A program made the position numbers and the translations under genes. DNA of 64,000 nucleotides from Actinomycetota bacterium (GTDB lineage: Bacteria > Actinomycetota > Coriobacteriia > Anaerosomatales > PHET01): NCBI GenBank assembly GCA_029265315.1, contig JAJUJM010000008.1, forward strand, positions 37,777 through 101,776. Reading direction: 5' to 3'. The notes below the pieces were generated by a model that had not been told where the DNA came from, made no database searches, and was given only the letters and a program-made list of their open reading frames with translations. Shown in pieces: positions 1-64,000 of this stretch. How positions within the stretch are numbered: position 1 is the stretch's first letter; every line of letters begins with the position of its first letter.

Positions 1-2499
1 GCCATGGTCCTGAACGACGGCATGATCGCCGAGATGAAGACCGGTGAGGGAAAGACGCTCGTGTCGACCTTGGCCGGCTACCTCAACGCACTCGAGGGCA
101 AGGGCGTCCACGTCGTCACGGTCAACGACTACCTGGCCAAACGCGACAGCGAGTGGATGGGCCGCGCGTATGCGGCACTCGGCATGAGCGTGGGCCTCAT
201 ACAGGCCCAGATGGAGCCTCACAAGCGCGTCCCCGCCTACCAGGCCGACGTCACGTATGGAACGAACTCGGAGTTCGGCTTCGACTACCTCAGAGACAAC
301 ATGGTCGTCAGTCCGCGAGACCGCGTACAGCGTGGGCATCACTACGCCATCGTCGACGAGGTCGACTCGATTCTCATCGACGAGGCGCGCACGCCGCTCA
401 TCATCTCAGGCGCTGGCACCAAGTCCGCCGAGACGTACAAGGACTTCGCGAAGGTCGTGCCCCGCCTCCGGGAGGGGATCGACTTCGAGCTTGACGAGGC
501 CAAACGCACGATCGCGCCCACGGAGACCGGCATCAAGAAGGTCGAGCAGGCGCTGGGCATCGATGACATCTACCTCGACCCGTCCGGTCAGCTCGTCAAC
601 CATCTCCAGCAGGCGCTCAAGGCGCAGTTCCTCTTCAAGCGCGACGTGGACTACGTGGTCAAAGACGGTGAAGTGCTCATCGTGGACGAGTTCACCGGCC
701 GCCTGATGTACGGCCGCCGCTACTCAGAGGGTCTTCATCAGGCGCTGGAAGCCAAAGAGCGTGTCCATGTGCGCGAAGAGAACCAGACGCTCGCGACGAT
801 CACGCTGCAGAACTACTTCCGCATGTATGAGAAGCTGTCGGGCATGACGGGAACGGCCGTGACCGAGGACAAGGAGTTCCGCGAGATCTACAACCTACCG
901 GTGATGGTGATCCCGACCAACAAGCCGATGATCCGGGAAGACCGCAACGATCTCGTGTACCGGACGGTGGCCGCGAAGTTCGAGGCCGTCGTCAACGACA
1001 TCGTTGAGCGCCACAAGGCGGGTCAGCCCTGCCTCGTCGGCACGATCTCGATTGAGAACTCGGAGCGCCTGTCGCGGTTGCTCCAGAAGCGTGGCATCCC
1101 CCACAACGTGCTCAATGCGAAGTTCCACGAGCAGGAGGCCCACATCGTGGCGCAGGCCGGTCGCTTGGGCGCAGTGACGATCGCGACCAACATGGCAGGT
1201 CGCGGCACCGACATCATCCTGGGTGGCAATCCCGAGTTCCTGTGGGAGGACATCGTCCGGGAGCGCGGCATACAACCCGAGGAGGCTTCGGACGAGCAGC
1301 GCGCGGAAGCGCTCGCCGAGGCCAAACGCATCTGCGCCGCCGAGCACGAGAAGGTGGTCGCCGCAGGTGGGCTCGCCGTACTAGGCACCGAACGCCACGA
1401 GTCCCGCCGCATCGACAACCAGTTGCGCGGTCGCTCAGGCCGCCAAGGAGACCCGGGTGTCTCGCAGTTCTACCTGTCTCTTGAAGACGATCTCATGCGG
1501 CTGTTCGGCGGTGACCGCATGGACCGGATCTCCGCGTTCATGGCCAAGGCTGACATCCCCGATGACATGCCCATCCAGGCCGGCATGGTGAGCAAGGCGG
1601 TCGAAAGCGCACAGCGTCAGATCGAAGCGATGAACTTCGCTGCCAGGAAGCACGTCCTCGAGTACGACGACGTCATGAACAAGCAGCGCGAGGTCATCTA
1701 CGCGGAACGACAGCGGGTGCTCGATGGCAAGGACATCCACGAGCGTGTCGAGACGATGATGGCCGATGTGATCGCATCGAACGTTCTCACCTTCTGCCCG
1801 GAGCGGACCTACTCCGAGGACTGGGACTGGGAGACGCTCGGGCTGTGGTTCAACGATCTGACCGGTTTGGGCTCAGGACCTGTGGAGGCGGCGAAAGGCG
1901 AGATCGACAATCCACACGAACTTGCCGAGGCATTGGCTGAAGCGGCCTTGGAAGCGTATGCGCGCAAGGAGTCCGAGATCGGGCCTGAGCCGTTGCGTGA
2001 GCTTGAGCGCCACGTCATGTTGCGCATCATCGACGCTCGCTGGATGGAGCACCTCCAGGAGATGGACTACCTCAAGGAGGGCATCGGACTGAGGGCGATG
2101 GGTCAGCGCGACCCCAAGGTCGAGTACAAGAACGAGGCGTACGATATGTTCGCGGCCATGGTGCAGGGGATCAACGAGGACTTCCTGCGCACCATGATGC
2201 ATATGCAAGTGGCCTTCGAGCCGGAGCCCGAGCCGCTACCGCTGCTCGACAACGTGAGCTACTCGGCGCCGAGCGAGTCGTCGATCTTCACGAGCGCCGC
2301 GAGTGCGGCGGCCGCTGTGGGCGTCGATGCTCCCTCGCCTGACGCGATCGCTGCGGCAGCTGCCATCGCGGGGGGTGGCGCGAAGGCGACGACCGTTGTC
2401 AAAGACAAGGATGACCCTTGGGCCAACGTCGGCCGCAACGAGCCGTGCCCCTGCGGCAGCGGCAGGAAGTACAAGAAGTGCCACGGGGCGAACGCGTAG
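1..2499 (+). CDS. secA: Preprotein translocase ATPase SecA (5' end truncated by window edge)
   Basis: No start in window. First residues include the Walker A MKTGEGKT. Motor motif [20 protein letters not shown]-terminal zinc finger [14 protein letters not shown]. Stop at 2497-2499. Confidence 0.95.
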
Positions 2500-2512
2500 G
2501 ACGTACGACAAG

Positions 2513-3649
2513 ATGATCACCGACCACGCATCAGACATCCTGGCACTCAGAGACCGTGTGAACAGCATCGCCGAGTACCTGCACATCGAGGCGAAGCGTG
2601 GAGAGCTCGCCGCACTGGACGAGAAGGCGGCTGCACCGGGCTTCTGGGACGACCAGGCTGCAGCGCAGGCGCACATGGCCCAGGCGGCCGGGCTTCGCGA
2701 CGAGATCGAGACCTACGAATCGGTGGTGAGTCTGCTCGACGACGCTGAGGTGGCCAACGAGCTCGCCCTCAGCGAGGAGGATGAGGACCTCGCGGCGGAA
2801 GTCACTTCGATGCTCGCTGAGGCTCAGTCGCGCGTCGATGGCCTTGAGGTCGGCAGCTGGTTCACCGGCGAGTTCGACCATGGCGATGCGATCGTCACCA
2901 TCACGCCTGGTCAGGGTGGGCTCGAGGCGCAGGACTGGGCCGAGATGCTCCTGCGCATGTACACGAAGTACTGTGAACGCAAGAGGTGGAAGCTCGACCT
3001 CCACGACGCCCCCGCGGGTGTCGAGCTGGGCATCGACCGCGCCGTGTTCACGGTGCACGGACGCAACGCGTACGGCATGCTGCTCTCCGAGATGGGCGTT
3101 CACCGGCTGGTGCGCATCAGCCCCACTGACGAGAAGAAGCGCCGGCAGACGACGTTCGCCGGTGTCGAGGTCCTGCCTGTCCTGCCGGACGACGTCGAGG
3201 TCGAGATCAGGGAAGAGGACCTGCGTATCGACGTCTACCGCTCCAGCGGTCCCGGTGGACAGTCCGTGAACACGACCGACTCCGCCGTGCGGATCACCCA
3301 CCTGCCCACGGGTCTCGTGGTCACATGTCAGAACGAGAAGTCCCAGCACAAGAACAAGGAAGCCGCGATGCTCATCCTGCGTTCGCGTCTGTACGAGATC
3401 GAGCGCGAGAAGCGCGAGGCCGAGCTCGATGAACTCCGTGGGCCGAAGCGTGAGATCACGTTCGGCAGCCAGATCCGCAACTACGTGCTGTACCCATACC
3501 AGATGGTAAAGGACGTTCGGACGGGAATCGAGACCGGCAACGTCGACGCGGTGCTTGACGGAGACATCGAGCAGTTCGTCGTCGGCTACCACCGCTGGAG
3601 GGTCCACCAGGAGCAGGCCGACGCGGTCGGCGCTGCATCGCGAGAGTAG
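2513..3649 (+). CDS. prfB: Peptide chain release factor 2, uninterrupted (no +1 frameshift)
   Basis: ATG 2513 lies in frame within track ORF 2303-3649. N-terminal FWDD, RF2-type HRLVRISPTD region, GGQ loop SSGPGGQSVNTTDSAVRITHLPTG. The ORF upstream of 2513 overlaps the secA 3' end and is not coding. Confidence 0.9.
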   Translation: MITDHASDILALRDRVNSIAEYLHIEAKRGELAALDEKAAAPGFWDDQAAAQAHMAQAAGLRDEIETYESVVSLLDDAEVANELALSEEDEDLAAEVTSMLAEAQSRVDGLEVGSWFTGEFDHGDAIVTITPGQGGLEAQDWAEMLLRMYTKYCERKRWKLDLHDAPAGVELGIDRAVFTVHGRNAYGMLLSEMGVHRLVRISPTDEKKRRQTTFAGVEVLPVLPDDVEVEIREEDLRIDVYRSSGPGGQSVNTTDSAVRITHLPTGLVVTCQNEKSQHKNKEAAMLILRSRLYEIEREKREAELDELRGPKREITFGSQIRNYVLYPYQMVKDVRTGIETGNVDAVLDGDIEQFVVGYHRWRVHQEQADAVGAASRE

Positions 3650-3654
3650 TCATC

Positions 3655-4458
3655 GTGCGGCTGCTCGCCGACCTGCACACGCACACGATCGCCTCGGGCC
3701 ACGCCTACTCGACCTACACCGAGCTCGCCCAGGCCGCACGGGCCAAGGGACTCCAACTCATCGCGGTCACGGACCACGGTCCGTCGGTGCCCCAGGGCGC
3801 GCACCCATGGTACTTCTGGAACGCGAAGGCGGTTCCCAGCGTGCTGGACGGCGTTCGCATCCTCAAGGGATGCGAAGCGAATCCGGCACTCGACACCGAA
3901 AACGGCATCGACCTTCCCGACGAGCTGCTCCGCCTGCTCGATATCGTGGCGGTGGGGTTCCATCCGCTCACCGGTTTCGACGATCGCGATCGTGCGAAGA
4001 ACACCGAGGCGCTGCTTCGCGTCATCGCCAACCCGTACGTCGACATGATCACGCATCCAGGTAACGAGCATGAGTTCCCACTCGACCTCGAAGCGGTGGT
4101 GGACGCCGCTGCGACGCACAACGTGATACTCGAGCTCAATGACCACTCCTTCGCACCGACGAGCGCGCGTTCGGGCAGCTGCGCCCGTGAGCGCGAGTTC
4201 GCTGAGGCGTCACTGGCGGCAGGGGTTCCCTTGGCGGTGGGTTCTGACGCGCACTATGCGCTCGCGGTGGGTCGTTTCGACGCAGCGTGCGCCGTTGCTG
4301 AGGAGATCGGCATCGGTCCCGAGCGCCTCGTCAACCGCGATGCCCGGACCGTCCTCGACCATCTCCAGTCCAAGCGTGAGCGACCGCGACTGGACGTAGG
4401 CGGGGAGTGGAGCTGGCCGCGCGACGACGCCGGCCGCCTTCCGGAAGGCGAGGTGTGA
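3655..4458 (+). CDS. PHP-domain metal-dependent phosphoesterase (YcdX-like)
   Basis: GTG start. N-terminal DLHTHTIASGHA and VTDHGP histidine motifs typical of the PHP family. Confidence 0.75.
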   Translation: MRLLADLHTHTIASGHAYSTYTELAQAARAKGLQLIAVTDHGPSVPQGAHPWYFWNAKAVPSVLDGVRILKGCEANPALDTENGIDLPDELLRLLDIVAVGFHPLTGFDDRDRAKNTEALLRVIANPYVDMITHPGNEHEFPLDLEAVVDAAATHNVILELNDHSFAPTSARSGSCAREREFAEASLAAGVPLAVGSDAHYALAVGRFDAACAVAEEIGIGPERLVNRDARTVLDHLQSKRERPRLDVGGEWSWPRDDAGRLPEGEV

Positions 4459-4463
4459 GCAAG

Positions 4464-5360
4464 ATGGTGACTCGCACGCTGAGCCCGGTCCGAGTCTTGA
4501 AGGCCCGACCAGTGCGCGACTATGCGCTCATGACCGCGGGACTCGCGCTGACAGCCTTCGGTCTTGATGCCTTTCTCATCCCGAACCGGATCGCGGCTGG
4601 CGGTGTCTCGGGCCTGGCCACGGTCATCTACTACACGTTGCGCGAACTGGCGCGCTTCGACCTCAGCATCGCGCTGCAGGTGTTCCTCATGAACGCCGTC
4701 CTGCTCGTCGTCGCGGCGAGCCAGCGCGGCCTCACGTATGTGGCGAAGACCATCTACGGCATCATCGGCCTATCACTGTTCATCGAGCTGTTCGCCCGCT
4801 TCAACCCCATCGTGGGCTCCGAGGACCTGCTGCTCGCCGCCCTGTACGGCGGGGCGATCTCCGGCCTGGGTGTGGGGCTCGTCTTCAAAGCGGGGGGGAA
4901 CACAGGAGGCACGGACATCGTGGCTCAGCTGCTCTCGCGGCGGTTCCCGTTGGGCGTGGGCCAGATCATGTTGGCCGTCGACGCCGCCGTGACGCTGCTC
5001 GCGGCGATCGCGTTCGGACCCGTGCTGGCCATGTACGGGGCCGTGGCGATCTTCGTCGGGTCAGCGACCATCGACGTGGTCCTCGAAGGCATCTCCGTGG
5101 AGAAGGCCGTGTTCATCATCAGCGACGAGCACGATTCGATCGCGCAGGCAGTCGTTCACGAGATGGGACGGGGGGCGACTTCGCTCCAAGCCACAGGGGT
5201 CTGGACCGGCGAGGAGCGCAAGATGCTCTTCGTCGTGCTGTCACGAAACGAGATCGACTCTCTCAAACGCGTCGTGGCCACGATCGACCCGACTGCTATG
5301 GTGGTCATCAGCGACGTGCACGAGACCATCGGTGAGGGATTCAAGAGCATGCCCGGGTGA
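4464..5360 (+). CDS. YitT-family integral membrane protein (C-terminal DUF2179-like domain)
   Basis: ATG 4464 inside track ORF 4407-5360. Multiple TM helices. Motifs GGVSGLATVIYY and GGNTGGTDI. Soluble C-terminal domain. Confidence 0.7.
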   Translation: MVTRTLSPVRVLKARPVRDYALMTAGLALTAFGLDAFLIPNRIAAGGVSGLATVIYYTLRELARFDLSIALQVFLMNAVLLVVAASQRGLTYVAKTIYGIIGLSLFIELFARFNPIVGSEDLLLAALYGGAISGLGVGLVFKAGGNTGGTDIVAQLLSRRFPLGVGQIMLAVDAAVTLLAAIAFGPVLAMYGAVAIFVGSATIDVVLEGISVEKAVFIISDEHDSIAQAVVHEMGRGATSLQATGVWTGEERKMLFVVLSRNEIDSLKRVVATIDPTAMVVISDVHETIGEGFKSMPG

Positions 5361-5499
5361 CGACAGGAGCCGAAGTGCGACGGACGCGCGCACCAAGCGC
5401 GAGTCGAAGCCGCGTGGGACGACGACGGATTCGACGCGAACGCATGGGCGGTGGCTCGTGCGGTCGAACGCGGGCGCCGGTGGCCGCCCGTCGCGCTAG

Positions 5500-5508
5500 T
5501 GCTATCCT
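5500..5508 (+). promoter_or_regulatory. Candidate extended -10 promoter (TGCTATCCT) for the transketolase operon
   Basis: TGn plus a TATCCT-like hexamer 46 nt upstream of ATG 5554. Confidence 0.25.
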
Positions 5509-5553
5509 TTGCGACGCTCGTCTTCAGACCGTCAGGCGATAGGAGTCGTACCA

Positions 5554-6393
5554 ATGTTCGATGCCAGCGTAGTCGCGTCCAAGGCCGCACGGATGCGCCG
5601 CGACATCGTCGAGATGATCGCCGCAGCGGGCAGCGGTCACCCCGGTGGCTCGCTATCGGCCGCGGACATCGTGGCGACGCTGTACTTCGGCGGGGTGTTG
5701 CGTCACGACCCCGCGAATCCTGAGTGGCCTGAGCGCGACAGGTTCGTGCTGTCGAAAGGCCACGCGGCGCCCGTGCTCTACGCGGCGCTTGCAGAGGCAG
5801 GCTATTTCGGCCGTGACCATCTGGCGACGCTGCGCAAGCTGGGTTCGATCCTGCAGGGCCACCCGGACAGCAAGAAGACGCCGGGTGTGGAGGTATCGAC
5901 CGGTTCTCTCGGGCAGGGGCTCTCGATAGCGGCGGGTCTTGCCGCCGGCCTTCGTCAGAATCCCGATGACGACCGCGCCGTGTTCTGTCTCCTCGGCGAC
6001 GGCGAGCTGCAAGAGGGCCAGGTCTGGGAAGCCGCGATGTTCGCTGCTCACCACGGGTTGGGAAACCTTGTCGCGATAGTCGATGACAACGGACTGCAGA
6101 TCGATGGGGCGTGTAGCGAGGTCATGTGTCTCGGGCACATCGCGGCGAAGTTCGTCGCATTCGGCTGGAAGGCGGCTGAGGTGGACGGTCACGACATTCC
6201 GGCACTGCACGACGCTCTTGCAGCCGCGAAGTCCCACTCGGAAGGCCCGACGGTCGTCGTGGCGCATACGATCAAGGGCAAGGGCGTTTCGTTCATGGAG
6301 AACGAGGCTGGCTGGCACGGTAAGGCCCCCAGTGCTGACGAGCTGGCGACGGCACTTGCGGAACTCGCGTTGTCGGAAGGCGGTGTGCGATGA
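5554..6393 (+). CDS. Transketolase, N-terminal (TPP-binding) subunit of a split enzyme
   Basis: ATG 5554 preceded by AGGAG. Motifs GSGHPGGSLS and GDGELQEGQVWEA. ATGA overlap with the next gene. Confidence 0.85.
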   Translation: MFDASVVASKAARMRRDIVEMIAAAGSGHPGGSLSAADIVATLYFGGVLRHDPANPEWPERDRFVLSKGHAAPVLYAALAEAGYFGRDHLATLRKLGSILQGHPDSKKTPGVEVSTGSLGQGLSIAAGLAAGLRQNPDDDRAVFCLLGDGELQEGQVWEAAMFAAHHGLGNLVAIVDDNGLQIDGACSEVMCLGHIAAKFVAFGWKAAEVDGHDIPALHDALAAAKSHSEGPTVVVAHTIKGKGVSFMENEAGWHGKAPSADELATALAELALSEGGVR

Positions 6394-7319
6394 GCCCGAA
6401 GGCGACGCGTGAAGCGTTCGGAGAGACCCTCGTCGAACTCGCCCGTGAGGGTGTTGACGTGGTGGCCGTCGAAGCCGACCTGTCCAAGTCGACGACCACC
6501 GCCAAGTTCGGCGACGCCTATCCTGAGCGCTTCTTCAACGTCGGCATCGCCGAGCAGAACATGATCGACGTGGCGGCAGGGCTGGCGGTGGCAGGCAGGG
6601 TGGCGTTCACCGGTTCGTTCGCGGTCTTCGCCACGGGTCGTGCCTATGACCAGGTGCGGAACACGGTGTGCTACTCCGGTCTTGACGTGAAGCTCGCGCC
6701 GACGCACTCCGGCATCACGGTCGGACCCGATGGTGGCAGCCACCAGATGATCGAGGACCTGGCGCTCATGCGGGTACTGCCGGGCATGCGTGTTCTGGTT
6801 CCGGCCGACTTCGCTGCGGCCAAGTCCGCGCTGCGGGCGGCCGCCGCGACGCCCGGTCCCTTCTACGTCCGGCTGGGCCGCTCGAGCTTCGCCGACGTGT
6901 ACGACGCCGACTTCGTCTTCGAGGTCGGAAGGGCCTACGTGTTGCGCGAAGGAAGCGATGTCACGCTCGCGGCGTGCGGCATCATGGTCGCGGAGGCGCT
7001 GAAAGCGGCTGACATCCTCGCCGAGGCGAACGTTTCCGCGGAGGTCATCGACGTGGCGAGCGTCAAGCCGCTCGATGTCGACACGCTCGTCGCGAGCGTG
7101 GCCAAGACGGGGCGCATCGTCACCTGCGAGGAGCACTCCGTCCTGGGGGGCATGGGTTCGGCGGTCTCAGAGGTCCTGTCTGAGGCGTGCCCGGTGCCCA
7201 CGCGGCGCATCGGCGTGGCTGATGTGTTCGGCACGAGCGGCGAGCCCGCCGAGCTCATGGAGCACTTCGGACTCACGGCAAGGCACATCGTCGAGGCTGC
7301 GACCGAACTCGTTCGCTGA
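6390..7319 (+). CDS. Transketolase, C-terminal (pyrimidine-binding) subunit
   Basis: Start overlaps the stop of the upstream subunit (ATGA). Motifs [10 protein letters not shown] and GPDGGSHQ. Confidence 0.85.
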
Positions 7320-7383
7320 GTGTGGGGTTCGAGCGAATCCATAGCCTCTCCACGGCCGAAAACCGTCCCGCCATGGGTTCCTT

Positions 7384-7392
7384 TGCTAGAAT
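7384..7392 (+). promoter_or_regulatory. Candidate extended -10 promoter TGCTAGAAT upstream of ftsE
   Basis: TTTGCTAGAATCGC, nearly identical to the motif upstream of valS. Lies 38 nt before TTG 7430. Confidence 0.35.
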
Positions 7393-7429
7393 CGCACGCG
7401 GGAATCGACGCCATGAAACGGAGCATCCC

Positions 7430-8194
7430 TTGAGCGAACCCACAGGCGCGCCGAGCGTCGCGAGACCGGCCCCCGAGGCCGCCGCACCTGTCCGCACCGG
7501 CCCTTCGATGATCAGCATGAGGGGCGTGTCGAAGTTCTACGTGGCCGATAAGCCGGCCCTCGTGGACGTCGACGTCGACATCAAGGCCGGTGAGTTCGTC
7601 TTCATCGTGGGCCACTCGGGCTCTGGCAAGTCGACCTTCATCCGGCTGCTGCTTCGCGAGCTCATGCCCACGCGCGGTCAGATCGTCGTCGCCGGCCAGG
7701 ACCTGGTCAAGCTCAAGAACTGGAAGGTGCCGTACCTGCGCCGCAACATAGGGTGCGTGTTCCAGGACTTCAAGCTCCTGCCCAACAAGACCTCGTTCGA
7801 GAACGTCGCGTTCGCGCTCGAGGTCATCGGCAAGTCCAGGCACGTCATCCGTACGCAGGTGCCTGAGGTGCTCAGGCTCGTGGGTCTTGAGGACAAGATC
7901 GACAGCTATCCGGACGAGCTGTCCGGAGGCGAACAGCAGCGGGTCTCGATCGCACGCGCCTTCGTGAACAGGCCGCCGCTTCTTCTGTGTGACGAGCCGA
8001 CAGGCAACCTCGACCCGCAGACGTCGCTCGGTATCATGAAGCTGCTCGAACGCATCAACAAGACGGGCACGACGGTGCTCGTCGCCACTCACGACCGTGA
8101 GATGGTCGACAACATGCGCAGACGAGTCATCGCCCTCGAGGGCGGCCGCATCATCCGCGACCAGGACCGAGGGGTGTACGGCTATGTCGATTAA
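7430..8194 (+). CDS. ftsE: Cell-division ABC ATPase FtsE
   Basis: Walker [10 protein letters not shown], signature LSGGEQQRV, Walker [10 protein letters not shown]. Start uncertain: TTG 7430 has a GGAG 6 nt upstream, and ATG 7508 (MISMRGV) is the alternative. Confidence 0.85.
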
Positions 8195-9098
8195 CGTCGG
8201 GTACTTCGTACGCGAGTCAGTACAGAACTTCCGGCGCAACTGGGTGATGAGCCTGGGCGCCGTGATCACGATCTACCTGTCGCTGCTGCTCGTGGGCATC
8301 TTCATCGCCACCGGCTTCGTCGTGAACAGCATCGTCGCCGACGTCGAGAGCAAGGTCACCATCCAGATCTTCCTCAAAGACGGGGCGGCCACTGAGGACG
8401 TCAACGCGCTGCAACAGCAGATACTGAACGACCCGCTCGTCGACGGAGTGGACTACACGAGCAAGGACGAGGCGCTGAAGAAGTTCAAGGAGGACATGAA
8501 GCAGTCGCCTGAGATCATCGACCAGCTCGAGGGAAACCCGCTTCCCGCCTCGTTGGACGTGACGCTCAAAGACCCGCGCACCGTCGAGCAGATGGTCACC
8601 AAGATCAAGGCGAATCCGCTGTTCGCAAAGGTCGCGGACAGACCCGATGACCCTGAGAAGTCCCTGAAGTACGGGCAGCAGATCGTGCAGCGGCTGTTCG
8701 CCTTCACGCGGGTGGTCCGCATCATCGAGATCGTGTTCGTCGCGATGCTGGGCGTCGTGAGCCTGATCTTCATCAACAACACCATCCGGCTCGCCATCTA
8801 CGCGCGCCGCAAGGAGATCGGCATCATGCGACTGGTGGGGGCGAGCAACTGGTTCATCCGTACGCCGTTCCTGCTTGAAGGTGTGTTGCAGGCGATGATT
8901 GGCGCGACCCTCGCTATCCTGTCCGTCATCGGTCTGCAGGCCGCCATCATCCCCAAGCTTCGCGAGGCGCTGCCGTGGCTCGCGGTCCAGCTCTCGGGGT
9001 CGGCGACGGCTCAGATCGCGTTGTGGCTCATCGTAGGCGGCATCATCATCGGTGTCGCCGGGTCGTGGCTCGCGATGACCCGGTACCTCAAGGTCTGA
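8184..9098 (+). CDS. ftsX: Cell-division permease-like protein FtsX
   Basis: ATG 8184 overlaps the ftsE 3' end. N-terminal [14 protein letters not shown] helix, extracellular domain, three C-terminal TM helices. Conserved ftsEX pairing. Confidence 0.85.
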
Positions 9099-9142
9099 GT
9101 CCGCGCACCGACCTCACGCACCGGAAGAAGGCTTCAGCTCGC

Positions 9143-10345
9143 ATGAATACCGTTTTGAAGGCGCTGGTCGCGGTCAGTCTCGCCATCATCCTCGCGGCCG
9201 GGGGATTCGTCGGTGGCTTCGCGTTCGCGAAATTCGGTCCCACGCGGCTTGATCTTCCGCCGGCCACCGCGCAAGAGGACCCCGCGCTCACCGACCACGT
9301 CATGGAGGTCTACGACCTGCTTCAGGGCCAGGCGCTCGAACCACCGAGCGAGACGTCGGCAACTGCGGGCGCGATCCAGGGTCTACTCGAGAGTGGGGGC
9401 GACAAGTACGGCCTGTACTTCGATCCGCGGCACTTCGAGTACTTCAACCAGGAGATGTCCGGAGAGTTCGGCGGCATAGGTGTCACGCTCGGCGAACAGG
9501 ATGGCACGACGTACGTCGTCGAGGTGTTCAAGGACACGCCGGCCCAGCGCGGAGGACTCAAGACGGGGGACCGCTTCCTCGTCATCGACGGGGTCAGGCG
9601 TGAGAAGTGGGCGACCGACGAGGTCGTCAAGCGGGTCCGTGGCAAGGAGGGCACCAAGGTCAAGCTCACCATGCTCAGGCCGGGGAAGAAGGGCGTGCCC
9701 GGCAAGGAGTACTCTGTCGAGCTCACGCGCGCCATCATCACCTTCCCCAACCTGACGAGCGAGATGAAAGGTGACGTAGGCTACATCCGTCTCGCGCAAT
9801 TCAACGACAACGCGACCGTCGAGATCTCGAAGGCGATTGACGAGCTGACGAAGAAGGGCGCGAAGGCGTTCGTGCTGGACCTGCGCGACAATCCGGGCGG
9901 CGCGCTGGGGCAGGCGGTGAGCGTCTCGTCACTGTTCGTGGACGGGGGCGTCATCGTCCGGGTCGCCGAACGTGGAAAGCCTGAGGTCGAGCACCACACG
10001 GTGGGCAAGAAGATCACGGACGCCCCGCTCGTCGTGCTGATCAACGAGAACTCCGCTTCCGCAAGCGAGATCGTGGCGGGTGCGCTGCAGGACTACAAGC
10101 GCGCCGTCCTCATGGGAGAGCAGAGTTTCGGCAAGGGGAGCGTGCAGACGGTCAAGCGGCTCTCGTTCGGCGGCGCGGTCAAGTTCACGACCGCGCACTA
10201 CCTCACCCCGAAGCGCAGGGCGATCGACGGCGTCGGGCTCAAGCCCGATGTCGTCGTGAAGATGGACGTGGAAGACGAGATGGACCCAGACAAGGACGTC
10301 CAGCTCAAGCGTGCCGTCGAGGAAGCCAGGAAGCTCGCGCGTTAG
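9143..10345 (+). CDS. S41 carboxy-terminal processing peptidase with PDZ domain, N-terminal membrane anchor
   Basis: ATG 9143 inside track ORF 8975-10345. PDZ region GIGVTL...GDRFLVIDG. S41 catalytic region DLRDNPGGAL and NENSASASEI. Confidence 0.8.
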   Translation: MNTVLKALVAVSLAIILAAGGFVGGFAFAKFGPTRLDLPPATAQEDPALTDHVMEVYDLLQGQALEPPSETSATAGAIQGLLESGGDKYGLYFDPRHFEYFNQEMSGEFGGIGVTLGEQDGTTYVVEVFKDTPAQRGGLKTGDRFLVIDGVRREKWATDEVVKRVRGKEGTKVKLTMLRPGKKGVPGKEYSVELTRAIITFPNLTSEMKGDVGYIRLAQFNDNATVEISKAIDELTKKGAKAFVLDLRDNPGGALGQAVSVSSLFVDGGVIVRVAERGKPEVEHHTVGKKITDAPLVVLINENSASASEIVAGALQDYKRAVLMGEQSFGKGSVQTVKRLSFGGAVKFTTAHYLTPKRRAIDGVGLKPDVVVKMDVEDEMDPDKDVQLKRAVEEARKLAR

Positions 10346-10382
10346 TCCTCGCCGCGCCGGAGAGCTCGCGCGTCAGTCCTCG
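10332..10382. repeat. 20-nt imperfect direct repeat (19/20) spaced 31 bp at convergent gene ends
   Basis: AGCTCGCGCGTTAGTCCTCG (10332-10351) and AGCTCGCGCGTCAGTCCTCG (10363-10382). Copy 1 carries the + strand TAG stop of the S41 peptidase. Copy 2 carries the - strand TGA stop of the acidic-tail ORF. Confidence 0.7.
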
Positions 10383-10807
10383 TCGTCCTCGTCGTCGAGC
10401 AGGATGAGACTCTCGAAGTCCTGCATCTCCTCGGCCATGAGCAAGCGCGGTCGGCGGCTATCGCCTTCCTCGCCGGATTCGTCGTCCTCGGGCAGCGAGA
10501 TGAGTTCCAAGACCGTGTCGTCGCCATGCATGACGAAACGCCAGCGCTCGTCGTCGACGGCTTCGAAGTCGAGGTAGCGGAATGACGCCACGTTCAAGAA
10601 GAGGCAGCCGTTGACCACGATGGTGGACGACTCGGTGTCGGCCATGAGCTTGACGAGCGCGGCCCGGCCCTCATCGATCACGGCACCGTCGACGAGGTAG
10701 CGGTACTCGAGGGTCTCGATGGTCTCCAGGGCGCGCAGCATGTCGCGGTAGTTCGAGAGTGAACCTCGTCCGACGAGGCAGGGGGCGAGCGGGCGACGCT
10801 GGTCCAT
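10373..10807 (-). CDS. Hypothetical protein with strongly acidic C-terminus (LLDDEDDED)
   Basis: ATG at 10807 with ACGGAG 7 nt upstream and a TGCTAGAAT promoter-like motif at 10860-10868 on the same strand. No family recognised. Confidence 0.45.
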   Translation of the reverse strand: MDQRRPLAPCLVGRGSLSNYRDMLRALETIETLEYRYLVDGAVIDEGRAALVKLMADTESSTIVVNGCLFLNVASFRYLDFEAVDDERWRFVMHGDDTVLELISLPEDDESGEEGDSRRPRLLMAEEMQDFESLILLDDEDDED

Positions 10808-10859
10808 GGGCGACTCCGTGACGGGCGTGAGTGGTTGGGCGGTGACTGACCTTCTGGTG

Positions 10860-10868
10860 ATTCTAGCA
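10860..10868 (-). promoter_or_regulatory. Candidate extended -10 promoter TGCTAGAAT (minus strand) for the 10373-10807 ORF
   Basis: The reverse complement of ATTCTAGCA reads TGCTAGAAT, about 50 nt upstream of ATG 10807. Confidence 0.35.
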
Positions 10869-10943
10869 TCGCCGGGAAGCGACGCCCGTGCCATCCGCCG
10901 TGCGGTAGACTCGATTCGACGGGCGGCGAAGGGGAGGGATTTC

Positions 10944-12884
10944 GTGGCGAAACCGAAGAAGGTCGCCAAGGGGCGCCGTTCGGGGCTCGTCGTCGGGAAG
11001 ATCTCGATGACGCGCCGCGGATACGGGTTCGTGGCCTCGGAGCACGGCGACTACTACGTCTCGGCACGGGATGCCAACGGTGCCATGCACGGCGACCTCG
11101 TCCAGTTGCGCCCGGACGCCAAGCGCGGCCGCGAGGGACGGAGCGGCGTCGTCGTGCGCGTGCTCGAGCGGGCCGTCACGCAGGTGGTCGGGCGCTTCGA
11201 ACGGCACGGCGCGATCGGTATCGTCGTCCCCGCTGACCGGCGCATCCGCACGGATGTGTTCATCGCGAAGAACGCGATCGGCGAAGCGGAGCCCGGTGAC
11301 ATCGTCGTCGCTCGGCTGATCGGCTACCCGTCGCGCACGCAGGCCGCCCAAGGTGTGATCGAGGAGATCGTGGGGCGCGAGGACGACCCCGGTATCCAGA
11401 TCGAGATCATCATCCGCGAACACGGGCTTTCCACCGAGTTCTCGGAGGAGGCGTTGACGCAGGCCGCCGGCATCGAGCTCGATGTTGACAGCGCGTTGAC
11501 GCGCGAACTCGAGCGGCGTGACGTCCGTGACCGCTTCACCTTCACCATCGACCCGGCCGATGCGCGCGATTTCGACGACGCTATCTCCATCGAGCACGTG
11601 GACGGGCTTGTCAGGTTGGGCGTGCACATCGCCGACGTGAGCCACTACGTGCCGTGGGACTCGCCGATCGACGCCGACGCTCGCCAACGCGCGACGAGCG
11701 TCTACCTTGTTGACCGCGTGCTGCCCATGCTGCCCGAGAAACTGTCCAACGAGGTCTGTTCACTCAATCCCGGCGAGGACCGGCTCTCGTTCACGGTGGA
11801 CATCTACCTTGACGCGAACGCGCACGTCGAGCGCTACGAGCTGTACCCGAGCGCCATGCGCTCCGACCGGCGCTTCAACTACGGTGAGGTCCAGCGGATG
11901 CTCGATGGCAAGGAGCCGTTCCCCGATGCGATGAGCGAGGCGGCCCTGCGCGATTTCGCACGGGTGGCCAAGCGCATCGGAGAGCGCCGCGTGGCTCGCG
12001 GCGGGCTCGACTTCGAGACGGTCGAGGCGAAGGTCAAGCTCGCCGAGGACGGCACACCGCTCGAGGTGGTCGTGCGCGAGCGGACCCAGGCCACGAACAT
12101 GATCGAAGAGGCGATGATCCTTGCCAACGAGGTCGTCGCGGGGCACATGAACCGGGCGAAGGCGCCCATGGTCTACCGCATCCACGAGGACCCCGACCCT
12201 GACGCGTTGGGACACGTGGCGCAGATCCTGAAGGAGTTCGACTACCCCATCAAGGACGTCCACGGCGCGAGCCCGGCGACGTTTCAGCGCATCATCGCGT
12301 TCGCGCACAACCGACCTGAGAAGCGCCTCATCAACTCGCTGCTGCTACGGGCTCTCGAACGCGCACGCTACGTGGACTACCTCGGCACGCACTTCGGGCT
12401 GGCGAGCGAGGCGTACACGCACTTCACGAGCCCGATCAGACGCTACCCGGACCTCATCGTCCATCGTCTCCTGCGTGCACAGCTGGCAGGGCGGCTCGAT
12501 GAGGACCCCAACGTCACCGGGATGGTCCCGGAACTCGCCTGGCTCGCCGAGCACTCGTCGTTCATGGAGCGCGAGGCCGAGATGGCCGAGGACGAGTCGG
12601 TCAAGTACAAGCTGACTGAGCTCATGTCGGCGCACATCGGCGAAGTCTTCGACGCCTACATCACCGGCGTCACGACGTTCGGGATGTTCGTCCAGCTCGA
12701 GAACACCGCCGAAGGACTCGTGCACATCGATACGATGGCCGACGACCGATACCGTCTCGATGCGACGAGGTTCTTGCTCTACGGCGAGGACCGGGGGCGG
12801 GTCTTTCGCCTCGGGCAGCCCGTGCGTGTGCGTCTCATCGATGCGGTCCTGAGCGAGTCGCGCCTCGATTTCGAGGTGGCCTGA
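10944..12884 (+). CDS. rnr: Ribonuclease R (RNB-family 3'-5' exoribonuclease with C-terminal S1 domain)
   Basis: GTG 10944 preceded by GAAGGGGAGGG. RNB motifs DPADARDFDDA and HFTSPIRRYPDL. S1 domain YITGVTTFGMFVQL. Confidence 0.9.
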   Translation: MAKPKKVAKGRRSGLVVGKISMTRRGYGFVASEHGDYYVSARDANGAMHGDLVQLRPDAKRGREGRSGVVVRVLERAVTQVVGRFERHGAIGIVVPADRRIRTDVFIAKNAIGEAEPGDIVVARLIGYPSRTQAAQGVIEEIVGREDDPGIQIEIIIREHGLSTEFSEEALTQAAGIELDVDSALTRELERRDVRDRFTFTIDPADARDFDDAISIEHVDGLVRLGVHIADVSHYVPWDSPIDADARQRATSVYLVDRVLPMLPEKLSNEVCSLNPGEDRLSFTVDIYLDANAHVERYELYPSAMRSDRRFNYGEVQRMLDGKEPFPDAMSEAALRDFARVAKRIGERRVARGGLDFETVEAKVKLAEDGTPLEVVVRERTQATNMIEEAMILANEVVAGHMNRAKAPMVYRIHEDPDPDALGHVAQILKEFDYPIKDVHGASPATFQRIIAFAHNRPEKRLINSLLLRALERARYVDYLGTHFGLASEAYTHFTSPIRRYPDLIVHRLLRAQLAGRLDEDPNVTGMVPELAWLAEHSSFMEREAEMAEDESVKYKLTELMSAHIGEVFDAYITGVTTFGMFVQLENTAEGLVHIDTMADDRYRLDATRFLLYGEDRGRVFRLGQPVRVRLIDAVLSESRLDFEVA

Positions 12885-12994
12885 TGACCACATGACGCGA
12901 CGATGACAATTGGACGCGACTCGGCAACGAAAGTCGGAGGCACGGACTGGGTGAGTCGACGATGAGGCGACCTCTCAACGAAGGGAGCCCGTCC

Positions 12995-14098
12995 ATGTAC
13001 GACCTCGTCATCGTCGGCGCCGGTCCGGCCGGCTCGACGCTCGCGCGGCTCGCTGCGCGCGTCGGACGCGTCTTGCTCGTCGACAAGCGGCGGGCGACGG
13101 ACCGCGCCTTTCATCGCATCTGCGGCGGTCTTCTCGCTCCGGTGGCTCAGCGTGCGCTTGCGGCCCAAGGACTGGGCGTGCCCGGGGAGGTGGTCTGCGG
13201 CCCCCAGCTGTTCGCGGTCCGGGTGATGGACCTCGTCAGCGGTGACGAGGGGCTCTACCAGCGTCACTATCTGAACGTCGACAGAGCTGCATTCGACGGA
13301 TGGCTTCGGTCACTCGTGCCGGCAGGCGTCGACCGTGTCGAGGGGTGGCGATTCAGCGGGCTGGAGCGCGAGGGTGAGACGAGCATCGTCACGTTCGACA
13401 CCCCGGGCGGTGGGCGTGCGAGTGTGAGGACCCGACTCCTCGTAGGAGCCGACGGCGCGGCTTCGTCCGTTCGCATCGCCGCGTTTCCCGGGCAGACCGC
13501 ACCGAGCTACATCGCGCTGCAGGGGGAGTTCCCGGCGTGGGGGAGCGAGCCACATTTCGGCGCGGTCTTCGACGAGCGGCTCACCGACCACTACGGTTGG
13601 ACGGTGCCGAAAGATGACCGAGTGCTCGCCGGCATCGCGGTGCCCGAAGGCAAGGGGGTCCGCGATGTCCATGAGCGCTTCATCGCAGGTATCCGCGGCG
13701 CGGGGCTCATCTCAGGTCCGCAGCTCGCATCCGGTGCCGCGCGGATCGTGCGACCGTCGCGCCCTTCTCACCTGCTTTTCGGCGGAGACGGGGTGATTCT
13801 CATCGGCGAGGCCGCCGGTCTCGTCAGCCCGAGCTCCGCTGAGGGCATCAGCTATGCGCTTCGCAGCGGCGCGGCCGCAGCCGCCGCGATCGCCGACGCG
13901 GGTCTGGGGGTCGATGTCGTCGCCGCGTACCGGCGGACGGCGCGCCCGTTGGCCCTCGAGGTGGTTGCGAAGGTGGCCAAGGCGCACGCCCTTCGGCAGC
14001 CGCACGTCAGACGCGCGATCATGCGCAGCGGAATCGGCCGGGTCGGGGCAGGCGGTGCTGACATCGGAGGCGTCATCGGCGAGCTGATGGCGCCCTGA
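12995..14098 (+). CDS. FAD-dependent oxidoreductase (geranylgeranyl-reductase-like family)
   Basis: ATG 12995 after GAAGGGAG. N-terminal dinucleotide fold YDLVIVGAGPAGSTLA. Confidence 0.7.
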   Translation: MYDLVIVGAGPAGSTLARLAARVGRVLLVDKRRATDRAFHRICGGLLAPVAQRALAAQGLGVPGEVVCGPQLFAVRVMDLVSGDEGLYQRHYLNVDRAAFDGWLRSLVPAGVDRVEGWRFSGLEREGETSIVTFDTPGGGRASVRTRLLVGADGAASSVRIAAFPGQTAPSYIALQGEFPAWGSEPHFGAVFDERLTDHYGWTVPKDDRVLAGIAVPEGKGVRDVHERFIAGIRGAGLISGPQLASGAARIVRPSRPSHLLFGGDGVILIGEAAGLVSPSSAEGISYALRSGAAAAAAIADAGLGVDVVAAYRRTARPLALEVVAKVAKAHALRQPHVRRAIMRSGIGRVGAGGADIGGVIGELMAP

Positions 14099-14105
14099 GT
14101 CCGAT

Positions 14106-15380
14106 TCACATCGCGTCCGCGCTCGTCTCCTCGATCGCGCGGTCTATCTGTCGACGCAGTGCGTCGGGCAGGCCGGGTATCTCGATGTTGACGAAGCCGC
14201 GGGTGATCAGCGAAACGGCCTCGTCCTCGGGCACGCCACGGGACATCAGGTAGTACACCCCGTCTTGCGCGATGGGCGAGATGGCGGCCTCGTGGCTGAG
14301 CTCCGCTCCGGGGGCGCCCTCGCTCACGAGGTCGGGTATGGCCCACTGGGTCGACTCCCGGCTCGCCACGATGCCGCGGCAGTCAAGGTGGGCCTTGCAG
14401 AGGTCGGTCTTGCCGACGAGACGGCCTCGCGAGTACACGACGCTGCGGTCCTTGCTCACCGTCCGCGCCACCGCCTCGCTTCTCGACCCTTCTCCGATCA
14501 ACTGCGTTTCGCTGCCAAGATCGATCACCGAGTCACCGATGCCATAGACGATCGAGTTGAACACCGCGCGCGACCGTGCGCCGACGCACTTGGCCACCGG
14601 GAACGCCTGCAGGGACTTCACGGGCTTGAGCAGCACGTAGTTGTTCACGTAGGTGCCGTCCTCTTCGATGACGACGCCGGTGCGTGGGCGCACGCTGAAT
14701 TCGTCGGCCCAGTTGTGGACCATCGAGAAGGTGAGGTGCGCCCCCTTGCCCACGTAGAACTCCGAGATGCCGGCGTGCAGCCCCTCTTTCACGTCAGTGT
14801 GGATGTTGCATCCGGTGATGACGTTGGCGGTGGCCCCGTCCTCGATCACGATGATGTTGTGCACGTTCTGGCTGACGTTGCTCTCGCTCACGAACAGGCA
14901 CGCTTGGATCGGCTTGTCGACGCGCGCTCCCGCTTTCACGCGGATGAAGTAGCCCTCGGTCCAGTGGAGCGCGACGAGCGCGGTGTACTTGTCCTTGCCC
15001 GGGTCGACCGCCCGCCAGAACCACTTGTCGAGCATCTCGTCGGGGTAGGCTCTAAGCGCGTCTTCGGTGCTCATGACCTCGACCTGGCCGTCGAAGGCCG
15101 CCATGACCCGCTCGTAGATGGGAGTGCGGTCGAGCTGGAAGTAGCTCGCCGAGCGCTCGCTCTCGTCAGAGGTGAAGCCGCTCATGAGCGCGGTCTCGCG
15201 GATCTGGCGCTCGATCGACTCGATGCTTCCCACGCGGTCATGCTCACTCACCGTCTTGAACCGCGTGATGTCGATGTCTGGCCCGAGTGCGGCGGGTCTG
15301 TCGACGGCGGCCAGGGCCGCTGCCTCGATCTCGGCCAGTCGCGCCGCTTGTGCGGGCGTCGGGTTCTCTAGCGCTCGCAT
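14106..15380 (-). CDS. sufB: Fe-S cluster assembly scaffold protein SufB/SufD family
   Basis: SufBD-family beta-helix region with a conserved C-terminal part. Lies downstream of and overlaps sufC. ATG 15380 preferred over 15398. Confidence 0.8.
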   Translation of the reverse strand: MRALENPTPAQAARLAEIEAAALAAVDRPAALGPDIDITRFKTVSEHDRVGSIESIERQIRETALMSGFTSDESERSASYFQLDRTPIYERVMAAFDGQVEVMSTEDALRAYPDEMLDKWFWRAVDPGKDKYTALVALHWTEGYFIRVKAGARVDKPIQACLFVSESNVSQNVHNIIVIEDGATANVITGCNIHTDVKEGLHAGISEFYVGKGAHLTFSMVHNWADEFSVRPRTGVVIEEDGTYVNNYVLLKPVKSLQAFPVAKCVGARSRAVFNSIVYGIGDSVIDLGSETQLIGEGSRSEAVARTVSKDRSVVYSRGRLVGKTDLCKAHLDCRGIVASRESTQWAIPDLVSEGAPGAELSHEAAISPIAQDGVYYLMSRGVPEDEAVSLITRGFVNIEIPGLPDALRRQIDRAIEETSADAM

Positions 15381-16129
15381 AGCACACACTCCACACACTT
15401 CTCGAAGCCCTGCTCTCCGATCTCGGCCACGAGGTCACGGGGGTTGCCCGCGCAGGCGAGACGTCCGTCGTAGAGCACGTGCCCCACGTCCGCGTTCACG
15501 TATTCGAGGATGTGGCCGGTGTGGGTGATGATGAGCCCGGAGCGCTTCGGGTCGCTCGCCTTCTCGCCCTTGAGCAGTCGCTGCATGGCCGCGCCGACCA
15601 CGGCTATGTTCTCCAGGTCCACGCCGCTTTCGGGCTCGTCGAAGAGCGCGAGGACGGGCTCTTGGGCGATGAGCTGCGCCATCTCGGCCCGCTTGGCCTC
15701 GCCGCCTGAGAAGCCGGCGTTCACGTCGCGGTCCAGCATGCGGACCACGTCGAGTGATGATGCGATCTCGTGCAGCCGGGCGTCGTCGATCTCGCCGCCT
15801 GCGGCGAGGCGCATCATCGTGCGCAGCGTGATCCCGCGCACCGAAGGGGGCCTCTGGAACGCGATGCCTATGCCGATGCGCGCTCGTTCATCGATCGTGA
15901 GCTCGAGCAGGTCACGACCGTCGAAGTGTATCGAACCGGCGGTGATCTCGTAGCCGGGCATGCCGAGCAGTGCGTTCAAGAGCGTGGTCTTGCCGCCGCC
16001 ATTAGGGCCGAGCAGCACGTGGGTCTCGCCGTGGTCTATCGTGAGGTCGATGCCTCTGAGCACTTCGCGTTCGCCGATCGACACACGAAGGCCTTCGATC
16101 CTGAGCAGCGGGACGTGCGGCGTGGTCAC
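15368..16129 (-). CDS. sufC: Fe-S cluster assembly ATPase SufC with C-terminal CxxCxxC tail
   Basis: GTG 16129 with AAGAGGA upstream. Walker A GPNGGGKTT, signature FSGGEAKR, Walker B LFDEPESGVD. Ends ...EKCVECVLCER. Confidence 0.85.
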   Translation of the reverse strand: MTTPHVPLLRIEGLRVSIGEREVLRGIDLTIDHGETHVLLGPNGGGKTTLLNALLGMPGYEITAGSIHFDGRDLLELTIDERARIGIGIAFQRPPSVRGITLRTMMRLAAGGEIDDARLHEIASSLDVVRMLDRDVNAGFSGGEAKRAEMAQLIAQEPVLALFDEPESGVDLENIAVVGAAMQRLLKGEKASDPKRSGLIITHTGHILEYVNADVGHVLYDGRLACAGNPRDLVAEIGEQGFEKCVECVLCER

Positions 16130-16242
16130 TCGGATCCTCTTTCGTCGCGGTGGGGTACGAAGCGTGTGTACCCCTCTGTACACTCTCTCAACGGTGCGCG
16201 CTAGACTTCTCGCGCATCCCGATACGAAAGAAGGGCGCCTCG

Positions 16243-17307
16243 ATGCAGAAGAAAGACCTCGCGTTCCTGCAGGAGCTCGTCGAATCACCGTCGCCTTCGG
16301 GCTTCGAGCAGCCCGCGGCGGAGGTGTTCCGCAAACGGATGGCGCGAGTCGCCGATTCCGTCGAGACGAACGTGATGGGTTCGGTCCACGCCACCCTCAA
16401 GGGCAAGAAGCGCGGCGCGGTGAGTGTGATGCTCGCCGCCCACATCGACGAGATCGGCCTCATGGTCAACTACATCACCCCGGAGGGTTTCATCGCGTTC
16501 GCCGCCATCGGTGGTGTTGATGCGGCGATCCTTCCCGGCATGCGCGTCCACGTGCACACGAAGGATGGTCCGCTGCTGGGCGTCTTGGGACGCAAGCCGG
16601 TCCACCTCATAGAGGACGAGGAGCGCAAGAACGTCACGAAACTCGAGAGGCTCTTCATCGACGTCGGATTGTCGGCCGACGACGTGAAGGCACGGGTGCG
16701 CGTGGGCGATTGTGTCACCTTCGCGGTCGGTTTCGAGACGTTCGGTGATTCGCTCGCCGTCTCACGCGGGTTCGACGACAAGATGGGCGCGTGGATCGCC
16801 GCCCGTGTGCTCGAGGAGGTCAAGAAGGCCGGCGGTCCGGCGGGCGACCTGACCGCGGCGGCCACCGTGCAGGAGGAGATCGGTCTGCGCGGCGGCATCA
16901 CGAGCGCGTGGGGTGTCGACCCGCAGGTGGGGATCGCGCTTGAGGTCGGGCATGCCACTGACTACCCGGACATCGACAAGCGCAAGCACGGCGAGGCTGA
17001 GTGCGGCAAAGGGCCGGTCATCGCCCGAGGGCCCAACATCAACCCCGTTCTGTTCGAGCTGCTGGTCGCCGCCGCCGAGGCTGCCAAGGTGCCCTACCAG
17101 ATCGGCGCGGAGCCGCGTGGCACCGGCACCGACGCCAATGCGATCCAGCTCTCGCGGGGCGGCAAGGCTGCGGCGCTCGTGTCGATCCCGCTGCGCTACA
17201 TGCACACACCTACCGAGGTGCTGTCGCTCAAGGACCTCGAGGCTGCGGTCAAGCTGATGACACGCTTCGTGCTCGACCTGAAACCGGGCACGAGCTTCAT
17301 TCCGTGA
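16243..17307 (+). CDS. M42-family aminopeptidase (FrvX/CelM-like)
   Basis: ATG 16243 after GAAAGAAGGG. Motifs AHIDEIG, RGFDDKMG and QEEIGLRG, typical M42 metal ligands. Confidence 0.8.
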   Translation: MQKKDLAFLQELVESPSPSGFEQPAAEVFRKRMARVADSVETNVMGSVHATLKGKKRGAVSVMLAAHIDEIGLMVNYITPEGFIAFAAIGGVDAAILPGMRVHVHTKDGPLLGVLGRKPVHLIEDEERKNVTKLERLFIDVGLSADDVKARVRVGDCVTFAVGFETFGDSLAVSRGFDDKMGAWIAARVLEEVKKAGGPAGDLTAAATVQEEIGLRGGITSAWGVDPQVGIALEVGHATDYPDIDKRKHGEAECGKGPVIARGPNINPVLFELLVAAAEAAKVPYQIGAEPRGTGTDANAIQLSRGGKAAALVSIPLRYMHTPTEVLSLKDLEAAVKLMTRFVLDLKPGTSFIP

Positions 17308-17435
17308 GCGAAAGATCGCTTTGGTCCTCAACGTGAGGGCCGGAGTGCCGATAACAATCCGTAAGGCGTGCACAGTGTTGTGGCACACGTCGTGCATCGC
17401 CTTGGGGTTGTCCGGCATCGCATGCATGGAGAGAG

Positions 17436-18794
17436 ATGAAGATCACCCTGATCAGTCCGCCGTTTGGCGAAGGTGGACAACGGTCGAAGGGCCTACCCAT
17501 CGCGCCACCCGTGCTCGAATACCTCGCGGGTCTGACCGAGCAGGTGCGGCCGGGCGAGCACGAGGTGACGCTCGTTGACGCGAACAAGCGTGAGTTCGAC
17601 ATCAATCGTTGTGACGCCGACCTCGTGGGGATGACGGTCCTCACTCCCCAGGCTCCTTGGGCGTACAGAACCGCAGACGCCTTGCGGAAGCGTGGAATCC
17701 GTGTGCTGCTGGGCGGGATCCACGTCCATGCGCTGCCGCATGAGGCCGAGATTCACGCCGACTCGATCCTGGTCGGTGAGGCGGAGACCGTCTGGGGAGA
17801 CATCCTCGATGACGCGGCCGCACGCCGACTCAAGCCGCGCTACGACGGGCCATTCGCGCCACTCGAGGGCCTTCCACACCCGCGAACCGACCTGTTGCCC
17901 GACTTCTACGCGTTCGGGTCCTTCTTCACCAGCCGTGGGTGCCCGCACTCGTGTGCCTTCTGCTCGGTTCACGAGAACTTCGGTCATGTCGTTCGTATGC
18001 GGCCCATCGACGAAGTCGTAAGTGAGGTCGCAGCGTCGAAGCAGCACATGTTCTGGAACATCGACGACAACGTCTGGGGCGTGAACGTCAACCGCTCCAT
18101 CGAGCTCTACAACGAGATGGCCAGAAACGTCTCCGGCAAGTGGTGGTTCGGCTCGGGTGATCTCGTGACGCTGCAGCATCCGCGGGCCGATGAGCTGCTC
18201 GATGCCGCCCGGCGCGCCGGGATGACGGCGGCGATGGTGGGATTCGAGTCACCGAACCCGGCGGTGCTCGAGGAGCTCAAGGCGACGCGCAAACAGGGCA
18301 AGGACCGGTTCGATGCGATCCGCCGCATCCGGGCGGCGGGTATCGAGGTCATGCTCTTCACCATGGTGGGCAGCCGGGCGGACTCGCTTGAAGACTTCTG
18401 GCGCATCCTTGAGCTCTGTGATGAGCTCGACATCTCGGCCCATCCGGTGATGACGACGCCGTTCCCCGGCACCCAGCTGTACGAGGAGTACCGCCCCTAC
18501 CTGATCCCCGGGATGGACTGGGACCTCTACGACGGCAACCATGCCACCTTCTACCACGATGACCCGGCGATGACGCCCGCCGCACGCGAGGACGCCGTGC
18601 TTCGTCTGCGCGCTGAGTTGTTCACGTTGTCGCGGATCCTTCGGCGCATCGCACGCGTGGGAGCGAAAGGCTTCCCGATGTCGCACATAACGTCCTGGAT
18701 GGTCCAGTACCCTCAGGGTCGGGCGTTTCGTGAGTTCGCGCGCGAGCACGAGCGCCGTATCGCAGGAGAGAGCACGTCGGAAGCGGTCATCTGA
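17436..18794 (+). CDS. B12-binding-domain radical SAM protein (class B), substrate unknown
   Basis: N-terminal Rossmann-like B12-binding domain. Radical SAM cluster motif GCPHSCAFC (CxxxCxxC). Confidence 0.8.
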   Translation: MKITLISPPFGEGGQRSKGLPIAPPVLEYLAGLTEQVRPGEHEVTLVDANKREFDINRCDADLVGMTVLTPQAPWAYRTADALRKRGIRVLLGGIHVHALPHEAEIHADSILVGEAETVWGDILDDAAARRLKPRYDGPFAPLEGLPHPRTDLLPDFYAFGSFFTSRGCPHSCAFCSVHENFGHVVRMRPIDEVVSEVAASKQHMFWNIDDNVWGVNVNRSIELYNEMARNVSGKWWFGSGDLVTLQHPRADELLDAARRAGMTAAMVGFESPNPAVLEELKATRKQGKDRFDAIRRIRAAGIEVMLFTMVGSRADSLEDFWRILELCDELDISAHPVMTTPFPGTQLYEEYRPYLIPGMDWDLYDGNHATFYHDDPAMTPAAREDAVLRLRAELFTLSRILRRIARVGAKGFPMSHITSWMVQYPQGRAFREFAREHERRIAGESTSEAVI

Positions 18795-19198
18795 TGGACC
18801 TGAGCCCGCTCACCAAGACTCTCATCATCATGAACAACTACTTCCACGATGTCGCGACGGCCATGTTGCTGTCGAGCGCGGTGATCCTCTGGTTGCTGGG
18901 GCGCAGGGCGCTCGCTGATGGTGCCGAGGGGAGAAGGTGGTTCGCCGACGCGTATCGAGTGCTCACGCGGGTGGCTGTCTTCTCGATCCTTTGGATCGTG
19001 CTCGGGGGGATTCCGCGCACGATCTTCTTCCAGGACGTCGAATGGAACCTGGCGGACCCGAGTAACAGGTACCTGTTCGCCGCGCTCATGGTGAAGCACG
19101 GGTTCATGTGGCTCGCGGTTGGGTTGGGGACGTGGCTCTGGGCGCGGATGCGTCGCCTCGCCCGTACGGTGTCCTCCGAGGCGTCGGTCGAGGGCTAG
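18794..19198 (+). CDS. Hypothetical 4-TM membrane protein, translationally coupled to the radical SAM gene
   Basis: ATG overlaps the upstream TGA (TGATG). Four hydrophobic segments. N-terminal NNYFHDVATA motif. Confidence 0.5.
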   Translation: MDLSPLTKTLIIMNNYFHDVATAMLLSSAVILWLLGRRALADGAEGRRWFADAYRVLTRVAVFSILWIVLGGIPRTIFFQDVEWNLADPSNRYLFAALMVKHGFMWLAVGLGTWLWARMRRLARTVSSEASVEG

Positions 19199-19773
19199 TG
19201 CAGGTCGCTGTCGAGGCCCGCGTACGGGCGCGGCACGTTCTTGAGGGCCCTGCGCACTGACCAGATGGAGTACGCGAGCGCGAGCGCGGCCAATCCGGTC
19301 ACGGCGTACGTGATCTGAGCCATGGTCGGATGCAACAGCACCACCGGTGACCACGACAGCGCGATGGCTACAAGGGCGCGCAGGATCCTTCGGTAGTCTG
19401 CGACGAGCGCGTCGAGCGCGACCCACCACACGATCAGCACACCGGCGAGCATGGGGATGTCCCAGCCGACATGCCCCCCGGTCGACATCACGATCAGCGG
19501 GCCGAACGTCGCGATGCAGAGCAGAAAGAGCGAGAGCAGGTCGGTGAACTTAACGATGAGCGCCCACGGTGTGCGGATCGCTTCCGCATCAAGCCGGCTG
19601 AGTTCGCGCAGGCCGACCATCGATGCCGCGAAGATCAGCGCAGCGAGGATGTGTGCGAAGTTGGCGTGAGCGACCGCCGACGTGACCAGTATCAACACCC
19701 CGGTGGCACCGAAGACGAGTCCTCGGCCGCTCAGGAGCGCTTCGGCGATCAGATTCGAACCGGTACGTCGCAA
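19195..19773 (-). CDS. Hypothetical polytopic membrane protein
   Basis: Hydrophobic ORF. TTG 19773 sits 6 nt after a strong AAGGAGG. The track start at 19851 would overlap smpB. Shares a palindromic CTAG stop with the convergent gene. Confidence 0.5.
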   Translation of the reverse strand: MRRTGSNLIAEALLSGRGLVFGATGVLILVTSAVAHANFAHILAALIFAASMVGLRELSRLDAEAIRTPWALIVKFTDLLSLFLLCIATFGPLIVMSTGGHVGWDIPMLAGVLIVWWVALDALVADYRRILRALVAIALSWSPVVLLHPTMAQITYAVTGLAALALAYSIWSVRRALKNVPRPYAGLDSDLH

Positions 19774-19801
19774 GGCCACCCTCCTTGGAGGACGCTTGTG
19801 A

Positions 19802-19807
19802 ATGATA
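19802..19807 (-). promoter_or_regulatory. Candidate -10 box TATCAT (minus strand) for the membrane-protein gene 19195-19773
   Basis: The reverse complement of ATGATA lies about 25 nt upstream of AAGGAGG/TTG 19773, in the divergent smpB intergenic region. Confidence 0.25.
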
Positions 19808-19844
19808 GTAACATCAGCGCCCGCGACGTGTACCGCGTCCGGAG

Positions 19845-20336
19845 ATGGCACCCAAGGCGGAGAGCATGCCTGCGGAGAACCGAACGATCGCCACGAACAA
19901 GAAGGCCCGTCATGACTACTTCATCGACGAGACCTTCGAGTGTGGCATCGCTCTGACCGGGACCGAGGTCAAGTCGCTCCGTGAGAACCGGGCGACGCTT
20001 CGCGATTCGTTCGCCACCGTGCGCAACGGTGAGGTGTGGTTGCACGGCGTCCACATCTCTCCGTACAGCCACGGGAATCGCGCGAACGTCGACCCCGACC
20101 GTCAGCGTAAGCTGCTGCTCCACAAGAAGGAGATCCGGTACCTGATAGGCAAGACGAAGGAGCGTGGCTACACGCTGGTGCCACTGTCGCTCTACTTCTC
20201 TCCCGCGAACAAGGTGAAGGTCGAGCTGGGTCTGGCACGCGGCAAGAAGCTCTACGACAAGCGCGATTCGATCGCGAAGCGCGACCAGCAGCGCGATGTC
20301 GAGCGAGCGCTGCGCGAACGCACCAGAGGCGAGTGA
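19845..20336 (+). CDS. smpB: SsrA-binding protein SmpB
   Basis: Motifs [13 protein letters not shown] and GTEVKSLR. Immediately upstream of the tmRNA. Confidence 0.9.
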
Positions 20337-20406
20337 CCGGGACTTCGCCTGACGGGTCCGGCACGGGATTCGCACGAGCGGTTCCCGTGAGTGGCCCGAG
20401 CGTGGG

Positions 20407-20412
20407 TATACT
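20407..20412 (+). promoter_or_regulatory. Candidate -10 box TATACT upstream of ssrA
   Basis: GGTATACTGT about 54 nt upstream of the mature tmRNA 5' end. The same TATACTGT is found upstream of the tRNA-Pro operon. Confidence 0.3.
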
Positions 20413-20465
20413 GTTTCCGTGCGTGACGAACGACTGGCACGTTGACATGGTCGGTGCCACCCTTC

Positions 20466-20818
20466 GGGGGTGACTGGTTTCGACACGATAGCTTTGACGG
20501 AGGAAGCAGGCCGAGGTCTCCTCGCCTCGTTAAACAGGGGTGCAGACGCTCAAGCGTCGACAATGACTTTGCCCTCGCTGCCTAGATAGAGCAGCGACGC
20601 CAACCGGTACGCGTCCCCGGTACCGCGACGGCGCCATTCAAGGGGACTGCTGCGAAGGACGTGGGCGGTATGCCTCTCGCATAAGATCGAACCGCCTGGG
20701 CGTGAGCACGTGGGTCACCGCATGTCGCTCAAGCCGAGATGCCAAGCGGTGACTGAGCCTGGAGATGCCTCCCGGGGGGCTACCGTGGACATGGGTTCGA
20801 CTCCCATCACCTCCACCA
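20466..20818 (+). ncRNA. ssrA: tmRNA (SsrA)
   Basis: 5' GGGGGTGACTGGTTTCGAC pairs with 3' ...CACCTCCACCA, giving an acceptor stem with a G3:U70 wobble. T-arm GGGTTCGACTCCC. Internal tag frame ends ...GAC AAT GAC TTT GCC CTC GCT GCC TAG (..DNDFALAA*). Confidence 0.9.
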
Positions 20819-20829
20819 GACATCGAGGT

Positions 20830-20851
20830 CCGGGCGCTACGGTGCCCGGTT
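20830..20851 (+). terminator. Stem-loop after ssrA (CCGGGC-N8-GCCCGG-TT)
   Basis: A 6-bp GC stem starts 12 nt after the tmRNA CCA end. The T tail is short. Confidence 0.35.
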
Positions 20852-20995
20852 GCGCGGCCTGTCGCTTTCGCTGAGCGGCGGGCCGTCACTTGTTCGTAGG
20901 GGAATACTCGTCTGAGGCGTCAAGAAGCGTCGGTCATGCGTGGACTCGCCGCTCGTGGGAGCGCGTGATCGCGGAGGGATGGGGGTGAGAAGCTG

Positions 20996-22648
20996 ATGGA
21001 CCCTGCGCGGGACATCACCTCTGCCGCCCTCGTCGAGGCCGCTGGCTTGCTCGGGACCGCGACGGTGCCGATCGCGCTGGTCGCTTCGGACGGCTCGGCG
21101 CTCTACTGCAACGATGCGTGGCGCCGGTTGATGGGCGAGCCGTCGACCGGTTCTTGGGGCTGGCTTGCAGCAGTGTCAGCTCCCGGTCGTGAGCGGGCGC
21201 GCCGTGAGTTCATCGCTGCTCTTGAAGAGTGTCGTTCGGGCGAGGTGGAGCTCTCGGTCACCGCGTCGGATGGAGCGTTGTCAGAAGTGGTGCTCGTGGT
21301 CGCGCCTATGCAACGAGGCCCGGCCGGCGCTTTGGTGCTCGCGTGGGACGTCACCGAGCGGCGTCGTAACGAGGACCGGCTCGCGTTCATGGCGGGCCAC
21401 GACGCGCTGACCGGGCTTGCGAATCGCAGGTCGTTCGACGAGGCGCTCGACCGGGCGGTGCATCGCGCCGCGCGCGGGGTGCGTTCGCATGTGCTGCTCC
21501 TCGACGTCGATAGGTTGAAGACACACAACGACACGCGCGGTCATGCGGCCGGCGATCAGGCCCTCGTCAATGCGGCGCTGTTGCTGAGGCGCATCGTCCG
21601 TGCCAGTGACCTGCCCGCACGCATCGGTGGAGACGAGTTCGCGGTCCTGCTTGAGGACTCCACCGCCGAGGAGGCTCGCGCGATCACCGAGCGCATCCGT
21701 CTGGCGGCGTCTGAGAACGGCCTGGCAGACGGTGGTCGCGAGACGGGGCTCGGGTTCTCGTGCGGCATCGCGGCCCTCGACGCCTCGGCGGATGCGCGGA
21801 CCGTGATGGAGAGGGCCGACGCTGCGCTCTATGCGGCGAAGTCGTCAGGGCGTAACCGCGTGGTCGAGTGGGAGGCTGCGCTCCACCAGGCAGACGCATC
21901 TGAACGAATCGCCTCGATCGTACGTGAGGCGTTCTCGCGCGACGGGTTCCATCTGGTGTACCAGCCAGTGGTCGATCTGGCCGACGGGTCGATCGCCTAC
22001 TTCGAGTCGCTCGTGCGATTGACCGCGCCTTCAGGTCGCGTCCTCATGCCCAGCGAGTTCCTGCCGGTCGTGGAGCGCCTCGGTATGATGCCGCGGCTCA
22101 CGCGGCGCGTGGTCGAGCTCGTGTTGTGGCAGATCGCCAATCTGCCGGGTCTGGATGTGTCGGTCAACGTCTCCGGCACGGACCTGGCCGACACAGAGCT
22201 TCTGCGCGACCTTGAGCAGGCCGTCCGGTCGAGCCGCGATGCGAGAGGTCGCTTCATCCTGGAGATCCCGGAAGCCACGCTTCTGGCCCACCTGGCGGGC
22301 GGGCGGGACTGGATGGAGACGCTATCGGACGCTGGGTGCCGGTTCGTGCTCGACGATTTCGGGACGGGTATCGGGATGTTCGTCCTGCTGCGCGAGCCGC
22401 ACGTGGAGAAGGTCAAACTGTCGCGTACCATCACGCGGGCGTTGGGTGTCGAGGACGGCCGCAGTGCGTTCGTGAAGGCGTTGCGTGAGCTGATCGAGTC
22501 GCAGGGCAAGTCCGCGGTCGCGACGTATCTGGAGACTGAGCGCCTCCTCGGCGAGGCCCGACATGCCGGCTTCAGGCTTGCGCAAGGGTATCGCATCGGC
22601 GAACCGCAACCGGACCTTGCCAAGCTCGCTGAGAGTCTGCGGACCTGA
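20996..22648 (+). CDS. PAS-GGDEF-EAL c-di-GMP signalling protein
   Basis: N-terminal PAS-like region. RASD I-site 5 aa before GGDEF (RIGGDEFAVLL). EAL domain with YFESLVR and DDFGTG motifs. Confidence 0.85.
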   Translation: MDPARDITSAALVEAAGLLGTATVPIALVASDGSALYCNDAWRRLMGEPSTGSWGWLAAVSAPGRERARREFIAALEECRSGEVELSVTASDGALSEVVLVVAPMQRGPAGALVLAWDVTERRRNEDRLAFMAGHDALTGLANRRSFDEALDRAVHRAARGVRSHVLLLDVDRLKTHNDTRGHAAGDQALVNAALLLRRIVRASDLPARIGGDEFAVLLEDSTAEEARAITERIRLAASENGLADGGRETGLGFSCGIAALDASADARTVMERADAALYAAKSSGRNRVVEWEAALHQADASERIASIVREAFSRDGFHLVYQPVVDLADGSIAYFESLVRLTAPSGRVLMPSEFLPVVERLGMMPRLTRRVVELVLWQIANLPGLDVSVNVSGTDLADTELLRDLEQAVRSSRDARGRFILEIPEATLLAHLAGGRDWMETLSDAGCRFVLDDFGTGIGMFVLLREPHVEKVKLSRTITRALGVEDGRSAFVKALRELIESQGKSAVATYLETERLLGEARHAGFRLAQGYRIGEPQPDLAKLAESLRT

Positions 22649-23559
22649 TGGTGAGAGGCCGTGCAGGTCATGGCGGACCATGCGCCGCAGAGGGTCACGA
22701 GGCGTCTCGACGTGACGCAGTCGTCTCCGTCGGTCCCCACCGTGCGTTGACCGGTGTGCTCGAGGGTGTCCGAAGCACCGCGTACGGCGTCACATGGCTT
22801 GCCGGCGACTTCGGCGATGAACCTGCCGTTCGACATCCGGCTTCCTTGATCGCTCGCGTGTGTGCTCTCGACGTGGAGTTCGTGTTCGTCGATGCGGGCG
22901 AACCTTGGGCGGACGCGCTGTGTGAGGAGCTCGGCCGAGCGGGGGTCGAGCCTGCCTGGGCGGTGCCGGGCCCACTTTCCCGTGCTGCGGGGAGCCTGGG
23001 TTGGGGGCTCGTGATGAGGGAGTCGGCCAGAGACCCGGACTCACTCGCCCGTCGAGTACAAGACGGTATGCCCGCTGTGCTCGAGGACATCGCCCGGGGA
23101 GCCGATCTGGGCGCACGCGTGTTCGTCCTGGCCGATGAGCTGGCATCGTCTGCCGGATGGCTCGTCGATCCCACCTTCGTGCGGAGCTGGCTTCTCCCAA
23201 CCTATGCGCCCTTCGTCACATCAGTGAGGGCGAGCGGTGGCCACGCGATGTTGCATTCAGACGGCGACATCGTCTCGCTCGTCAGTGATGTGGCCGAGCT
23301 CGGGTTCCGCGCGATTCATCTAGGGCCGGGGGCTGCGACTCCTGACGCGGTCAGGGCCGTGCGCGCCGCTGGGGTCGTGCCCGCAGGCGGCGTCTCGGTC
23401 CGCGAGGCACTTGAGAATCCGGAACAGGCTGTGACCGCATCGATGTCTCTCGCTTCGGAGGGGCCGATGGTGCTCTGTGACGATGGCGCCATCGCATCGA
23501 CCGTCGAATTGCACGCGGTTGCGAGGGTGCTCGCGAGCCTGCGGGGTCAACAGTGCTGA
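22648..23559 (+). CDS. Hypothetical protein, weak uroporphyrinogen-decarboxylase/MtaA-like (URO-D fold) resemblance
   Basis: TGATG coupling to the upstream gene. C-terminal half (FVLADELA...AMLHSDGDI...GFRAIHLGP) resembles URO-D family barrels. The assignment is tentative. Confidence 0.35.
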   Translation: MVRGRAGHGGPCAAEGHEASRRDAVVSVGPHRALTGVLEGVRSTAYGVTWLAGDFGDEPAVRHPASLIARVCALDVEFVFVDAGEPWADALCEELGRAGVEPAWAVPGPLSRAAGSLGWGLVMRESARDPDSLARRVQDGMPAVLEDIARGADLGARVFVLADELASSAGWLVDPTFVRSWLLPTYAPFVTSVRASGGHAMLHSDGDIVSLVSDVAELGFRAIHLGPGAATPDAVRAVRAAGVVPAGGVSVREALENPEQAVTASMSLASEGPMVLCDDGAIASTVELHAVARVLASLRGQQC

Positions 23560-23619
23560 ACTGGTGGTCCGACACGCGCGACACGACGTGATTCCAGCTA
23601 CCGAGCACCACGGTCTACG

Positions 23620-23628
23620 TGCTAGGAT
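23620..23628 (+). promoter_or_regulatory. Candidate extended -10 promoter TGCTAGGAT for the chemosensory operon
   Basis: One mismatch from the TGCTAGAAT motif. Lies 80 nt upstream of GTG 23708 in a 148-nt intergenic gap. Confidence 0.3.
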
Positions 23629-23707
23629 TGCGTAGCGCGCGGCTACTCGCCCAGGGGTGAGGCGCGCGCTGGACGGCCGGTTCTCCCTATGACGAAAGGC
23701 CCGTTTC

Positions 23708-24454
23708 GTGGCGCTCGAGGGCAACCTCAAGGACTTCTCCCTCTCTGACATGTTCCGTCTGCTCCAGACCGGGGCCAAGACGGGGGTGTTGCACATCGAC
23801 CGCGAGGGCGCGCACGGCGTCGTCTGCTTCCGTGACGGCCAGGTCTACCACGCAAGCGCGTCGGGCACCTCCGAACCTGCGGGCAAGCGACTGGCCAAGA
23901 CGGGCGTGGTCTCCGAGAAGCAGCTGCGACAGGCGCAGGGCCTGATGAAGATACAGAAGAAGGACAAGGCCGAGCGCAAGCTGGGGCAGATCCTCGTTGA
24001 CGAAGGCTACTTGGAATCCTCAGTGCTCGAGGACTTCGTCCGTGAGGTCGTCGCCGATGCGCTGTTCGACCTCATGAGGTGGGAGGAAGGCGAGCTGCGT
24101 TTCGAGCCCGACGAAGTCGTCGCTGACGCGGACCTGGGCATCACCGTGCCTGTCGACGGAGCGCTCGCCGATGCGGCGAGGCGGCTCGAGATGTGGAACC
24201 GCATCCGTGAGAAGATACCTTCCCTCGACACCCGGTTCGCCATGTCTGGGACGCCCGGGGGCAAGTCGGGCGACATCCACCTGAAGCCGCGGGAGTGGAT
24301 GCTTCTGTGCTACCTGCATGGCAGCCGCAGTGTGAGAGAGCTCATCGAGCTCACCGGCTACAGCGATTTCGACACAGCCAAGATCCTGTACGGCATGTAC
24401 GCCGCCGGGCTCATCGAGAAGGTCGGACCCGCGGGCGAGCGGCTTGAGGACTGA
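23708..24454 (+). CDS. PATAN/DUF4388-domain protein with C-terminal wHTH-like region
   Basis: GTG start. N-terminal LEGNLKDFSLSDMFRLLQTGAKTGVLHI...FRDGQVYHA is the DUF4388 signature. First gene of the che operon. Confidence 0.75.
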   Translation: MALEGNLKDFSLSDMFRLLQTGAKTGVLHIDREGAHGVVCFRDGQVYHASASGTSEPAGKRLAKTGVVSEKQLRQAQGLMKIQKKDKAERKLGQILVDEGYLESSVLEDFVREVVADALFDLMRWEEGELRFEPDEVVADADLGITVPVDGALADAARRLEMWNRIREKIPSLDTRFAMSGTPGGKSGDIHLKPREWMLLCYLHGSRSVRELIELTGYSDFDTAKILYGMYAAGLIEKVGPAGERLED

Positions 24455-24459
24455 CGACC

Positions 24460-25989
24460 GTGCATGAGGATTCGCTTCGCAAGGACCTCACGCCTGCCGA
24501 GTTCCAGCTGTTCCGGGACTGGATCCACCAGCACTCCGGGATCTTCTTGGAGGAGTCGAAAGCCGATTCGCTCCGTATCTCCCTCGTGACCCGGGCGACA
24601 CGCCACGACTTCACCGATTACCGCGACTACTTCCGGCTGCTTTCCAATGACGAGGACGAGTTCAAGGAGCTCATGAACCTCGTCACGATCAACGAGACGA
24701 GCTTCTTTCGCTTTCCGGCTCAGTTCGAGGCCTTGCGTGACAAGGTGATTCCCGAGATCCTCGACGGTCGTCCTCAGGGGGCTCCCCGGCAGTTCCGGGT
24801 GTGGTCGGCCGGCTGCTCGACCGGTGAGGAACCGTACACCCTGTCGATCACCCTCCTCGAGTCATGCCTCGAAGGGCTTGGCTACACCTTCGAGGTGGTC
24901 GGCACCGACGTCTCGACCCAAGCGCTCGACCGGGCGCGCAAGGCCGTGTATCCGGAGCGAGCCGTCGCCAATCTCGCGCCGGCCGTGGTCCAGCGGTGGT
25001 TCGAGCCCGTGAGCGGCGGCTACCGGCCGATCAAGCGGGTGCGTGAGAAGTGCTCTTTCCACTTCCACAATCTGATCAAGGAACCGTATCCGCTGGCCCT
25101 CATGAGCAACTGGGACGTCATCTTCTGCCGCAACGTCACCATCTACTTCAAGGTCGAGTCGACACGGCGAGTGGTCGACCACTACTTCGACGCGCTGAAC
25201 CCCGGGGGATACCTGTTCATCGGTCATTCCGAGACGCTGACCTCTATCTCCGACCGCTTCGAGCCGGTCGAGATCGGCGGCGTGTTCCTCTATCGCAAGC
25301 CTCATGTCAAGCGAGCGCTGTCGTTCGAAGACGTCATGGCGCGCCGTCAGCGCAGGAGCGGGGTCAGACCCGTGAGGGAGAAGCCACGGGAGGACACGGC
25401 ACCCGGGACGAAGGGGGCGCTGCCGTCGCTGCGCTCACACCGGGCCGCGACCGAGCCCGAGCCTGAGCCTGAAGTGAGTCAGGCCGAGCAACTCATCGCC
25501 CAAGCCAAGGCGCGGCTCGAACAGGCGAGCGCCGCGGAGGCGTTGGTACTGGCCAACGAAGCCGTGACGCTCGAGCCCGACAACATCGAGGCCCACCTGG
25601 TGGCCGCCTTCGCCTACGCCGACCTGGGCAAGCTCGAAGAGGCGATGGAGCAGGCCGAGACGGTGCTCGCCACCTATCCGCTCACCGCCGGTGCGCGCTA
25701 CATCATGGGCGTGATACAGCAGCAGCGGGGCAACATCGACGAGGCGATCGCTGAATTCAAGCGCACCATCTACATCGATCCCGATTTCGTGCTGGCGCAT
25801 TTCGCCATCGCGAACCTGCAGCGTCAGCAGGGCAACGTCGCCGACGCGTGCCGGGAATACGAGAACACCTTGAGGGCGCTGTACGCGAAGCCCGAGGGGT
25901 CATGGACGGCGTTTCTCGGAGGCTTCAGGCCTGATCTTCTGGCGAGGAGTTGTGAGCGTAGTCTGATAGAGTGTGGACGTGGCCGATAG
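24460..25989 (+). CDS. cheR: CheR-type chemoreceptor methyltransferase fused to C-terminal TPR repeats
   Basis: ETSFFR and SAGCSTGEEPYTLS SAM-binding motifs. C-terminal ~150 aa are TPR-like repeats (as in FrzF/WspC). Confidence 0.85.
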   Translation: MHEDSLRKDLTPAEFQLFRDWIHQHSGIFLEESKADSLRISLVTRATRHDFTDYRDYFRLLSNDEDEFKELMNLVTINETSFFRFPAQFEALRDKVIPEILDGRPQGAPRQFRVWSAGCSTGEEPYTLSITLLESCLEGLGYTFEVVGTDVSTQALDRARKAVYPERAVANLAPAVVQRWFEPVSGGYRPIKRVREKCSFHFHNLIKEPYPLALMSNWDVIFCRNVTIYFKVESTRRVVDHYFDALNPGGYLFIGHSETLTSISDRFEPVEIGGVFLYRKPHVKRALSFEDVMARRQRRSGVRPVREKPREDTAPGTKGALPSLRSHRAATEPEPEPEVSQAEQLIAQAKARLEQASAAEALVLANEAVTLEPDNIEAHLVAAFAYADLGKLEEAMEQAETVLATYPLTAGARYIMGVIQQQRGNIDEAIAEFKRTIYIDPDFVLAHFAIANLQRQQGNVADACREYENTLRALYAKPEGSWTAFLGGFRPDLLARSCERSLIECGRGR

Positions 25990-26063
25990 CTCTGTGATGT
26001 AGCGGCTCTGCCGAGTTCACGGGGTGTACGCGGCCGGACCATGGGACGAGGGGAGTCACCCGT

Positions 26064-26444
26064 ATGGCGACAGCGCGGATTCTCGCGGTAGACGACAGCC
26101 CGACCATCCTTGAGATGATCAAGGCGATCCTCATCGCGGGCGGCTATGAGGTCATCACCGCGGCGGACGGTGCTGAGGCACTGGAGAAGGCCCGAGCGGA
26201 GATGCCCGACCTGATTCTGCTCGACGTGATGCTTCCCAAGCTGGACGGGTACCGGGTGTGCCGTCTGCTCAAGTTCGACCAGAAGTACAAGGGTATCCCC
26301 ATCATCATGCTCACGGCCAAGACGGAAGAGCAGGCGATGGCCACAGGCATCCGCACAGGCGCCAACCAGTACCTGACCAAGCCCATCGAGCCGGAGAAGC
26401 TCCTTGCTGCGGTCGCCGAGGAGCTGGCCAAGGCGCAAGGCTGA
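26064..26444 (+). CDS. Single-domain response regulator (CheY-like receiver)
   Basis: Receiver motifs ILAVDDS, phospho-acceptor LILLDVMLPKLDG, MLTAK, and K in YLTKP. Confidence 0.85.
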   Translation: MATARILAVDDSPTILEMIKAILIAGGYEVITAADGAEALEKARAEMPDLILLDVMLPKLDGYRVCRLLKFDQKYKGIPIIMLTAKTEEQAMATGIRTGANQYLTKPIEPEKLLAAVAEELAKAQG

Positions 26445-26458
26445 TAGGGCGGGGAGAC

Positions 26459-28276
26459 GTGCCGGAGTCGAACTCTATCGCGGGAAGGGTCTTGGACGCG
26501 GCGGTGGGCGCGGGGATGCTCGCCGTCGACCAGGTGTCGAGCGCTCGCGCCGAGTCGGTGGACGACGCCGGGGCCGGTCGCGTCCTGCTCGGGCGAGGAC
26601 TGCTCTCCTCAGAGCAGCTCGCCACGATCCTTGAGGACCATCTCGGCTTTCCGCGTGTCGACCTCGAGAGCTACGCGCCCGATGAAGAGGCGCTTGCGAT
26701 CATGCCCCCTGCAGTGGCCCGCGCACGCGACCTGCTGCCGCTGTTCGAGATCGAGGGAACCCTCACGGTCGCCATCGGACGTCCTGAAGACATCTTCGAG
26801 TTGGACGCCGTGGGTGCCGAGCTCGGGGTGAGCATCGACGCGGTGCTCGCGGACCCCCACGAGGTCACTGCCGCCGTTGCGCAGTACTTCGGTCAGGCAT
26901 CTCCGGTCGATGTGCCGTCGATCGACGTGCCTGCGGAGGACCTCGAGATATCCGCCTCCGACTTCTTCGAGCTCGGCGACGACACTCCAGTCGTGATGGA
27001 GGTCCCGTCTTCCGAGCCCGCGCCCGGCGAACACGCTCCGGCGCAGACGGTCGAGCAGGTCGTGGAGGCAGTCGCACCCGAAGGCGCTCCTTCGGTGGAT
27101 TTGGACGTGCTCGCGGTGGCGGACGAGCGCAAGGTCGCTGTGCTCGTGACCGATATCCTCGAGCAGGCCGTCGCGCGCGGTGCGAGTCGTATCCATCTGC
27201 TGCCGTACAAGACCGATTTCTTCCTCGTCTTCCGCATCAAGGGCCGTCTGGAGAAAGTGGCGAGCGCGCCACTGTCGATGCAGCAACCTTTGATCGATGG
27301 CTTCAAGTCGTTCGCGAAGCTCGGCGGGGTCGCATCGAACCGGCCCGCGCTCGGCCGCGTCCACGCCGACATCGCAGGCAAGCCGGTCGTGCTCACGCTC
27401 TCGTCGGTACCCACCGTCGCCGGTCAGCGTCTGGTCATCTCCATCAGCGTGCAGCGACCTCAGCCGCGCGACCTGGCCGAGATCGGCATGTCGGAGGCCG
27501 AGAGTCGCGCCCTGTACGCCATGGTCGAGCGAGGCCGGGGCATCCTGCTCGTCGCCGGGCCCGTAGGCGGGGGGCGCTCGACGACGTACTACGCACTCCT
27601 CCAGCATGCAGCACAGGTCGGCAAGACGGTGTATTCCGTCGAGCGCTCGATCGACTACGAGATCCCTGCGGTGGCGCAGGTGCTCGTGAGCCCTGGGCAG
27701 CCCATCGGTGCATCGAGCTACTTCGCGGCAGGCATGCGCCAGGACACGGACGTCATGGCGATCGACTCCATACAGTCGACGGAGGACGTTCACCTGGCCA
27801 TCGAGGCGGCTGGGCTCGGCAAGCTGGTCGTCGCAACGTTCGCCGGTGGCGACATCGTGCACGCGGTGCGCCGGATGCTCGATCTGGGGACGGAACCGGT
27901 CTCTTTGGCGAGTGCACTGACGCTCGGTGTCGCGCAGCGGGTCGTGCGCACCAACTGCCCGAACTGTTCGGTCGAGGAGCGGAGTCCTCTGGCATCACGC
28001 ATTCCGGGCGCCGAGCCCGGATTGACGTCGAAACGAGGCACCGGGTGCCCGAACTGCGGCAAGACGGGTTTCGCCGGCGCGACCATCGTCTATGAGGTGT
28101 TGCCCTTCACCGAGCCGGTGCGTGCGGTCATCGCGCGTGGCGGTTCTGCCGATGATATCGAGGCGGCGGCACGTGCGGCCGGGATGCGCCCGATGATCGC
28201 GTCCGGTTTGGCGAAGGTGAAGGAAGGCATCGTGAGTCCCGAGGAGCTCGATCGGGTCATGAGATACGCACAGTGA
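26459..28276 (+). CDS. GspE/PilB-family secretion-ATPase homologue with T2SSE_N domain and degenerate catalytic motifs (predicted pseudo-ATPase)
   Basis: GTG 26459 inside track ORF 26258-28276. N-terminal GspE_N-like domain. Walker A is GPVGGGRST (Arg for Lys). DSIQS replaces GEIRD. LGKLVVATFAGGD replaces TGHLVxSTLHTND. The tetracysteine CPNC...CPNC is retained. Confidence 0.8.
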   Translation: MPESNSIAGRVLDAAVGAGMLAVDQVSSARAESVDDAGAGRVLLGRGLLSSEQLATILEDHLGFPRVDLESYAPDEEALAIMPPAVARARDLLPLFEIEGTLTVAIGRPEDIFELDAVGAELGVSIDAVLADPHEVTAAVAQYFGQASPVDVPSIDVPAEDLEISASDFFELGDDTPVVMEVPSSEPAPGEHAPAQTVEQVVEAVAPEGAPSVDLDVLAVADERKVAVLVTDILEQAVARGASRIHLLPYKTDFFLVFRIKGRLEKVASAPLSMQQPLIDGFKSFAKLGGVASNRPALGRVHADIAGKPVVLTLSSVPTVAGQRLVISISVQRPQPRDLAEIGMSEAESRALYAMVERGRGILLVAGPVGGGRSTTYYALLQHAAQVGKTVYSVERSIDYEIPAVAQVLVSPGQPIGASSYFAAGMRQDTDVMAIDSIQSTEDVHLAIEAAGLGKLVVATFAGGDIVHAVRRMLDLGTEPVSLASALTLGVAQRVVRTNCPNCSVEERSPLASRIPGAEPGLTSKRGTGCPNCGKTGFAGATIVYEVLPFTEPVRAVIARGGSADDIEAAARAAGMRPMIASGLAKVKEGIVSPEELDRVMRYAQ

Positions 28277-28776
28277 GGCCATGGATGACCGAAGAGAACA
28301 CTCCACTGAGCGACGTTGACGAAGAGGGAACAGGGGTCCACGCGTATGTCGAGCGGGCCGTGGCGTTCTTCCTCGACGCGCAGCGCTACGCGCTTCCGAT
28401 CGACCGCGTTCAGGAGATACAGCAGATCGTCGCGTTCTCCGAGGTGCCGGGTGGTGGTACTGGCGTCGTCGGGATGATCAACCTGCGTGGCCACGTGATC
28501 CCGGCGGTTGACCTGCGCCGTATCGTTGGGCTGCCGCCGCGAGAATATGACCTCGAGACGCCCATGATCATCTGCCGCATCAAGGGCCAGCTCGTGGCAC
28601 TGGTCGTCGACGAGGTGCAGGACGTGCTGGAGCTGCCCGACGGTTGCCTGCAGGCAGCTCCGCCGATGCACGCCCTGTCCTCGAAGATGATCGGAGTCGC
28701 TCGCCTGGATGACGGCCTCGTCTATCTGCTCGACCTCGACCTGCTGCTCGGGCCGACGTTGTCGGGAGGGTGGTGA
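28273..28776 (+). CDS. cheW: CheW-like coupling protein 1
   Basis: GTGA overlap with the upstream gene. CheW fold motifs YALPIDRVQEI and GMINLRGHVIPAVDLR. Confidence 0.8.
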   Translation: MRPWMTEENTPLSDVDEEGTGVHAYVERAVAFFLDAQRYALPIDRVQEIQQIVAFSEVPGGGTGVVGMINLRGHVIPAVDLRRIVGLPPREYDLETPMIICRIKGQLVALVVDEVQDVLELPDGCLQAAPPMHALSSKMIGVARLDDGLVYLLDLDLLLGPTLSGGW

Positions 28777-29342
28777 TGACGATGGTCGACGGTCACGATG
28801 TGAAAGAAGCGAGCACGCTCGCCGAGACCGCTGAGGAGGTATTGCGGCGAAGGGCCGAATCACTCGCGCGAGAGACGCTCGAAGAGGAGGCCACGCACCG
28901 CCTTGCGCTGCTGCTGTTCCGCATCGCGGAGGAGTGGTACGCCGTGAAGGTCGCGGACGTGAGGGAGATCTTCCAGGAGTACGAGATCACGACCGTGCCG
29001 TGCGTGCCGGACCACATCCTCGGCGTGGTCAACGTCCGAGGCGAGATCCTGTCGATCACAGACCCTGCGAAGCTGATGCGTCTCGGGGCGGTCGAGGTGG
29101 GCGGCTCAGTCCAGCCGCCGGCGATCGTCATCGTCGCCGATGAGGTCGCCACCGCCATGGTCGTGGATGAGATCGGCGACATCGCCGAGGTTCCGGACGA
29201 TGCCGTCGAGCCGCCCATCAGCATCATCGACAGGGCCCAGGCCGAGTACATCGCCGGATCGGTGCACGTGGGCGACCTCATGGTCGGGCTCATCAACATT
29301 GAACGTATGCTTGAACCCGTCACGACGGGTGGACGACACTGA
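28770..29342 (+). CDS. cheW: CheW-like coupling protein 2
   Basis: Overlaps the CheW1 3' end. Motifs [12 protein letters not shown] and [14 protein letters not shown]. Confidence 0.8.
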
Positions 29343-29371
29343 GGCTCGCTTCAGACGATGTTGGAGGACTG

Positions 29372-30598
29372 ATGGGAATCTGGAAGCGCATCAACGGCAG
29401 GTTGCTGTACAAGATGACGTTCTTCATCGTCATCCTGCAGGTGGTGTTTCTCCTCTGCCAGTCCATCCTGATCTTCTCGTTGTTCAGAAGTCACCTCGAC
29501 GAGGATCCGGCGGTGCTTTCCGGCCTGCTGACGCTCTTGGGCGTCTCGGTGGTGCTGACCGCCGCGTTCGCTGCCGTGAACTATCTGCTCGTTCGTCGTT
29601 CCTTGGATCCGCTCACCGCGGTCGCCGATTCGGTGCGCGCCGCGTGCCAAGGAGAGATCGGGCGCAAGGTCGCCGTGAAGACCGACGACGAGATCGGCGT
29701 GCTTGCCTCCAGCTACAACCAGATGCTCGACCTCATCGTCTACCTGATCCGCCAGACGCAGGAATCGAGCCGACGTCTCCAGCAGTCAGCGAACGACATC
29801 CTGTCTGCGACCGAGCAGCAGGCTTCGGGTGCTGCTGAGCAGGCCGCCTCGATCTCAGAGACGACCGCGACGATGGAGGAACTCGCGAGCACGTACCGCC
29901 AGATCGCGGAGAACGCCGACCAGGTCGTGAGCATGGCCGAGGCCTCGCTCTCCAACGCCGAATCGGGCCAGCAGGCCGTCATGAACACGCTGACGTCGAT
30001 GGAGAACATCAAGAGTCGCACCCAGCAAAGTGCGAACAAGATCCTCGCCTTGGGCGAGCGCAGCCAGCAGATCGGCCAAGTCCTCACGATCATCAACTCC
30101 ATCGCTGACCAGACCAAGATCCTCGCGTTGAACGCGGCCATCGAGGCGGCGCGTGCCGGAGAGGCCGGCAAGGGCTTCAGCGTCGTCGCGATCGAGATCC
30201 GCAAGCTTGCCGAGTCGGTGGTGGAGTCGACCAGCGAGATCTCGACGATCATGACTGAGATACAGACCGCGGCCAACGAGCTCGTGATGTCCACCGAGCA
30301 GGAGCTCAAGCAGGTGCAGTCGGGTGTCGACCTGGCCCACGTGACAGGAGAGTCACTCGAGCAGATCCTCGAGATGGTCGAGCAGACCACCGTCGCGGCC
30401 AAGGAGATCAGCGCGGCGACGCAGCAGCAGAAGTCCGCGACAGACCAGGTGGTCAAGGCGATGCGCGAGGTCGCGGCGGTGGCGCAACAGACAGCCGCAG
30501 GCTCCCGCCAGGTCGCGAGTGCGGCAGAGCAGCTCTCGTCGATGGCAAGGGAGTCGAGCCAGGTGGGCTCGGCGTTCACGATCGTCGACGGCGCATAG
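29372..30598 (+). CDS. Methyl-accepting chemotaxis protein, 2 TM + HAMP, no periplasmic sensor domain
   Basis: Two TM helices separated by about 10 residues. HAMP ([15 protein letters not shown]). Conserved hairpin tip [37 protein letters not shown]. Confidence 0.9.
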
Positions 30599-30638
30599 GG
30601 CGCGCGGACAGCCAGGCACACGACAGGAAGGCGACGCC

Positions 30639-33068
30639 ATGGTCGAGTTCGACCGAAGCGCGTTCATAGCGAAGTTCCAAGAAGAGGCGCAGGACCTGCT
30701 CCAGCGCCTGAACGAGAGCGTCATCACGCTTGAGGGTGATCCGGAGAACCGTGAGCTCATCGACCAGATGATGCGCGACGCTCACACCATCAAGGGCTCC
30801 TCGCGCATGGTCGGGCTCATCGAGATCTCCGATGTCGCGCACTGGCTCGAAGACATCATGGTCAAGGTGCGCGATGGCGAGATGAAGTACACGCCGCAGA
30901 TGAGCGACTACTTCTTCGAAGCGCTCGACGCGATCGTGTACCTGGCGGACAACAACGGCGTGAACGAGGGCGGCCTGCTCGACCTCGACGGCCTCAAAGC
31001 GAAGTTGTCCGCTCTGGCCGAAGGCGGCACCGATGCGGCCAAGGCGGCAGAAGCCCAAGCGGCCGCCGCGCAGGACGCATCGGCTGTGGAGTCACCGCAG
31101 CCCGCTCCCAAGAAGCGCACACGGAAGAAGGCGGTACCCGAGGCCGAGGCCCCGGACCAACAGGGCAGCGCGCCCTCTGGGACTGACGAGCCCGAGGGCG
31201 CCGACGAGCAGGAAGCGCACGAGGACGAAGGCGACGAGGGCTCCGACAGCGCGAGACAAGAGGAGAAGTCGGCCGCCGTCGCGTCGAAGACGGCGCCCGG
31301 CAAGAAGGTGCCTGACGAGCTCAAGAGCAAGGTGCAGGCGACCATCCGTATCAGGACCACGCAGGTCGACTCGCTGCTCAACCTCATCAGCGAGGTGGTC
31401 ATCGGTCAGATAAAGGCCGAGCAGCGCGCGAACGAGATGCGGGCCATCCAGGCCGCCACCATGGAGACTTGGCAGACGTGGTTGCGCATGCGCTCGCTGC
31501 TCACGGCGCTTGACGAGCAGGGCGTCGCCGAAGGTCTCACCGAGGACATGAACCTTCTCGACACACGTCTGTCTGAGAGCCAACGCGCCCTGTCGGCGTT
31601 CGTCAAGGACTACACCGAGGACGTGAGTCGCACTTCCCTTGTCGTGAACGACCTTCAGGAGCAGGGCATGCGGCTGCGCATGCTGCCCGCCAACACCATC
31701 TTCCAGACGTTCCCGCGGGCGGTGCGCGACCTCGCCAAGCAGTTCAAGAAGGAGATCGATTTCCAGATCGAGGGTGGCGATACCGAGCTGGACAAGAAGG
31801 TCCTCGAGGAGATCAACGATCCGTTGGTCCACATCATGCGCAACTGCGTCGACCACGGCATCGAAGACCCCGAGACACGCAAGAAGCTCGGAAAGCCGCC
31901 GGTCGGCACCGTCAAGCTCGCGGCCCGTCAGGAGGGCGACCGGATCATCATCGAGATCACTGATGACGGTGCTGGGATCGACCCGGACAAGGTGCGCGAG
32001 TCCGCGGTACGCAAGGGCTACATCAGCGAGGCCGAGGCCGCGGCGATGTCCGACCGCGAAGCGATGTACCTCATCTTCGAGGCCGGTTTCTCCACTGCTG
32101 CGATCATCACGGAGATCTCGGGTCGTGGCGTCGGCATGGATGTCGTCCGCGAGTTCGTCGTCGAGAAACTCAAAGGTTCCTTGGACGTCGAATCCGAGGT
32201 CGGCAAAGGCACCCGGTTCAAGCTCACGATCCCGCTGACGCTCGCGATCATCCGCGCGCTGATGCTGCGTGTGGGCGACCAGATCTTCGCCATGCCGACC
32301 GGGTCGATCGATGAGACGCTGCGGATCGACCCGGCCGAGATCATCAAGGTCGAGGGACGCGAGGTGATCCGTCGCCAGCGTCGGACGATCCCGCTCGTGC
32401 GGCTCTCTGAGATCCTCGGCATACCCGCGCAGCCTCTGGAGGCGGCCAAACAACCAATCGTGACCATCGGTTACTCGGGGCACCGCATGGGGTTCATGGT
32501 CGACGGGTTCGTGGGCGAGCAGCAGATCGTGATCAAGCCGCTCGGCAGTCACCTGAAGAAGATCGACAACGTCGCGGGGGTCACCATCCTGGGCGCCGGC
32601 GAGGTCGTGCCGATCCTGAACATCCCTGACCTGATGGCCAACGCTCGCACCAAGTCGGGACAGCGTGTCGGTCCCGCGCAACGTGCCGAACGTGAGGGGC
32701 CGCGCAAGGTCCTCATCTGCGAGGACTCGTTCACGACCCGCGAGCTGGAGCGCTCGATCTTCGAGGCGGCCGGCTACGAGGTCGAGACCGCGGTCGACGG
32801 CGCACAAGGCTTCCAGAAGCTGCGGGACGGACTGAAGGTCGATGCGGTGGTGACTGACGTCCAGATGCCCAACATGACCGGTTTCGAGCTCACGAAGGCG
32901 ATCAAGTCGGACCCGACGCTGATGGCCATCCCCGTCATCATCGTGACGTCGCTCGAGCGTGACGAGGAGAAGGCAGAGGGCATCGAGGCCGGTGCGGACG
33001 CCTACATCACCAAGTCGGTCTTCAACCAGGACACGCTGCTCGACACGGTCGACCGCCTCATCCGCTGA
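30639..33068 (+). CDS. cheA: CheA histidine kinase fused to C-terminal receiver (CheA-CheY hybrid)
   Basis: ATG 30639 inside track ORF 30519-33068. HPt DAHTIKGSSRMVG, acidic linker, HATPase DDGAGID / GRGVGMDVV, CheW-like P5, C-terminal REC with DVQMPNMTG. Confidence 0.9.
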   Translation: MVEFDRSAFIAKFQEEAQDLLQRLNESVITLEGDPENRELIDQMMRDAHTIKGSSRMVGLIEISDVAHWLEDIMVKVRDGEMKYTPQMSDYFFEALDAIVYLADNNGVNEGGLLDLDGLKAKLSALAEGGTDAAKAAEAQAAAAQDASAVESPQPAPKKRTRKKAVPEAEAPDQQGSAPSGTDEPEGADEQEAHEDEGDEGSDSARQEEKSAAVASKTAPGKKVPDELKSKVQATIRIRTTQVDSLLNLISEVVIGQIKAEQRANEMRAIQAATMETWQTWLRMRSLLTALDEQGVAEGLTEDMNLLDTRLSESQRALSAFVKDYTEDVSRTSLVVNDLQEQGMRLRMLPANTIFQTFPRAVRDLAKQFKKEIDFQIEGGDTELDKKVLEEINDPLVHIMRNCVDHGIEDPETRKKLGKPPVGTVKLAARQEGDRIIIEITDDGAGIDPDKVRESAVRKGYISEAEAAAMSDREAMYLIFEAGFSTAAIITEISGRGVGMDVVREFVVEKLKGSLDVESEVGKGTRFKLTIPLTLAIIRALMLRVGDQIFAMPTGSIDETLRIDPAEIIKVEGREVIRRQRRTIPLVRLSEILGIPAQPLEAAKQPIVTIGYSGHRMGFMVDGFVGEQQIVIKPLGSHLKKIDNVAGVTILGAGEVVPILNIPDLMANARTKSGQRVGPAQRAEREGPRKVLICEDSFTTRELERSIFEAAGYEVETAVDGAQGFQKLRDGLKVDAVVTDVQMPNMTGFELTKAIKSDPTLMAIPVIIVTSLERDEEKAEGIEAGADAYITKSVFNQDTLLDTVDRLIR

Positions 33069-33080
33069 GAAGGGGGACTC

Positions 33081-34124
33081 GTGACCGACGGCAACAAGGT
33101 GCGCGTCGTCATCGCCGATGATTCGCTCGTCGCTCGCGAGATGCTCGCCCAGATCCTGAGCAGCGACCCGGACATCGAGGTCGTCGGACAGGCCAAGGAC
33201 GGGAGTGAGGCGGTCGAGCTCGTCGAGCGGCTGCGACCGGACCTTGTGACCATGGACATCCACATGCCCAAGCTCGACGGGCTCAGGGCGACCGAGAAGA
33301 TCATGGCGTTCACGCCGACGCCCATTCTCGTCGTCTCTTCCTCGGTTCACGGCGAGGGCATGGGCAGGGCATTCGACGCGCTGAACCTCGGTGCCCTCGA
33401 GGTTATCAAGAAGCCCGAGCCCCGGGACTGGGCCGAGCTCGACCGTATCGGTCGCGAGGTCATCCGCAAGGTCAAGATCCTCGCCAACGTCCGGGTGATC
33501 ACGCACATCCGTGGGCGCAGGGGCATCTCTCAGGTCGCGGCGCCGGTACACGCGGGCAAGGCCAAGCGTTCGCTCGTGGCCATCGGTTCGTCCACCGGGG
33601 GGCCATCTGCGCTTCTCGCGGTCCTCGGAAGGCTGCCGCAGGACTTCCCGGTGCCGATCGTGGTGGCGCAGCACATCGCCGACGGGTTCGTTCCCGGCCT
33701 CGTGAGCTGGCTCGACTCGGGGTGCCGCATACGGGTGGTGGCGGCCTCCGATGGTCAACGGATCGAGCCTGGCGTGGCACATTTCGCGCCCACCGGTTCG
33801 AACATGGTGCTCGACGGCACCACCATCAGGTTCCAGCCGCCCGGCCGGGGTCAACTCTACATCCCAAGCGCGGACACCTTGTTCGATTCTGTCGCGGTCA
33901 GCCATGGGAATCGCGCCGTCGGGGTGTTGCTCACCGGTATGGGGGCGGATGGCGCCGAGGGGCTCAAGCTGATGCGCAACAAAGGTGCGGCGACCATCGC
34001 TCAGGACGAGGAGACCTGCACGGTCTTCGGTATGCCCAAGGCGGCCATCGACATCGGAGCAGCCGAGAAGGTGCTCCCAGTCACGAAGATCGCCGAGGCG
34101 ATCGAGGAGCTCATCGCCGGCTGA
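33081..34124 (+). CDS. cheB: Chemotaxis response-regulator protein-glutamate methylesterase CheB
   Basis: GTG after GAAGGGGGA. REC (VIADDS, MDIHMPKLDG) plus CheB esterase (GSSTGGP, AQHI, GMGADG, TCTVFGMP). Confidence 0.9.
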   Translation: MTDGNKVRVVIADDSLVAREMLAQILSSDPDIEVVGQAKDGSEAVELVERLRPDLVTMDIHMPKLDGLRATEKIMAFTPTPILVVSSSVHGEGMGRAFDALNLGALEVIKKPEPRDWAELDRIGREVIRKVKILANVRVITHIRGRRGISQVAAPVHAGKAKRSLVAIGSSTGGPSALLAVLGRLPQDFPVPIVVAQHIADGFVPGLVSWLDSGCRIRVVAASDGQRIEPGVAHFAPTGSNMVLDGTTIRFQPPGRGQLYIPSADTLFDSVAVSHGNRAVGVLLTGMGADGAEGLKLMRNKGAATIAQDEETCTVFGMPKAAIDIGAAEKVLPVTKIAEAIEELIAG

Positions 34125-34346
34125 TAGCTTGTTCATCGTCGCTCATGTCGTGGCCGTTCATGCTCCGTCGAGAACCGCTCGACGATTTGCCCTCACTCGA
34201 TAGGGCTCGTGCTCGATGTTGACCCTAAACTCCCGACCTCACGACACCGATAGCGTCGTATGACGCACGAAGGCCGCACACCTCCCCGCCGGCATCGGGG
34301 ACGCGGCATGGCCTGCAATCGACAACGGAAGAAGGGGTGAGGGCGC

Positions 34347-35954
34347 ATGGCGCTCGGTGTCTACGTCTCCCGCTGCGCGGGACGGGTCGACGCCGCACTC
34401 GACGTCGGGGACGCGCTTGATGGCGTGGCCTCGCGGGCTGCGGTGACCCGGGTGTTCGACGATTTCTTCGATGTGGGTGTGGCGGACTCCATCGTCGCCG
34501 ATGTCTCCGCCCACGGTCTGGACGCCGTCGTCTTGGCCGGCCACTCGGAGGAGCACTACCGCAAGAGCCTGTCCGCGAGCCACCTCATCGACCGAATCGC
34601 GGAGGCGGGCGTCAACCCCAACCGCATCGTCGCTGCCAACATCCTCGAACAGTGCGCGCTGGCGCATCCGGACGACCGCGCGGGCGCCACCGCGAAAGCC
34701 CGGGCCATCATCGGTGTCGCTGCGGACAGGGCCGGCTCCGGTGATGCGGTCGAGGGCGAGAGCGTCCGGCCGAAGTGCTCGGTCATGGTCCTGGGGGCGA
34801 GCGCGGAGGCGTTCGTCGCGGCGCAACGCCTGCTTCGCCTGGGGTACTCCGTCGTGCTCGCCGATCGCGAGGACGGCTGCGCCCGGGCCGGCAGGGCCCA
34901 GAGCATGCACGCGACGGCTTCGTACGTGCTCGGGCACCCGGCGGCCACGATCGTCGACAGCTCGCGGCTCGTCGATGGGGACGGGTTCCTCGGTGACTAC
35001 CACCTCGTCTTGGAGTCGCCGGAGGGCACGGTCACCTACGAGGTCGGGGGCATCCTGCTCGCGCGTCCTGACCACACGGAGTGGGTGGAGGAGCTGCGGC
35101 GTCACTTCCGCGTGGACGTCGACGATTCGGGGTTCGCCCGGTCGCTTGACCCGACGATGCACCCCGCTGAGACCGTGGACGAGGGCATCATGGTCATGCC
35201 GTTGCGTCGGAGCGATGCCAAGGAGTCAGAGAAGGTCGCTGCGGCCGACGCTGCGGCGATGGCGCTCGTGCTGAAGCTGTCCCATGACACGGTCGTACGG
35301 TACCGCCACACCTCGGTCGTCGATGAGTCCCTGTGCGGAGGCTGTGCCACATGTGTGCGCACGTGCGCGTTCGGTGCCTGCTACATCGGTGACGACGGGT
35401 TCAGCCACGTCGACGCCCGTCGCTGTGTGGGCTGTGGCAAGTGCGTCGTGAGCTGTCCGGTCGGAGCCAGAGACATCCTGAGCTCGCCGCACGACCATCT
35501 CATGCGCGCCGTGCGGGACCTCGCACAGGTCGAGACCACCTCCGACAAGGTGATCGGGTTTCTGTGCGGAGGGTGTGGCTACCCCGCCGCGGACCATGCG
35601 GCGAAGACCGTCGCGGAGCGCGGCGAGGGATACCCCTCATCATTCCTGCCCGTCCGGATTCCGTGCGGCGGGCGGCTCGACACGCTGTACGTGCTCGAGG
35701 CGTTCAAGGCCGGCTTCGACGGCGTGTGCGTGTATCGGTGCCGGGACGGTCACTGTCACAACCGGGTGGGCAACCTCGACATGGACCGGCGAGTGAATCT
35801 ACTCCGCACGGTGCTGCGCAGTCGAAACATCGATGACGCCCGCCTGCGCATCGTCGACATCTCGCCGTTCGAGGGCGACCACTTCGTCGACACACTGAAC
35901 GAGGTGTACGCCACGATCGGCGGCCTCACGAACGGGAAAGGAGGTGCGTTGTGA
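34347..35954 (+). CDS. HdrA-like / 2x[4Fe-4S] ferredoxin / MvhD-domain fusion protein (hydrogenase-associated electron-transfer subunit)
   Basis: CGGCATCVRTC...CVGCGKCVVSCP ferredoxin motifs. C-terminal MvhD/FlpD-like FLCGGCGYP...IPCGGRL...YRCRDGHCHN. The Rossmann region reads VLGASAEAF, so GxGxxG is degenerate. Confidence 0.65.
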   Translation: MALGVYVSRCAGRVDAALDVGDALDGVASRAAVTRVFDDFFDVGVADSIVADVSAHGLDAVVLAGHSEEHYRKSLSASHLIDRIAEAGVNPNRIVAANILEQCALAHPDDRAGATAKARAIIGVAADRAGSGDAVEGESVRPKCSVMVLGASAEAFVAAQRLLRLGYSVVLADREDGCARAGRAQSMHATASYVLGHPAATIVDSSRLVDGDGFLGDYHLVLESPEGTVTYEVGGILLARPDHTEWVEELRRHFRVDVDDSGFARSLDPTMHPAETVDEGIMVMPLRRSDAKESEKVAAADAAAMALVLKLSHDTVVRYRHTSVVDESLCGGCATCVRTCAFGACYIGDDGFSHVDARRCVGCGKCVVSCPVGARDILSSPHDHLMRAVRDLAQVETTSDKVIGFLCGGCGYPAADHAAKTVAERGEGYPSSFLPVRIPCGGRLDTLYVLEAFKAGFDGVCVYRCRDGHCHNRVGNLDMDRRVNLLRTVLRSRNIDDARLRIVDISPFEGDHFVDTLNEVYATIGGLTNGKGGAL

Positions 35955-36844
35955 GCAGGCCGACACTCGCCACGGTATCACTCGGAGGCTGCGAAGGCTG
36001 CCACGTCGCGCTGCTCGACGCACACGAGCGTCTGCTCGACCTGCTGGCGGCCGCCGACCTCGTGCACTCGCCCTTCAGCGGCGAGGAGGAGATACCCGAG
36101 AACGTGGACGTCGTGATGGTCGAAGGGGCCATCACGACCGAGGAGGACCTGCGCCGACTGCTGGCGGCCCGCGCTGCCGCGACGACGCTCGTCGCCGTCG
36201 GGTCCTGCGCGGTGCTCGGGGGCATAGGCGGGCTGCGCAACCTGGACCCGGTCGAGGAGGTGACGGCGACGGCGTTCGGTGACGCGGCGGGGTCGAAGTC
36301 CGAACGGCTCCCGCGCTTGCGTCGCCGCGTCCAGCCGGTCACTGACTTCGTGGACGTCGAGATCAGCGTGCCGGGCTGCGCGCCCGAGACCCAGCTCATC
36401 GTCGACGCGTTGACGGCGGCCGTGACGGGGACCCCGTACGAGCTGGACCGCCGTAACCTGTGTGACGAGTGCCCGCGTGAGAAGCAGACGTTGCTCGAGC
36501 ACTCCTCGGAGTTCGTCTCTGACAGCGTGGTGGCCCTGATGGAGCTCGATGAGATCGACGAGAAGCGCTGTCTGCTCGAGCAGGGTCTCATCTGCATGGG
36601 CCCGATGACGCGTGAGGGCTGCGGAGCCAAGTGCACGTCGATGAACGTGCCGTGCCGTGGCTGCATGGGCCCGAGCCGCATGGAGTTCGAACAAGGCGCC
36701 AAGACGATCGACGCGCTGGCGGCGGTGCTGCCGGCGGGCGCGATCATGTACATGGACGACCTCATCGGGACGAGCTACCGGTTCTCGATGCCGGTGTCCG
36801 TGTTCCCCGCGGCCTACCAGCATGAAGGAGGCGAAGATGCCTGA
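35951..36844 (+). CDS. [NiFe] hydrogenase small subunit, group 3 (MvhG-like)
   Basis: GTGA overlap with the upstream gene. LGGCEGCH proximal-cluster motif. GSCAVLGG. C-terminal Cys clusters CDECP...CMGPMTREGCGAKC...CRGCMGP. Confidence 0.8.
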   Translation: MSRPTLATVSLGGCEGCHVALLDAHERLLDLLAAADLVHSPFSGEEEIPENVDVVMVEGAITTEEDLRRLLAARAAATTLVAVGSCAVLGGIGGLRNLDPVEEVTATAFGDAAGSKSERLPRLRRRVQPVTDFVDVEISVPGCAPETQLIVDALTAAVTGTPYELDRRNLCDECPREKQTLLEHSSEFVSDSVVALMELDEIDEKRCLLEQGLICMGPMTREGCGAKCTSMNVPCRGCMGPSRMEFEQGAKTIDALAAVLPAGAIMYMDDLIGTSYRFSMPVSVFPAAYQHEGGEDA

Positions 36845-38249
36845 GGTCGTCAATCTCCCCGCGATCAAGCGGATCGAAGGCCACGGGCGTATCGCCCTCC
36901 ACCTGGACGAGGCGGGGCGTGTGGCCGACGCGCACTTCGACGTGATCGAGTTCCGGGGCTTCGAGCGCATGCTCGAGGGGCGCATGGTCTGGGAGATGCC
37001 GCTCATCACGAGCCGCATCTGCGGCGTGTGCCCCGTCTCGCACCACCTCGCGGCGGTCAAAGCGGTGGACGCGCTCTACGGAGTCCAGATCCCGCGCACA
37101 GCCGCGTTGCTGCGCGAGCTGCTGCATCTGGGCGGATTCGTCCAGGACCACGCGCTGCACTTCTTCTTCCTGGCCGGCCCGGACTTCCTCACCGGCGAGG
37201 GTGCGAGTCGTGACCTGCTCGGGGTCATCGAGGCCAGGCCGGACCTGGCTCGCGCTGCGATCGGGCTGCGAAAGGCAGGGCAGAGGGTCGTCGAGGCGGT
37301 CGGTGGGCGCACGAGCCACCCGGTGGCCGCCATCCCCGGCGGGATGAGCAAGGCGCTCGACGCGGAGGTGCGTGACGAGCTGCTCACGCTTGCCAGGAGC
37401 GTGCTGCCTGACGCTTTGCAGGCGGCCGAGCTCGCGGCCGAGACCACGGCGCGGCTGCTCGCCGAGCATCCGAACTATGCCGAGAACCCTGCGTACAACA
37501 TGGCTCAGATGCGTGACGGCGCCTTCGCGATCTACGACGGCACGATTCGCGTCAACGCCCCGGACGGGTCGCCGTTCGCGGCGTTCGATGCGAGCGAGTA
37601 CGAGAGCCACATCAGCGAGCGTGTGCTCGACGGCAGCTACGCGAACTCGCCGTACCTGAGTGCGCTCGGGGCTCAGGCGGGCGGGTACCGTGTCGGTCCG
37701 CTCGCTCGTGTGAACATGGCCGAATCGATGGGGACGCCGCACGCCGACGAGCTGCTCGCCGGGTTCCGCGAGCGCCACGGACGCCCGGTCCATGCGGTGC
37801 TCGCGTTCCACCACGCGAGGATGATCGAGCTCGTCGCGGCGGTAGAGCGCATGATCGACGTTCTCGAGGACGACGAGATCGGGTCGGACCAGGTGCGCGT
37901 CCGTGTGGACCGGGGCGTCGCCGGCCGCGGCATCGCGGCGGTGGAAGCTCCGCGGGGCACCCTCATCCACCACTACGAGGCCGACATGATGGGCAAGGTC
38001 ACGAAGGCGAACCTCATCGTGGCCACCACCCATAACGTCGGCTCGCTCGATTCCGCGGTTCTTGAGGCGGTACGCGGACTCGCGAAGGACGAGGCTCTCA
38101 CGGAGGGCAGCGTGCGCCACATGGAGCTCGGCATCCGCGCTCACGACCCGTGTCTGAGCTGCGCGACCCACGAGATCGGGCGTATGCCATTGGTCGTCAC
38201 CGTTCACGCTGCGGACGGGACCCTCGTCGCCGAGAAGGGGGTGGCGTAG
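36837..38249 (+). CDS. [NiFe] hydrogenase large subunit, group 3 (MvhA-like)
   Basis: ATG 36837 after GGAGGCGAAG, overlapping the small-subunit 3' end. N-terminal RICGVCPVSH. C-terminal DPCLSCATH followed by a cleavable extension. Confidence 0.85.
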   Translation: MPEVVNLPAIKRIEGHGRIALHLDEAGRVADAHFDVIEFRGFERMLEGRMVWEMPLITSRICGVCPVSHHLAAVKAVDALYGVQIPRTAALLRELLHLGGFVQDHALHFFFLAGPDFLTGEGASRDLLGVIEARPDLARAAIGLRKAGQRVVEAVGGRTSHPVAAIPGGMSKALDAEVRDELLTLARSVLPDALQAAELAAETTARLLAEHPNYAENPAYNMAQMRDGAFAIYDGTIRVNAPDGSPFAAFDASEYESHISERVLDGSYANSPYLSALGAQAGGYRVGPLARVNMAESMGTPHADELLAGFRERHGRPVHAVLAFHHARMIELVAAVERMIDVLEDDEIGSDQVRVRVDRGVAGRGIAAVEAPRGTLIHHYEADMMGKVTKANLIVATTHNVGSLDSAVLEAVRGLAKDEALTEGSVRHMELGIRAHDPCLSCATHEIGRMPLVVTVHAADGTLVAEKGVA

Positions 38250-38251
38250 CC

Positions 38252-38491
38252 GTGGACGCCTCAACAGCGCTTGACCAGCTGCGCGCCAAGCTCGAGGCGA
38301 CGTTCGGCAAGGGCATGGCGGTCATGATCCTCGCCAGCGCGAGTAACGCAGCCGGGGTCTCCACCATCGGCATGACCGAAAGCGACTTCGTCAAGCTGGC
38401 CGAAGCGGTAGCGGCCGACCAGCGTGTCATCGACATGTGGGGCGTCGCCGGGGCCGCGGACGCCTATACGCAGTGGCGTCAGCTCGTGTGA
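38252..38491 (+). CDS. Small hypothetical protein (79 aa) downstream of the hydrogenase large subunit
   Basis: GTG 38252 lies 3 nt after the large-subunit stop. No recognisable motif. Overlaps the convergent protease gene by 13 nt. Confidence 0.35.
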   Translation: MDASTALDQLRAKLEATFGKGMAVMILASASNAAGVSTIGMTESDFVKLAEAVAADQRVIDMWGVAGAADAYTQWRQLV

Positions 38492-38934
38492 CGTTCATCG
38501 AGCAGGGACGCGATCACGGAGGCCGCTTCGATCGAGGCGGCCTCCGCCGTCTCTGAGAGTGTCTCGGCGTGTCCCATCTCGGGTGCCGCAACGGCGACGA
38601 GGGTGGCTGCAGGCGCGCGCCCATAGAGCGCTTCTGCCAAGGCCAGCAGCGACGGCGCGTCGATGGTATGACCCGTGGGACGCACGGCCGGCCCTGGTGA
38701 CAGCGGCTCGACGGTGACCGGCGGTGAGGAGCGCCGGAGCGCGTCGACGACGAGCAGAAGGTCGGCGCGGGCCACGTCCTCGGCCATGGCCACGTCGAGG
38801 TCGGTCGTGGTGATGACCCGCGCGCCTGCGGGCAGCGGAAGGTCGATGAGCAGCCGCGCCACACGGTGTGCGACGCCGTCGTCGCCGCGGGCCATGTTCC
38901 CGATGCAGATGATGAGCGTCGTGTCCATCGTCAC
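38479..38934 (-). CDS. Hydrogenase maturation endopeptidase (HycI/HoxM/FrhD family)
   Basis: N-terminal LIICIGNMARGDDGVAHRVA and later GHTID motifs typical of [NiFe] large-subunit C-terminal proteases. Confidence 0.8.
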   Translation of the reverse strand: MTMDTTLIICIGNMARGDDGVAHRVARLLIDLPLPAGARVITTTDLDVAMAEDVARADLLLVVDALRRSSPPVTVEPLSPGPAVRPTGHTIDAPSLLALAEALYGRAPAATLVAVAAPEMGHAETLSETAEAASIEAASVIASLLDERHTS

Positions 38935-38964
38935 AGTATGACCGACGCGCGTGGATTCGAGCGG

Positions 38965-38970
38965 TATACT
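38965..38970 (+). promoter_or_regulatory. Candidate -10 box TATACT placing the TSS at the murI ATG (leaderless)
   Basis: The TATACT ends 7 nt before ATG 38978. There is no Shine-Dalgarno in between. Confidence 0.3.
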
Positions 38971-38977
38971 TCAGGGC

Positions 38978-39901
38978 ATGGAATCGGCTGCCATCGGCAT
39001 CTTCGACTCGGGGTTGGGGGGGCTCACGGTCGCGCGGGAGATCGCACGCGTGCTGCCGAGCGAGCCGCTTCTGTACCTGGGTGACACCGCGCGATGTCCC
39101 TATGGACCTCGCGACCTCGCAGAAGTCCGGCGCTTCGTGCTCGAGATCGGGTCGTGGCTCGAGAACCGTCACGTCAAGCTCATCGTGATCGCCTGCAACA
39201 CCGGGACCGCGGCAGGTCTTTCGCTCGCTCAGCGCACCTTCAGCGTGCCGGTGCTGGGCGTGGTGGAGCCGGGGGCCCGGGCCGCCGTCCAAGCCACGAC
39301 GAACCGTCGTGTGGGCGTGATAGGGACCGAGGGCACGGTGCGCTCGGGGGCATACAGTCACGCGGTTCGCGCCTTGGACGCGGGTGTCACCGTATTCTCG
39401 GTGGCGACCCCCCGCTTCGTCGACATCGTCGAGGAGGGCCTGCGCCGCGACTCGGGACGCGTCGAAGACCTGCTCGCGCACACGAGCGAGGTGTTCATCC
39501 GCCCGTCGTTTTATGAGATCGCGCGTGACTACCTTGACCCGCTGAAGCGCACCGGTGTGGACACGCTCGTCTTGGGCTGCACGCACTTCCCCTTGCTCTC
39601 GACCGCGATCAGCCAGGTCATGGGCCCCTCGGTCAAGATCATCAGTTCCGCTGAGGAGACCGCACGCGAGGTCGCCGAGACGCTGAGGCGAAGGGACGCG
39701 CTGGCCACAGGCCAACGGGCCGCCTCGCATTCGTTCGCCACGACCGGGGACCCGGCTGAGTTCGAGCTGCTCGGGTCGCGGGTCTTTGGCGCCCCGCTGG
39801 GGCCTGTCGAGAAGGTCGAGCTCGACGAACTCACGTCTCTGCCGTCCCCCGAGATGCTGCGCGAGGCGGCGGCCATGACAGAGGAGCGCTCATGCGTGTG
39901 A
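38978..39901 (+). CDS. murI: Glutamate racemase
   Basis: Motifs IGIFDSGLGGLTV, GDTARCPYG, VIACNTGTA and LGCTHFPLL. ATG 38978 lies 7 nt after a TATACT box, so the mRNA may be leaderless. Confidence 0.9.
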   Translation: MESAAIGIFDSGLGGLTVAREIARVLPSEPLLYLGDTARCPYGPRDLAEVRRFVLEIGSWLENRHVKLIVIACNTGTAAGLSLAQRTFSVPVLGVVEPGARAAVQATTNRRVGVIGTEGTVRSGAYSHAVRALDAGVTVFSVATPRFVDIVEEGLRRDSGRVEDLLAHTSEVFIRPSFYEIARDYLDPLKRTGVDTLVLGCTHFPLLSTAISQVMGPSVKIISSAEETAREVAETLRRRDALATGQRAASHSFATTGDPAEFELLGSRVFGAPLGPVEKVELDELTSLPSPEMLREAAAMTEERSCV

Positions 39902-40641
39902 CCGTACTCGGGGCGGCGGCAAGCCATGCGGCGGGAGGCCAAGCGTGCGCGGGGCACCTCGTCGAGTGTTGCGACACCAAGGTGCTGTTCGACTGCGGGA
40001 ACGGGTCACTCGCCAACCTCTACAAGGTGACTGACCCGCTCTCGGTCGATGCCGTGTTCGTCACCCACAACCATCCCGACCACTACGTTGACCTGTACTC
40101 CATGCAGGCCATGTTGCGCTACGCGCCTTCCGGTCCGGTCACGTCGATGCCGCTGTACATGTCCGAGGACCTCTACGACCGCATGCAGGGACTCTTGTCC
40201 GACCGAGGAGCGGTGGAGTTCCGGGAGGCGTTCGCCTTGCACCCCCTCGCCCATGGCGTCTCTGTGGAGGTGGGTCCGCTTCGCGTGACCCCGATGCTCG
40301 TCGATCACACCGAACCGACGTATGCGCTCGTCGCGGAGTGTGACGGGGCACGCCTCGTCTACACGTCGGACACCGCTCCCGGACGACGCGCGAGCGAGGC
40401 GGCGAGAGGGGCCCGGCTGTTGCTGGCCGAGGCCACGTTGCCCGAGCGCTATGCGGGCGCCAGTCCGCATCTGACCGCTCGACAGGCGGGCGAGATGGCG
40501 CGAGAGGTCGGCGCTGAGCGGCTCGTCCTCGTTCACGTGTGGCCCACCAACGACCGGGAGCAGATGCTGAGCGAAGCGAGCGAGGCGTTCGGCGGGCCAG
40601 TGAGCATCGCGCGTGAGTTCGACACGTTCGAGATCGACTGA
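39892..40641 (+). CDS. MBL-fold metallo-hydrolase
   Basis: HxHxDH motif (THNHPDHYVD). Sits in the conserved actinobacterial position between murI and rph. Confidence 0.75.
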   Translation: MRVTVLGAAASHAAGGQACAGHLVECCDTKVLFDCGNGSLANLYKVTDPLSVDAVFVTHNHPDHYVDLYSMQAMLRYAPSGPVTSMPLYMSEDLYDRMQGLLSDRGAVEFREAFALHPLAHGVSVEVGPLRVTPMLVDHTEPTYALVAECDGARLVYTSDTAPGRRASEAARGARLLLAEATLPERYAGASPHLTARQAGEMAREVGAERLVLVHVWPTNDREQMLSEASEAFGGPVSIAREFDTFEID

Positions 40642-40658
40642 TACGAGGGGGAGCGCTC

Positions 40659-41402
40659 ATGAGGCAGCGTTCAGAGGGGCGGGGCCCGACCGACATGAGG
40701 TCGGTGAGGGTCACTCGCAACTATCTCAAGCACGCGATGGGCAGTTGCATCTTCGAGTTGGGTGACACACGCGTGCTGTGTGCCGCCTCGGTCGAGGAGG
40801 GGGTCTCGACCTGGCGGCGGGGCTCCGGGTTGGGGTGGGTCACCGCAGAGTACTCGATGCTGCCCGCGTCCACGCACACCCGCTCGCGTCGCGAGACGAT
40901 GACCGGACCCAAGGGGCGCACTCAGGAGATCCAGCGGCTCATCGGACGCTCGCTTCGCACCGTCGTCGACATGAGCGCTCTTGGCGGAGAGGCCACCGTG
41001 ACCGTGGACTGCGACGTCATCCAGGCCGACGGAGGCACGCGTTGCGCCGCGATCACGGGGGCGTGGCTCGCCGTGCACGATGCGCTCACGGCCTGGCGTG
41101 ACGCGGGCAAGATCGCGACGTTGCCGCTGCTCGGACAGGTGGCGGCGACGAGTGTGGGGCTCGTCGACGGCGAGCTCCTTGTCGACCTCGCGTATGAGGA
41201 GGACTCGGTCGCCGAGGTGGACATGAACATCGTGATGGACGGTGGGGGGCGCTTCATCGAGGTCCAAGGGACCGGCGAACAGATGCCGTTCACGCGGGCG
41301 CGCCTCGATGCCATGCTCGACCTTGCATCAGGTGCGATAGAGGGGCTCTTGGCCATCCAGCGGCGCATCGTGGACGAGGGGCTTGAGACCTATGGGTTCT
41401 GA
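40659..41402 (+). CDS. rph: Ribonuclease PH
   Basis: Motifs GRGPTDMRSVRVT, GWVTAEYSMLPAST and CDVIQADGGTR. Confidence 0.9.
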   Translation: MRQRSEGRGPTDMRSVRVTRNYLKHAMGSCIFELGDTRVLCAASVEEGVSTWRRGSGLGWVTAEYSMLPASTHTRSRRETMTGPKGRTQEIQRLIGRSLRTVVDMSALGGEATVTVDCDVIQADGGTRCAAITGAWLAVHDALTAWRDAGKIATLPLLGQVAATSVGLVDGELLVDLAYEEDSVAEVDMNIVMDGGGRFIEVQGTGEQMPFTRARLDAMLDLASGAIEGLLAIQRRIVDEGLETYGF

Positions 41403-42006
41403 CGTGCCCCGCACCGTGGTCGTCGCGACCGGCAACGCCCACAAGGTCGCTGAGATCCAAGCGGCTCTCGACGTTGCGAACCTCACGTTCGTGGCGGCTT
41501 CGGAGCTTCAAGGCGGATGGGTGGGTCCCGAAGAGGACGGCGAGACCTTCGAGGCCAACGCGCGCATCAAGGCCCGCGCGGCGTTCGAGCGCTTCGGAAT
41601 GCCCGCGCTCGCCGACGACTCGGGCCTTGAGGTCGACGCCCTTGACGGCGAGCCGGGAGTGCACTCGCGCTACTATGCGGGGCCGTGCGCGACGGATGAG
41701 GAGAACAACGCGCGCCTTCTGCTCGCGCTGCGAGACGTCCCCCATACCGAGCGCTCGGCCCGCTTCCGCTCGACGCTCGTGCTCGTCAATGAGGACGGTT
41801 CGGAGCTCGTGGCGACGGGCACCTGCGAGGGCGCAATCGGCTTCGAACCGCGGGGCGAGAACGGGTTCGGGTACGACCCGCTGTTCTTCCCCGCCGCCAC
41901 GCCCGGAGTGACGATGGCCGAGCTGTCCATGGTCGAGAAGAACGCCATCAGCCACCGGGGGGCCGCACTCAGAGAGCTGCGTCGCTTGTTGGCGGGTGGG
42001 GAGTAG
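41392..42006 (+). CDS. rdgB: dITP/XTP pyrophosphatase (RdgB/Ham1)
   Basis: Motifs VVATGNAHKVAEI, DDSGLEVDAL, FGYDPLF and SHRG. ATG 41392 overlaps the rph 3' end. Confidence 0.9.
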   Translation: MGSDVPRTVVVATGNAHKVAEIQAALDVANLTFVAASELQGGWVGPEEDGETFEANARIKARAAFERFGMPALADDSGLEVDALDGEPGVHSRYYAGPCATDEENNARLLLALRDVPHTERSARFRSTLVLVNEDGSELVATGTCEGAIGFEPRGENGFGYDPLFFPAATPGVTMAELSMVEKNAISHRGAALRELRRLLAGGE

Positions 42007-42025
42007 CGCCTTTTCTCAGGCGCGC

Positions 42026-42031
42026 TATACT
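42026..42031 (+). promoter_or_regulatory. Candidate -10 box TATACT for the five-tRNA operon
   Basis: GCTATACTGT 55 nt upstream of tRNA-Pro. Confidence 0.3.
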
Positions 42032-42085
42032 GTCTGTCGCCCCAAAGGCCGGTCTGGTGTGGCCGGGCGGCGAGGGCGGCGGATT

Positions 42086-42162
42086 CGGGCTGTGGCGCAG
42101 CTTGGTAGCGCATCTGCTTTGGGAGCAGAGGGTCGCAGGTTCAAATCCTGTCAGCCCGACCA
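42086..42162 (+). tRNA. tRNA-Pro (TGG), CCA encoded
   Basis: Acceptor CGGGCTG/CAGCCCG. Anticodon arm TCTGC-TTTGGGA-GCAGA. T-arm GCAGGTTCAAATCCTGT. Confidence 0.9.
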
Positions 42163-42167
42163 CACGT

Positions 42168-42243
42168 GCGGCGGTAGTTCAATTGGTAGAGCATCAGCCT
42201 TCCAAGCTGATTGTTGCGGGTTCGAGTCCCGTCCGCCGCTCCA
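42168..42243 (+). tRNA. tRNA-Gly (TCC), CCA encoded
   Basis: Acceptor GCGGCGG/CCGCCGC. Anticodon loop CTTCCAA. T-arm CGGGTTCGAGTCCCG. Confidence 0.9.
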
Positions 42244-42339
42244 AAGATGATTCTCGGGCGCCCGATGGGCGGCCGATTGACAACAGCAGCTCGCCGACTG
42301 TACCGTAGCGCTTCGGCACTCTCGGGCGAGCGGACACAT

Positions 42340-42416
42340 GCGCCCGTAGCTCAGCTGGATAGAGCGGGAGACTTCTAATCTCTAGGTCGGGGGTTCGAAT
42401 CCCTCCGGGCGTGCCA
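42340..42416 (+). tRNA. tRNA-Arg (TCT), CCA encoded
   Basis: Acceptor GCGCCCG/CGGGCGT. D-arm AGCTCAGCTGGATAGAGC. Anticodon loop CTTCTAA. T-arm GGGGTTCGAATCCCT. Confidence 0.85.
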
Positions 42417-42424
42417 GGAAACAC

Positions 42425-42502
42425 GGTGGGTGTAGCTCAGTTGGTTAGAGCGTCGGACTGTGGCTCCGAAGGTCGCGGGTTCGAGTCCCGTTACCCACCC
42501 CA
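42425..42502 (+). tRNA. tRNA-His (GTG) with encoded G-1, CCA encoded
   Basis: An extra 5' G pairs with discriminator C. Anticodon loop CTGTGGC. T-arm CGGGTTCGAGTCCCG. Confidence 0.85.
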
Positions 42503-42547
42503 TTGATAATCCGCGGCGTCACATCGCGTCATCAGGGCGCCGAACAT

Positions 42548-42623
<76 letters not shown>

Positions 42624-42635
42624 TCATGACCATCC

Positions 42636-42666
42636 GAGAGCCGGTTCCCCAGAGGGGCCGGCTCTC
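42636..42666 (+). terminator. Long GC hairpin between tRNA-Lys and mntP
   Basis: GAGAGCCGG..CCCC-AGA-GGGG-CCGGCTCTC (9 + 4 bp). No U tract. Could end the tRNA operon or act on mntP. Confidence 0.3.
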
Positions 42667-42699
42667 GCGTGCGGGTGGTCTTCGCTTCTCGGAGGTGGA

Positions 42700-43260
42700 A
42701 TGGGTCTCGTCGAGCTGGTCGCCGTGGCCTTCGGTCTGGCGATGGATGCGTTCGCAGTGTCGGTGGGCAAGGGCCTCTCGGTCGGTCGTGCGCGTCCGGT
42801 CCACGCCCTCACGGTGGGCCTGTGGTTCGGTGGCTTCCAGATGCTCATGCCCCTGCTGGGTTTTCTTCTCGGGAGACGGTTCGGGCCGCTCATCACGGCG
42901 TACGACCACTGGGTCGCGTTCGGCCTGCTGGTGCTGATCGGCGCGCGCATGATCCGCGAGTCTCTGAACCACGAGGCCCCGTTGGACGCATCGTTCGCTC
43001 CCCGCGCGATGTTCCCGCTCGCGGTGGCCACCAGCATCGATGCACTGGCGGTTGGGGTCACGCTCGGCTTTCTGGAGGCGCCGATCGTGCACGCGGTCCT
43101 GCTCATCGGCGCGGTCACGTTCGTCGTGTCGGCCATCGGGCTCGCCGCAGGTGGTCGGCTCGGGGAGCGCTACAAGTCCCGAGCGGAGCTCGCGGGAGGG
43201 CTCATCCTCATCGCACTCGGGGTCAAGGTCGTCGTCGAGCACCTCGGGCTCGTGCCCTGA
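42700..43260 (+). CDS. mntP: Manganese efflux pump MntP
   Basis: Motifs LAMDAFAVS and, in the second half, SIDALAVG (duplicated DUF204 repeat). Six TM helices. Confidence 0.85.
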   Translation: MGLVELVAVAFGLAMDAFAVSVGKGLSVGRARPVHALTVGLWFGGFQMLMPLLGFLLGRRFGPLITAYDHWVAFGLLVLIGARMIRESLNHEAPLDASFAPRAMFPLAVATSIDALAVGVTLGFLEAPIVHAVLLIGAVTFVVSAIGLAAGGRLGERYKSRAELAGGLILIALGVKVVVEHLGLVP

Positions 43261-43282
43261 CGGCAGCTTCAGCTCATGAGTT

Positions 43283-43291
43283 TGGTATCAT
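43283..43291 (+). promoter_or_regulatory. Candidate extended -10 promoter TGGTATCAT for tRNA-Leu
   Basis: TGn plus TATCAT, 16 nt upstream of the tRNA-Leu 5' end. Confidence 0.3.
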
Positions 43292-43306
43292 GAACGCTTG
43301 TGTCAT

Positions 43307-43391
43307 GCGGGCGTGGCGGAACTGGCAGACGCGCTGGATTTAGGTTCCAGTGGGGAAACTCGTGGAGGTTCGAGTCCTCTCGCCCGCACCA
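43307..43391 (+). tRNA. tRNA-Leu (TAG), long variable arm, CCA encoded
   Basis: Acceptor GCGGGCG/CGCCCGC. Anticodon arm CTGGA-TTTAGGT-TCCAG. Variable arm GTGGGGAAACTCGT. T-arm GGAGGTTCGAGTCCTCT. Confidence 0.9.
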
Positions 43392-43463
43392 GAGAAGACC
43401 AACCCGCGACGCCGGTACCGGCACCGGCGATCGACCCCGGATCTGTTGAAAGGACCAGTGCCC

Positions 43464-44792
43464 GTGCTCACCACGTCAGTCGAACGCCTCGAAGGCATCA
43501 CCGTGCGCCTCAACGTGACCGTGTCAGCCGACGAAGTCGACGAAGCGATCGAAGAGGTCTACAGGTCCGCTGCGAAGAAGGTCAAGGTCCCGGGATTCCG
43601 TCCCGGCAAGGCGCCCAAGCCCATGATCGAGTCGATGCTCGGCCGCGAATACCTTCTGACCGAGGCCACCGAGAACGTCGTCAACTCCACGTACCCGCGT
43701 GCGCTCGATATCGAGGCCCTGCGTCCCATCGAGGCCCCCGAGCTCGAGGAGCTCGACGTCGTGGAGCCGGGCAAGGAGTTCAGCTACTTCGCCGACATCG
43801 AGGTGCGTCCCGAGCTCACGCTCACCTCGACGGAGGGCTTCAAGGTCGCGCTGCCGCCTAAGGAGGCGACCGAGGGCGAGATCGACGCTCAGATCGAGCT
43901 CATGCGGGAACGATTCGCGAGCCTGGAACCGGTCGAAGGTCGGGGCGTGGCCGCCGACGACTTCGCCCTCATCTCCTTCGTGGGAACCGTCGAGGGCGAG
44001 GCTTACGAGGGCAACCAGGTCGACAAGTACCTCTACGAGATGGGCCGCGGGCTCATGCCGCCCGAGTTCGATGCGGGCATCATCGGTCTGTCTGCCGGGG
44101 AGTCGACCGTGGTCGAGTTCACCATCCCCGACACCACGTCGAACCCCGAGTTCGCGGGCAAGCAGGCCCGCTTCGAGATCACCGTCCACGAGATCAAGGC
44201 CAAGGTGCTGCCCGAGCTCGACGATGAGTTCGCAGCGCAGGTCGGCGGGTTCGATTCCTTCGAGGAGATGCGTAAGGACCTGGCCGCCCGCATCAACGTC
44301 CAGAAGGCCATCGGGCACGATCGCACGAAAGAGCATCGCGTCCGCGAGGCCGTGGCCGAACGGCTCGTGGGGGACGTGCCTGAGTCCATGATCGTCACGC
44401 GACAGTCGTCGATGACACGTGACTTCATGACGATGCTCGAGAACCAGAACATGACGCTTGACCAGTACGTCGCGCAGGCGGGTATCGATATGGACACCTT
44501 CGAGGCCGACATGCGCAGGCAGGCGTTGCAGTCGGTGCGTGAGGACCTGGCGCTTGAAGCGCTGTTCCGCGCGCTCGACTTCGAGATCACCGACGAGGAC
44601 ATCGAAGCCGAGCTCAAGGAGATAGCGGCCGCCACGAGCTCGACTCCTGAGGAGGCCCGCAAGCGCTGGGAGGACATGGGCCTGATGGCCGTGCTCCGGG
44701 AACAGATCATGCATCGCAAGGCGGCGCTGTGGCTGCTCGACAACGTCGAGGTCACGGAAGAGAGCGCCGAGACGAACGCTGAAGGGGAGTGA
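43464..44792 (+). CDS. tig: Trigger factor
   Basis: GTG 43464 (or 43458) after AAAGGA. N-terminal TSVERLEGITVRLNVTV and GFRPGKAP ribosome-binding signature. FKBP-like middle domain. The track N-terminus runs over tRNA-Leu and is rejected. Confidence 0.9.
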   Translation: MLTTSVERLEGITVRLNVTVSADEVDEAIEEVYRSAAKKVKVPGFRPGKAPKPMIESMLGREYLLTEATENVVNSTYPRALDIEALRPIEAPELEELDVVEPGKEFSYFADIEVRPELTLTSTEGFKVALPPKEATEGEIDAQIELMRERFASLEPVEGRGVAADDFALISFVGTVEGEAYEGNQVDKYLYEMGRGLMPPEFDAGIIGLSAGESTVVEFTIPDTTSNPEFAGKQARFEITVHEIKAKVLPELDDEFAAQVGGFDSFEEMRKDLAARINVQKAIGHDRTKEHRVREAVAERLVGDVPESMIVTRQSSMTRDFMTMLENQNMTLDQYVAQAGIDMDTFEADMRRQALQSVREDLALEALFRALDFEITDEDIEAELKEIAAATSSTPEEARKRWEDMGLMAVLREQIMHRKAALWLLDNVEVTEESAETNAEGE

Positions 44793-44797
44793 CCTGA

Positions 44798-45412
44798 GTG
44801 CTTCCGGAGATGAACTCGCTCGTCCCTATCGTCATCGAGCAGACCAGTCGCGGTGAACGTAGCTTCGACATCTACTCGCGGCTCCTCAATGAGCGCGTGA
44901 TCTTCCTCGGGATGGCCATCGACGACCACGTGGCCAACCTCGTGATCGCGCAGCTGCTCCACCTGGAGAGCGCGGACCCGGAGAAGGACATCAACCTCTA
45001 CATCAACTCGCCCGGCGGCAACGTGACCGATGGCCTGGCCATCTACGACACGATGCAGTTCATCAAGCCGCAGGTGTCCACGATCTGCATCGGGCAGTGC
45101 GCCTCGATGGCGGCTGTCCTCTTGGCCGCCGGCGCGCCGGGCAAACGCTTCGCGCTGCCGCACTCCCGGGTGCTGATCCACCAGCCGTGGGGCGGTGCGC
45201 AGGGTCAGGTCACCGACATCGAGATCCAGGCCAAGGAGATGCTCAGGATGCGCAGCCAGCTCGATGAGATCCTGGCCAAGCACACCGGGCAGCCCGTCGA
45301 CAAGATCCATGCTGACACCGAGCGCGACAACATCATGATGGCCGAGGAGGCGAAGGCCTACGGTCTCGTCGACGAGGTCATCGCCAGTCGCAAGATCGTC
45401 GAGGAGCAGTAG
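44798..45412 (+). CDS. clpP: ATP-dependent Clp protease proteolytic subunit
   Basis: Motifs [13 protein letters not shown], catalytic GQCASMAA and HQPWGG. GTG 44798 follows GAAGGGGAG. ATG 44810 is the alternative start. Confidence 0.9.
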
Positions 45413-45417
45413 CCACT

Positions 45418-46677
<1,260 letters not shown>

Positions 46678-46686
<9 letters not shown>

Positions 46687-46920
46687 CGCGGGGCGTATCC
46701 CGGACCGGGCGCCGCGCAGGATCACCATGGCACGCAGGTGTTCGTTAGGCGGGAGGTCTGGTGGAACCGCCTCGCGACCGAGCTGCTCGTAGATCGCGTA
46801 GCGCGCGCACTGGTGCCGGTTTCCTCTGCAGTACCTCGCCTTGAACAGGGCCGCGGTCTGCGGTCTCACACAGGGGCCTTCGTTGAAGTGCGGACAGTTG
46901 ACGGCGAGCTCACATGTCAT
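46678..46920 (-). CDS. Small 4-Cys protein, paralogue B (80 aa), unknown function
   Basis: ATG 46920 inside track ORF 46678-47064. Shares the pattern C-x5-C-x2-FN...RYCR-x5-CAR...LGRE-VPPDL-PN with the neighbouring ORF. Confidence 0.5.
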
Positions 46921-47094
46921 CGCCACCACCCCCGATCCACGCGCATGCTCGAGTCCACCGCGCAGGCCACTCACTCCAGTGCATACCACCTTCGGGGCAC
47001 ACTCCAACGCCGGTCGGCGTATTCGCCGGACCCCTTTTTCCAGTCGGCGCTCGAGTCGCGCCAACGCTGGCCCGGAGGCGCTTCTCGTGGCGTG

Positions 47095-47310
47095 TCAGGC
47101 GCCGATGATCTCCCGCGCCCGACTGATGTCATTGGGGTACAGATCGGGCGGAACGTTCTCGCGCCCGAGGGCACTGAACACCGTGAAGCGTGCGCAGTTC
47201 GAGTTGTCGGTGCGGCAGTAGCGCTGCTTGTACAGGTTCGCCATGTCGGGCATGTTGGCCATCTTGTCGTTGAAGAAGATGCAGGTCTCAATGAGCTGAC
47301 AGTCCGCCAT
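47095..47310 (-). CDS. Small 4-Cys protein, paralogue A (71 aa), unknown function
   Basis: ATG 47310 preceded by GGAAGAAGG. MADCQLIETCIFFNDK...YKQRYCRTDNSNCARF...LGRENVPPDLYPN. Confidence 0.55.
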   Translation of the reverse strand: MADCQLIETCIFFNDKMANMPDMANLYKQRYCRTDNSNCARFTVFSALGRENVPPDLYPNDISRAREIIGA

Positions 47311-47446
47311 CGTGGATGCGCCTTCTTCCTATGAGCAGGGGACGTGTTGCGAGGAGGGATTGGTGAACACGATAACGATAACGGCGAGTCATCGGCTGCG
47401 CTATACCGACGCAGGTATCAGGAACGAGGCCGGCGCGCCCGGGCTT

Positions 47447-47455
47447 TGTTAGAAT
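47447..47455 (+). promoter_or_regulatory. Candidate extended -10 promoter TGTTAGAAT upstream of valS
   Basis: TTTGTTAGAATCGC 44 nt upstream of GTG 47499. Confidence 0.35.
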
Positions 47456-47498
47456 CGCGCATACGCTTGCCACGCGCCGCGTCGAAGGGAATCTGCTC

Positions 47499-50153
47499 GT
47501 GAGCGACATGCCGACCGCATACGACCCCAAGGCCGTCGAGGGGCCCATCTTCGAGTCGTGGATGGAGGGTGGGTACTTCGGCACTGATATCGTCGAGGGT
47601 GTCCGTCCATTCGCGGTCGTGATACCGCCGCCGAACGTGACCGGTTCGCTCCACATGGGTCACGCGCTCAACAACACGATCCAGGACGTCGTGGTGCGAT
47701 ACCAGCGCATGACCGGCCGGCCCACGCGGTGGGTCGTAGGAACCGACCACGCCGGCATCGCCACGCAGAACAAGGTGGAGCAGAAGCTCGCCGCACAGGG
47801 TCTGAGCAGGCACGACCTGGGACGCGAGGCGTTCATCGAGGCGTGCTGGGAGTGGAGACGTGAGCACGGCAGCACCATCATCAGCCAGCTCAAGGCCATG
47901 GGGTGTTCGTGCGACTACTCCGACGAGTGGTTCACGATGGACCCCAGCTACCAACGCGCCGTGCGCAAGGTGTTCGTGGACTGGTTCAACGCCGGACTGA
48001 TCTACCGCGGCAAGCGCATCATCAACTGGTGTCCGCGTTGCACCACGGCGCTTTCCGACATCGAGGTCGAGCACGAGGACCTCGATTCCCACCTGTGGCA
48101 CCTGCGCTACCCGCTCAAGGAGCTCGTCGGTGACGTCGACCACGTGGTCGTCGCGACCACGCGCCCCGAGACGATGCTCGGTGACACGTGTGTGGCCGTG
48201 CATCCCGACGACGAGCGCTACAAGGCGCTCGTCGGCGCGACCGTCGTGCTGCCGCTCTTGGGCCGCGAGATACCGATCGTCGCCGACGAGTACGTCGACC
48301 CGAGCTTCGGCACAGGCGCGGTCAAGGTCACGCCCGCCCACGACCCCAACGACTTCGAGATCGGCGAGCGCCACGGGGTGGCCAAGATCAACGTCATGGA
48401 GGCGGACGCGACCATCGGACCGGAGGGCGGGCCGTATGCCGGCCTCGACCGCTATGAGGCACGCAAGCGCATCATCACGGACCTCGACGCCGCCGGCCTG
48501 CTCGTGCGCACCGACGACCACGTACACTCGGTCGGGCACTGCTACCGCTGCCACACCGTGGTCGAGCCGTGGCTGTCCGACCAGTGGTTCGTCGACATGA
48601 AGCCGCTCGCTGAGCCGGCCATCCAGGCGGTCAGGGACGGTCGGGTGACGTTCCACCCCAAGCGCTGGGAGAACGTCTACTTCCACTGGATGGAGAACAT
48701 CCGCGACTGGTGCATCTCTCGCCAGCTGTGGTGGGGGCACCGCATCCCGGTGTTCTACTGTGACGCGTGCGGTGCCATGGTCGCGAGCGAGGACGACCTC
48801 GAGCGGTGCCCGAAGTGCGGCAGCGCGCACGTGCGCCAGGACGAGGACGTGCTCGATACGTGGTTCAGCTCCCAGCTCTGGCCGTTCGCCACGTTCGGCT
48901 GGCCCGATGCTGACCCGCGGCTCGACTACTTCTACCCGACGAGCGTGCTCTCCACGGCGCGCGACATCCTTTTCCTGTGGGTCGCGCGCATGATCATGAG
49001 CGGGATGTACTGCGTCGACGGCCAAGTGCCCTTCGACGACGTCATCATCCACCCCACGGTGTTCAACTCCGAGGGCAAGCGCATGAGCAAGTCGCTCGGC
49101 ACCGGCGTCGACCCGCTCGACTTGATGGAGCACTACGGCGCCGACGGCATGCGTTTCGGGCTCATGCTGCAGGTGACCGGAGCTCAGGACTTGAAGTTCA
49201 GCGAGGAGAAGCTCGTCTCCAGCCGCAACTTCGCGAACAAGATCTGGAACGCGAGCCGCTTCGTGCTCATGAACCTCGAGGGCTATGAACCGGGCGAGCC
49301 CGTCGCGCGCACGGTGGCCGACCGCTGGATACTGTCGCGCCTCGCGGGTCTTTCGGCCCGCGTCAGCGAGGGGCTCGACACCTACGAGTTCGGCGAGGTG
49401 GCGCGCTCGCTGTACGACTTCTTCTGGAACGAGTTCTGCGACTGGTACATCGAGCTCGCTAAGGGCCGCCTGCGCGACGATGAGCAGCGCGCCGACGTGC
49501 AGCGCGTGCTCGTCTTCGTGCTCGACAAGGCGCTTCGCCTGCTGCACCCGTTCATGCCGTACGTCACCGAGGCCATCTGGCGCAACTTGCCGCTTGCCGA
49601 GGCCGACCGCGCGCCCTCGCTCATGGTGGCGTCGTGGCCGGACGCATCTCAGTTGGCGCGGTTCACCGACGACGGGGCGGAGCGTTCGATCTCGCGCCTG
49701 ATAGAAGTGGTGACCGGCATCCGGGCGGTCCGCGCTCGCTACCAGGTGCCGCCGAAGCAGGAGGTCCAGGTCGTGTTCCGCACAGCGGGCGACTCCGAGA
49801 CCGAGTGGGTGGAAAGCGAGTTCGCTGAGATGAGCCGCTTGGCGGGTGTCAGCGCGTTCACGGCCGCCACCGATGCCGCGAAGCCCGAGCACTCGGCGAC
49901 CGTCATCGCGAGTGGGCTCGAGGTCTACGTCCCACTCGAGGGCCTCGTCGACTTCGAGGCCGAGGCTGCGCGTCTGCACCGCGAGCGCGGCAAGGTGGCC
50001 GGCGAGCTCGAGAAGCTCGAACGCAAGCTGGGCAACGAAGGGTTCCTCGCCAAGGCGGCCCCGGAGATCATCGAGAAGGACCGCGCGAAGGCGTCCGAGC
50101 TCGCGGAGACGCTCGCTGCCATCATGGCGCAGCTCGCTGAGATCGAAGGCTAG
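47499..50153 (+). CDS. valS: Valyl-tRNA synthetase
   Basis: HIGH motif (PPPNVTGSLHMGHA), KMSKS, editing domain, C-terminal coiled coil. GTG 47499 or ATG 47508. Confidence 0.95.
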   Translation: MSDMPTAYDPKAVEGPIFESWMEGGYFGTDIVEGVRPFAVVIPPPNVTGSLHMGHALNNTIQDVVVRYQRMTGRPTRWVVGTDHAGIATQNKVEQKLAAQGLSRHDLGREAFIEACWEWRREHGSTIISQLKAMGCSCDYSDEWFTMDPSYQRAVRKVFVDWFNAGLIYRGKRIINWCPRCTTALSDIEVEHEDLDSHLWHLRYPLKELVGDVDHVVVATTRPETMLGDTCVAVHPDDERYKALVGATVVLPLLGREIPIVADEYVDPSFGTGAVKVTPAHDPNDFEIGERHGVAKINVMEADATIGPEGGPYAGLDRYEARKRIITDLDAAGLLVRTDDHVHSVGHCYRCHTVVEPWLSDQWFVDMKPLAEPAIQAVRDGRVTFHPKRWENVYFHWMENIRDWCISRQLWWGHRIPVFYCDACGAMVASEDDLERCPKCGSAHVRQDEDVLDTWFSSQLWPFATFGWPDADPRLDYFYPTSVLSTARDILFLWVARMIMSGMYCVDGQVPFDDVIIHPTVFNSEGKRMSKSLGTGVDPLDLMEHYGADGMRFGLMLQVTGAQDLKFSEEKLVSSRNFANKIWNASRFVLMNLEGYEPGEPVARTVADRWILSRLAGLSARVSEGLDTYEFGEVARSLYDFFWNEFCDWYIELAKGRLRDDEQRADVQRVLVFVLDKALRLLHPFMPYVTEAIWRNLPLAEADRAPSLMVASWPDASQLARFTDDGAERSISRLIEVVTGIRAVRARYQVPPKQEVQVVFRTAGDSETEWVESEFAEMSRLAGVSAFTAATDAAKPEHSATVIASGLEVYVPLEGLVDFEAEAARLHRERGKVAGELEKLERKLGNEGFLAKAAPEIIEKDRAKASELAETLAAIMAQLAEIEG

Positions 50154-50163
50154 GTCTCAGCGA

Positions 50164-51546
50164 GTGAGCGAGGTCGGCTACCTCGATGCGACCGCCGTGG
50201 TCGCCGCTGCGCTCAAGTTCGGTGTGAACCCGTCACTCGACGGGATCCGGGCGATGTGCGAGCAGATGGACCGGCCGCAGGACGCGTTCGTCTCCATCCA
50301 GGTCACGGGCACGAACGGCAAGACGTCGACCGCGCGCCTCATCGCCTCGCTGCTCGGCGCCGAGGGCCTGAACCGCGGGCTGTTCACGAGCCCCGAGCTG
50401 GAGCGCTACCCCGAGCGTATGGAGGTCGCCGGTCAGGTGGTCTCCGATGCCGAGTTCACGCGCGCGATCGCCGCGGCGCTCGAAGCGGCCGCACGTGCCA
50501 CGATGGCGGCAGGCGCATCACCCGGGGCGGCCGCTGACGCCACGGAGTTCGAACTGTTGACCGCGGCGGCGTTGTGGCTGTTCCGCGAGCGCGCCGTCGA
50601 GGTCGCCGTGCTCGAGGTGGGCATGGGAGGGCGCTGGGACGCGACGAGCGTGGTGTCGCCCGCGGTGTCCGTCGTGACCGGGGTCGGTCTGGACCACGTA
50701 GCGGTCCTCGGCGACACCCGGGAGGCGATCGCGACAGAGAAGGCGGCGATCATCGCACCCGGCGCGGTCGCCATCATCGGGCCGGGCACCGAGGGCATCG
50801 AGGAGGTCTTCACCACAAGGGCGGCCGAGGTGGGAGCGGAGCTGTACGCGGTCCGCGAGGTGGATGCTGGCTCTCCGGTGTCAGACGACCGTACCGTGCG
50901 CTACGCGGTCCGCAAGCGCCCGTCGTCACCTCTCGGCCACACCCTCATGGATGTCCGGAGCGCACACGGCTCCTACCGGGGCTTGCGGCTACGGGCCCCC
51001 GCCTACCAGGCGGCCAACGTCGCGACCGCGCTCGCTGCGGCCGAGGCGCAGCTGGGCCGTGCACTGGACCCGGCTCGGGTCGGGGAGGTCCTCGGTGCGA
51101 TACGCTTCCCGGGACGCTTCGAGGTGCTTGCCGAGCATCCGGCGATCATCGTCGATGGCTCACACAACCCGCAGGCGGCCGGCGTGCTCGCGGGCGCCAT
51201 CGCCGACGCGTGGCCGTCGCCGGAAGCGCGGCCGCTCGTCGTGCTCGGCGTGCTCGCCGACAAGGACGCGGCGGGCATCGTGCGAGCACTCGCCGAGGTC
51301 GCGGGCTCGTTCGCCGTCGTCGAGCCGGATTCGCCGCGCGCGCTGCCCGCGGAGAGTCTGGCCGAGGTTGTGCGCGAGGTCACCGGTGTGGCCCCCCGCG
51401 TGCTCGGGTCCGCTCGGGGGGCGGCGAGCTCTCTCGTCGCCCAGTCCGAGACGGATGTCGTCATCACGGGCTCTCTCACGACCGCGGGACAGGCGCGAGG
51501 GGCCCTTCTGCTATCATCCCGTCAGTCCGCGCGCACGCGCGGGTGA
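50164..51546 (+). CDS. folC: Folylpolyglutamate synthase / dihydrofolate synthase
   Basis: GTG 50164 inside track ORF 49846-51546. Mur-ligase P-loop VTGTNGKTST. Conserved valS-folC adjacency. Confidence 0.85.
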   Translation: MSEVGYLDATAVVAAALKFGVNPSLDGIRAMCEQMDRPQDAFVSIQVTGTNGKTSTARLIASLLGAEGLNRGLFTSPELERYPERMEVAGQVVSDAEFTRAIAAALEAAARATMAAGASPGAAADATEFELLTAAALWLFRERAVEVAVLEVGMGGRWDATSVVSPAVSVVTGVGLDHVAVLGDTREAIATEKAAIIAPGAVAIIGPGTEGIEEVFTTRAAEVGAELYAVREVDAGSPVSDDRTVRYAVRKRPSSPLGHTLMDVRSAHGSYRGLRLRAPAYQAANVATALAAAEAQLGRALDPARVGEVLGAIRFPGRFEVLAEHPAIIVDGSHNPQAAGVLAGAIADAWPSPEARPLVVLGVLADKDAAGIVRALAEVAGSFAVVEPDSPRALPAESLAEVVREVTGVAPRVLGSARGAASSLVAQSETDVVITGSLTTAGQARGALLLSSRQSARTRG

Positions 51547-51560
51547 CTGAATAAGGGGAG

Positions 51561-52001
51561 ATGATGGGCGAACTCTTCGCACCCGTCCTGCAAAGCCCGC
51601 TCTTCAAGCTCGTCTCACAGCTGTGCATCCTGTTCGGCATCGTGTTCTGGTTCGCGCTCACCTTCTGGACGGTGCGCGATGCGAACCGTCGCGGCGCGAT
51701 GGGCTGGTTCTGGGGACTCGCTAACCTCGTGTTCCCGGTCGCGGGCTGGGTCATCTACCTCGTCGTCAGGCCGCCGGAGTTCATGGACGACGCCCGGGAA
51801 CGCGAGCTGGAGATCCGTGCCAAAGAGGTCGCTCTCACGCGGGACTTCGAGTCGTGTCCTGCGTGTTACAAGCCCGTGGAGAAGGACTTCCTGATCTGTC
51901 CATACTGCATGAAGAAGCTGCGGAAGGGCTGCATCGAATGCGGTAGGGCCCTCAAGCTGCAGTGGGCGGTCTGTCCGTACTGCAAGACGCGCCAGGAGTA
52001 G
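51561..52001 (+). CDS. Membrane protein with PLD-N-terminal-like TM hairpin and C-terminal double zinc ribbon
   Basis: WFWGLANLVFPVAGWVIYLVVRP resembles the cardiolipin-synthase N-terminal motif. C-terminus has CPAC...CPYC...CIEC...CPYC. Confidence 0.6.
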   Translation: MMGELFAPVLQSPLFKLVSQLCILFGIVFWFALTFWTVRDANRRGAMGWFWGLANLVFPVAGWVIYLVVRPPEFMDDARERELEIRAKEVALTRDFESCPACYKPVEKDFLICPYCMKKLRKGCIECGRALKLQWAVCPYCKTRQE

Positions 52002-52053
52002 GGGCATAAGACCCAATACGAAGTCTGTCACGAGTCAACAAGGAGTCAACGAG

Positions 52054-52083
52054 GCGCCCCGCCCGAGCAACCGCGGGGCGCTT
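52054..52083 (+). terminator. GC hairpin upstream of thrS (GCGCCCCGC-N10-GCGGGGCGC-TT)
   Basis: A 9-bp perfect stem 24 nt before ATG 52107. Either a terminator of the upstream gene or a thrS leader structure. Confidence 0.3.
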
Positions 52084-52106
52084 CCCGCTACGACAGGAGT
52101 CATCCG

Positions 52107-54032
52107 ATGCCCGACATCACCGTGCGACTTCCCGACGGAAGCCAAAAGCAGGTGCCCGAAGGTTCGACCGTCGCGGACGTGGCCGCCGCGATCGGGTCCC
52201 GTCTGGCCTCGGCGGCGCTCGCCGGCAAGGTCAACGGCGACATGGTCGACCTCAACCGGGTCGTCTCCGACGGCGACACGGTCGAGATCATCACGGACCG
52301 GAGCCCCGAGGCGCTCGACCTGCTGCGGCACTCGACCGCCCACATCATGGCCGAAGCGGTGCGGGAGCTGTTCCCGCACGCTGAGTTCGGCATAGGCCCC
52401 GCCATCGAGGACGGCTTCTACTACGACTTCGACATAGGTCGCTCGTTCACCCCGGAGGACCTTGAGGCCATCGAGGAGCGCATGCGCCAGATCGTCGCAC
52501 AGGAGGCGCCGTTCGTGCGTGAGGAGTGGACGCGTCTCGAGGCGTACGACCGGATGGACGGCCAGCCGTACAAGCAGGAGCTCATCAACGAGCTGCCCGA
52601 GGACGTCACGATCTCGACCTATTCGCAGGGCGGGTTCATCGACCTGTGCCGTGGCCCGCACGTCCCGCACTCCGGACGTATCGGCGCCTTCAAGTTGATG
52701 AAGATCGCCGGCGCCTACTGGCGAGGCGATTCGAGCCGCCCGATGCTGCAGCGCATCTACGGCACCGCGTGGTTCACGCAGAAGGACCTCGACGCATACC
52801 TGACGCGGCTCGAGGAGGCCGAGAAGCGCGACCACCGTAAGCTGGGCCGTGAGCTCGACCTCTTCAGCCTGCACGAGGAGGCCGGCGCGGGTCTGCCGCT
52901 CTACCACCCCAAGGGGGCGCGGGTCCTGCGTCTGATCCAGGAGTGGTTGCGCGCCGAGCTCTACCGCCGCGGGTACGTCGAAGCGATCACGCCGCACATC
53001 TACAAGGCCGACGTCTGGAAGATCTCGGGGCACTGGGACAACTACCGGGAGAACATGTACTTCTTCCAGGTGGACGAGGGCGAGGGTCGCATCAACGACT
53101 ACGGCATCAAGCCCATGAACTGCCCAGGCCACATCATGATCTACAACAACGACGTGCGGTCCTACCGTGACCTGCCCATCCGCATGTTCGAGTTCGGCAC
53201 GGTCTACCGCCACGAGCTCTCCGGCGTCGTGCACGGCCTCATGCGCGCCCGCGGCTTCACGCAAGACGACGCCCACATCTTCTGTACCGCCGAGCAGGTC
53301 ACGCCGGAGGTCATGCTCATGCTCGACCTCGTCGACTACGTGAACGGCGTGTTCGGCTTCGAATACACCGCGGAGGTCTCGACCCGTCCGGAGAAGTCGA
53401 TCCAAGGCTTCGACGACGAGTGGGAGCACGCGACCAAGGCGCTCATGGACGCGCTCGACCAGCGCGGCATGGCCTACGACATCAACGAGGGCGACGGGGC
53501 GTTCTATGGGCCGAAGATCGACATCAAGCTCAAGGACGCGATCGGCCGTACGTGGCAGACCGCCACGATCCAGGTCGACTTCAACAACCCGATGCGTTTC
53601 GACATGACGTACCGTACGGCGGACAACACCGAGGCGCGGCCGTTCATGCTGCACCGCACGATCCTAGGGTCGATGGAGCGGTTCCTGGGCATCCTCATCG
53701 AGCACTACGCGGGCGCGTTTCCGACGTGGCTCGCTCCTGTGCAGGCGGTCATCATCCCTATCGCCGACCGTCACCTCGAGTACGCGCAGAAGGTCGCGGC
53801 CCAGTTGGCCGATGCTGACGTGCGCGTGGAGGTGTACGCGGACAACGAGCCGATGCGCGTCAAGATCGCCAAGGCGCAGGCCCAGAAGGTCCCGTACATG
53901 CTCGTCGTGGGAGACCGCGAGGCCGAGGAAGGCGCCGTGGGGGTCCGCGAACGTGTCGCCGGCGACGTCGGCGCCCAGAGCGTGGTCGACTTCATCGAGC
54001 GCGTGCGAAGCGAGGTACCCGTAGCGAGATGA
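52107..54032 (+). CDS. thrS: Threonyl-tRNA synthetase
   Basis: N-terminal TGS domain, editing-domain HSTAH, class II motifs (FRHELSG, GFTQDDAHIF), anticodon-binding domain. Confidence 0.95.
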   Translation: MPDITVRLPDGSQKQVPEGSTVADVAAAIGSRLASAALAGKVNGDMVDLNRVVSDGDTVEIITDRSPEALDLLRHSTAHIMAEAVRELFPHAEFGIGPAIEDGFYYDFDIGRSFTPEDLEAIEERMRQIVAQEAPFVREEWTRLEAYDRMDGQPYKQELINELPEDVTISTYSQGGFIDLCRGPHVPHSGRIGAFKLMKIAGAYWRGDSSRPMLQRIYGTAWFTQKDLDAYLTRLEEAEKRDHRKLGRELDLFSLHEEAGAGLPLYHPKGARVLRLIQEWLRAELYRRGYVEAITPHIYKADVWKISGHWDNYRENMYFFQVDEGEGRINDYGIKPMNCPGHIMIYNNDVRSYRDLPIRMFEFGTVYRHELSGVVHGLMRARGFTQDDAHIFCTAEQVTPEVMLMLDLVDYVNGVFGFEYTAEVSTRPEKSIQGFDDEWEHATKALMDALDQRGMAYDINEGDGAFYGPKIDIKLKDAIGRTWQTATIQVDFNNPMRFDMTYRTADNTEARPFMLHRTILGSMERFLGILIEHYAGAFPTWLAPVQAVIIPIADRHLEYAQKVAAQLADADVRVEVYADNEPMRVKIAKAQAQKVPYMLVVGDREAEEGAVGVRERVAGDVGAQSVVDFIERVRSEVPVAR

Positions 54033-55141
54033 GCCTGGCCACAAGACTCCTCGAGCGCCTCGTGGTGTTCTCCCTCGGATGGTGGGTCCTTTCGGAGGGA
54101 GAGGCGTCCTCGTGGGTCTTCGGTATCCCGTTCGCGCTGCTGGCGTCGTCCTCGGAGCACGCGCCTCAGCACGTGTGCCGTCCGGCGGCCGCGCGCAACC
54201 TGCTCATCGACGCCCTGCGCTTCGTGGCCATCGCGATGGTCGTCCTGACGCACGTGCTCAATCTGCGATGGGAGTTCAAGGAGCTGCCGCTTGCCGCTGA
54301 GACCGTGCGCGCGATGATGGCGTTCAACATGCCGCTGTTCGCGTTCGTGTCCGGCTATGTGAACCGGGGGCTGGAGCGCGACGGCCCATGGCGCTTTGTG
54401 CGCAGCAAGGCGTTGGCGCTGCTCGTGCCGTACTACGCGTGGATCATCGTGGAGATGCCATTGAGGCGCGTGGCGCTCGCTGATGCGCCGGAACGGCTGC
54501 TGCGCGCCGCGTTCGACCCCAAGGCGGCGTTTCAGATGTGGTTCCTGCTCGTGCTGTTCTACGCGTTCGCGCTGCTTGCACTCTCGCGCCTCGTCAGCCG
54601 CAGCGAGTGGTGGTTCGGCGGCGTCGCGCTCGCCGTGGGCCTGCTGCCGCTCGTGTGGGAACCGGACAGCAACCTCATCGTGAGGCTCTGCTGGCTCTAC
54701 CCGTTCGTGGTGGGCGGCTACCTCGTCGCCCGGCACCGTGAGAGCTGTCGTCGCTTCGACGACGTGGCGGCCGTCGTGGGGCTTGTCGCCTTTCCGCTCC
54801 TGCTTGCGAGTGGGTTGGACGGCGCGCCGTACCGTCTCGCGATCGGGGCCGCCGGCTCCGCGGCGCTCTGGGCGCTGTTGCGCTGGATGCCGCAGGCGGT
54901 CCTCACGCGGCTGGCGTGGGCCGGGGCGAAGTCGCTCGGTGTGTACGGTGGCCAGATGGTGCTGCTGCCGTTTCTGATCGTGGGCGCCGGCTGGCCGGGG
55001 GCGTTCACGAGCTGGGCGCTCGTGACGGCGGCCGCGCTCGCGCTCACGATGGCGCTCGAGCGCTTCGCCGTGACGCGTGCGATCTTCCTCGGGCAGTGGC
55101 CCAAGCCGACGAGGAACCGCGGGGCGGCCGCGGCGGCGTGA
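54029..55141 (+). CDS. Acyltransferase family 3 membrane protein (OafA-like)
   Basis: ATGA overlap with thrS. IDALRFVAIAMVVLTHV (catalytic His) and PLFAFVSGY motifs. About 10 TM segments. Confidence 0.7.
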   Translation: MSLATRLLERLVVFSLGWWVLSEGEASSWVFGIPFALLASSSEHAPQHVCRPAAARNLLIDALRFVAIAMVVLTHVLNLRWEFKELPLAAETVRAMMAFNMPLFAFVSGYVNRGLERDGPWRFVRSKALALLVPYYAWIIVEMPLRRVALADAPERLLRAAFDPKAAFQMWFLLVLFYAFALLALSRLVSRSEWWFGGVALAVGLLPLVWEPDSNLIVRLCWLYPFVVGGYLVARHRESCRRFDDVAAVVGLVAFPLLLASGLDGAPYRLAIGAAGSAALWALLRWMPQAVLTRLAWAGAKSLGVYGGQMVLLPFLIVGAGWPGAFTSWALVTAAALALTMALERFAVTRAIFLGQWPKPTRNRGAAAAA

Positions 55142-55288
55142 GGCACGCCGTAAGGAGGCGCAGCTTCCGGGCGGAGAGCGGCGGCTGTGCCGGCCGGCTC
55201 TTCCTGAGGCGCGGATCGCCACCGCTGCGCTACCATTGTCCGCGACCCGCGAAGCACAGCGACCACCCGCACACGGAGCAAGGAAGCC

Positions 55289-56344
55289 ATGATGACCCGC
55301 GAGACCGGAGCCGCGATCAGGCGCGAGGCCGACCGCCTGCTCGCCGAGGCGCTGAGGCGCCAGTGGGCGGCCATCCCCGGCCTCAAGGCGTCGTTCACGG
55401 ACGTGCAGGTCAAGAGCACCGAGGACGACATGCGCTACCACCTCATGTTCCTCGCGTCGGCATTGTGGGTGGGAAGCGAGGAGCTGTTCGCGGACTACGT
55501 GCGCTGGGTGGCCATCCTGTTCGACAATCTCCAGCTGCCGCGCATGTGGATCGTATCGAGCATGGAGTGCTGCCGGGGCGCCCTCGACGACGTCTTGCCC
55601 GCCCACCAAGCGGCGCTCGCAGACAGCTACCTCGACGTGGGGCTCGCCACGCTCGACGAGCCGCCCGCCGAGCTCGACACGCACCTCTCGCCAGACCAGC
55701 CCTACAGCGAGCTTGCCGTGCGCTACCTGGGGCACGTCCTCGGGGGCGAGCGGCACGAGGCGGTCGATCTCATCGACCAGTCGGCCCAAAGCGGCATGCG
55801 CATCGACGACATCTACCGCTGGGTGCTGCAGCCGGTACAGCTCGAGCTCGGGCGCCTGTGGCTCTCGAACCGCATCTCGGTCGCGCTCGAGCACTACGCG
55901 ACCGCGGTGACGCAGATGGCTATGTCGCGCCTGTACGGGAGGATGTTCACCGGCGAGCACACGGGGCGCCGTGTGGTGGCGGCGTGCATCGGCGGCGAGC
56001 TGCACGAGCTGGGCCTGCGCATGGTGGCCGACTTCCTCGAGATGGACGGCTGGGACTCGCACTACCTGGGGGCGAACACGCCGCTTGCCTCGATCGTCGA
56101 GACGGTGGCCGCGCTCGAGGCCGACCTCGTGGCGCTCTCGGCGACGATGAGCGTGTACGTGCCCGAGGTCGAGCAGGCCATCGCCGCGCTGCGCGCGGAC
56201 GAGCGCACGGCGAGCGCCCGGATCCTCGTGGGCGGCTACCCGTTCAACGTCGACCCGCGGATCTGGCAGGCCGTGGGCGCCGACGGCTCGGCGAAGGATG
56301 CCGACGAAGCGGTGCGCCTCGCATCCGAGCTGGTGGCGTCGTGA
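55289..56344 (+). CDS. Stand-alone CarH-like cobalamin (AdoB12) light-sensor module with a novel ~165 aa N-terminal domain
   Basis: Wx9EH (W 55859-55861, EH 55889-55894). ExHxxG (GELHELG, His codon 56003-56005), then exactly 41 aa to SAT and 28 aa to GG. No MerR DNA-binding domain. Confidence 0.75.
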   Translation: MMTRETGAAIRREADRLLAEALRRQWAAIPGLKASFTDVQVKSTEDDMRYHLMFLASALWVGSEELFADYVRWVAILFDNLQLPRMWIVSSMECCRGALDDVLPAHQAALADSYLDVGLATLDEPPAELDTHLSPDQPYSELAVRYLGHVLGGERHEAVDLIDQSAQSGMRIDDIYRWVLQPVQLELGRLWLSNRISVALEHYATAVTQMAMSRLYGRMFTGEHTGRRVVAACIGGELHELGLRMVADFLEMDGWDSHYLGANTPLASIVETVAALEADLVALSATMSVYVPEVEQAIAALRADERTASARILVGGYPFNVDPRIWQAVGADGSAKDADEAVRLASELVAS

Positions 56345-57684
56345 GCGGACGCCCCGGATTCGCGGTGTTCTGCAACGCCACTGGCGTCATCGAGGACGTG
56401 CTCGTGGACCGGGGCGGCCACGAGACGCCCCTGGGCCCCGGGGTGAGCCTCGCCGACGTGGTCGAACCTGACTCCCGCGGGAAGTTCCACGAATTCATCG
56501 TGCACGTGCGCACCGACCGGGCAGCGTTCGACTGGGAGCTCAACGTGCGCGCGTCGGGCGCGGTACACGCGATGCGCTTCTCCGGTGTGAAATCGCAGTT
56601 CGGGTGCCTCGTGATCGGCGTGAGCTCGGCCCGTGAGGTCGCGGACCTGGCCGACGAGTTCATCCAGATGAACAGCGAGCTTCTGAACACGATCCGCCAG
56701 CTGCGCAAGGAGGCCGCCGAACGCCCGGCCGTGAGCCTATCGCAGCTCGCCCGGATGAACAACGAGCTCACGAACCTGCAGCGCGAGCTCGCCAAACGCA
56801 ACGCCGAGCTCGAGCGCATGACGCGCTTCCGCGAGGCGGTGCTCGACACGCACCCGGACGTCGTCTACGTCTTCGAACTGGACCCGCCGCGCATCACGTA
56901 CGTGAACGGCCAGGTGGAGCGGGCGCTCGGCTGCTCGCGTCAGAGCGTGCTCGAACGCGGCGCGATCGCCGTGAACCCGGACGATGTGGCCGCCCGCAAC
57001 GAGGCCACGCGGCGCATCCGCGACGCCGCCGACGGCGAGGTCATCGTCTCCGAGGCACGGCTCAAGTGCGCGTGCGGCGACTGGTGCTGGTTCCGCTTCC
57101 ACGAGACCGTCTTCGCGAGGGCGGCCGACGGCACGGTGACGCAGGTGCTCGGCACCGCAGAGGACGTCACCGAGGAGCGCGTGATGCGCGAGCGGCTCCA
57201 GCAGCTCGCGCTCGTCGACGAGCTCACCGGGCTTTCCAACCGCCGCGGCTTCAGCGTGCTGTCCGAGCACGCGCTCGTGCAGGCCGAGCGCGCCGGCGCC
57301 GAGGTCGGGCTCGTGTACGTGGACGTCGACGGCTTGAAGGCGGTAAACGACGAGCTCGGTCACGCCGCCGGCGACGAGGCGCTCAAAGCCGTGGCGCGTC
57401 TGCTGCGCGAGACGATGCGCGCGTCAGACGTCGTGGCTCGCTGCGGGGGCGACGAGTTCCAGGTGCTCGCGATAGGCGATCCTGCGCTTGACCTCGAAGG
57501 GCTCGAGGCCCGCCTGCGAGCCGCCATCGATGCGTTCAACGCGTCCGTCGAACGGCCGTACCGGCTGTCCGTGAGCATCGGCGCGGTGCGCTGCGACCTG
57601 GCGGAGTCGTGTGACCTGGACGACTGGGTGACGAGGGCCGACGCGCGGATGTATGAGGAGAAGGCGCGCAAGAAGCGCCCCTGA
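56341..57684 (+). CDS. PAS - coiled coil - PAS - GGDEF diguanylate cyclase
   Basis: GTG 56341 overlaps the upstream stop (GTGA). GGDEF intact (RCGGDEFQVL) with RASD I-site. Track ORF 54916-57684 is an artefactual 5' extension of this frame. Confidence 0.85.
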   Translation: MSGRPGFAVFCNATGVIEDVLVDRGGHETPLGPGVSLADVVEPDSRGKFHEFIVHVRTDRAAFDWELNVRASGAVHAMRFSGVKSQFGCLVIGVSSAREVADLADEFIQMNSELLNTIRQLRKEAAERPAVSLSQLARMNNELTNLQRELAKRNAELERMTRFREAVLDTHPDVVYVFELDPPRITYVNGQVERALGCSRQSVLERGAIAVNPDDVAARNEATRRIRDAADGEVIVSEARLKCACGDWCWFRFHETVFARAADGTVTQVLGTAEDVTEERVMRERLQQLALVDELTGLSNRRGFSVLSEHALVQAERAGAEVGLVYVDVDGLKAVNDELGHAAGDEALKAVARLLRETMRASDVVARCGGDEFQVLAIGDPALDLEGLEARLRAAIDAFNASVERPYRLSVSIGAVRCDLAESCDLDDWVTRADARMYEEKARKKRP

Positions 57685-57712
57685 ACCTGCGCGCCGGCGC
57701 CTTGCGATCGCC

Positions 57713-57829
57713 TCACTCGTCCGCGACCGAGCAGACCTCCCACACGTGGCCCACGGGGTCGGGCGCTGACGTGGCCTGTTCCGGAGCGTGCTCCTCGCCG
57801 ACGATGGCTCCCGTCGGCCGGGCGCAGCC
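57713..57829 (-). pseudogene. Possible 3' remnant of a VOC/glyoxalase-family gene
   Basis: C-terminal peptide ...SAPDPVGHVWEVCSVADE* resembles the conserved DPxGHxWEI tail of VOC-family proteins. The N-terminal ~100 aa expected for the family are absent. Confidence 0.2.
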
Positions 57830-58070
57830 GATGGCCTTTTCAGCAATGGGACACAACCCCCTCATCGAAATGTGTGCGGTCTTGTGGGGTTTGCTCCCAA
57901 GGGGCGGGGGGTGTGGCTCAGCGGGCGCACAAGGAATCAAGAAGAAAAGCGGGGGGGGTACACACCGAATCCACAACCTCGCTCCACCATGTCAGACCTT
58001 TCCGCTACGATGAGTGTCGGCGCTGGCAGGGGGTTTGGCAGCGCTCCTTCTACCCCTCGGGAGGAACAAG

Positions 58071-61000
58071 ATGGGCGACACGGGCCTGCCGCGCCCCGGC
58101 ATGTTCGCGACGGTACGCAACCGTCGCGGGGTGATTGCCGCCGTCGAGCCGTTCGATGGCGAGGACGGCCGCGTGCACCTCGTTGAGCTCGACTACAAAG
58201 ACGACCAGCTCCCGGCCGCCGAGAAGCTCATCTGGGAGCTCGAGTTGCCGCACGCCAAGCTGCTCGAGCCGAACACGCTGCCCGACCCGTCGCGCTCGGC
58301 GCCGATGCCGGCCGAGGACTTCGATGCGCTCCTGCGCACGGCGCGCTGGACGAGCGCGATGCCGTTTCTGGACCCGGACGGGTCCGGTCCGCTCGAGCGC
58401 CTGCCGTTCCGCAGCCCGTTCCACGGTGCCGTCGAGGTCGACGACTACCAGCTCGTCCCGCTGCTCAAGGCGCTCAGGATGCCGCGCGTGAACCTGCTGA
58501 TCGCCGATGACGTGGGTATCGGCAAGACCGTCGAAGCCGGCCTCATCCTCTCCGAGCTCCTCATCCGCCGCCGCATCCAGCGCGTGCTCATCCTCACGCC
58601 GGCGTCGCTCAGGCTCCAGTGGCGAGACGAGATGTCCGAGAAGTTCTCGCTGCCCTTCGACCTCGTCGACCGCGCCGAGACGCAGGCGCTCAGGCGCCGC
58701 CTGGGGATGGACGCGAACCCGTGGCGCTCGTATGCGCGGGTCATCGCGTCGTACCACTACCTGCGCCAGCCCGACGTACTCGACCAGTTCATCGCTGCGT
58801 CGCGTCCCAAGGAGGGCTCGGCGCACCTGCCGTGGGACCTGCTCATCGTCGACGAGTGCCACAACCTCATGCCGTCGCCCTTCGGCGAGGACTCGGACCT
58901 CACGAAGATGCTGCGGCTCATCGCGCCGCTCTTCGAGCACCGGCTGTTCCTGTCGGCCACGCCGCACAACGGCCACACGCGCAGCTTCACGGGGCTGCTC
59001 GAGATCCTCGACCCGGTGCGCTTCAGCGTGACCGACGAGCTCAAGCCCGCCGAACGTGCCCGCGTCGAGCAGGTGGTGCTGCGGCGCCTCAAGTCCGAGA
59101 TCAACGCGCGTACGAACCCGCCGAAGTTCTGCACGCGCCTCGAGCCGATCACGCTCACGCTTACCGCGTCGGCGGCCGAGGAGGCCGCGCTCACGGAGGC
59201 GTTCGGCGAGTTCCGCGCCGCGATGCGCGCGTGGATCGCCGCCGGCGACCGCAAGCGCCGCCGGGCGGGAAGCTTCGCGGTCGAGATTCTGGGCAAGCGG
59301 TTGCTCTCGTGCCCGGTCGCGTTCGCGGAATCGTGGCGGCGCTGCCAAGAAGGGCTCGCGGAGGCCGAAGAGGCGAGTGAGTCTGAGGTCGACGCCGCCC
59401 GCAAGTCCGTCGAGCGCGAGACCGGCGACGACCGCGAGGCGCAGTCGCAGGAAGCCACGGCGGCCGGCATCGTGGGCGCGTGGCTCAAGAAGGCCGCGCC
59501 GCACATCCAGCATCAGATCGCAGCGATCGATGCGGCGGTCGCCCGGCTCGGCCTCGATGGGGCGTCGGCTGGCTCGTGCGCCGACGTCGACCCGGCGTCC
59601 GACTCGCGGCTCGATGCCCTCTTCGCGCTCATCGAGCAGCTGCTGCGCCGTGACGGCGTGTGGCGCGACGACGAGCGGCTCGTCGTGTTCACCGAGTACA
59701 AGACCACGCTCGACTACCTCGCGCGCCGGCTGCGCGAGCGCTACGAGCCCGAGCGCGTCCTCACGCTGTACGGCGGCATGGACGATGCCGAGCGCGACGC
59801 GGTGAAGCGCGCCTTCAACGACCCCGCCGAGCATGTCCGCATCCTCATCGGCACCGATGCGGCGTCAGAAGGACTGAACCTGCAGCGCACCGCTCGCTAC
59901 CTGCTCCACTACGACCTGCCGTGGAACCCGAGCAAGCTCGAGCAGCGCAACGGCCGCCTCGACCGCCACGGCCAGGCCCGCGACGTGCAGATCTTCCACT
60001 TCGGCTCTGACACCGACGACGACCTGAAGTTCCTCGCGCACGTCATGCGCAAGGCGAACAGCATCCGCGAGGACCTGGGTAGCGCGAACGAGCTCTTCGA
60101 CGAGGCCGCCCACCGCCGCCTCATCGACGGCGAGAGCGCCGCGACCGTGACGGACGACCTCGAGAAGCGCCTGCTCGTGAACCAGGGCCGCGCGCGCATC
60201 GACGCGGACGCGACGGTCGTCACCGGCGGTGAGGACGCTGCGGCCGCCGAGCAGCTCAACGCGCTCGCCGCCGAGCTCGACCTGGACCCGGACGCGATGC
60301 GCGAGACGCTCGAGGCGGCGCTCGCCATCCGCGCGGGGCGCCCGCAGCTGCAACCGTCGCCCGCAGAGCCCGAGACCTGGCGGCTGCTCAACCCCGATCT
60401 GGCTGGCTGGGCCGAGGTCGTCGACGAGAGCCTGCGCACCGACGCCGGGCGTGCGGGCAAAGGCGGGCTCAGGCGGCTCGCCTTCGACGGCGCGCCCTTC
60501 ATCGAGCGGGTAGGCGATCGCACCGTGTTCAATCCGCGTCCCGACGTGGCGATGATGCACCTGTCTCACCCGATGCTCGACCGCGCGTTCTCGCTGCTCT
60601 CGCGCCGCCGGTATGCGGCGACCGGCGAGGAGGTGAGCCGCTGGACGGTGCGCGTGGGCGGCGTGCCGCAGGACGCCGATGCGCTCGTGCTGCTCTCCGT
60701 CGAGGAGATTGGCGTGAACGAGCTGCGCGAGACGTTCCACCACTGGGTGCGCACGATCGCGCTCCCCGTGCGTGCAGGGCACCTAGGAGAAGCGCTGCCA
60801 CACGAGGCGGCGGCGCGCCTACGCGACGCGGCGCCCGCGAGCGATCCCGGAATCGTCGAGCGCGCCACAGAGGTCTTCGAGGACGTGCTGCCGGACCTGA
60901 AGGCGCTCATCACGCGGCACGCAGCCGAGCTCACCGCGACACTGCGCGGCGAGCTCACGGCGGCAGGCGAGCAGGCCCGCGCCGATGAGGAGAAGCGCTT

Positions 61001-61334
61001 CGCGAGCCGCGCAGGCGAGGTCTCCGCGCTCATCGCCGAGAACACGCTTTCCAAGCTCGAGCGCGAGATCGCCGCGCTCAAGGCGCGGCGCGCGCAGGGG
61101 GCGCTCTTCGACGAGGAGGCACGCCTGGAAGACCTCGACCGCTCCATCGAGGAGAAGCAAGCCGAGATAGAGCGCCGGCGCCGTCACTACGAGGAGGTCC
61201 GCGAGCAGCTCGAGCGAGAGCGCGAGCGCATCATCCGCCGCCTGCTGCCCAAGCGGCACGCGATGGCCGGCGAGGCGCACGTCTTCCCGGTGTGCGTCGA
61301 GGTCCGCCTGCCGGATTCCGGGGGTGCGCGATGA
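58071..61334 (+). CDS. SNF2-family helicase (DISARM DrmD-like) with C-terminal coiled coil
   Basis: ATG 58071 after GGGAGGAAC. Motif I DDVGIGKT (GKT 58521-58529), motif II DECH (58851-58862), LSATPHNG, helicase-C TDAASEGLNLQ...WNPSKLEQRNGRLDRHGQ. Confidence 0.85.
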   Translation: MGDTGLPRPGMFATVRNRRGVIAAVEPFDGEDGRVHLVELDYKDDQLPAAEKLIWELELPHAKLLEPNTLPDPSRSAPMPAEDFDALLRTARWTSAMPFLDPDGSGPLERLPFRSPFHGAVEVDDYQLVPLLKALRMPRVNLLIADDVGIGKTVEAGLILSELLIRRRIQRVLILTPASLRLQWRDEMSEKFSLPFDLVDRAETQALRRRLGMDANPWRSYARVIASYHYLRQPDVLDQFIAASRPKEGSAHLPWDLLIVDECHNLMPSPFGEDSDLTKMLRLIAPLFEHRLFLSATPHNGHTRSFTGLLEILDPVRFSVTDELKPAERARVEQVVLRRLKSEINARTNPPKFCTRLEPITLTLTASAAEEAALTEAFGEFRAAMRAWIAAGDRKRRRAGSFAVEILGKRLLSCPVAFAESWRRCQEGLAEAEEASESEVDAARKSVERETGDDREAQSQEATAAGIVGAWLKKAAPHIQHQIAAIDAAVARLGLDGASAGSCADVDPASDSRLDALFALIEQLLRRDGVWRDDERLVVFTEYKTTLDYLARRLRERYEPERVLTLYGGMDDAERDAVKRAFNDPAEHVRILIGTDAASEGLNLQRTARYLLHYDLPWNPSKLEQRNGRLDRHGQARDVQIFHFGSDTDDDLKFLAHVMRKANSIREDLGSANELFDEAAHRRLIDGESAATVTDDLEKRLLVNQGRARIDADATVVTGGEDAAAAEQLNALAAELDLDPDAMRETLEAALAIRAGRPQLQPSPAEPETWRLLNPDLAGWAEVVDESLRTDAGRAGKGGLRRLAFDGAPFIERVGDRTVFNPRPDVAMMHLSHPMLDRAFSLLSRRRYAATGEEVSRWTVRVGGVPQDADALVLLSVEEIGVNELRETFHHWVRTIALPVRAGHLGEALPHEAAARLRDAAPASDPGIVERATEVFEDVLPDLKALITRHAAELTATLRGELTAAGEQARADEEKRFASRAGEVSALIAENTLSKLEREIAALKARRAQGALFDEEARLEDLDRSIEEKQAEIERRRRHYEEVREQLERERERIIRRLLPKRHAMAGEAHVFPVCVEVRLPDSGGAR

Positions 61335-64000
61335 GCGCGCAGCAGCTGCCACTCGTCGGCACGCGCGCACCGGGCGCCTCGACGGGTGCCGCACCAGGCG
61401 CCGCGATCCCCGGCTGGGACCTGCTGCGCCACGGCGGCCTGCTCCTCGACCCGCAGCGCCTGCGCGAGGTCGCGGCCCACGAGCCGCCCGCGCTCGACGC
61501 CTACACGGAGCGCGAGCTGCGCAAGCGCCTCACCGCGCTGCTCGACGACACGGACGGCGCCGCCGACACTCCGGCGTTCGTCGCCTTCGTCCTCGAGCGG
61601 GTCTGCGGCTTCGGGCCGCACGCCGGCGGCGCGTGGGTGCGCGGGTCGGCCGTCGAGGCGAAGTACGGCCGGCGCGCGATCACCGGCGAGACGATCAAGC
61701 CGCAGCACCTGTGGCTGGGGCCGCGCGGCGGGATGCTGCCGGTCTTCATCGACCGCGAGAAGCGCGTGGGCGTGGGCCGGGGCCGGCGCACGGTGAGCAA
61801 CGTGCTGCAGTGGCTGCGCGCGAGCAACCGGCGCCTCGCGCTCGTCACCAACGGCCGCCAGTGGCGCCTCGTCTTCGCGGGGCTCGACTTCGAGGCGTTC
61901 GCTGAGGCCGACGCCGAGCTCTTCGTCGAGGAGGGCGGGCTCTCGGCCCAGCTCACCGGGGTGCGCACGCTGCTGCAGCCCGCACTCTGGACGCCGGCCG
62001 AAGAGGGCGCGACCCCTGCGCTGGAGCGGGCCATCCTCGACGCCCGCAAGGGCCAGGCCGAGCTCTCGGCTGTGCTCGGCGAGCGGGTGCGCGAGGCCGT
62101 CGAGGTGCTCGTGCAGGCGCACGGCGACCTGCTGGCCGAGCAGGCGGTAGGCCTCCCGCCGGCCGACATCTACCGCGCGGCGGTGCGCATCGTCATGCGC
62201 ATGGTGGTCGTGCTCTTCGCCGAGTCACGCGAGCTGCTCCCGTCCGACAATGCGCTCTACCACGCCTCGTACGGCCTGTCCGGCCTCATCGAGGAGCTGC
62301 AGAAGGTCCGCCACCGCTCATCGGGCCGCCTCAAGCGCAGCCACGCGGCGTGGCCGCGGGTGCTCTCACTCTTCCGCCTCGTGCACCAGGGCTCCGGTCA
62401 CGAGGCGCTCGCCGTGCCCGCCTACGGCGGCGAGCTGTTCGCGCCCGGCGATCCGGACGGCCCGGACCCGCTCTCCCGCGCGCTCGCCATCTTCGAGCGT
62501 GGCTGCTACGAGCGCGAGGCGGTATCTGACCGCGACGTCCACGACATGCTCGAGCTCATCACGCGCACGCGCGTGAAGATCCGCCAGGGCCGCAGCGCCA
62601 CCTGGGTGACCGCGCCCGTGGACTTCTCCGACCTGTCCAGCGAGTACATCGGCATCCTGTACGAGGGCCTGCTCGACTACGAGCTCAAGCAGGCGCCCGC
62701 AGACGACCCGGTGGTCTTCCTCAGCGTTGGCAACGCGCCCGCGCTGCCGCTCTCGCGCCTTGAGGCGATGGATGATGCAGCGATCCGCTCGCTGCTCGAG
62801 TCGATGAAGGCCGAAACGAGCTCAGAAGACGCCGGCGAGGACGAGGCCGAGCCCGCCGACGAGGCGCCCGACGCCGCGCCGGAGCCCGGCGACGAGGAGC
62901 TTCCCGAGGAGGTCGTCGCCGAAGACGAGCTCGACGCGGACCTGCTTGCCGCCGAGGACGCGCCCGCCGAGCGCGACAAGGCCCTCGACGCCCGCCAGAC
63001 GGCGCGCCTGCGCGCCGAGGAGTGGGCGCGGCGCGCCGTGCTCGCCGCCAAGCTCGTGCGAGCGCCGCGCGGTACGCTCACGCCCGAGAAGCAGCTCGCG
63101 CACGAGGCTGCGCTCGACGCCAAGGCGCGCCAGCTGCTCGATAAGCGCGGTGTCGTGCTGCCTGGTGAGTGGTACGTGGTGCGCTGGGGCGGCACGCGAA
63201 AGGGCGCTGGCACGTTCTATACGCGCCCCGGCCTCGCGGTGCCTACCGTGCAGCGTACGCTCCGTCCGCTCGCCTACGACCCGCCGACGCGCGAAGACGG
63301 CTCGCCGGACACGAGCGCGCCGCAAAGCGCCTGGACGCCCAAGCGCCCCGAAGACATCCTGGCGCTCAAGGTCTGCGACCCGGCGTGCGGCTCGGGCACC
63401 TTCCCGGTCGCGGCGCTGCGCTACCTCACCGACGCGCTCTACGAGTCGCTCATCCACCACGAGCGCGTGAGCGACGACACCACGCACGAGCGCGCCATCG
63501 TGCGCCTGATCGAGCCGCCGGAAGGCGAGGAGCTCCCTGAGGAGCGCCTCGCGCACGAGCTCGTGCCGTGCCGCACGACCGATGCCGAGTTCGAGCCGCG
63601 TCTGAAAGCGCTGCTTCGCCGCCACGTCGTGGAGCGCTGCATCTACGGCGTGGACCTCGACCCGCTCGCCGTCGAGCTTGCGCGGCTGTCGCTCTGGATC
63701 GAGACGATGGACCGCTCGCTGCCGTTCTCGTTCCTCGACCACAAGGTGAAGTGCGGCAACTCGCTTGTCGGCGCGTGGTTCGACACGTTCCGTCACTACC
63801 CCGTGATGGCGTTCAAGAACCGCGAGGGCGGCGACAAGGGGCACGCAAACGGCGTGCACTTCGCCAAGGACGCGCGCACGAAGGGGCTGAAGGAGTTCGC
63901 GTCAGGGCCGCTCAAGAGCGACCTTACGCGCTTCCTGTCCGGGCCGACGCTCTTCGACGCGCGCGACTTGGCCGCCGAAGCGACCACCGTCCACGACGAC
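61331..64000 (+). CDS. Large N6-adenine DNA methyltransferase (Eco57I/PglX/DrmMI-like), 3' end beyond window
   Basis: ATGA overlap with the SNF2 gene. I translated 890 codons by eye with no stop to the window end. The ORF is absent from the supplied track. SAM motif VCDPACGSGTF (63377-63397), YGVDLDPLAVELARLSLWIE, KCGNSLVG. Confidence 0.8.
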   Translation, partial: MSAQQLPLVGTRAPGASTGAAPGAAIPGWDLLRHGGLLLDPQRLREVAAHEPPALDAYTERELRKRLTALLDDTDGAADTPAFVAFVLERVCGFGPHAGGAWVRGSAVEAKYGRRAITGETIKPQHLWLGPRGGMLPVFIDREKRVGVGRGRRTVSNVLQWLRASNRRLALVTNGRQWRLVFAGLDFEAFAEADAELFVEEGGLSAQLTGVRTLLQPALWTPAEEGATPALERAILDARKGQAELSAVLGERVREAVEVLVQAHGDLLAEQAVGLPPADIYRAAVRIVMRMVVVLFAESRELLPSDNALYHASYGLSGLIEELQKVRHRSSGRLKRSHAAWPRVLSLFRLVHQGSGHEALAVPAYGGELFAPGDPDGPDPLSRALAIFERGCYEREAVSDRDVHDMLELITRTRVKIRQGRSATWVTAPVDFSDLSSEYIGILYEGLLDYELKQAPADDPVVFLSVGNAPALPLSRLEAMDDAAIRSLLESMKAETSSEDAGEDEAEPADEAPDAAPEPGDEELPEEVVAEDELDADLLAAEDAPAERDKALDARQTARLRAEEWARRAVLAAKLVRAPRGTLTPEKQLAHEAALDAKARQLLDKRGVVLPGEWYVVRWGGTRKGAGTFYTRPGLAVPTVQRTLRPLAYDPPTREDGSPDTSAPQSAWTPKRPEDILALKVCDPACGSGTFPVAALRYLTDALYESLIHHERVSDDTTHERAIVRLIEPPEGEELPEERLAHELVPCRTTDAEFEPRLKALLRRHVVERCIYGVDLDPLAVELARLSLWIETMDRSLPFSFLDHKVKCGNSLVGAWFDTFRHYPVMAFKNREGGDKGHANGVHFAKDARTKGLKEFASGPLKSDLTRFLSGPTLFDARDLAAEATTVHDD

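Follow-up and report, generated by a model that had tools for sequence, protein, structure and literature searches.

A probable ARMADA type I-like anti-phage locus, seen as an SNF2 helicase gene and the 5' half of a giant adenine methylase gene, in a high-GC Actinomycetota-like genome

Introduction

At the right-hand end of the window, by which we mean the whole stretch of 64,000 nucleotides analysed here, an SNF2 helicase gene runs into a giant adenine methylase gene that is still open at the last nucleotide. Which antiviral system does this pair belong to? The first-pass annotation had taken it for a defence locus and, within that, for a probable DISARM class 1-like one. The context of the related loci and the family assignments support the defence role. 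The class assignment is a different matter, and the other family to be considered is ARMADA, the disARM-related Antiviral Defense Array.

The SNF2 helicase gene and its left border

The helicase gene and the region ahead of it contain the following features.

57685..58070, plus strand: intergenic region between a PAS-GGDEF gene and the SNF2 gene, left border of the defence locus, holding GGGAGG
58071..61334, plus strand: armA/drmD-family gene for a 1087-aa RapA-like SWI2/SNF2 ATPase-translocase whose long C-terminal extension is rich in coiled coils
58506-58529, plus strand: SNF2 motif DDVGIGKT
58851-58862, plus strand: SNF2 motif DECH
58950-58973, plus strand: SNF2 motif LSATPHNG
59943-59975, plus strand: SNF2 helicase-C motif QRNGRLDRHGQ

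The listed open reading frame spans 58014-61334 on the plus strand, and the ATG at 58071 gives the 1087-aa protein. The Shine-Dalgarno sequence GGGAGG occupies 58059-58064, with the start codon 6 nt further on. A search of 57685..58070 for a sigma-70 consensus promoter found none, and neither a tRNA nor an integrase was found at the left border. The idea of an island border flanked by an integrase or tRNA was rejected: upstream lie genes of housekeeping or signalling function, and the nearest tRNA gene stands about 14.7 kb away. A minus-strand tRNA-Phe called by ARAGORN at 58877-58968, inside the SNF2 gene, had no Rfam support and was discarded as a false positive.

All four motifs named on first pass were located in the 1087-aa protein. 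Pfam recognised SNF2-rel_dom (1.5e-14) and Helicase_C (1.5e-19), and the best relative of solved structure was RapA (E 2e-32). The earlier assignment to the DrmD family was sound: the NCBIfam equivalog model NF038317 DISARM_DrmD scored 676.8 bits (cut-off 610), and the PADLOC DrmD model PDLC02621 matched end to end with 676 bits, followed by BrxHII with 237 bits. Homologues reached 95% identity, and public annotation calls the close ones DrmD. More than 600 homologues were obtained at E <= 1e-20, which puts the two-gene finding far beyond chance. In a scan of genome contigs, the best relatives were 75-77% identical. Look-ups for exact copies of the SNF2 protein (from either of two starts), the GGDEF protein and ThrS found none, and an exact 51-mer taken from the end of the window did not occur among the metagenome contigs.

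The methylase gene

The start codon of the second gene overlaps the stop codon of the first, and the gene carries the features listed below.

61331..61334, plus strand: ATGA overlap of the SNF2 stop TGA and the methylase start ATG, read in the sequence
61331..64000, plus strand: armB/drmMI-family gene, first 890 codons, open to the window end, for a predicted giant gamma-class N6-adenine DNA methyltransferase
61400..62005, plus strand: restriction-endonuclease-like domain, methylase residues 24-225, including LVTNGRQWRL
61841-61870, plus strand: N-terminal motif LVTNGRQWRL
63371..63403, plus strand: SAM-binding motif I VCDPACGSGTF, its DPACGSG invariant or nearly so in 45 homologues
63644-63703, plus strand: YGVDLDPLAVELARLSLWIE, part of the conserved Eco57I/MmeI-type methylase helix and loop
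63749-63772, plus strand: KCGNSLVG, end of the Eco57I/MmeI-type helix-and-loop region 63644..63772

The ATGA junction described earlier was read at its expected place, and the same 4-nt overlap occurs in several relatives, such as the loci L005, L006 and L008. Judging from the overlap, the two genes are translationally coupled. The frame 61331-64000 comprises 890 codons with zero stops. Both this open length and its absence from the list of open reading frames were reproduced, and the absence is explained by the frame running off the window end. Its GC3 of 0.87 is typical for genes of the window.

The segments LVTNGRQWRL, YGVDLDPLAVELARLSLWIE and KCGNSLVG were all found in this frame as annotated. 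VCDPACGSGTF is likewise present, but the coordinates first given for it, 63377-63397, cover the DPACGSG core only. On the 890-aa part, Pfam MmeI_Mtase and Eco57I matched just over threshold; the Eco57I match falls on residues 770-813, a region whose columns are invariant in the homologue alignment. The best PADLOC model was REase_MTase_IIG (665 bits), with DrmMI PDLC02643 at 404 bits. The first description of the protein as a DrmMI/PglX-like adenine methylase is supported. A sequence search of the PDB with the methylase gave nothing significant, and when the model of all 890 aa was submitted to Foldseek, no match had an E better than 0.28.

How much of the methylase lies in the window? The 890-aa part is collinear with the 1803-aa protein of locus L047 at 76% identity, and full-length homologues measure 1703-1865 aa. 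We expect from these relatives that the complete protein would be about 1750-1810 aa long and that the 890 codons would represent its N-terminal half. In the full-length homologues motif IV reads NPPW about 314 aa past motif I; it is nearly invariant in the 45 homologues and present in L047. Motif IV of the window's methylase is thus predicted to lie about 320 nt past position 64000. The first-pass annotation had placed an NPPY motif beyond the window; the location stands, while the homologues carry NPPW in place of NPPY.

The N-terminal domain was examined as an isolated AlphaFold2 model (pLDDT 92.3, pTM 0.89). Pfam gave no match on the N-terminal 570 aa. Foldseek placed the type IIL restriction-modification enzyme DrdV on top (E 1.5e-3, prob 1.0), with VRR_NUC, Cas4, BpuSI and HsdR fragments ranked lower. 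The segment had been described as HsdR_N-like, and an endonuclease fold is indeed what Foldseek supports, albeit with HsdR behind DrdV. No invariant or near-invariant Lys and no D...ExK motif was found in residues 100-200 across 45 homologues, a pattern of conservation suggesting that the domain is probably catalytically degenerate.

Related loci and the C2 protein

The genes downstream of the pair were surveyed in about 60 related loci (L001-L063), 50 of them non-redundant and 32 both non-redundant and extending 5 kb or more downstream. The methylase lies directly 3' of the SNF2 gene in 43 of the 50. A protein of about 1800-1980 aa, here called C2, is encoded downstream of the pair in half of the loci with at least 5 kb (16/32); in the other 16, no C2 was seen over a stretch of about 7 kb. 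Both of the closest relatives with enough sequence carry it. In L047 (SNF2 82%, methylase 76% identical) it completes a compact trio. In the Actinomycetota MAG contig JAUXNU010000126.1 (L067/L070; SNF2 82% identical) the order is pheST, then SNF2, methylase, 8.5 kb of cargo, ArmC (1979 aa) and RecQ, then the arg operon. C2 is also present in L010 (methylase 75%) and L033 (SNF2 73%). Past C2, the loci L008, L011, L016, L017 and L046 have unrelated genes or genes on the other strand, and RecQ follows in L070.

Cargo genes are often inserted ahead of C2, among them AbiE, DarTG, Fic and UvrD-like genes. Nested defence cargo between armB and armC is a frequent trait of the lineage. Other loci have different neighbours. 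A PDC-S68-like protein of 1229-1319 aa takes the place of C2 in five loci; L007 has a 1108-aa NOV_C/Mrr-like protein and a UvrD-like helicase; in L069 (SNF2 78%) a UvrD-like helicase precedes an unrelated protein that exceeds 1200 aa; and in L020, a 70% relative, the methylase is split and unrelated RiPP genes come next.

What is C2? The Pfam domains recognised in it are DEAD, Helicase_C and MZB (DUF1998). It is collinear over about 1800 aa with E. coli ArmC, taken from Sakai NC_002695, and is also collinear with the YprA proteins of Natrinema and Thermus. Its C-terminus bears a Vsr/DUF559-type motif, PD...[YF]LDG..H...D..R, that aligns with the Vsr region of ArmC, and REase_MTES_1575 gave a weak match. 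We relied on the motif alignment here, since Pfam was uninformative for Vsr, the E. coli ArmC positive control also giving no match. Most ArmC homologues in the window's lineage carry an additional LexA-like S24 peptidase domain at the C-terminus, which could be a lead to the regulation of the system.

The best PADLOC models for C2 are those of Druantia DruE (348 bits), itself a fused YprA-DUF1998 giant, and ARMADA and Druantia have been placed in one clade (10.1101/2025.09.15.676423). Druantia differs in having no SNF2-methylase pair, and the type III DruE carries PLD nuclease domains, not Vsr.

Probable assignment to ARMADA type I

With a fused helicase of this kind downstream in its close relatives, the pair can be compared with ARMADA type I. 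The two genes are probably armA and, cut off by the window end, the 5' half of armB, the front part of an anti-phage system like ARMADA type I; an armC gene is expected from the evidence of relatives. The window's SNF2 protein is a BrxHII/RapA-like SWI2/SNF2 helicase, as ArmA is. For ArmB, the window itself shows motif I and a region of Eco57I/MmeI type, and NPPW is read in the relatives. The combination of a RapA/BrxHII-like SNF2 protein with a giant PglX-like methylase whose homologues have NPPW is that of type I (10.1101/2025.09.15.676423). The relatives add the fused YprA-like helicase, DUF1998 and one C-terminal Vsr-type nuclease, with no adjacent conserved ArmD. NPPW was present in 4/4 ARMADA ArmB examples checked, and NPPF in 2/2 DISARM DrmMI examples. 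Furthermore, an ARMADA type I helicase is listed on CP175563.1 (L001), on JAUXNU010000126.1 and on JAMCCO010000002.1 (L068, SNF2 74%) (Table S1 of 10.1101/2025.09.15.676423). With such a helicase listed by Bell et al. on the replicons or contigs of three relatives, the pair is best read as ArmA-ArmB. An order with the helicase-methylase pair ahead of YprA, called reversed, is also described for type I (10.1101/2025.09.15.676423).

The agreement is not complete. The published reversed order is reported mainly for archaea and cyanobacteria, whereas the loci here belong to Actinomycetota, Syntrophia, Planctomycetota and others; the window's SNF2 protein scores as DISARM DrmD; and the S24 domain on most ArmC homologues of the lineage is unmentioned in the text of the paper (10.1101/2025.09.15.676423). 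ARMADA type II of E. coli O157 (OI-172/SpLE6; PMC13463889) shares with the relatives the order armA-armB-armC and NPPW, and its ArmC is collinear with C2, the positions of DEAD, Helicase_C and DUF1998 corresponding in the two. Identity to type II is only 23-28%, however. Type II also has ArmD, a GajB-like UvrD helicase with RelE, and a 2113-aa ArmC with extra EEP and Vsr domains; an ArmD-like conserved partner was not seen in the window's lineage.

On the ARMADA type I reading, an ArmC gene of about 1800-2000 aa is expected past position 64000, immediately behind armB or separated from it by several kb of cargo. From its counterparts in the relatives, we infer that the product would be a YprA-family DExH helicase with DUF1998 and a C-terminal Vsr-type nuclease.

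To our knowledge, experimental tests within ARMADA have been made on type II only and on no type I member. ARMADA type II protects E. coli by a non-abortive response that needs all four genes, the Walker motifs of ArmA and ArmC, and NPPW of ArmB (PMC13463889). By analogy with ARMADA type II, DISARM and BREX, ArmB would methylate a single adenine within a short host motif that is probably not palindromic, and so mark self DNA. Powered by ATP, ArmA and ArmC would translocate along unmethylated DNA as it enters, or unwind it, and the nuclease of ArmC would degrade it, giving direct, non-abortive protection. What is said here of a methylation motif for type I, and of how it tells self from non-self, likewise follows the analogy with these systems.

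Other readings of the locus

Could the pair stand here without ArmC, either as a remnant or as a portable modification and translocase core joined to another effector? We regard this as unlikely, though it deserves to be weighed. The relatives offer an Mrr-AAA protein, a PDC-S68-like helicase of RecD type and a UvrD-like helicase plus nuclease as candidate effectors. C2 was not seen within about 7 kb in half of the relatives (16/32), five loci have the PDC-S68-like protein instead, L007 and L069 carry other large helicases or nucleases, and L020 has unrelated genes. Against this, ArmC of L070 sits 8.5 kb past the methylase, farther than most fetched loci reach, so that "no C2 seen" often equals "not reached". 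The alternative neighbours, which include AbiE, DarTG, SIR2-HerA and Gabija-like genes, are typical independent defence genes, for which no partnership is required, and in ARMADA type II every component is essential (PMC13463889). In the specific form of this idea, which we hold at slightly longer odds, the DrmD-type SNF2 protein and the NPPW methylase are a portable self-marking and translocase core whose effectors differ by genome, the partner here perhaps not being ArmC. Candidate effectors may be ArmC YprA-Vsr with or without S24, the PDC-S68-like RecD-type protein, or UvrD-like with Mrr/NOV_C proteins. If this were true, the core would tolerate several kb of nested defence cargo, and the locus would be an undescribed variant.

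Canonical DISARM class 1, with DrmD and DrmMI followed by separate DrmA, DrmB (DUF1998) and DrmC (PLD), is the reading of the first-pass annotation, and it has become very improbable. The likeness is real: a DrmD-family SNF2 protein and a DrmMI-like methylase stand in the same order (Ofir et al. 2018; 10.1101/2021.12.28.474362; PMC9142583), as in the true class 1 loci on Planktothrix and Nocardia plasmids, and an SNF2-like helicase ahead of the methylase is what defines DrmD there. Planktothrix DrmMI and the window methylase have an N-terminal TNGxxW domain in common. The NCBIfam and PADLOC matches and the public names given above point the same way, and by BLAST the window's proteins are nearer to DrmD/DrmMI (417/237 bits) than to the ArmA/ArmB examples (150-249/71-167 bits). 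What weighs against DISARM class 1 is the rest of the system. There, the DrmA helicase and the DUF1998 protein DrmB are separate and a PLD-type DrmC is added, all of which the window's relatives lack; the close ones carry the fused YprA-like helicase-DUF1998-Vsr protein of ARMADA type I architecture. The separate DrmA, DrmB and DrmC genes predicted downstream were found in none of the about 60 related loci by BLAST with Planktothrix and Nocardia queries, nor in relatives at 46-82% identity. DUF1998, PLD, PglZ and BrxC were absent from the 25 commonest Pfam families among 97 non-C2 downstream ORFs. True class 1 DrmD proteins are only 31-33% identical to the window's SNF2 protein. The methylases of true class 1 loci have 1354-1533 aa, 250-450 aa fewer, and NPPF, not NPPW; two genuine DrmMI proteins align with the window methylase at 36-38% identity along part of its length.

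A BREX type (PglX and BrxHII with PglZ and BrxC) or a stand-alone restriction-modification enzyme of type IIG/IIL assisted by a helicase is scarcely credible: the PglX (PADLOC 1.5e-7) and BrxHII (237 bits) matches are weak, BREX_1_MTaseX (28.6 against 500 bits) and BREX_6 (29.9 against 900) fall far under their cut-offs so that the PglX family assignment fails, PglZ and BrxC are missing from the commonest neighbour families, and, although REase_MTase_IIG is the best PADLOC methylase label and the N-terminal domain is like the nuclease domain of DrdV, its conservation in 45 homologues lacks the D...ExK lysine. The type IIL/IIG enzymes MmeI, DrdV and BpuSI do share an N-terminal endonuclease fold, a helical spacer and a gamma-class N6A methylase; the window's family differs in having no conserved D...ExK, in being about 700-800 aa longer and in its pairing with an SNF2 helicase. 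An active type IIG/IIL enzyme was accordingly set aside as a candidate, its fold being present and its conserved Lys or D...ExK in residues 100-200 being absent from the aligned sequences. The earlier caveat that the locus might be a novel SNF2-methylase system pointed in the right direction.

Implications

The DISARM_DrmD model and the PADLOC models DrmD, DrmMI and REase_MTase_IIG fire on ARMADA-linked genes, and therefore the pair of DrmD and methylase alone is not diagnostic of DISARM. DISARM and ARMADA are told apart by the YprA helicase, which is split and accompanied by a PLD nuclease in the former and fused, with a Vsr nuclease, in the latter. The locus is best read as a further example of the already described ARMADA type I. 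A family that received its name only in 2025 thereby gains another chromosomal member, from a high-GC Actinomycetota-like genome.

The helicase-methylase gene pair

The window has a G+C content of about 66% and spurious ORFs are plentiful. A GC3 filter picked out two genes on the same strand at its 3' end:

58071-61334, +, SNF2 helicase gene (1087 aa; Pfam SNF2-rel_dom and Helicase_C)
61331-64000, +, methylase frame, open for 890 codons up to the window end

The mechanical ORF start of the helicase gene is the GTG at 58014, earlier than the ATG at 58071, which has GGGAGG 6 nt ahead of it. At 61331-61334 the DNA reads ATGA, the helicase TGA overlapping the methylase ATG. This overlap, the open frame of 890 codons and the motifs quoted for both proteins had been reported in the first-pass annotation, and all were recovered. 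The methylase frame is absent from the ORF list only because it runs off the window end. Its motif I (VCDPACGSGTF) occupies 63371-63403. The G+C content of the two genes is 0.71-0.73, as compared with 0.64-0.70 in their neighbours. An ARAGORN call of a 92-nt tRNA-Phe inside the helicase coding sequence (58877-58968, -) had no Rfam support at the gathering threshold and is probably a false positive.

Upstream of the pair, the window carries housekeeping or signalling genes throughout:

42086-43391, +, cluster of six tRNAs (Pro, Gly, Arg, His, Lys, Leu)
mntP
tig-clpP-clpX, valS, a FolC-like Mur ligase and a double-zinc-ribbon protein
thrS and an acyltransferase
55289-57684, +, translationally coupled genes for a B12-binding protein and a PAS-GGDEF protein

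Given this neighbourhood, and since no YprA-type helicase, integrase or tRNA was found at the borders of the pair in the window, the defence locus begins at about 57.7-58.07 kb and extends beyond the window. The B12-binding protein combines a phycobilisome/globin-like N-domain with B12-binding_2 and B12-binding domains, and its stop codon runs into the start codon of the PAS-GGDEF diguanylate cyclase gene (GTGA, 56341-56344); the two may form a cobalamin-dependent, perhaps light-responsive, sensor linked to c-di-GMP signalling. As the mechanical GTG start of the trigger-factor ORF (43350) falls inside tRNA-Leu (43307-43391), the true tig start must be further downstream. A tmRNA lies at 20466-20818 (+; tag peptide VDNDFALAA; Rfam 140 bits).

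Family assignment

The helicase matched the PADLOC DrmD model (PDLC02621) end to end with 676 bits and exceeded the cut-off of the NCBIfam equivalog DISARM_DrmD (NF038317; 676.8 bits vs 610). Its nearest solved relative is RapA, and its homologues carry the name DrmD in public records. PADLOC PDLC02572, labelled 'DrmA', also matched the protein end to end (491 bits) and looks like a mislabelled DrmD-type model. For the methylase, PADLOC returned REase_MTase_IIG (665 bits) and DrmMI (404 bits), and the Pfam MmeI_Mtase and Eco57I matches were slightly over threshold. Full-length homologues are 1703-1865 aa long and have the catalytic motif LGNPPW about 314 aa past motif I; by this spacing, the NPPW of the window methylase would lie about 320 nt beyond the window end.

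Partners of the pair in related loci

Because the window ends inside the methylase, we turned to relatives: species-representative genomes supplied 19 loci and metagenomes 38, and protein look-ups led to several further contigs. ORFs were called, clustered and compared with reference proteins by BLAST. In 43 of 50 non-redundant loci the SNF2 gene stood immediately ahead of the methylase. Of the 32 non-redundant loci that reach 5 kb or more past the methylase, 16 encoded C2, a third conserved protein that we read as ArmC-like. BLAST found no counterpart of DrmA, DrmB or DrmC in any of them, the reference proteins coming from bona fide class 1 loci on Planktothrix and Nocardia plasmids. Pfam matches of 97 non-C2 downstream ORFs included UvrD-like helicases, AAA_15/21 ATPases, AbiE, DarT/Macro, SIR2, HerA and DUF932; DUF1998 and PLD were outside the 25 most frequent families of this set.

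C2 is about 1800-1980 aa long. Its DEAD, Helicase_C and MZB (formerly DUF1998) domains lie where they do in E. coli ArmC, to which it aligns over about 1800 aa. It likewise aligns with the YprA-like proteins of the Natrinema and Thermus three-gene loci and has no significant match to DrmA or DrmB. Its C-terminal Vsr/DUF559-type motif, T.PD ... [IV]YLDG.S..[IL]HG ... D..[IL]R..L...G[YW]EV[IF]E[IL], aligns with the ArmC region named an active Vsr nuclease by Bell et al.

As defined by Bell et al., ARMADA combines a BrxHII/RapA-like helicase and a PglX-like methylase with a YprA-like helicase that bears a Vsr nuclease at its C-terminus; type II adds a GajB-like ArmD, and in type I the helicase-methylase pair is sometimes in front (bioRxiv 10.1101/2025.09.15.676423). 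In Table S1 of the same work, 'ARMADA Type I helicase' is entered for three records that correspond to loci of our survey:

Syntrophus buswellii CP175563.1 (L001)
Actinomycetota contig JAUXNU010000126.1 (L067/L070)
Parvivirga hydrogeniphila JAMCCO010000002.1 (L068)

Two close relatives have SNF2 proteins 82% identical to that of the window. In JAUXNU010000126.1 the order is pheS-pheT, SNF2, methylase (1773 aa), 8.5 kb of cargo (a Mrr/AAA_16 protein, DUF3800, AbiEi and others), ArmC (1979 aa), RecQ and the arg operon. In locus L047 the three genes form a compact trio, the methylase and C2 lying 53 bp apart. The best reading of the window pair is thus armA and armB of an ARMADA type I-like system, and we consider it probable that an ArmC follows downstream.

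That the pair has another partner, or none, is unlikely. Half of the surveyed relatives showed no ArmC within about 7 kb, and in some of them other large helicases adjoin the pair; however, this absence is partly a matter of reach, as in L070, where ArmC lies past the 8.5 kb of cargo. Canonical DISARM is very improbable. The first-pass annotation had proposed a class 1-like system, understandably, since the window proteins trigger the current DrmD and DrmMI models; by BLAST they are even somewhat closer to these two DISARM proteins than to the examples of ArmA and ArmB compared. The separate DrmA, DrmB and PLD-type DrmC that it expected downstream, however, are contradicted by every relative surveyed, and the methylase homologues (NPPW, about 1800 aa) differ from two DrmMI examples (NPPF, about 1350-1530 aa). 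BREX or a type IIG enzyme is the least probable reading.

The NF038317 model passes its cut-off on a helicase whose lineage goes with ARMADA-type ArmC, not DrmABC. The armB-armC gap repeatedly holds 1.3-8.5 kb of unrelated defence or toxin-antitoxin cargo (L001, L002, L005, L010, L033, L041, L048, L060, L061, L068 and L070), including AbiEi/AbiEii, DarT-Macro (DarTG), Fic, DUF932, UvrD-like helicases, GmrSD and the Mrr/AAA_16 protein. In five non-redundant loci (L012, L018, L035, L039 and L052) what comes after the pair is, rather than ArmC, a RecD-type helicase of about 1230-1320 aa resembling PDC-S68, a PADLOC candidate system (1413 bits in L012), often with an AAA_21 ATPase between it and the pair.

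Of the 120 best ArmC-like homologues, 111 exceed 1900 aa (typically about 1975 aa). In P0243, the ArmC of L070 (L070:10001-15940) and the one examined for this, the Vsr-like nuclease is followed by a terminal LexA/UmuD-type Peptidase_S24 domain (residues 1835-1966; Pfam 27.8 bits vs a cut-off of 23.3). All but one of the 111 long homologues (110) have the serine motif G-x-SMEP, and P0243 has a LexA-like T-V-K-R-Y lysine motif. The words 'S24', 'LexA' and 'peptidase' do not occur in the ARMADA preprint text. The domain could provide self-cleavage control of the effector, perhaps stimulated by RecA/ssDNA.

The methylase N-terminal domain and a possible mechanism

An AlphaFold2 model of methylase residues 24-225, built with 44 homologues, was confident (pLDDT 92, pTM 0.89). 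Its top PDB match was the type IIL enzyme DrdV (E 1.5e-3, probability 1.0), followed by VRR_NUC, Cas4, BpuSI and HsdR fragments. As all are PD-(D/E)xK nuclease folds, the earlier description of this segment as HsdR_N-like was right at the fold level. Pfam gave no match in the N-terminal region, and among the invariant or near-invariant columns of residues 100-200 there is neither a lysine nor a D...ExK pattern; the domain is probably a degenerate, non-catalytic endonuclease-like one. DISARM DrmMI shares part of the region: residues 162-455 align with the Nocardia protein (36% identity), and TNGEHW occurs in that of Planktothrix.

ARMADA type II protects E. coli by a direct, non-abortive mechanism that needs all four genes, the Walker motifs of ArmA and ArmC and the NPPW of ArmB. 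The domain content and translational coupling of the window pair are established, and its mode of action may be drawn from work on ARMADA II, DISARM class 1 and BREX. By analogy, ArmB would mark host DNA with m6A at a short, probably asymmetric, motif, its N-domain more likely serving in DNA or partner binding than in cleavage. ArmA and ArmC would translocate on incoming DNA that is unmodified, or unwind it, and the Vsr nuclease of ArmC would degrade it.

The window pair adds to an already known kind of system and is no surprise for a specialist. For annotation, it cautions against equating DrmD plus a methylase with DISARM. Of use beyond the window are the probable S24 peptidase domain that most ArmC proteins in this lineage carry and the cargo nested between armB and armC in relatives.
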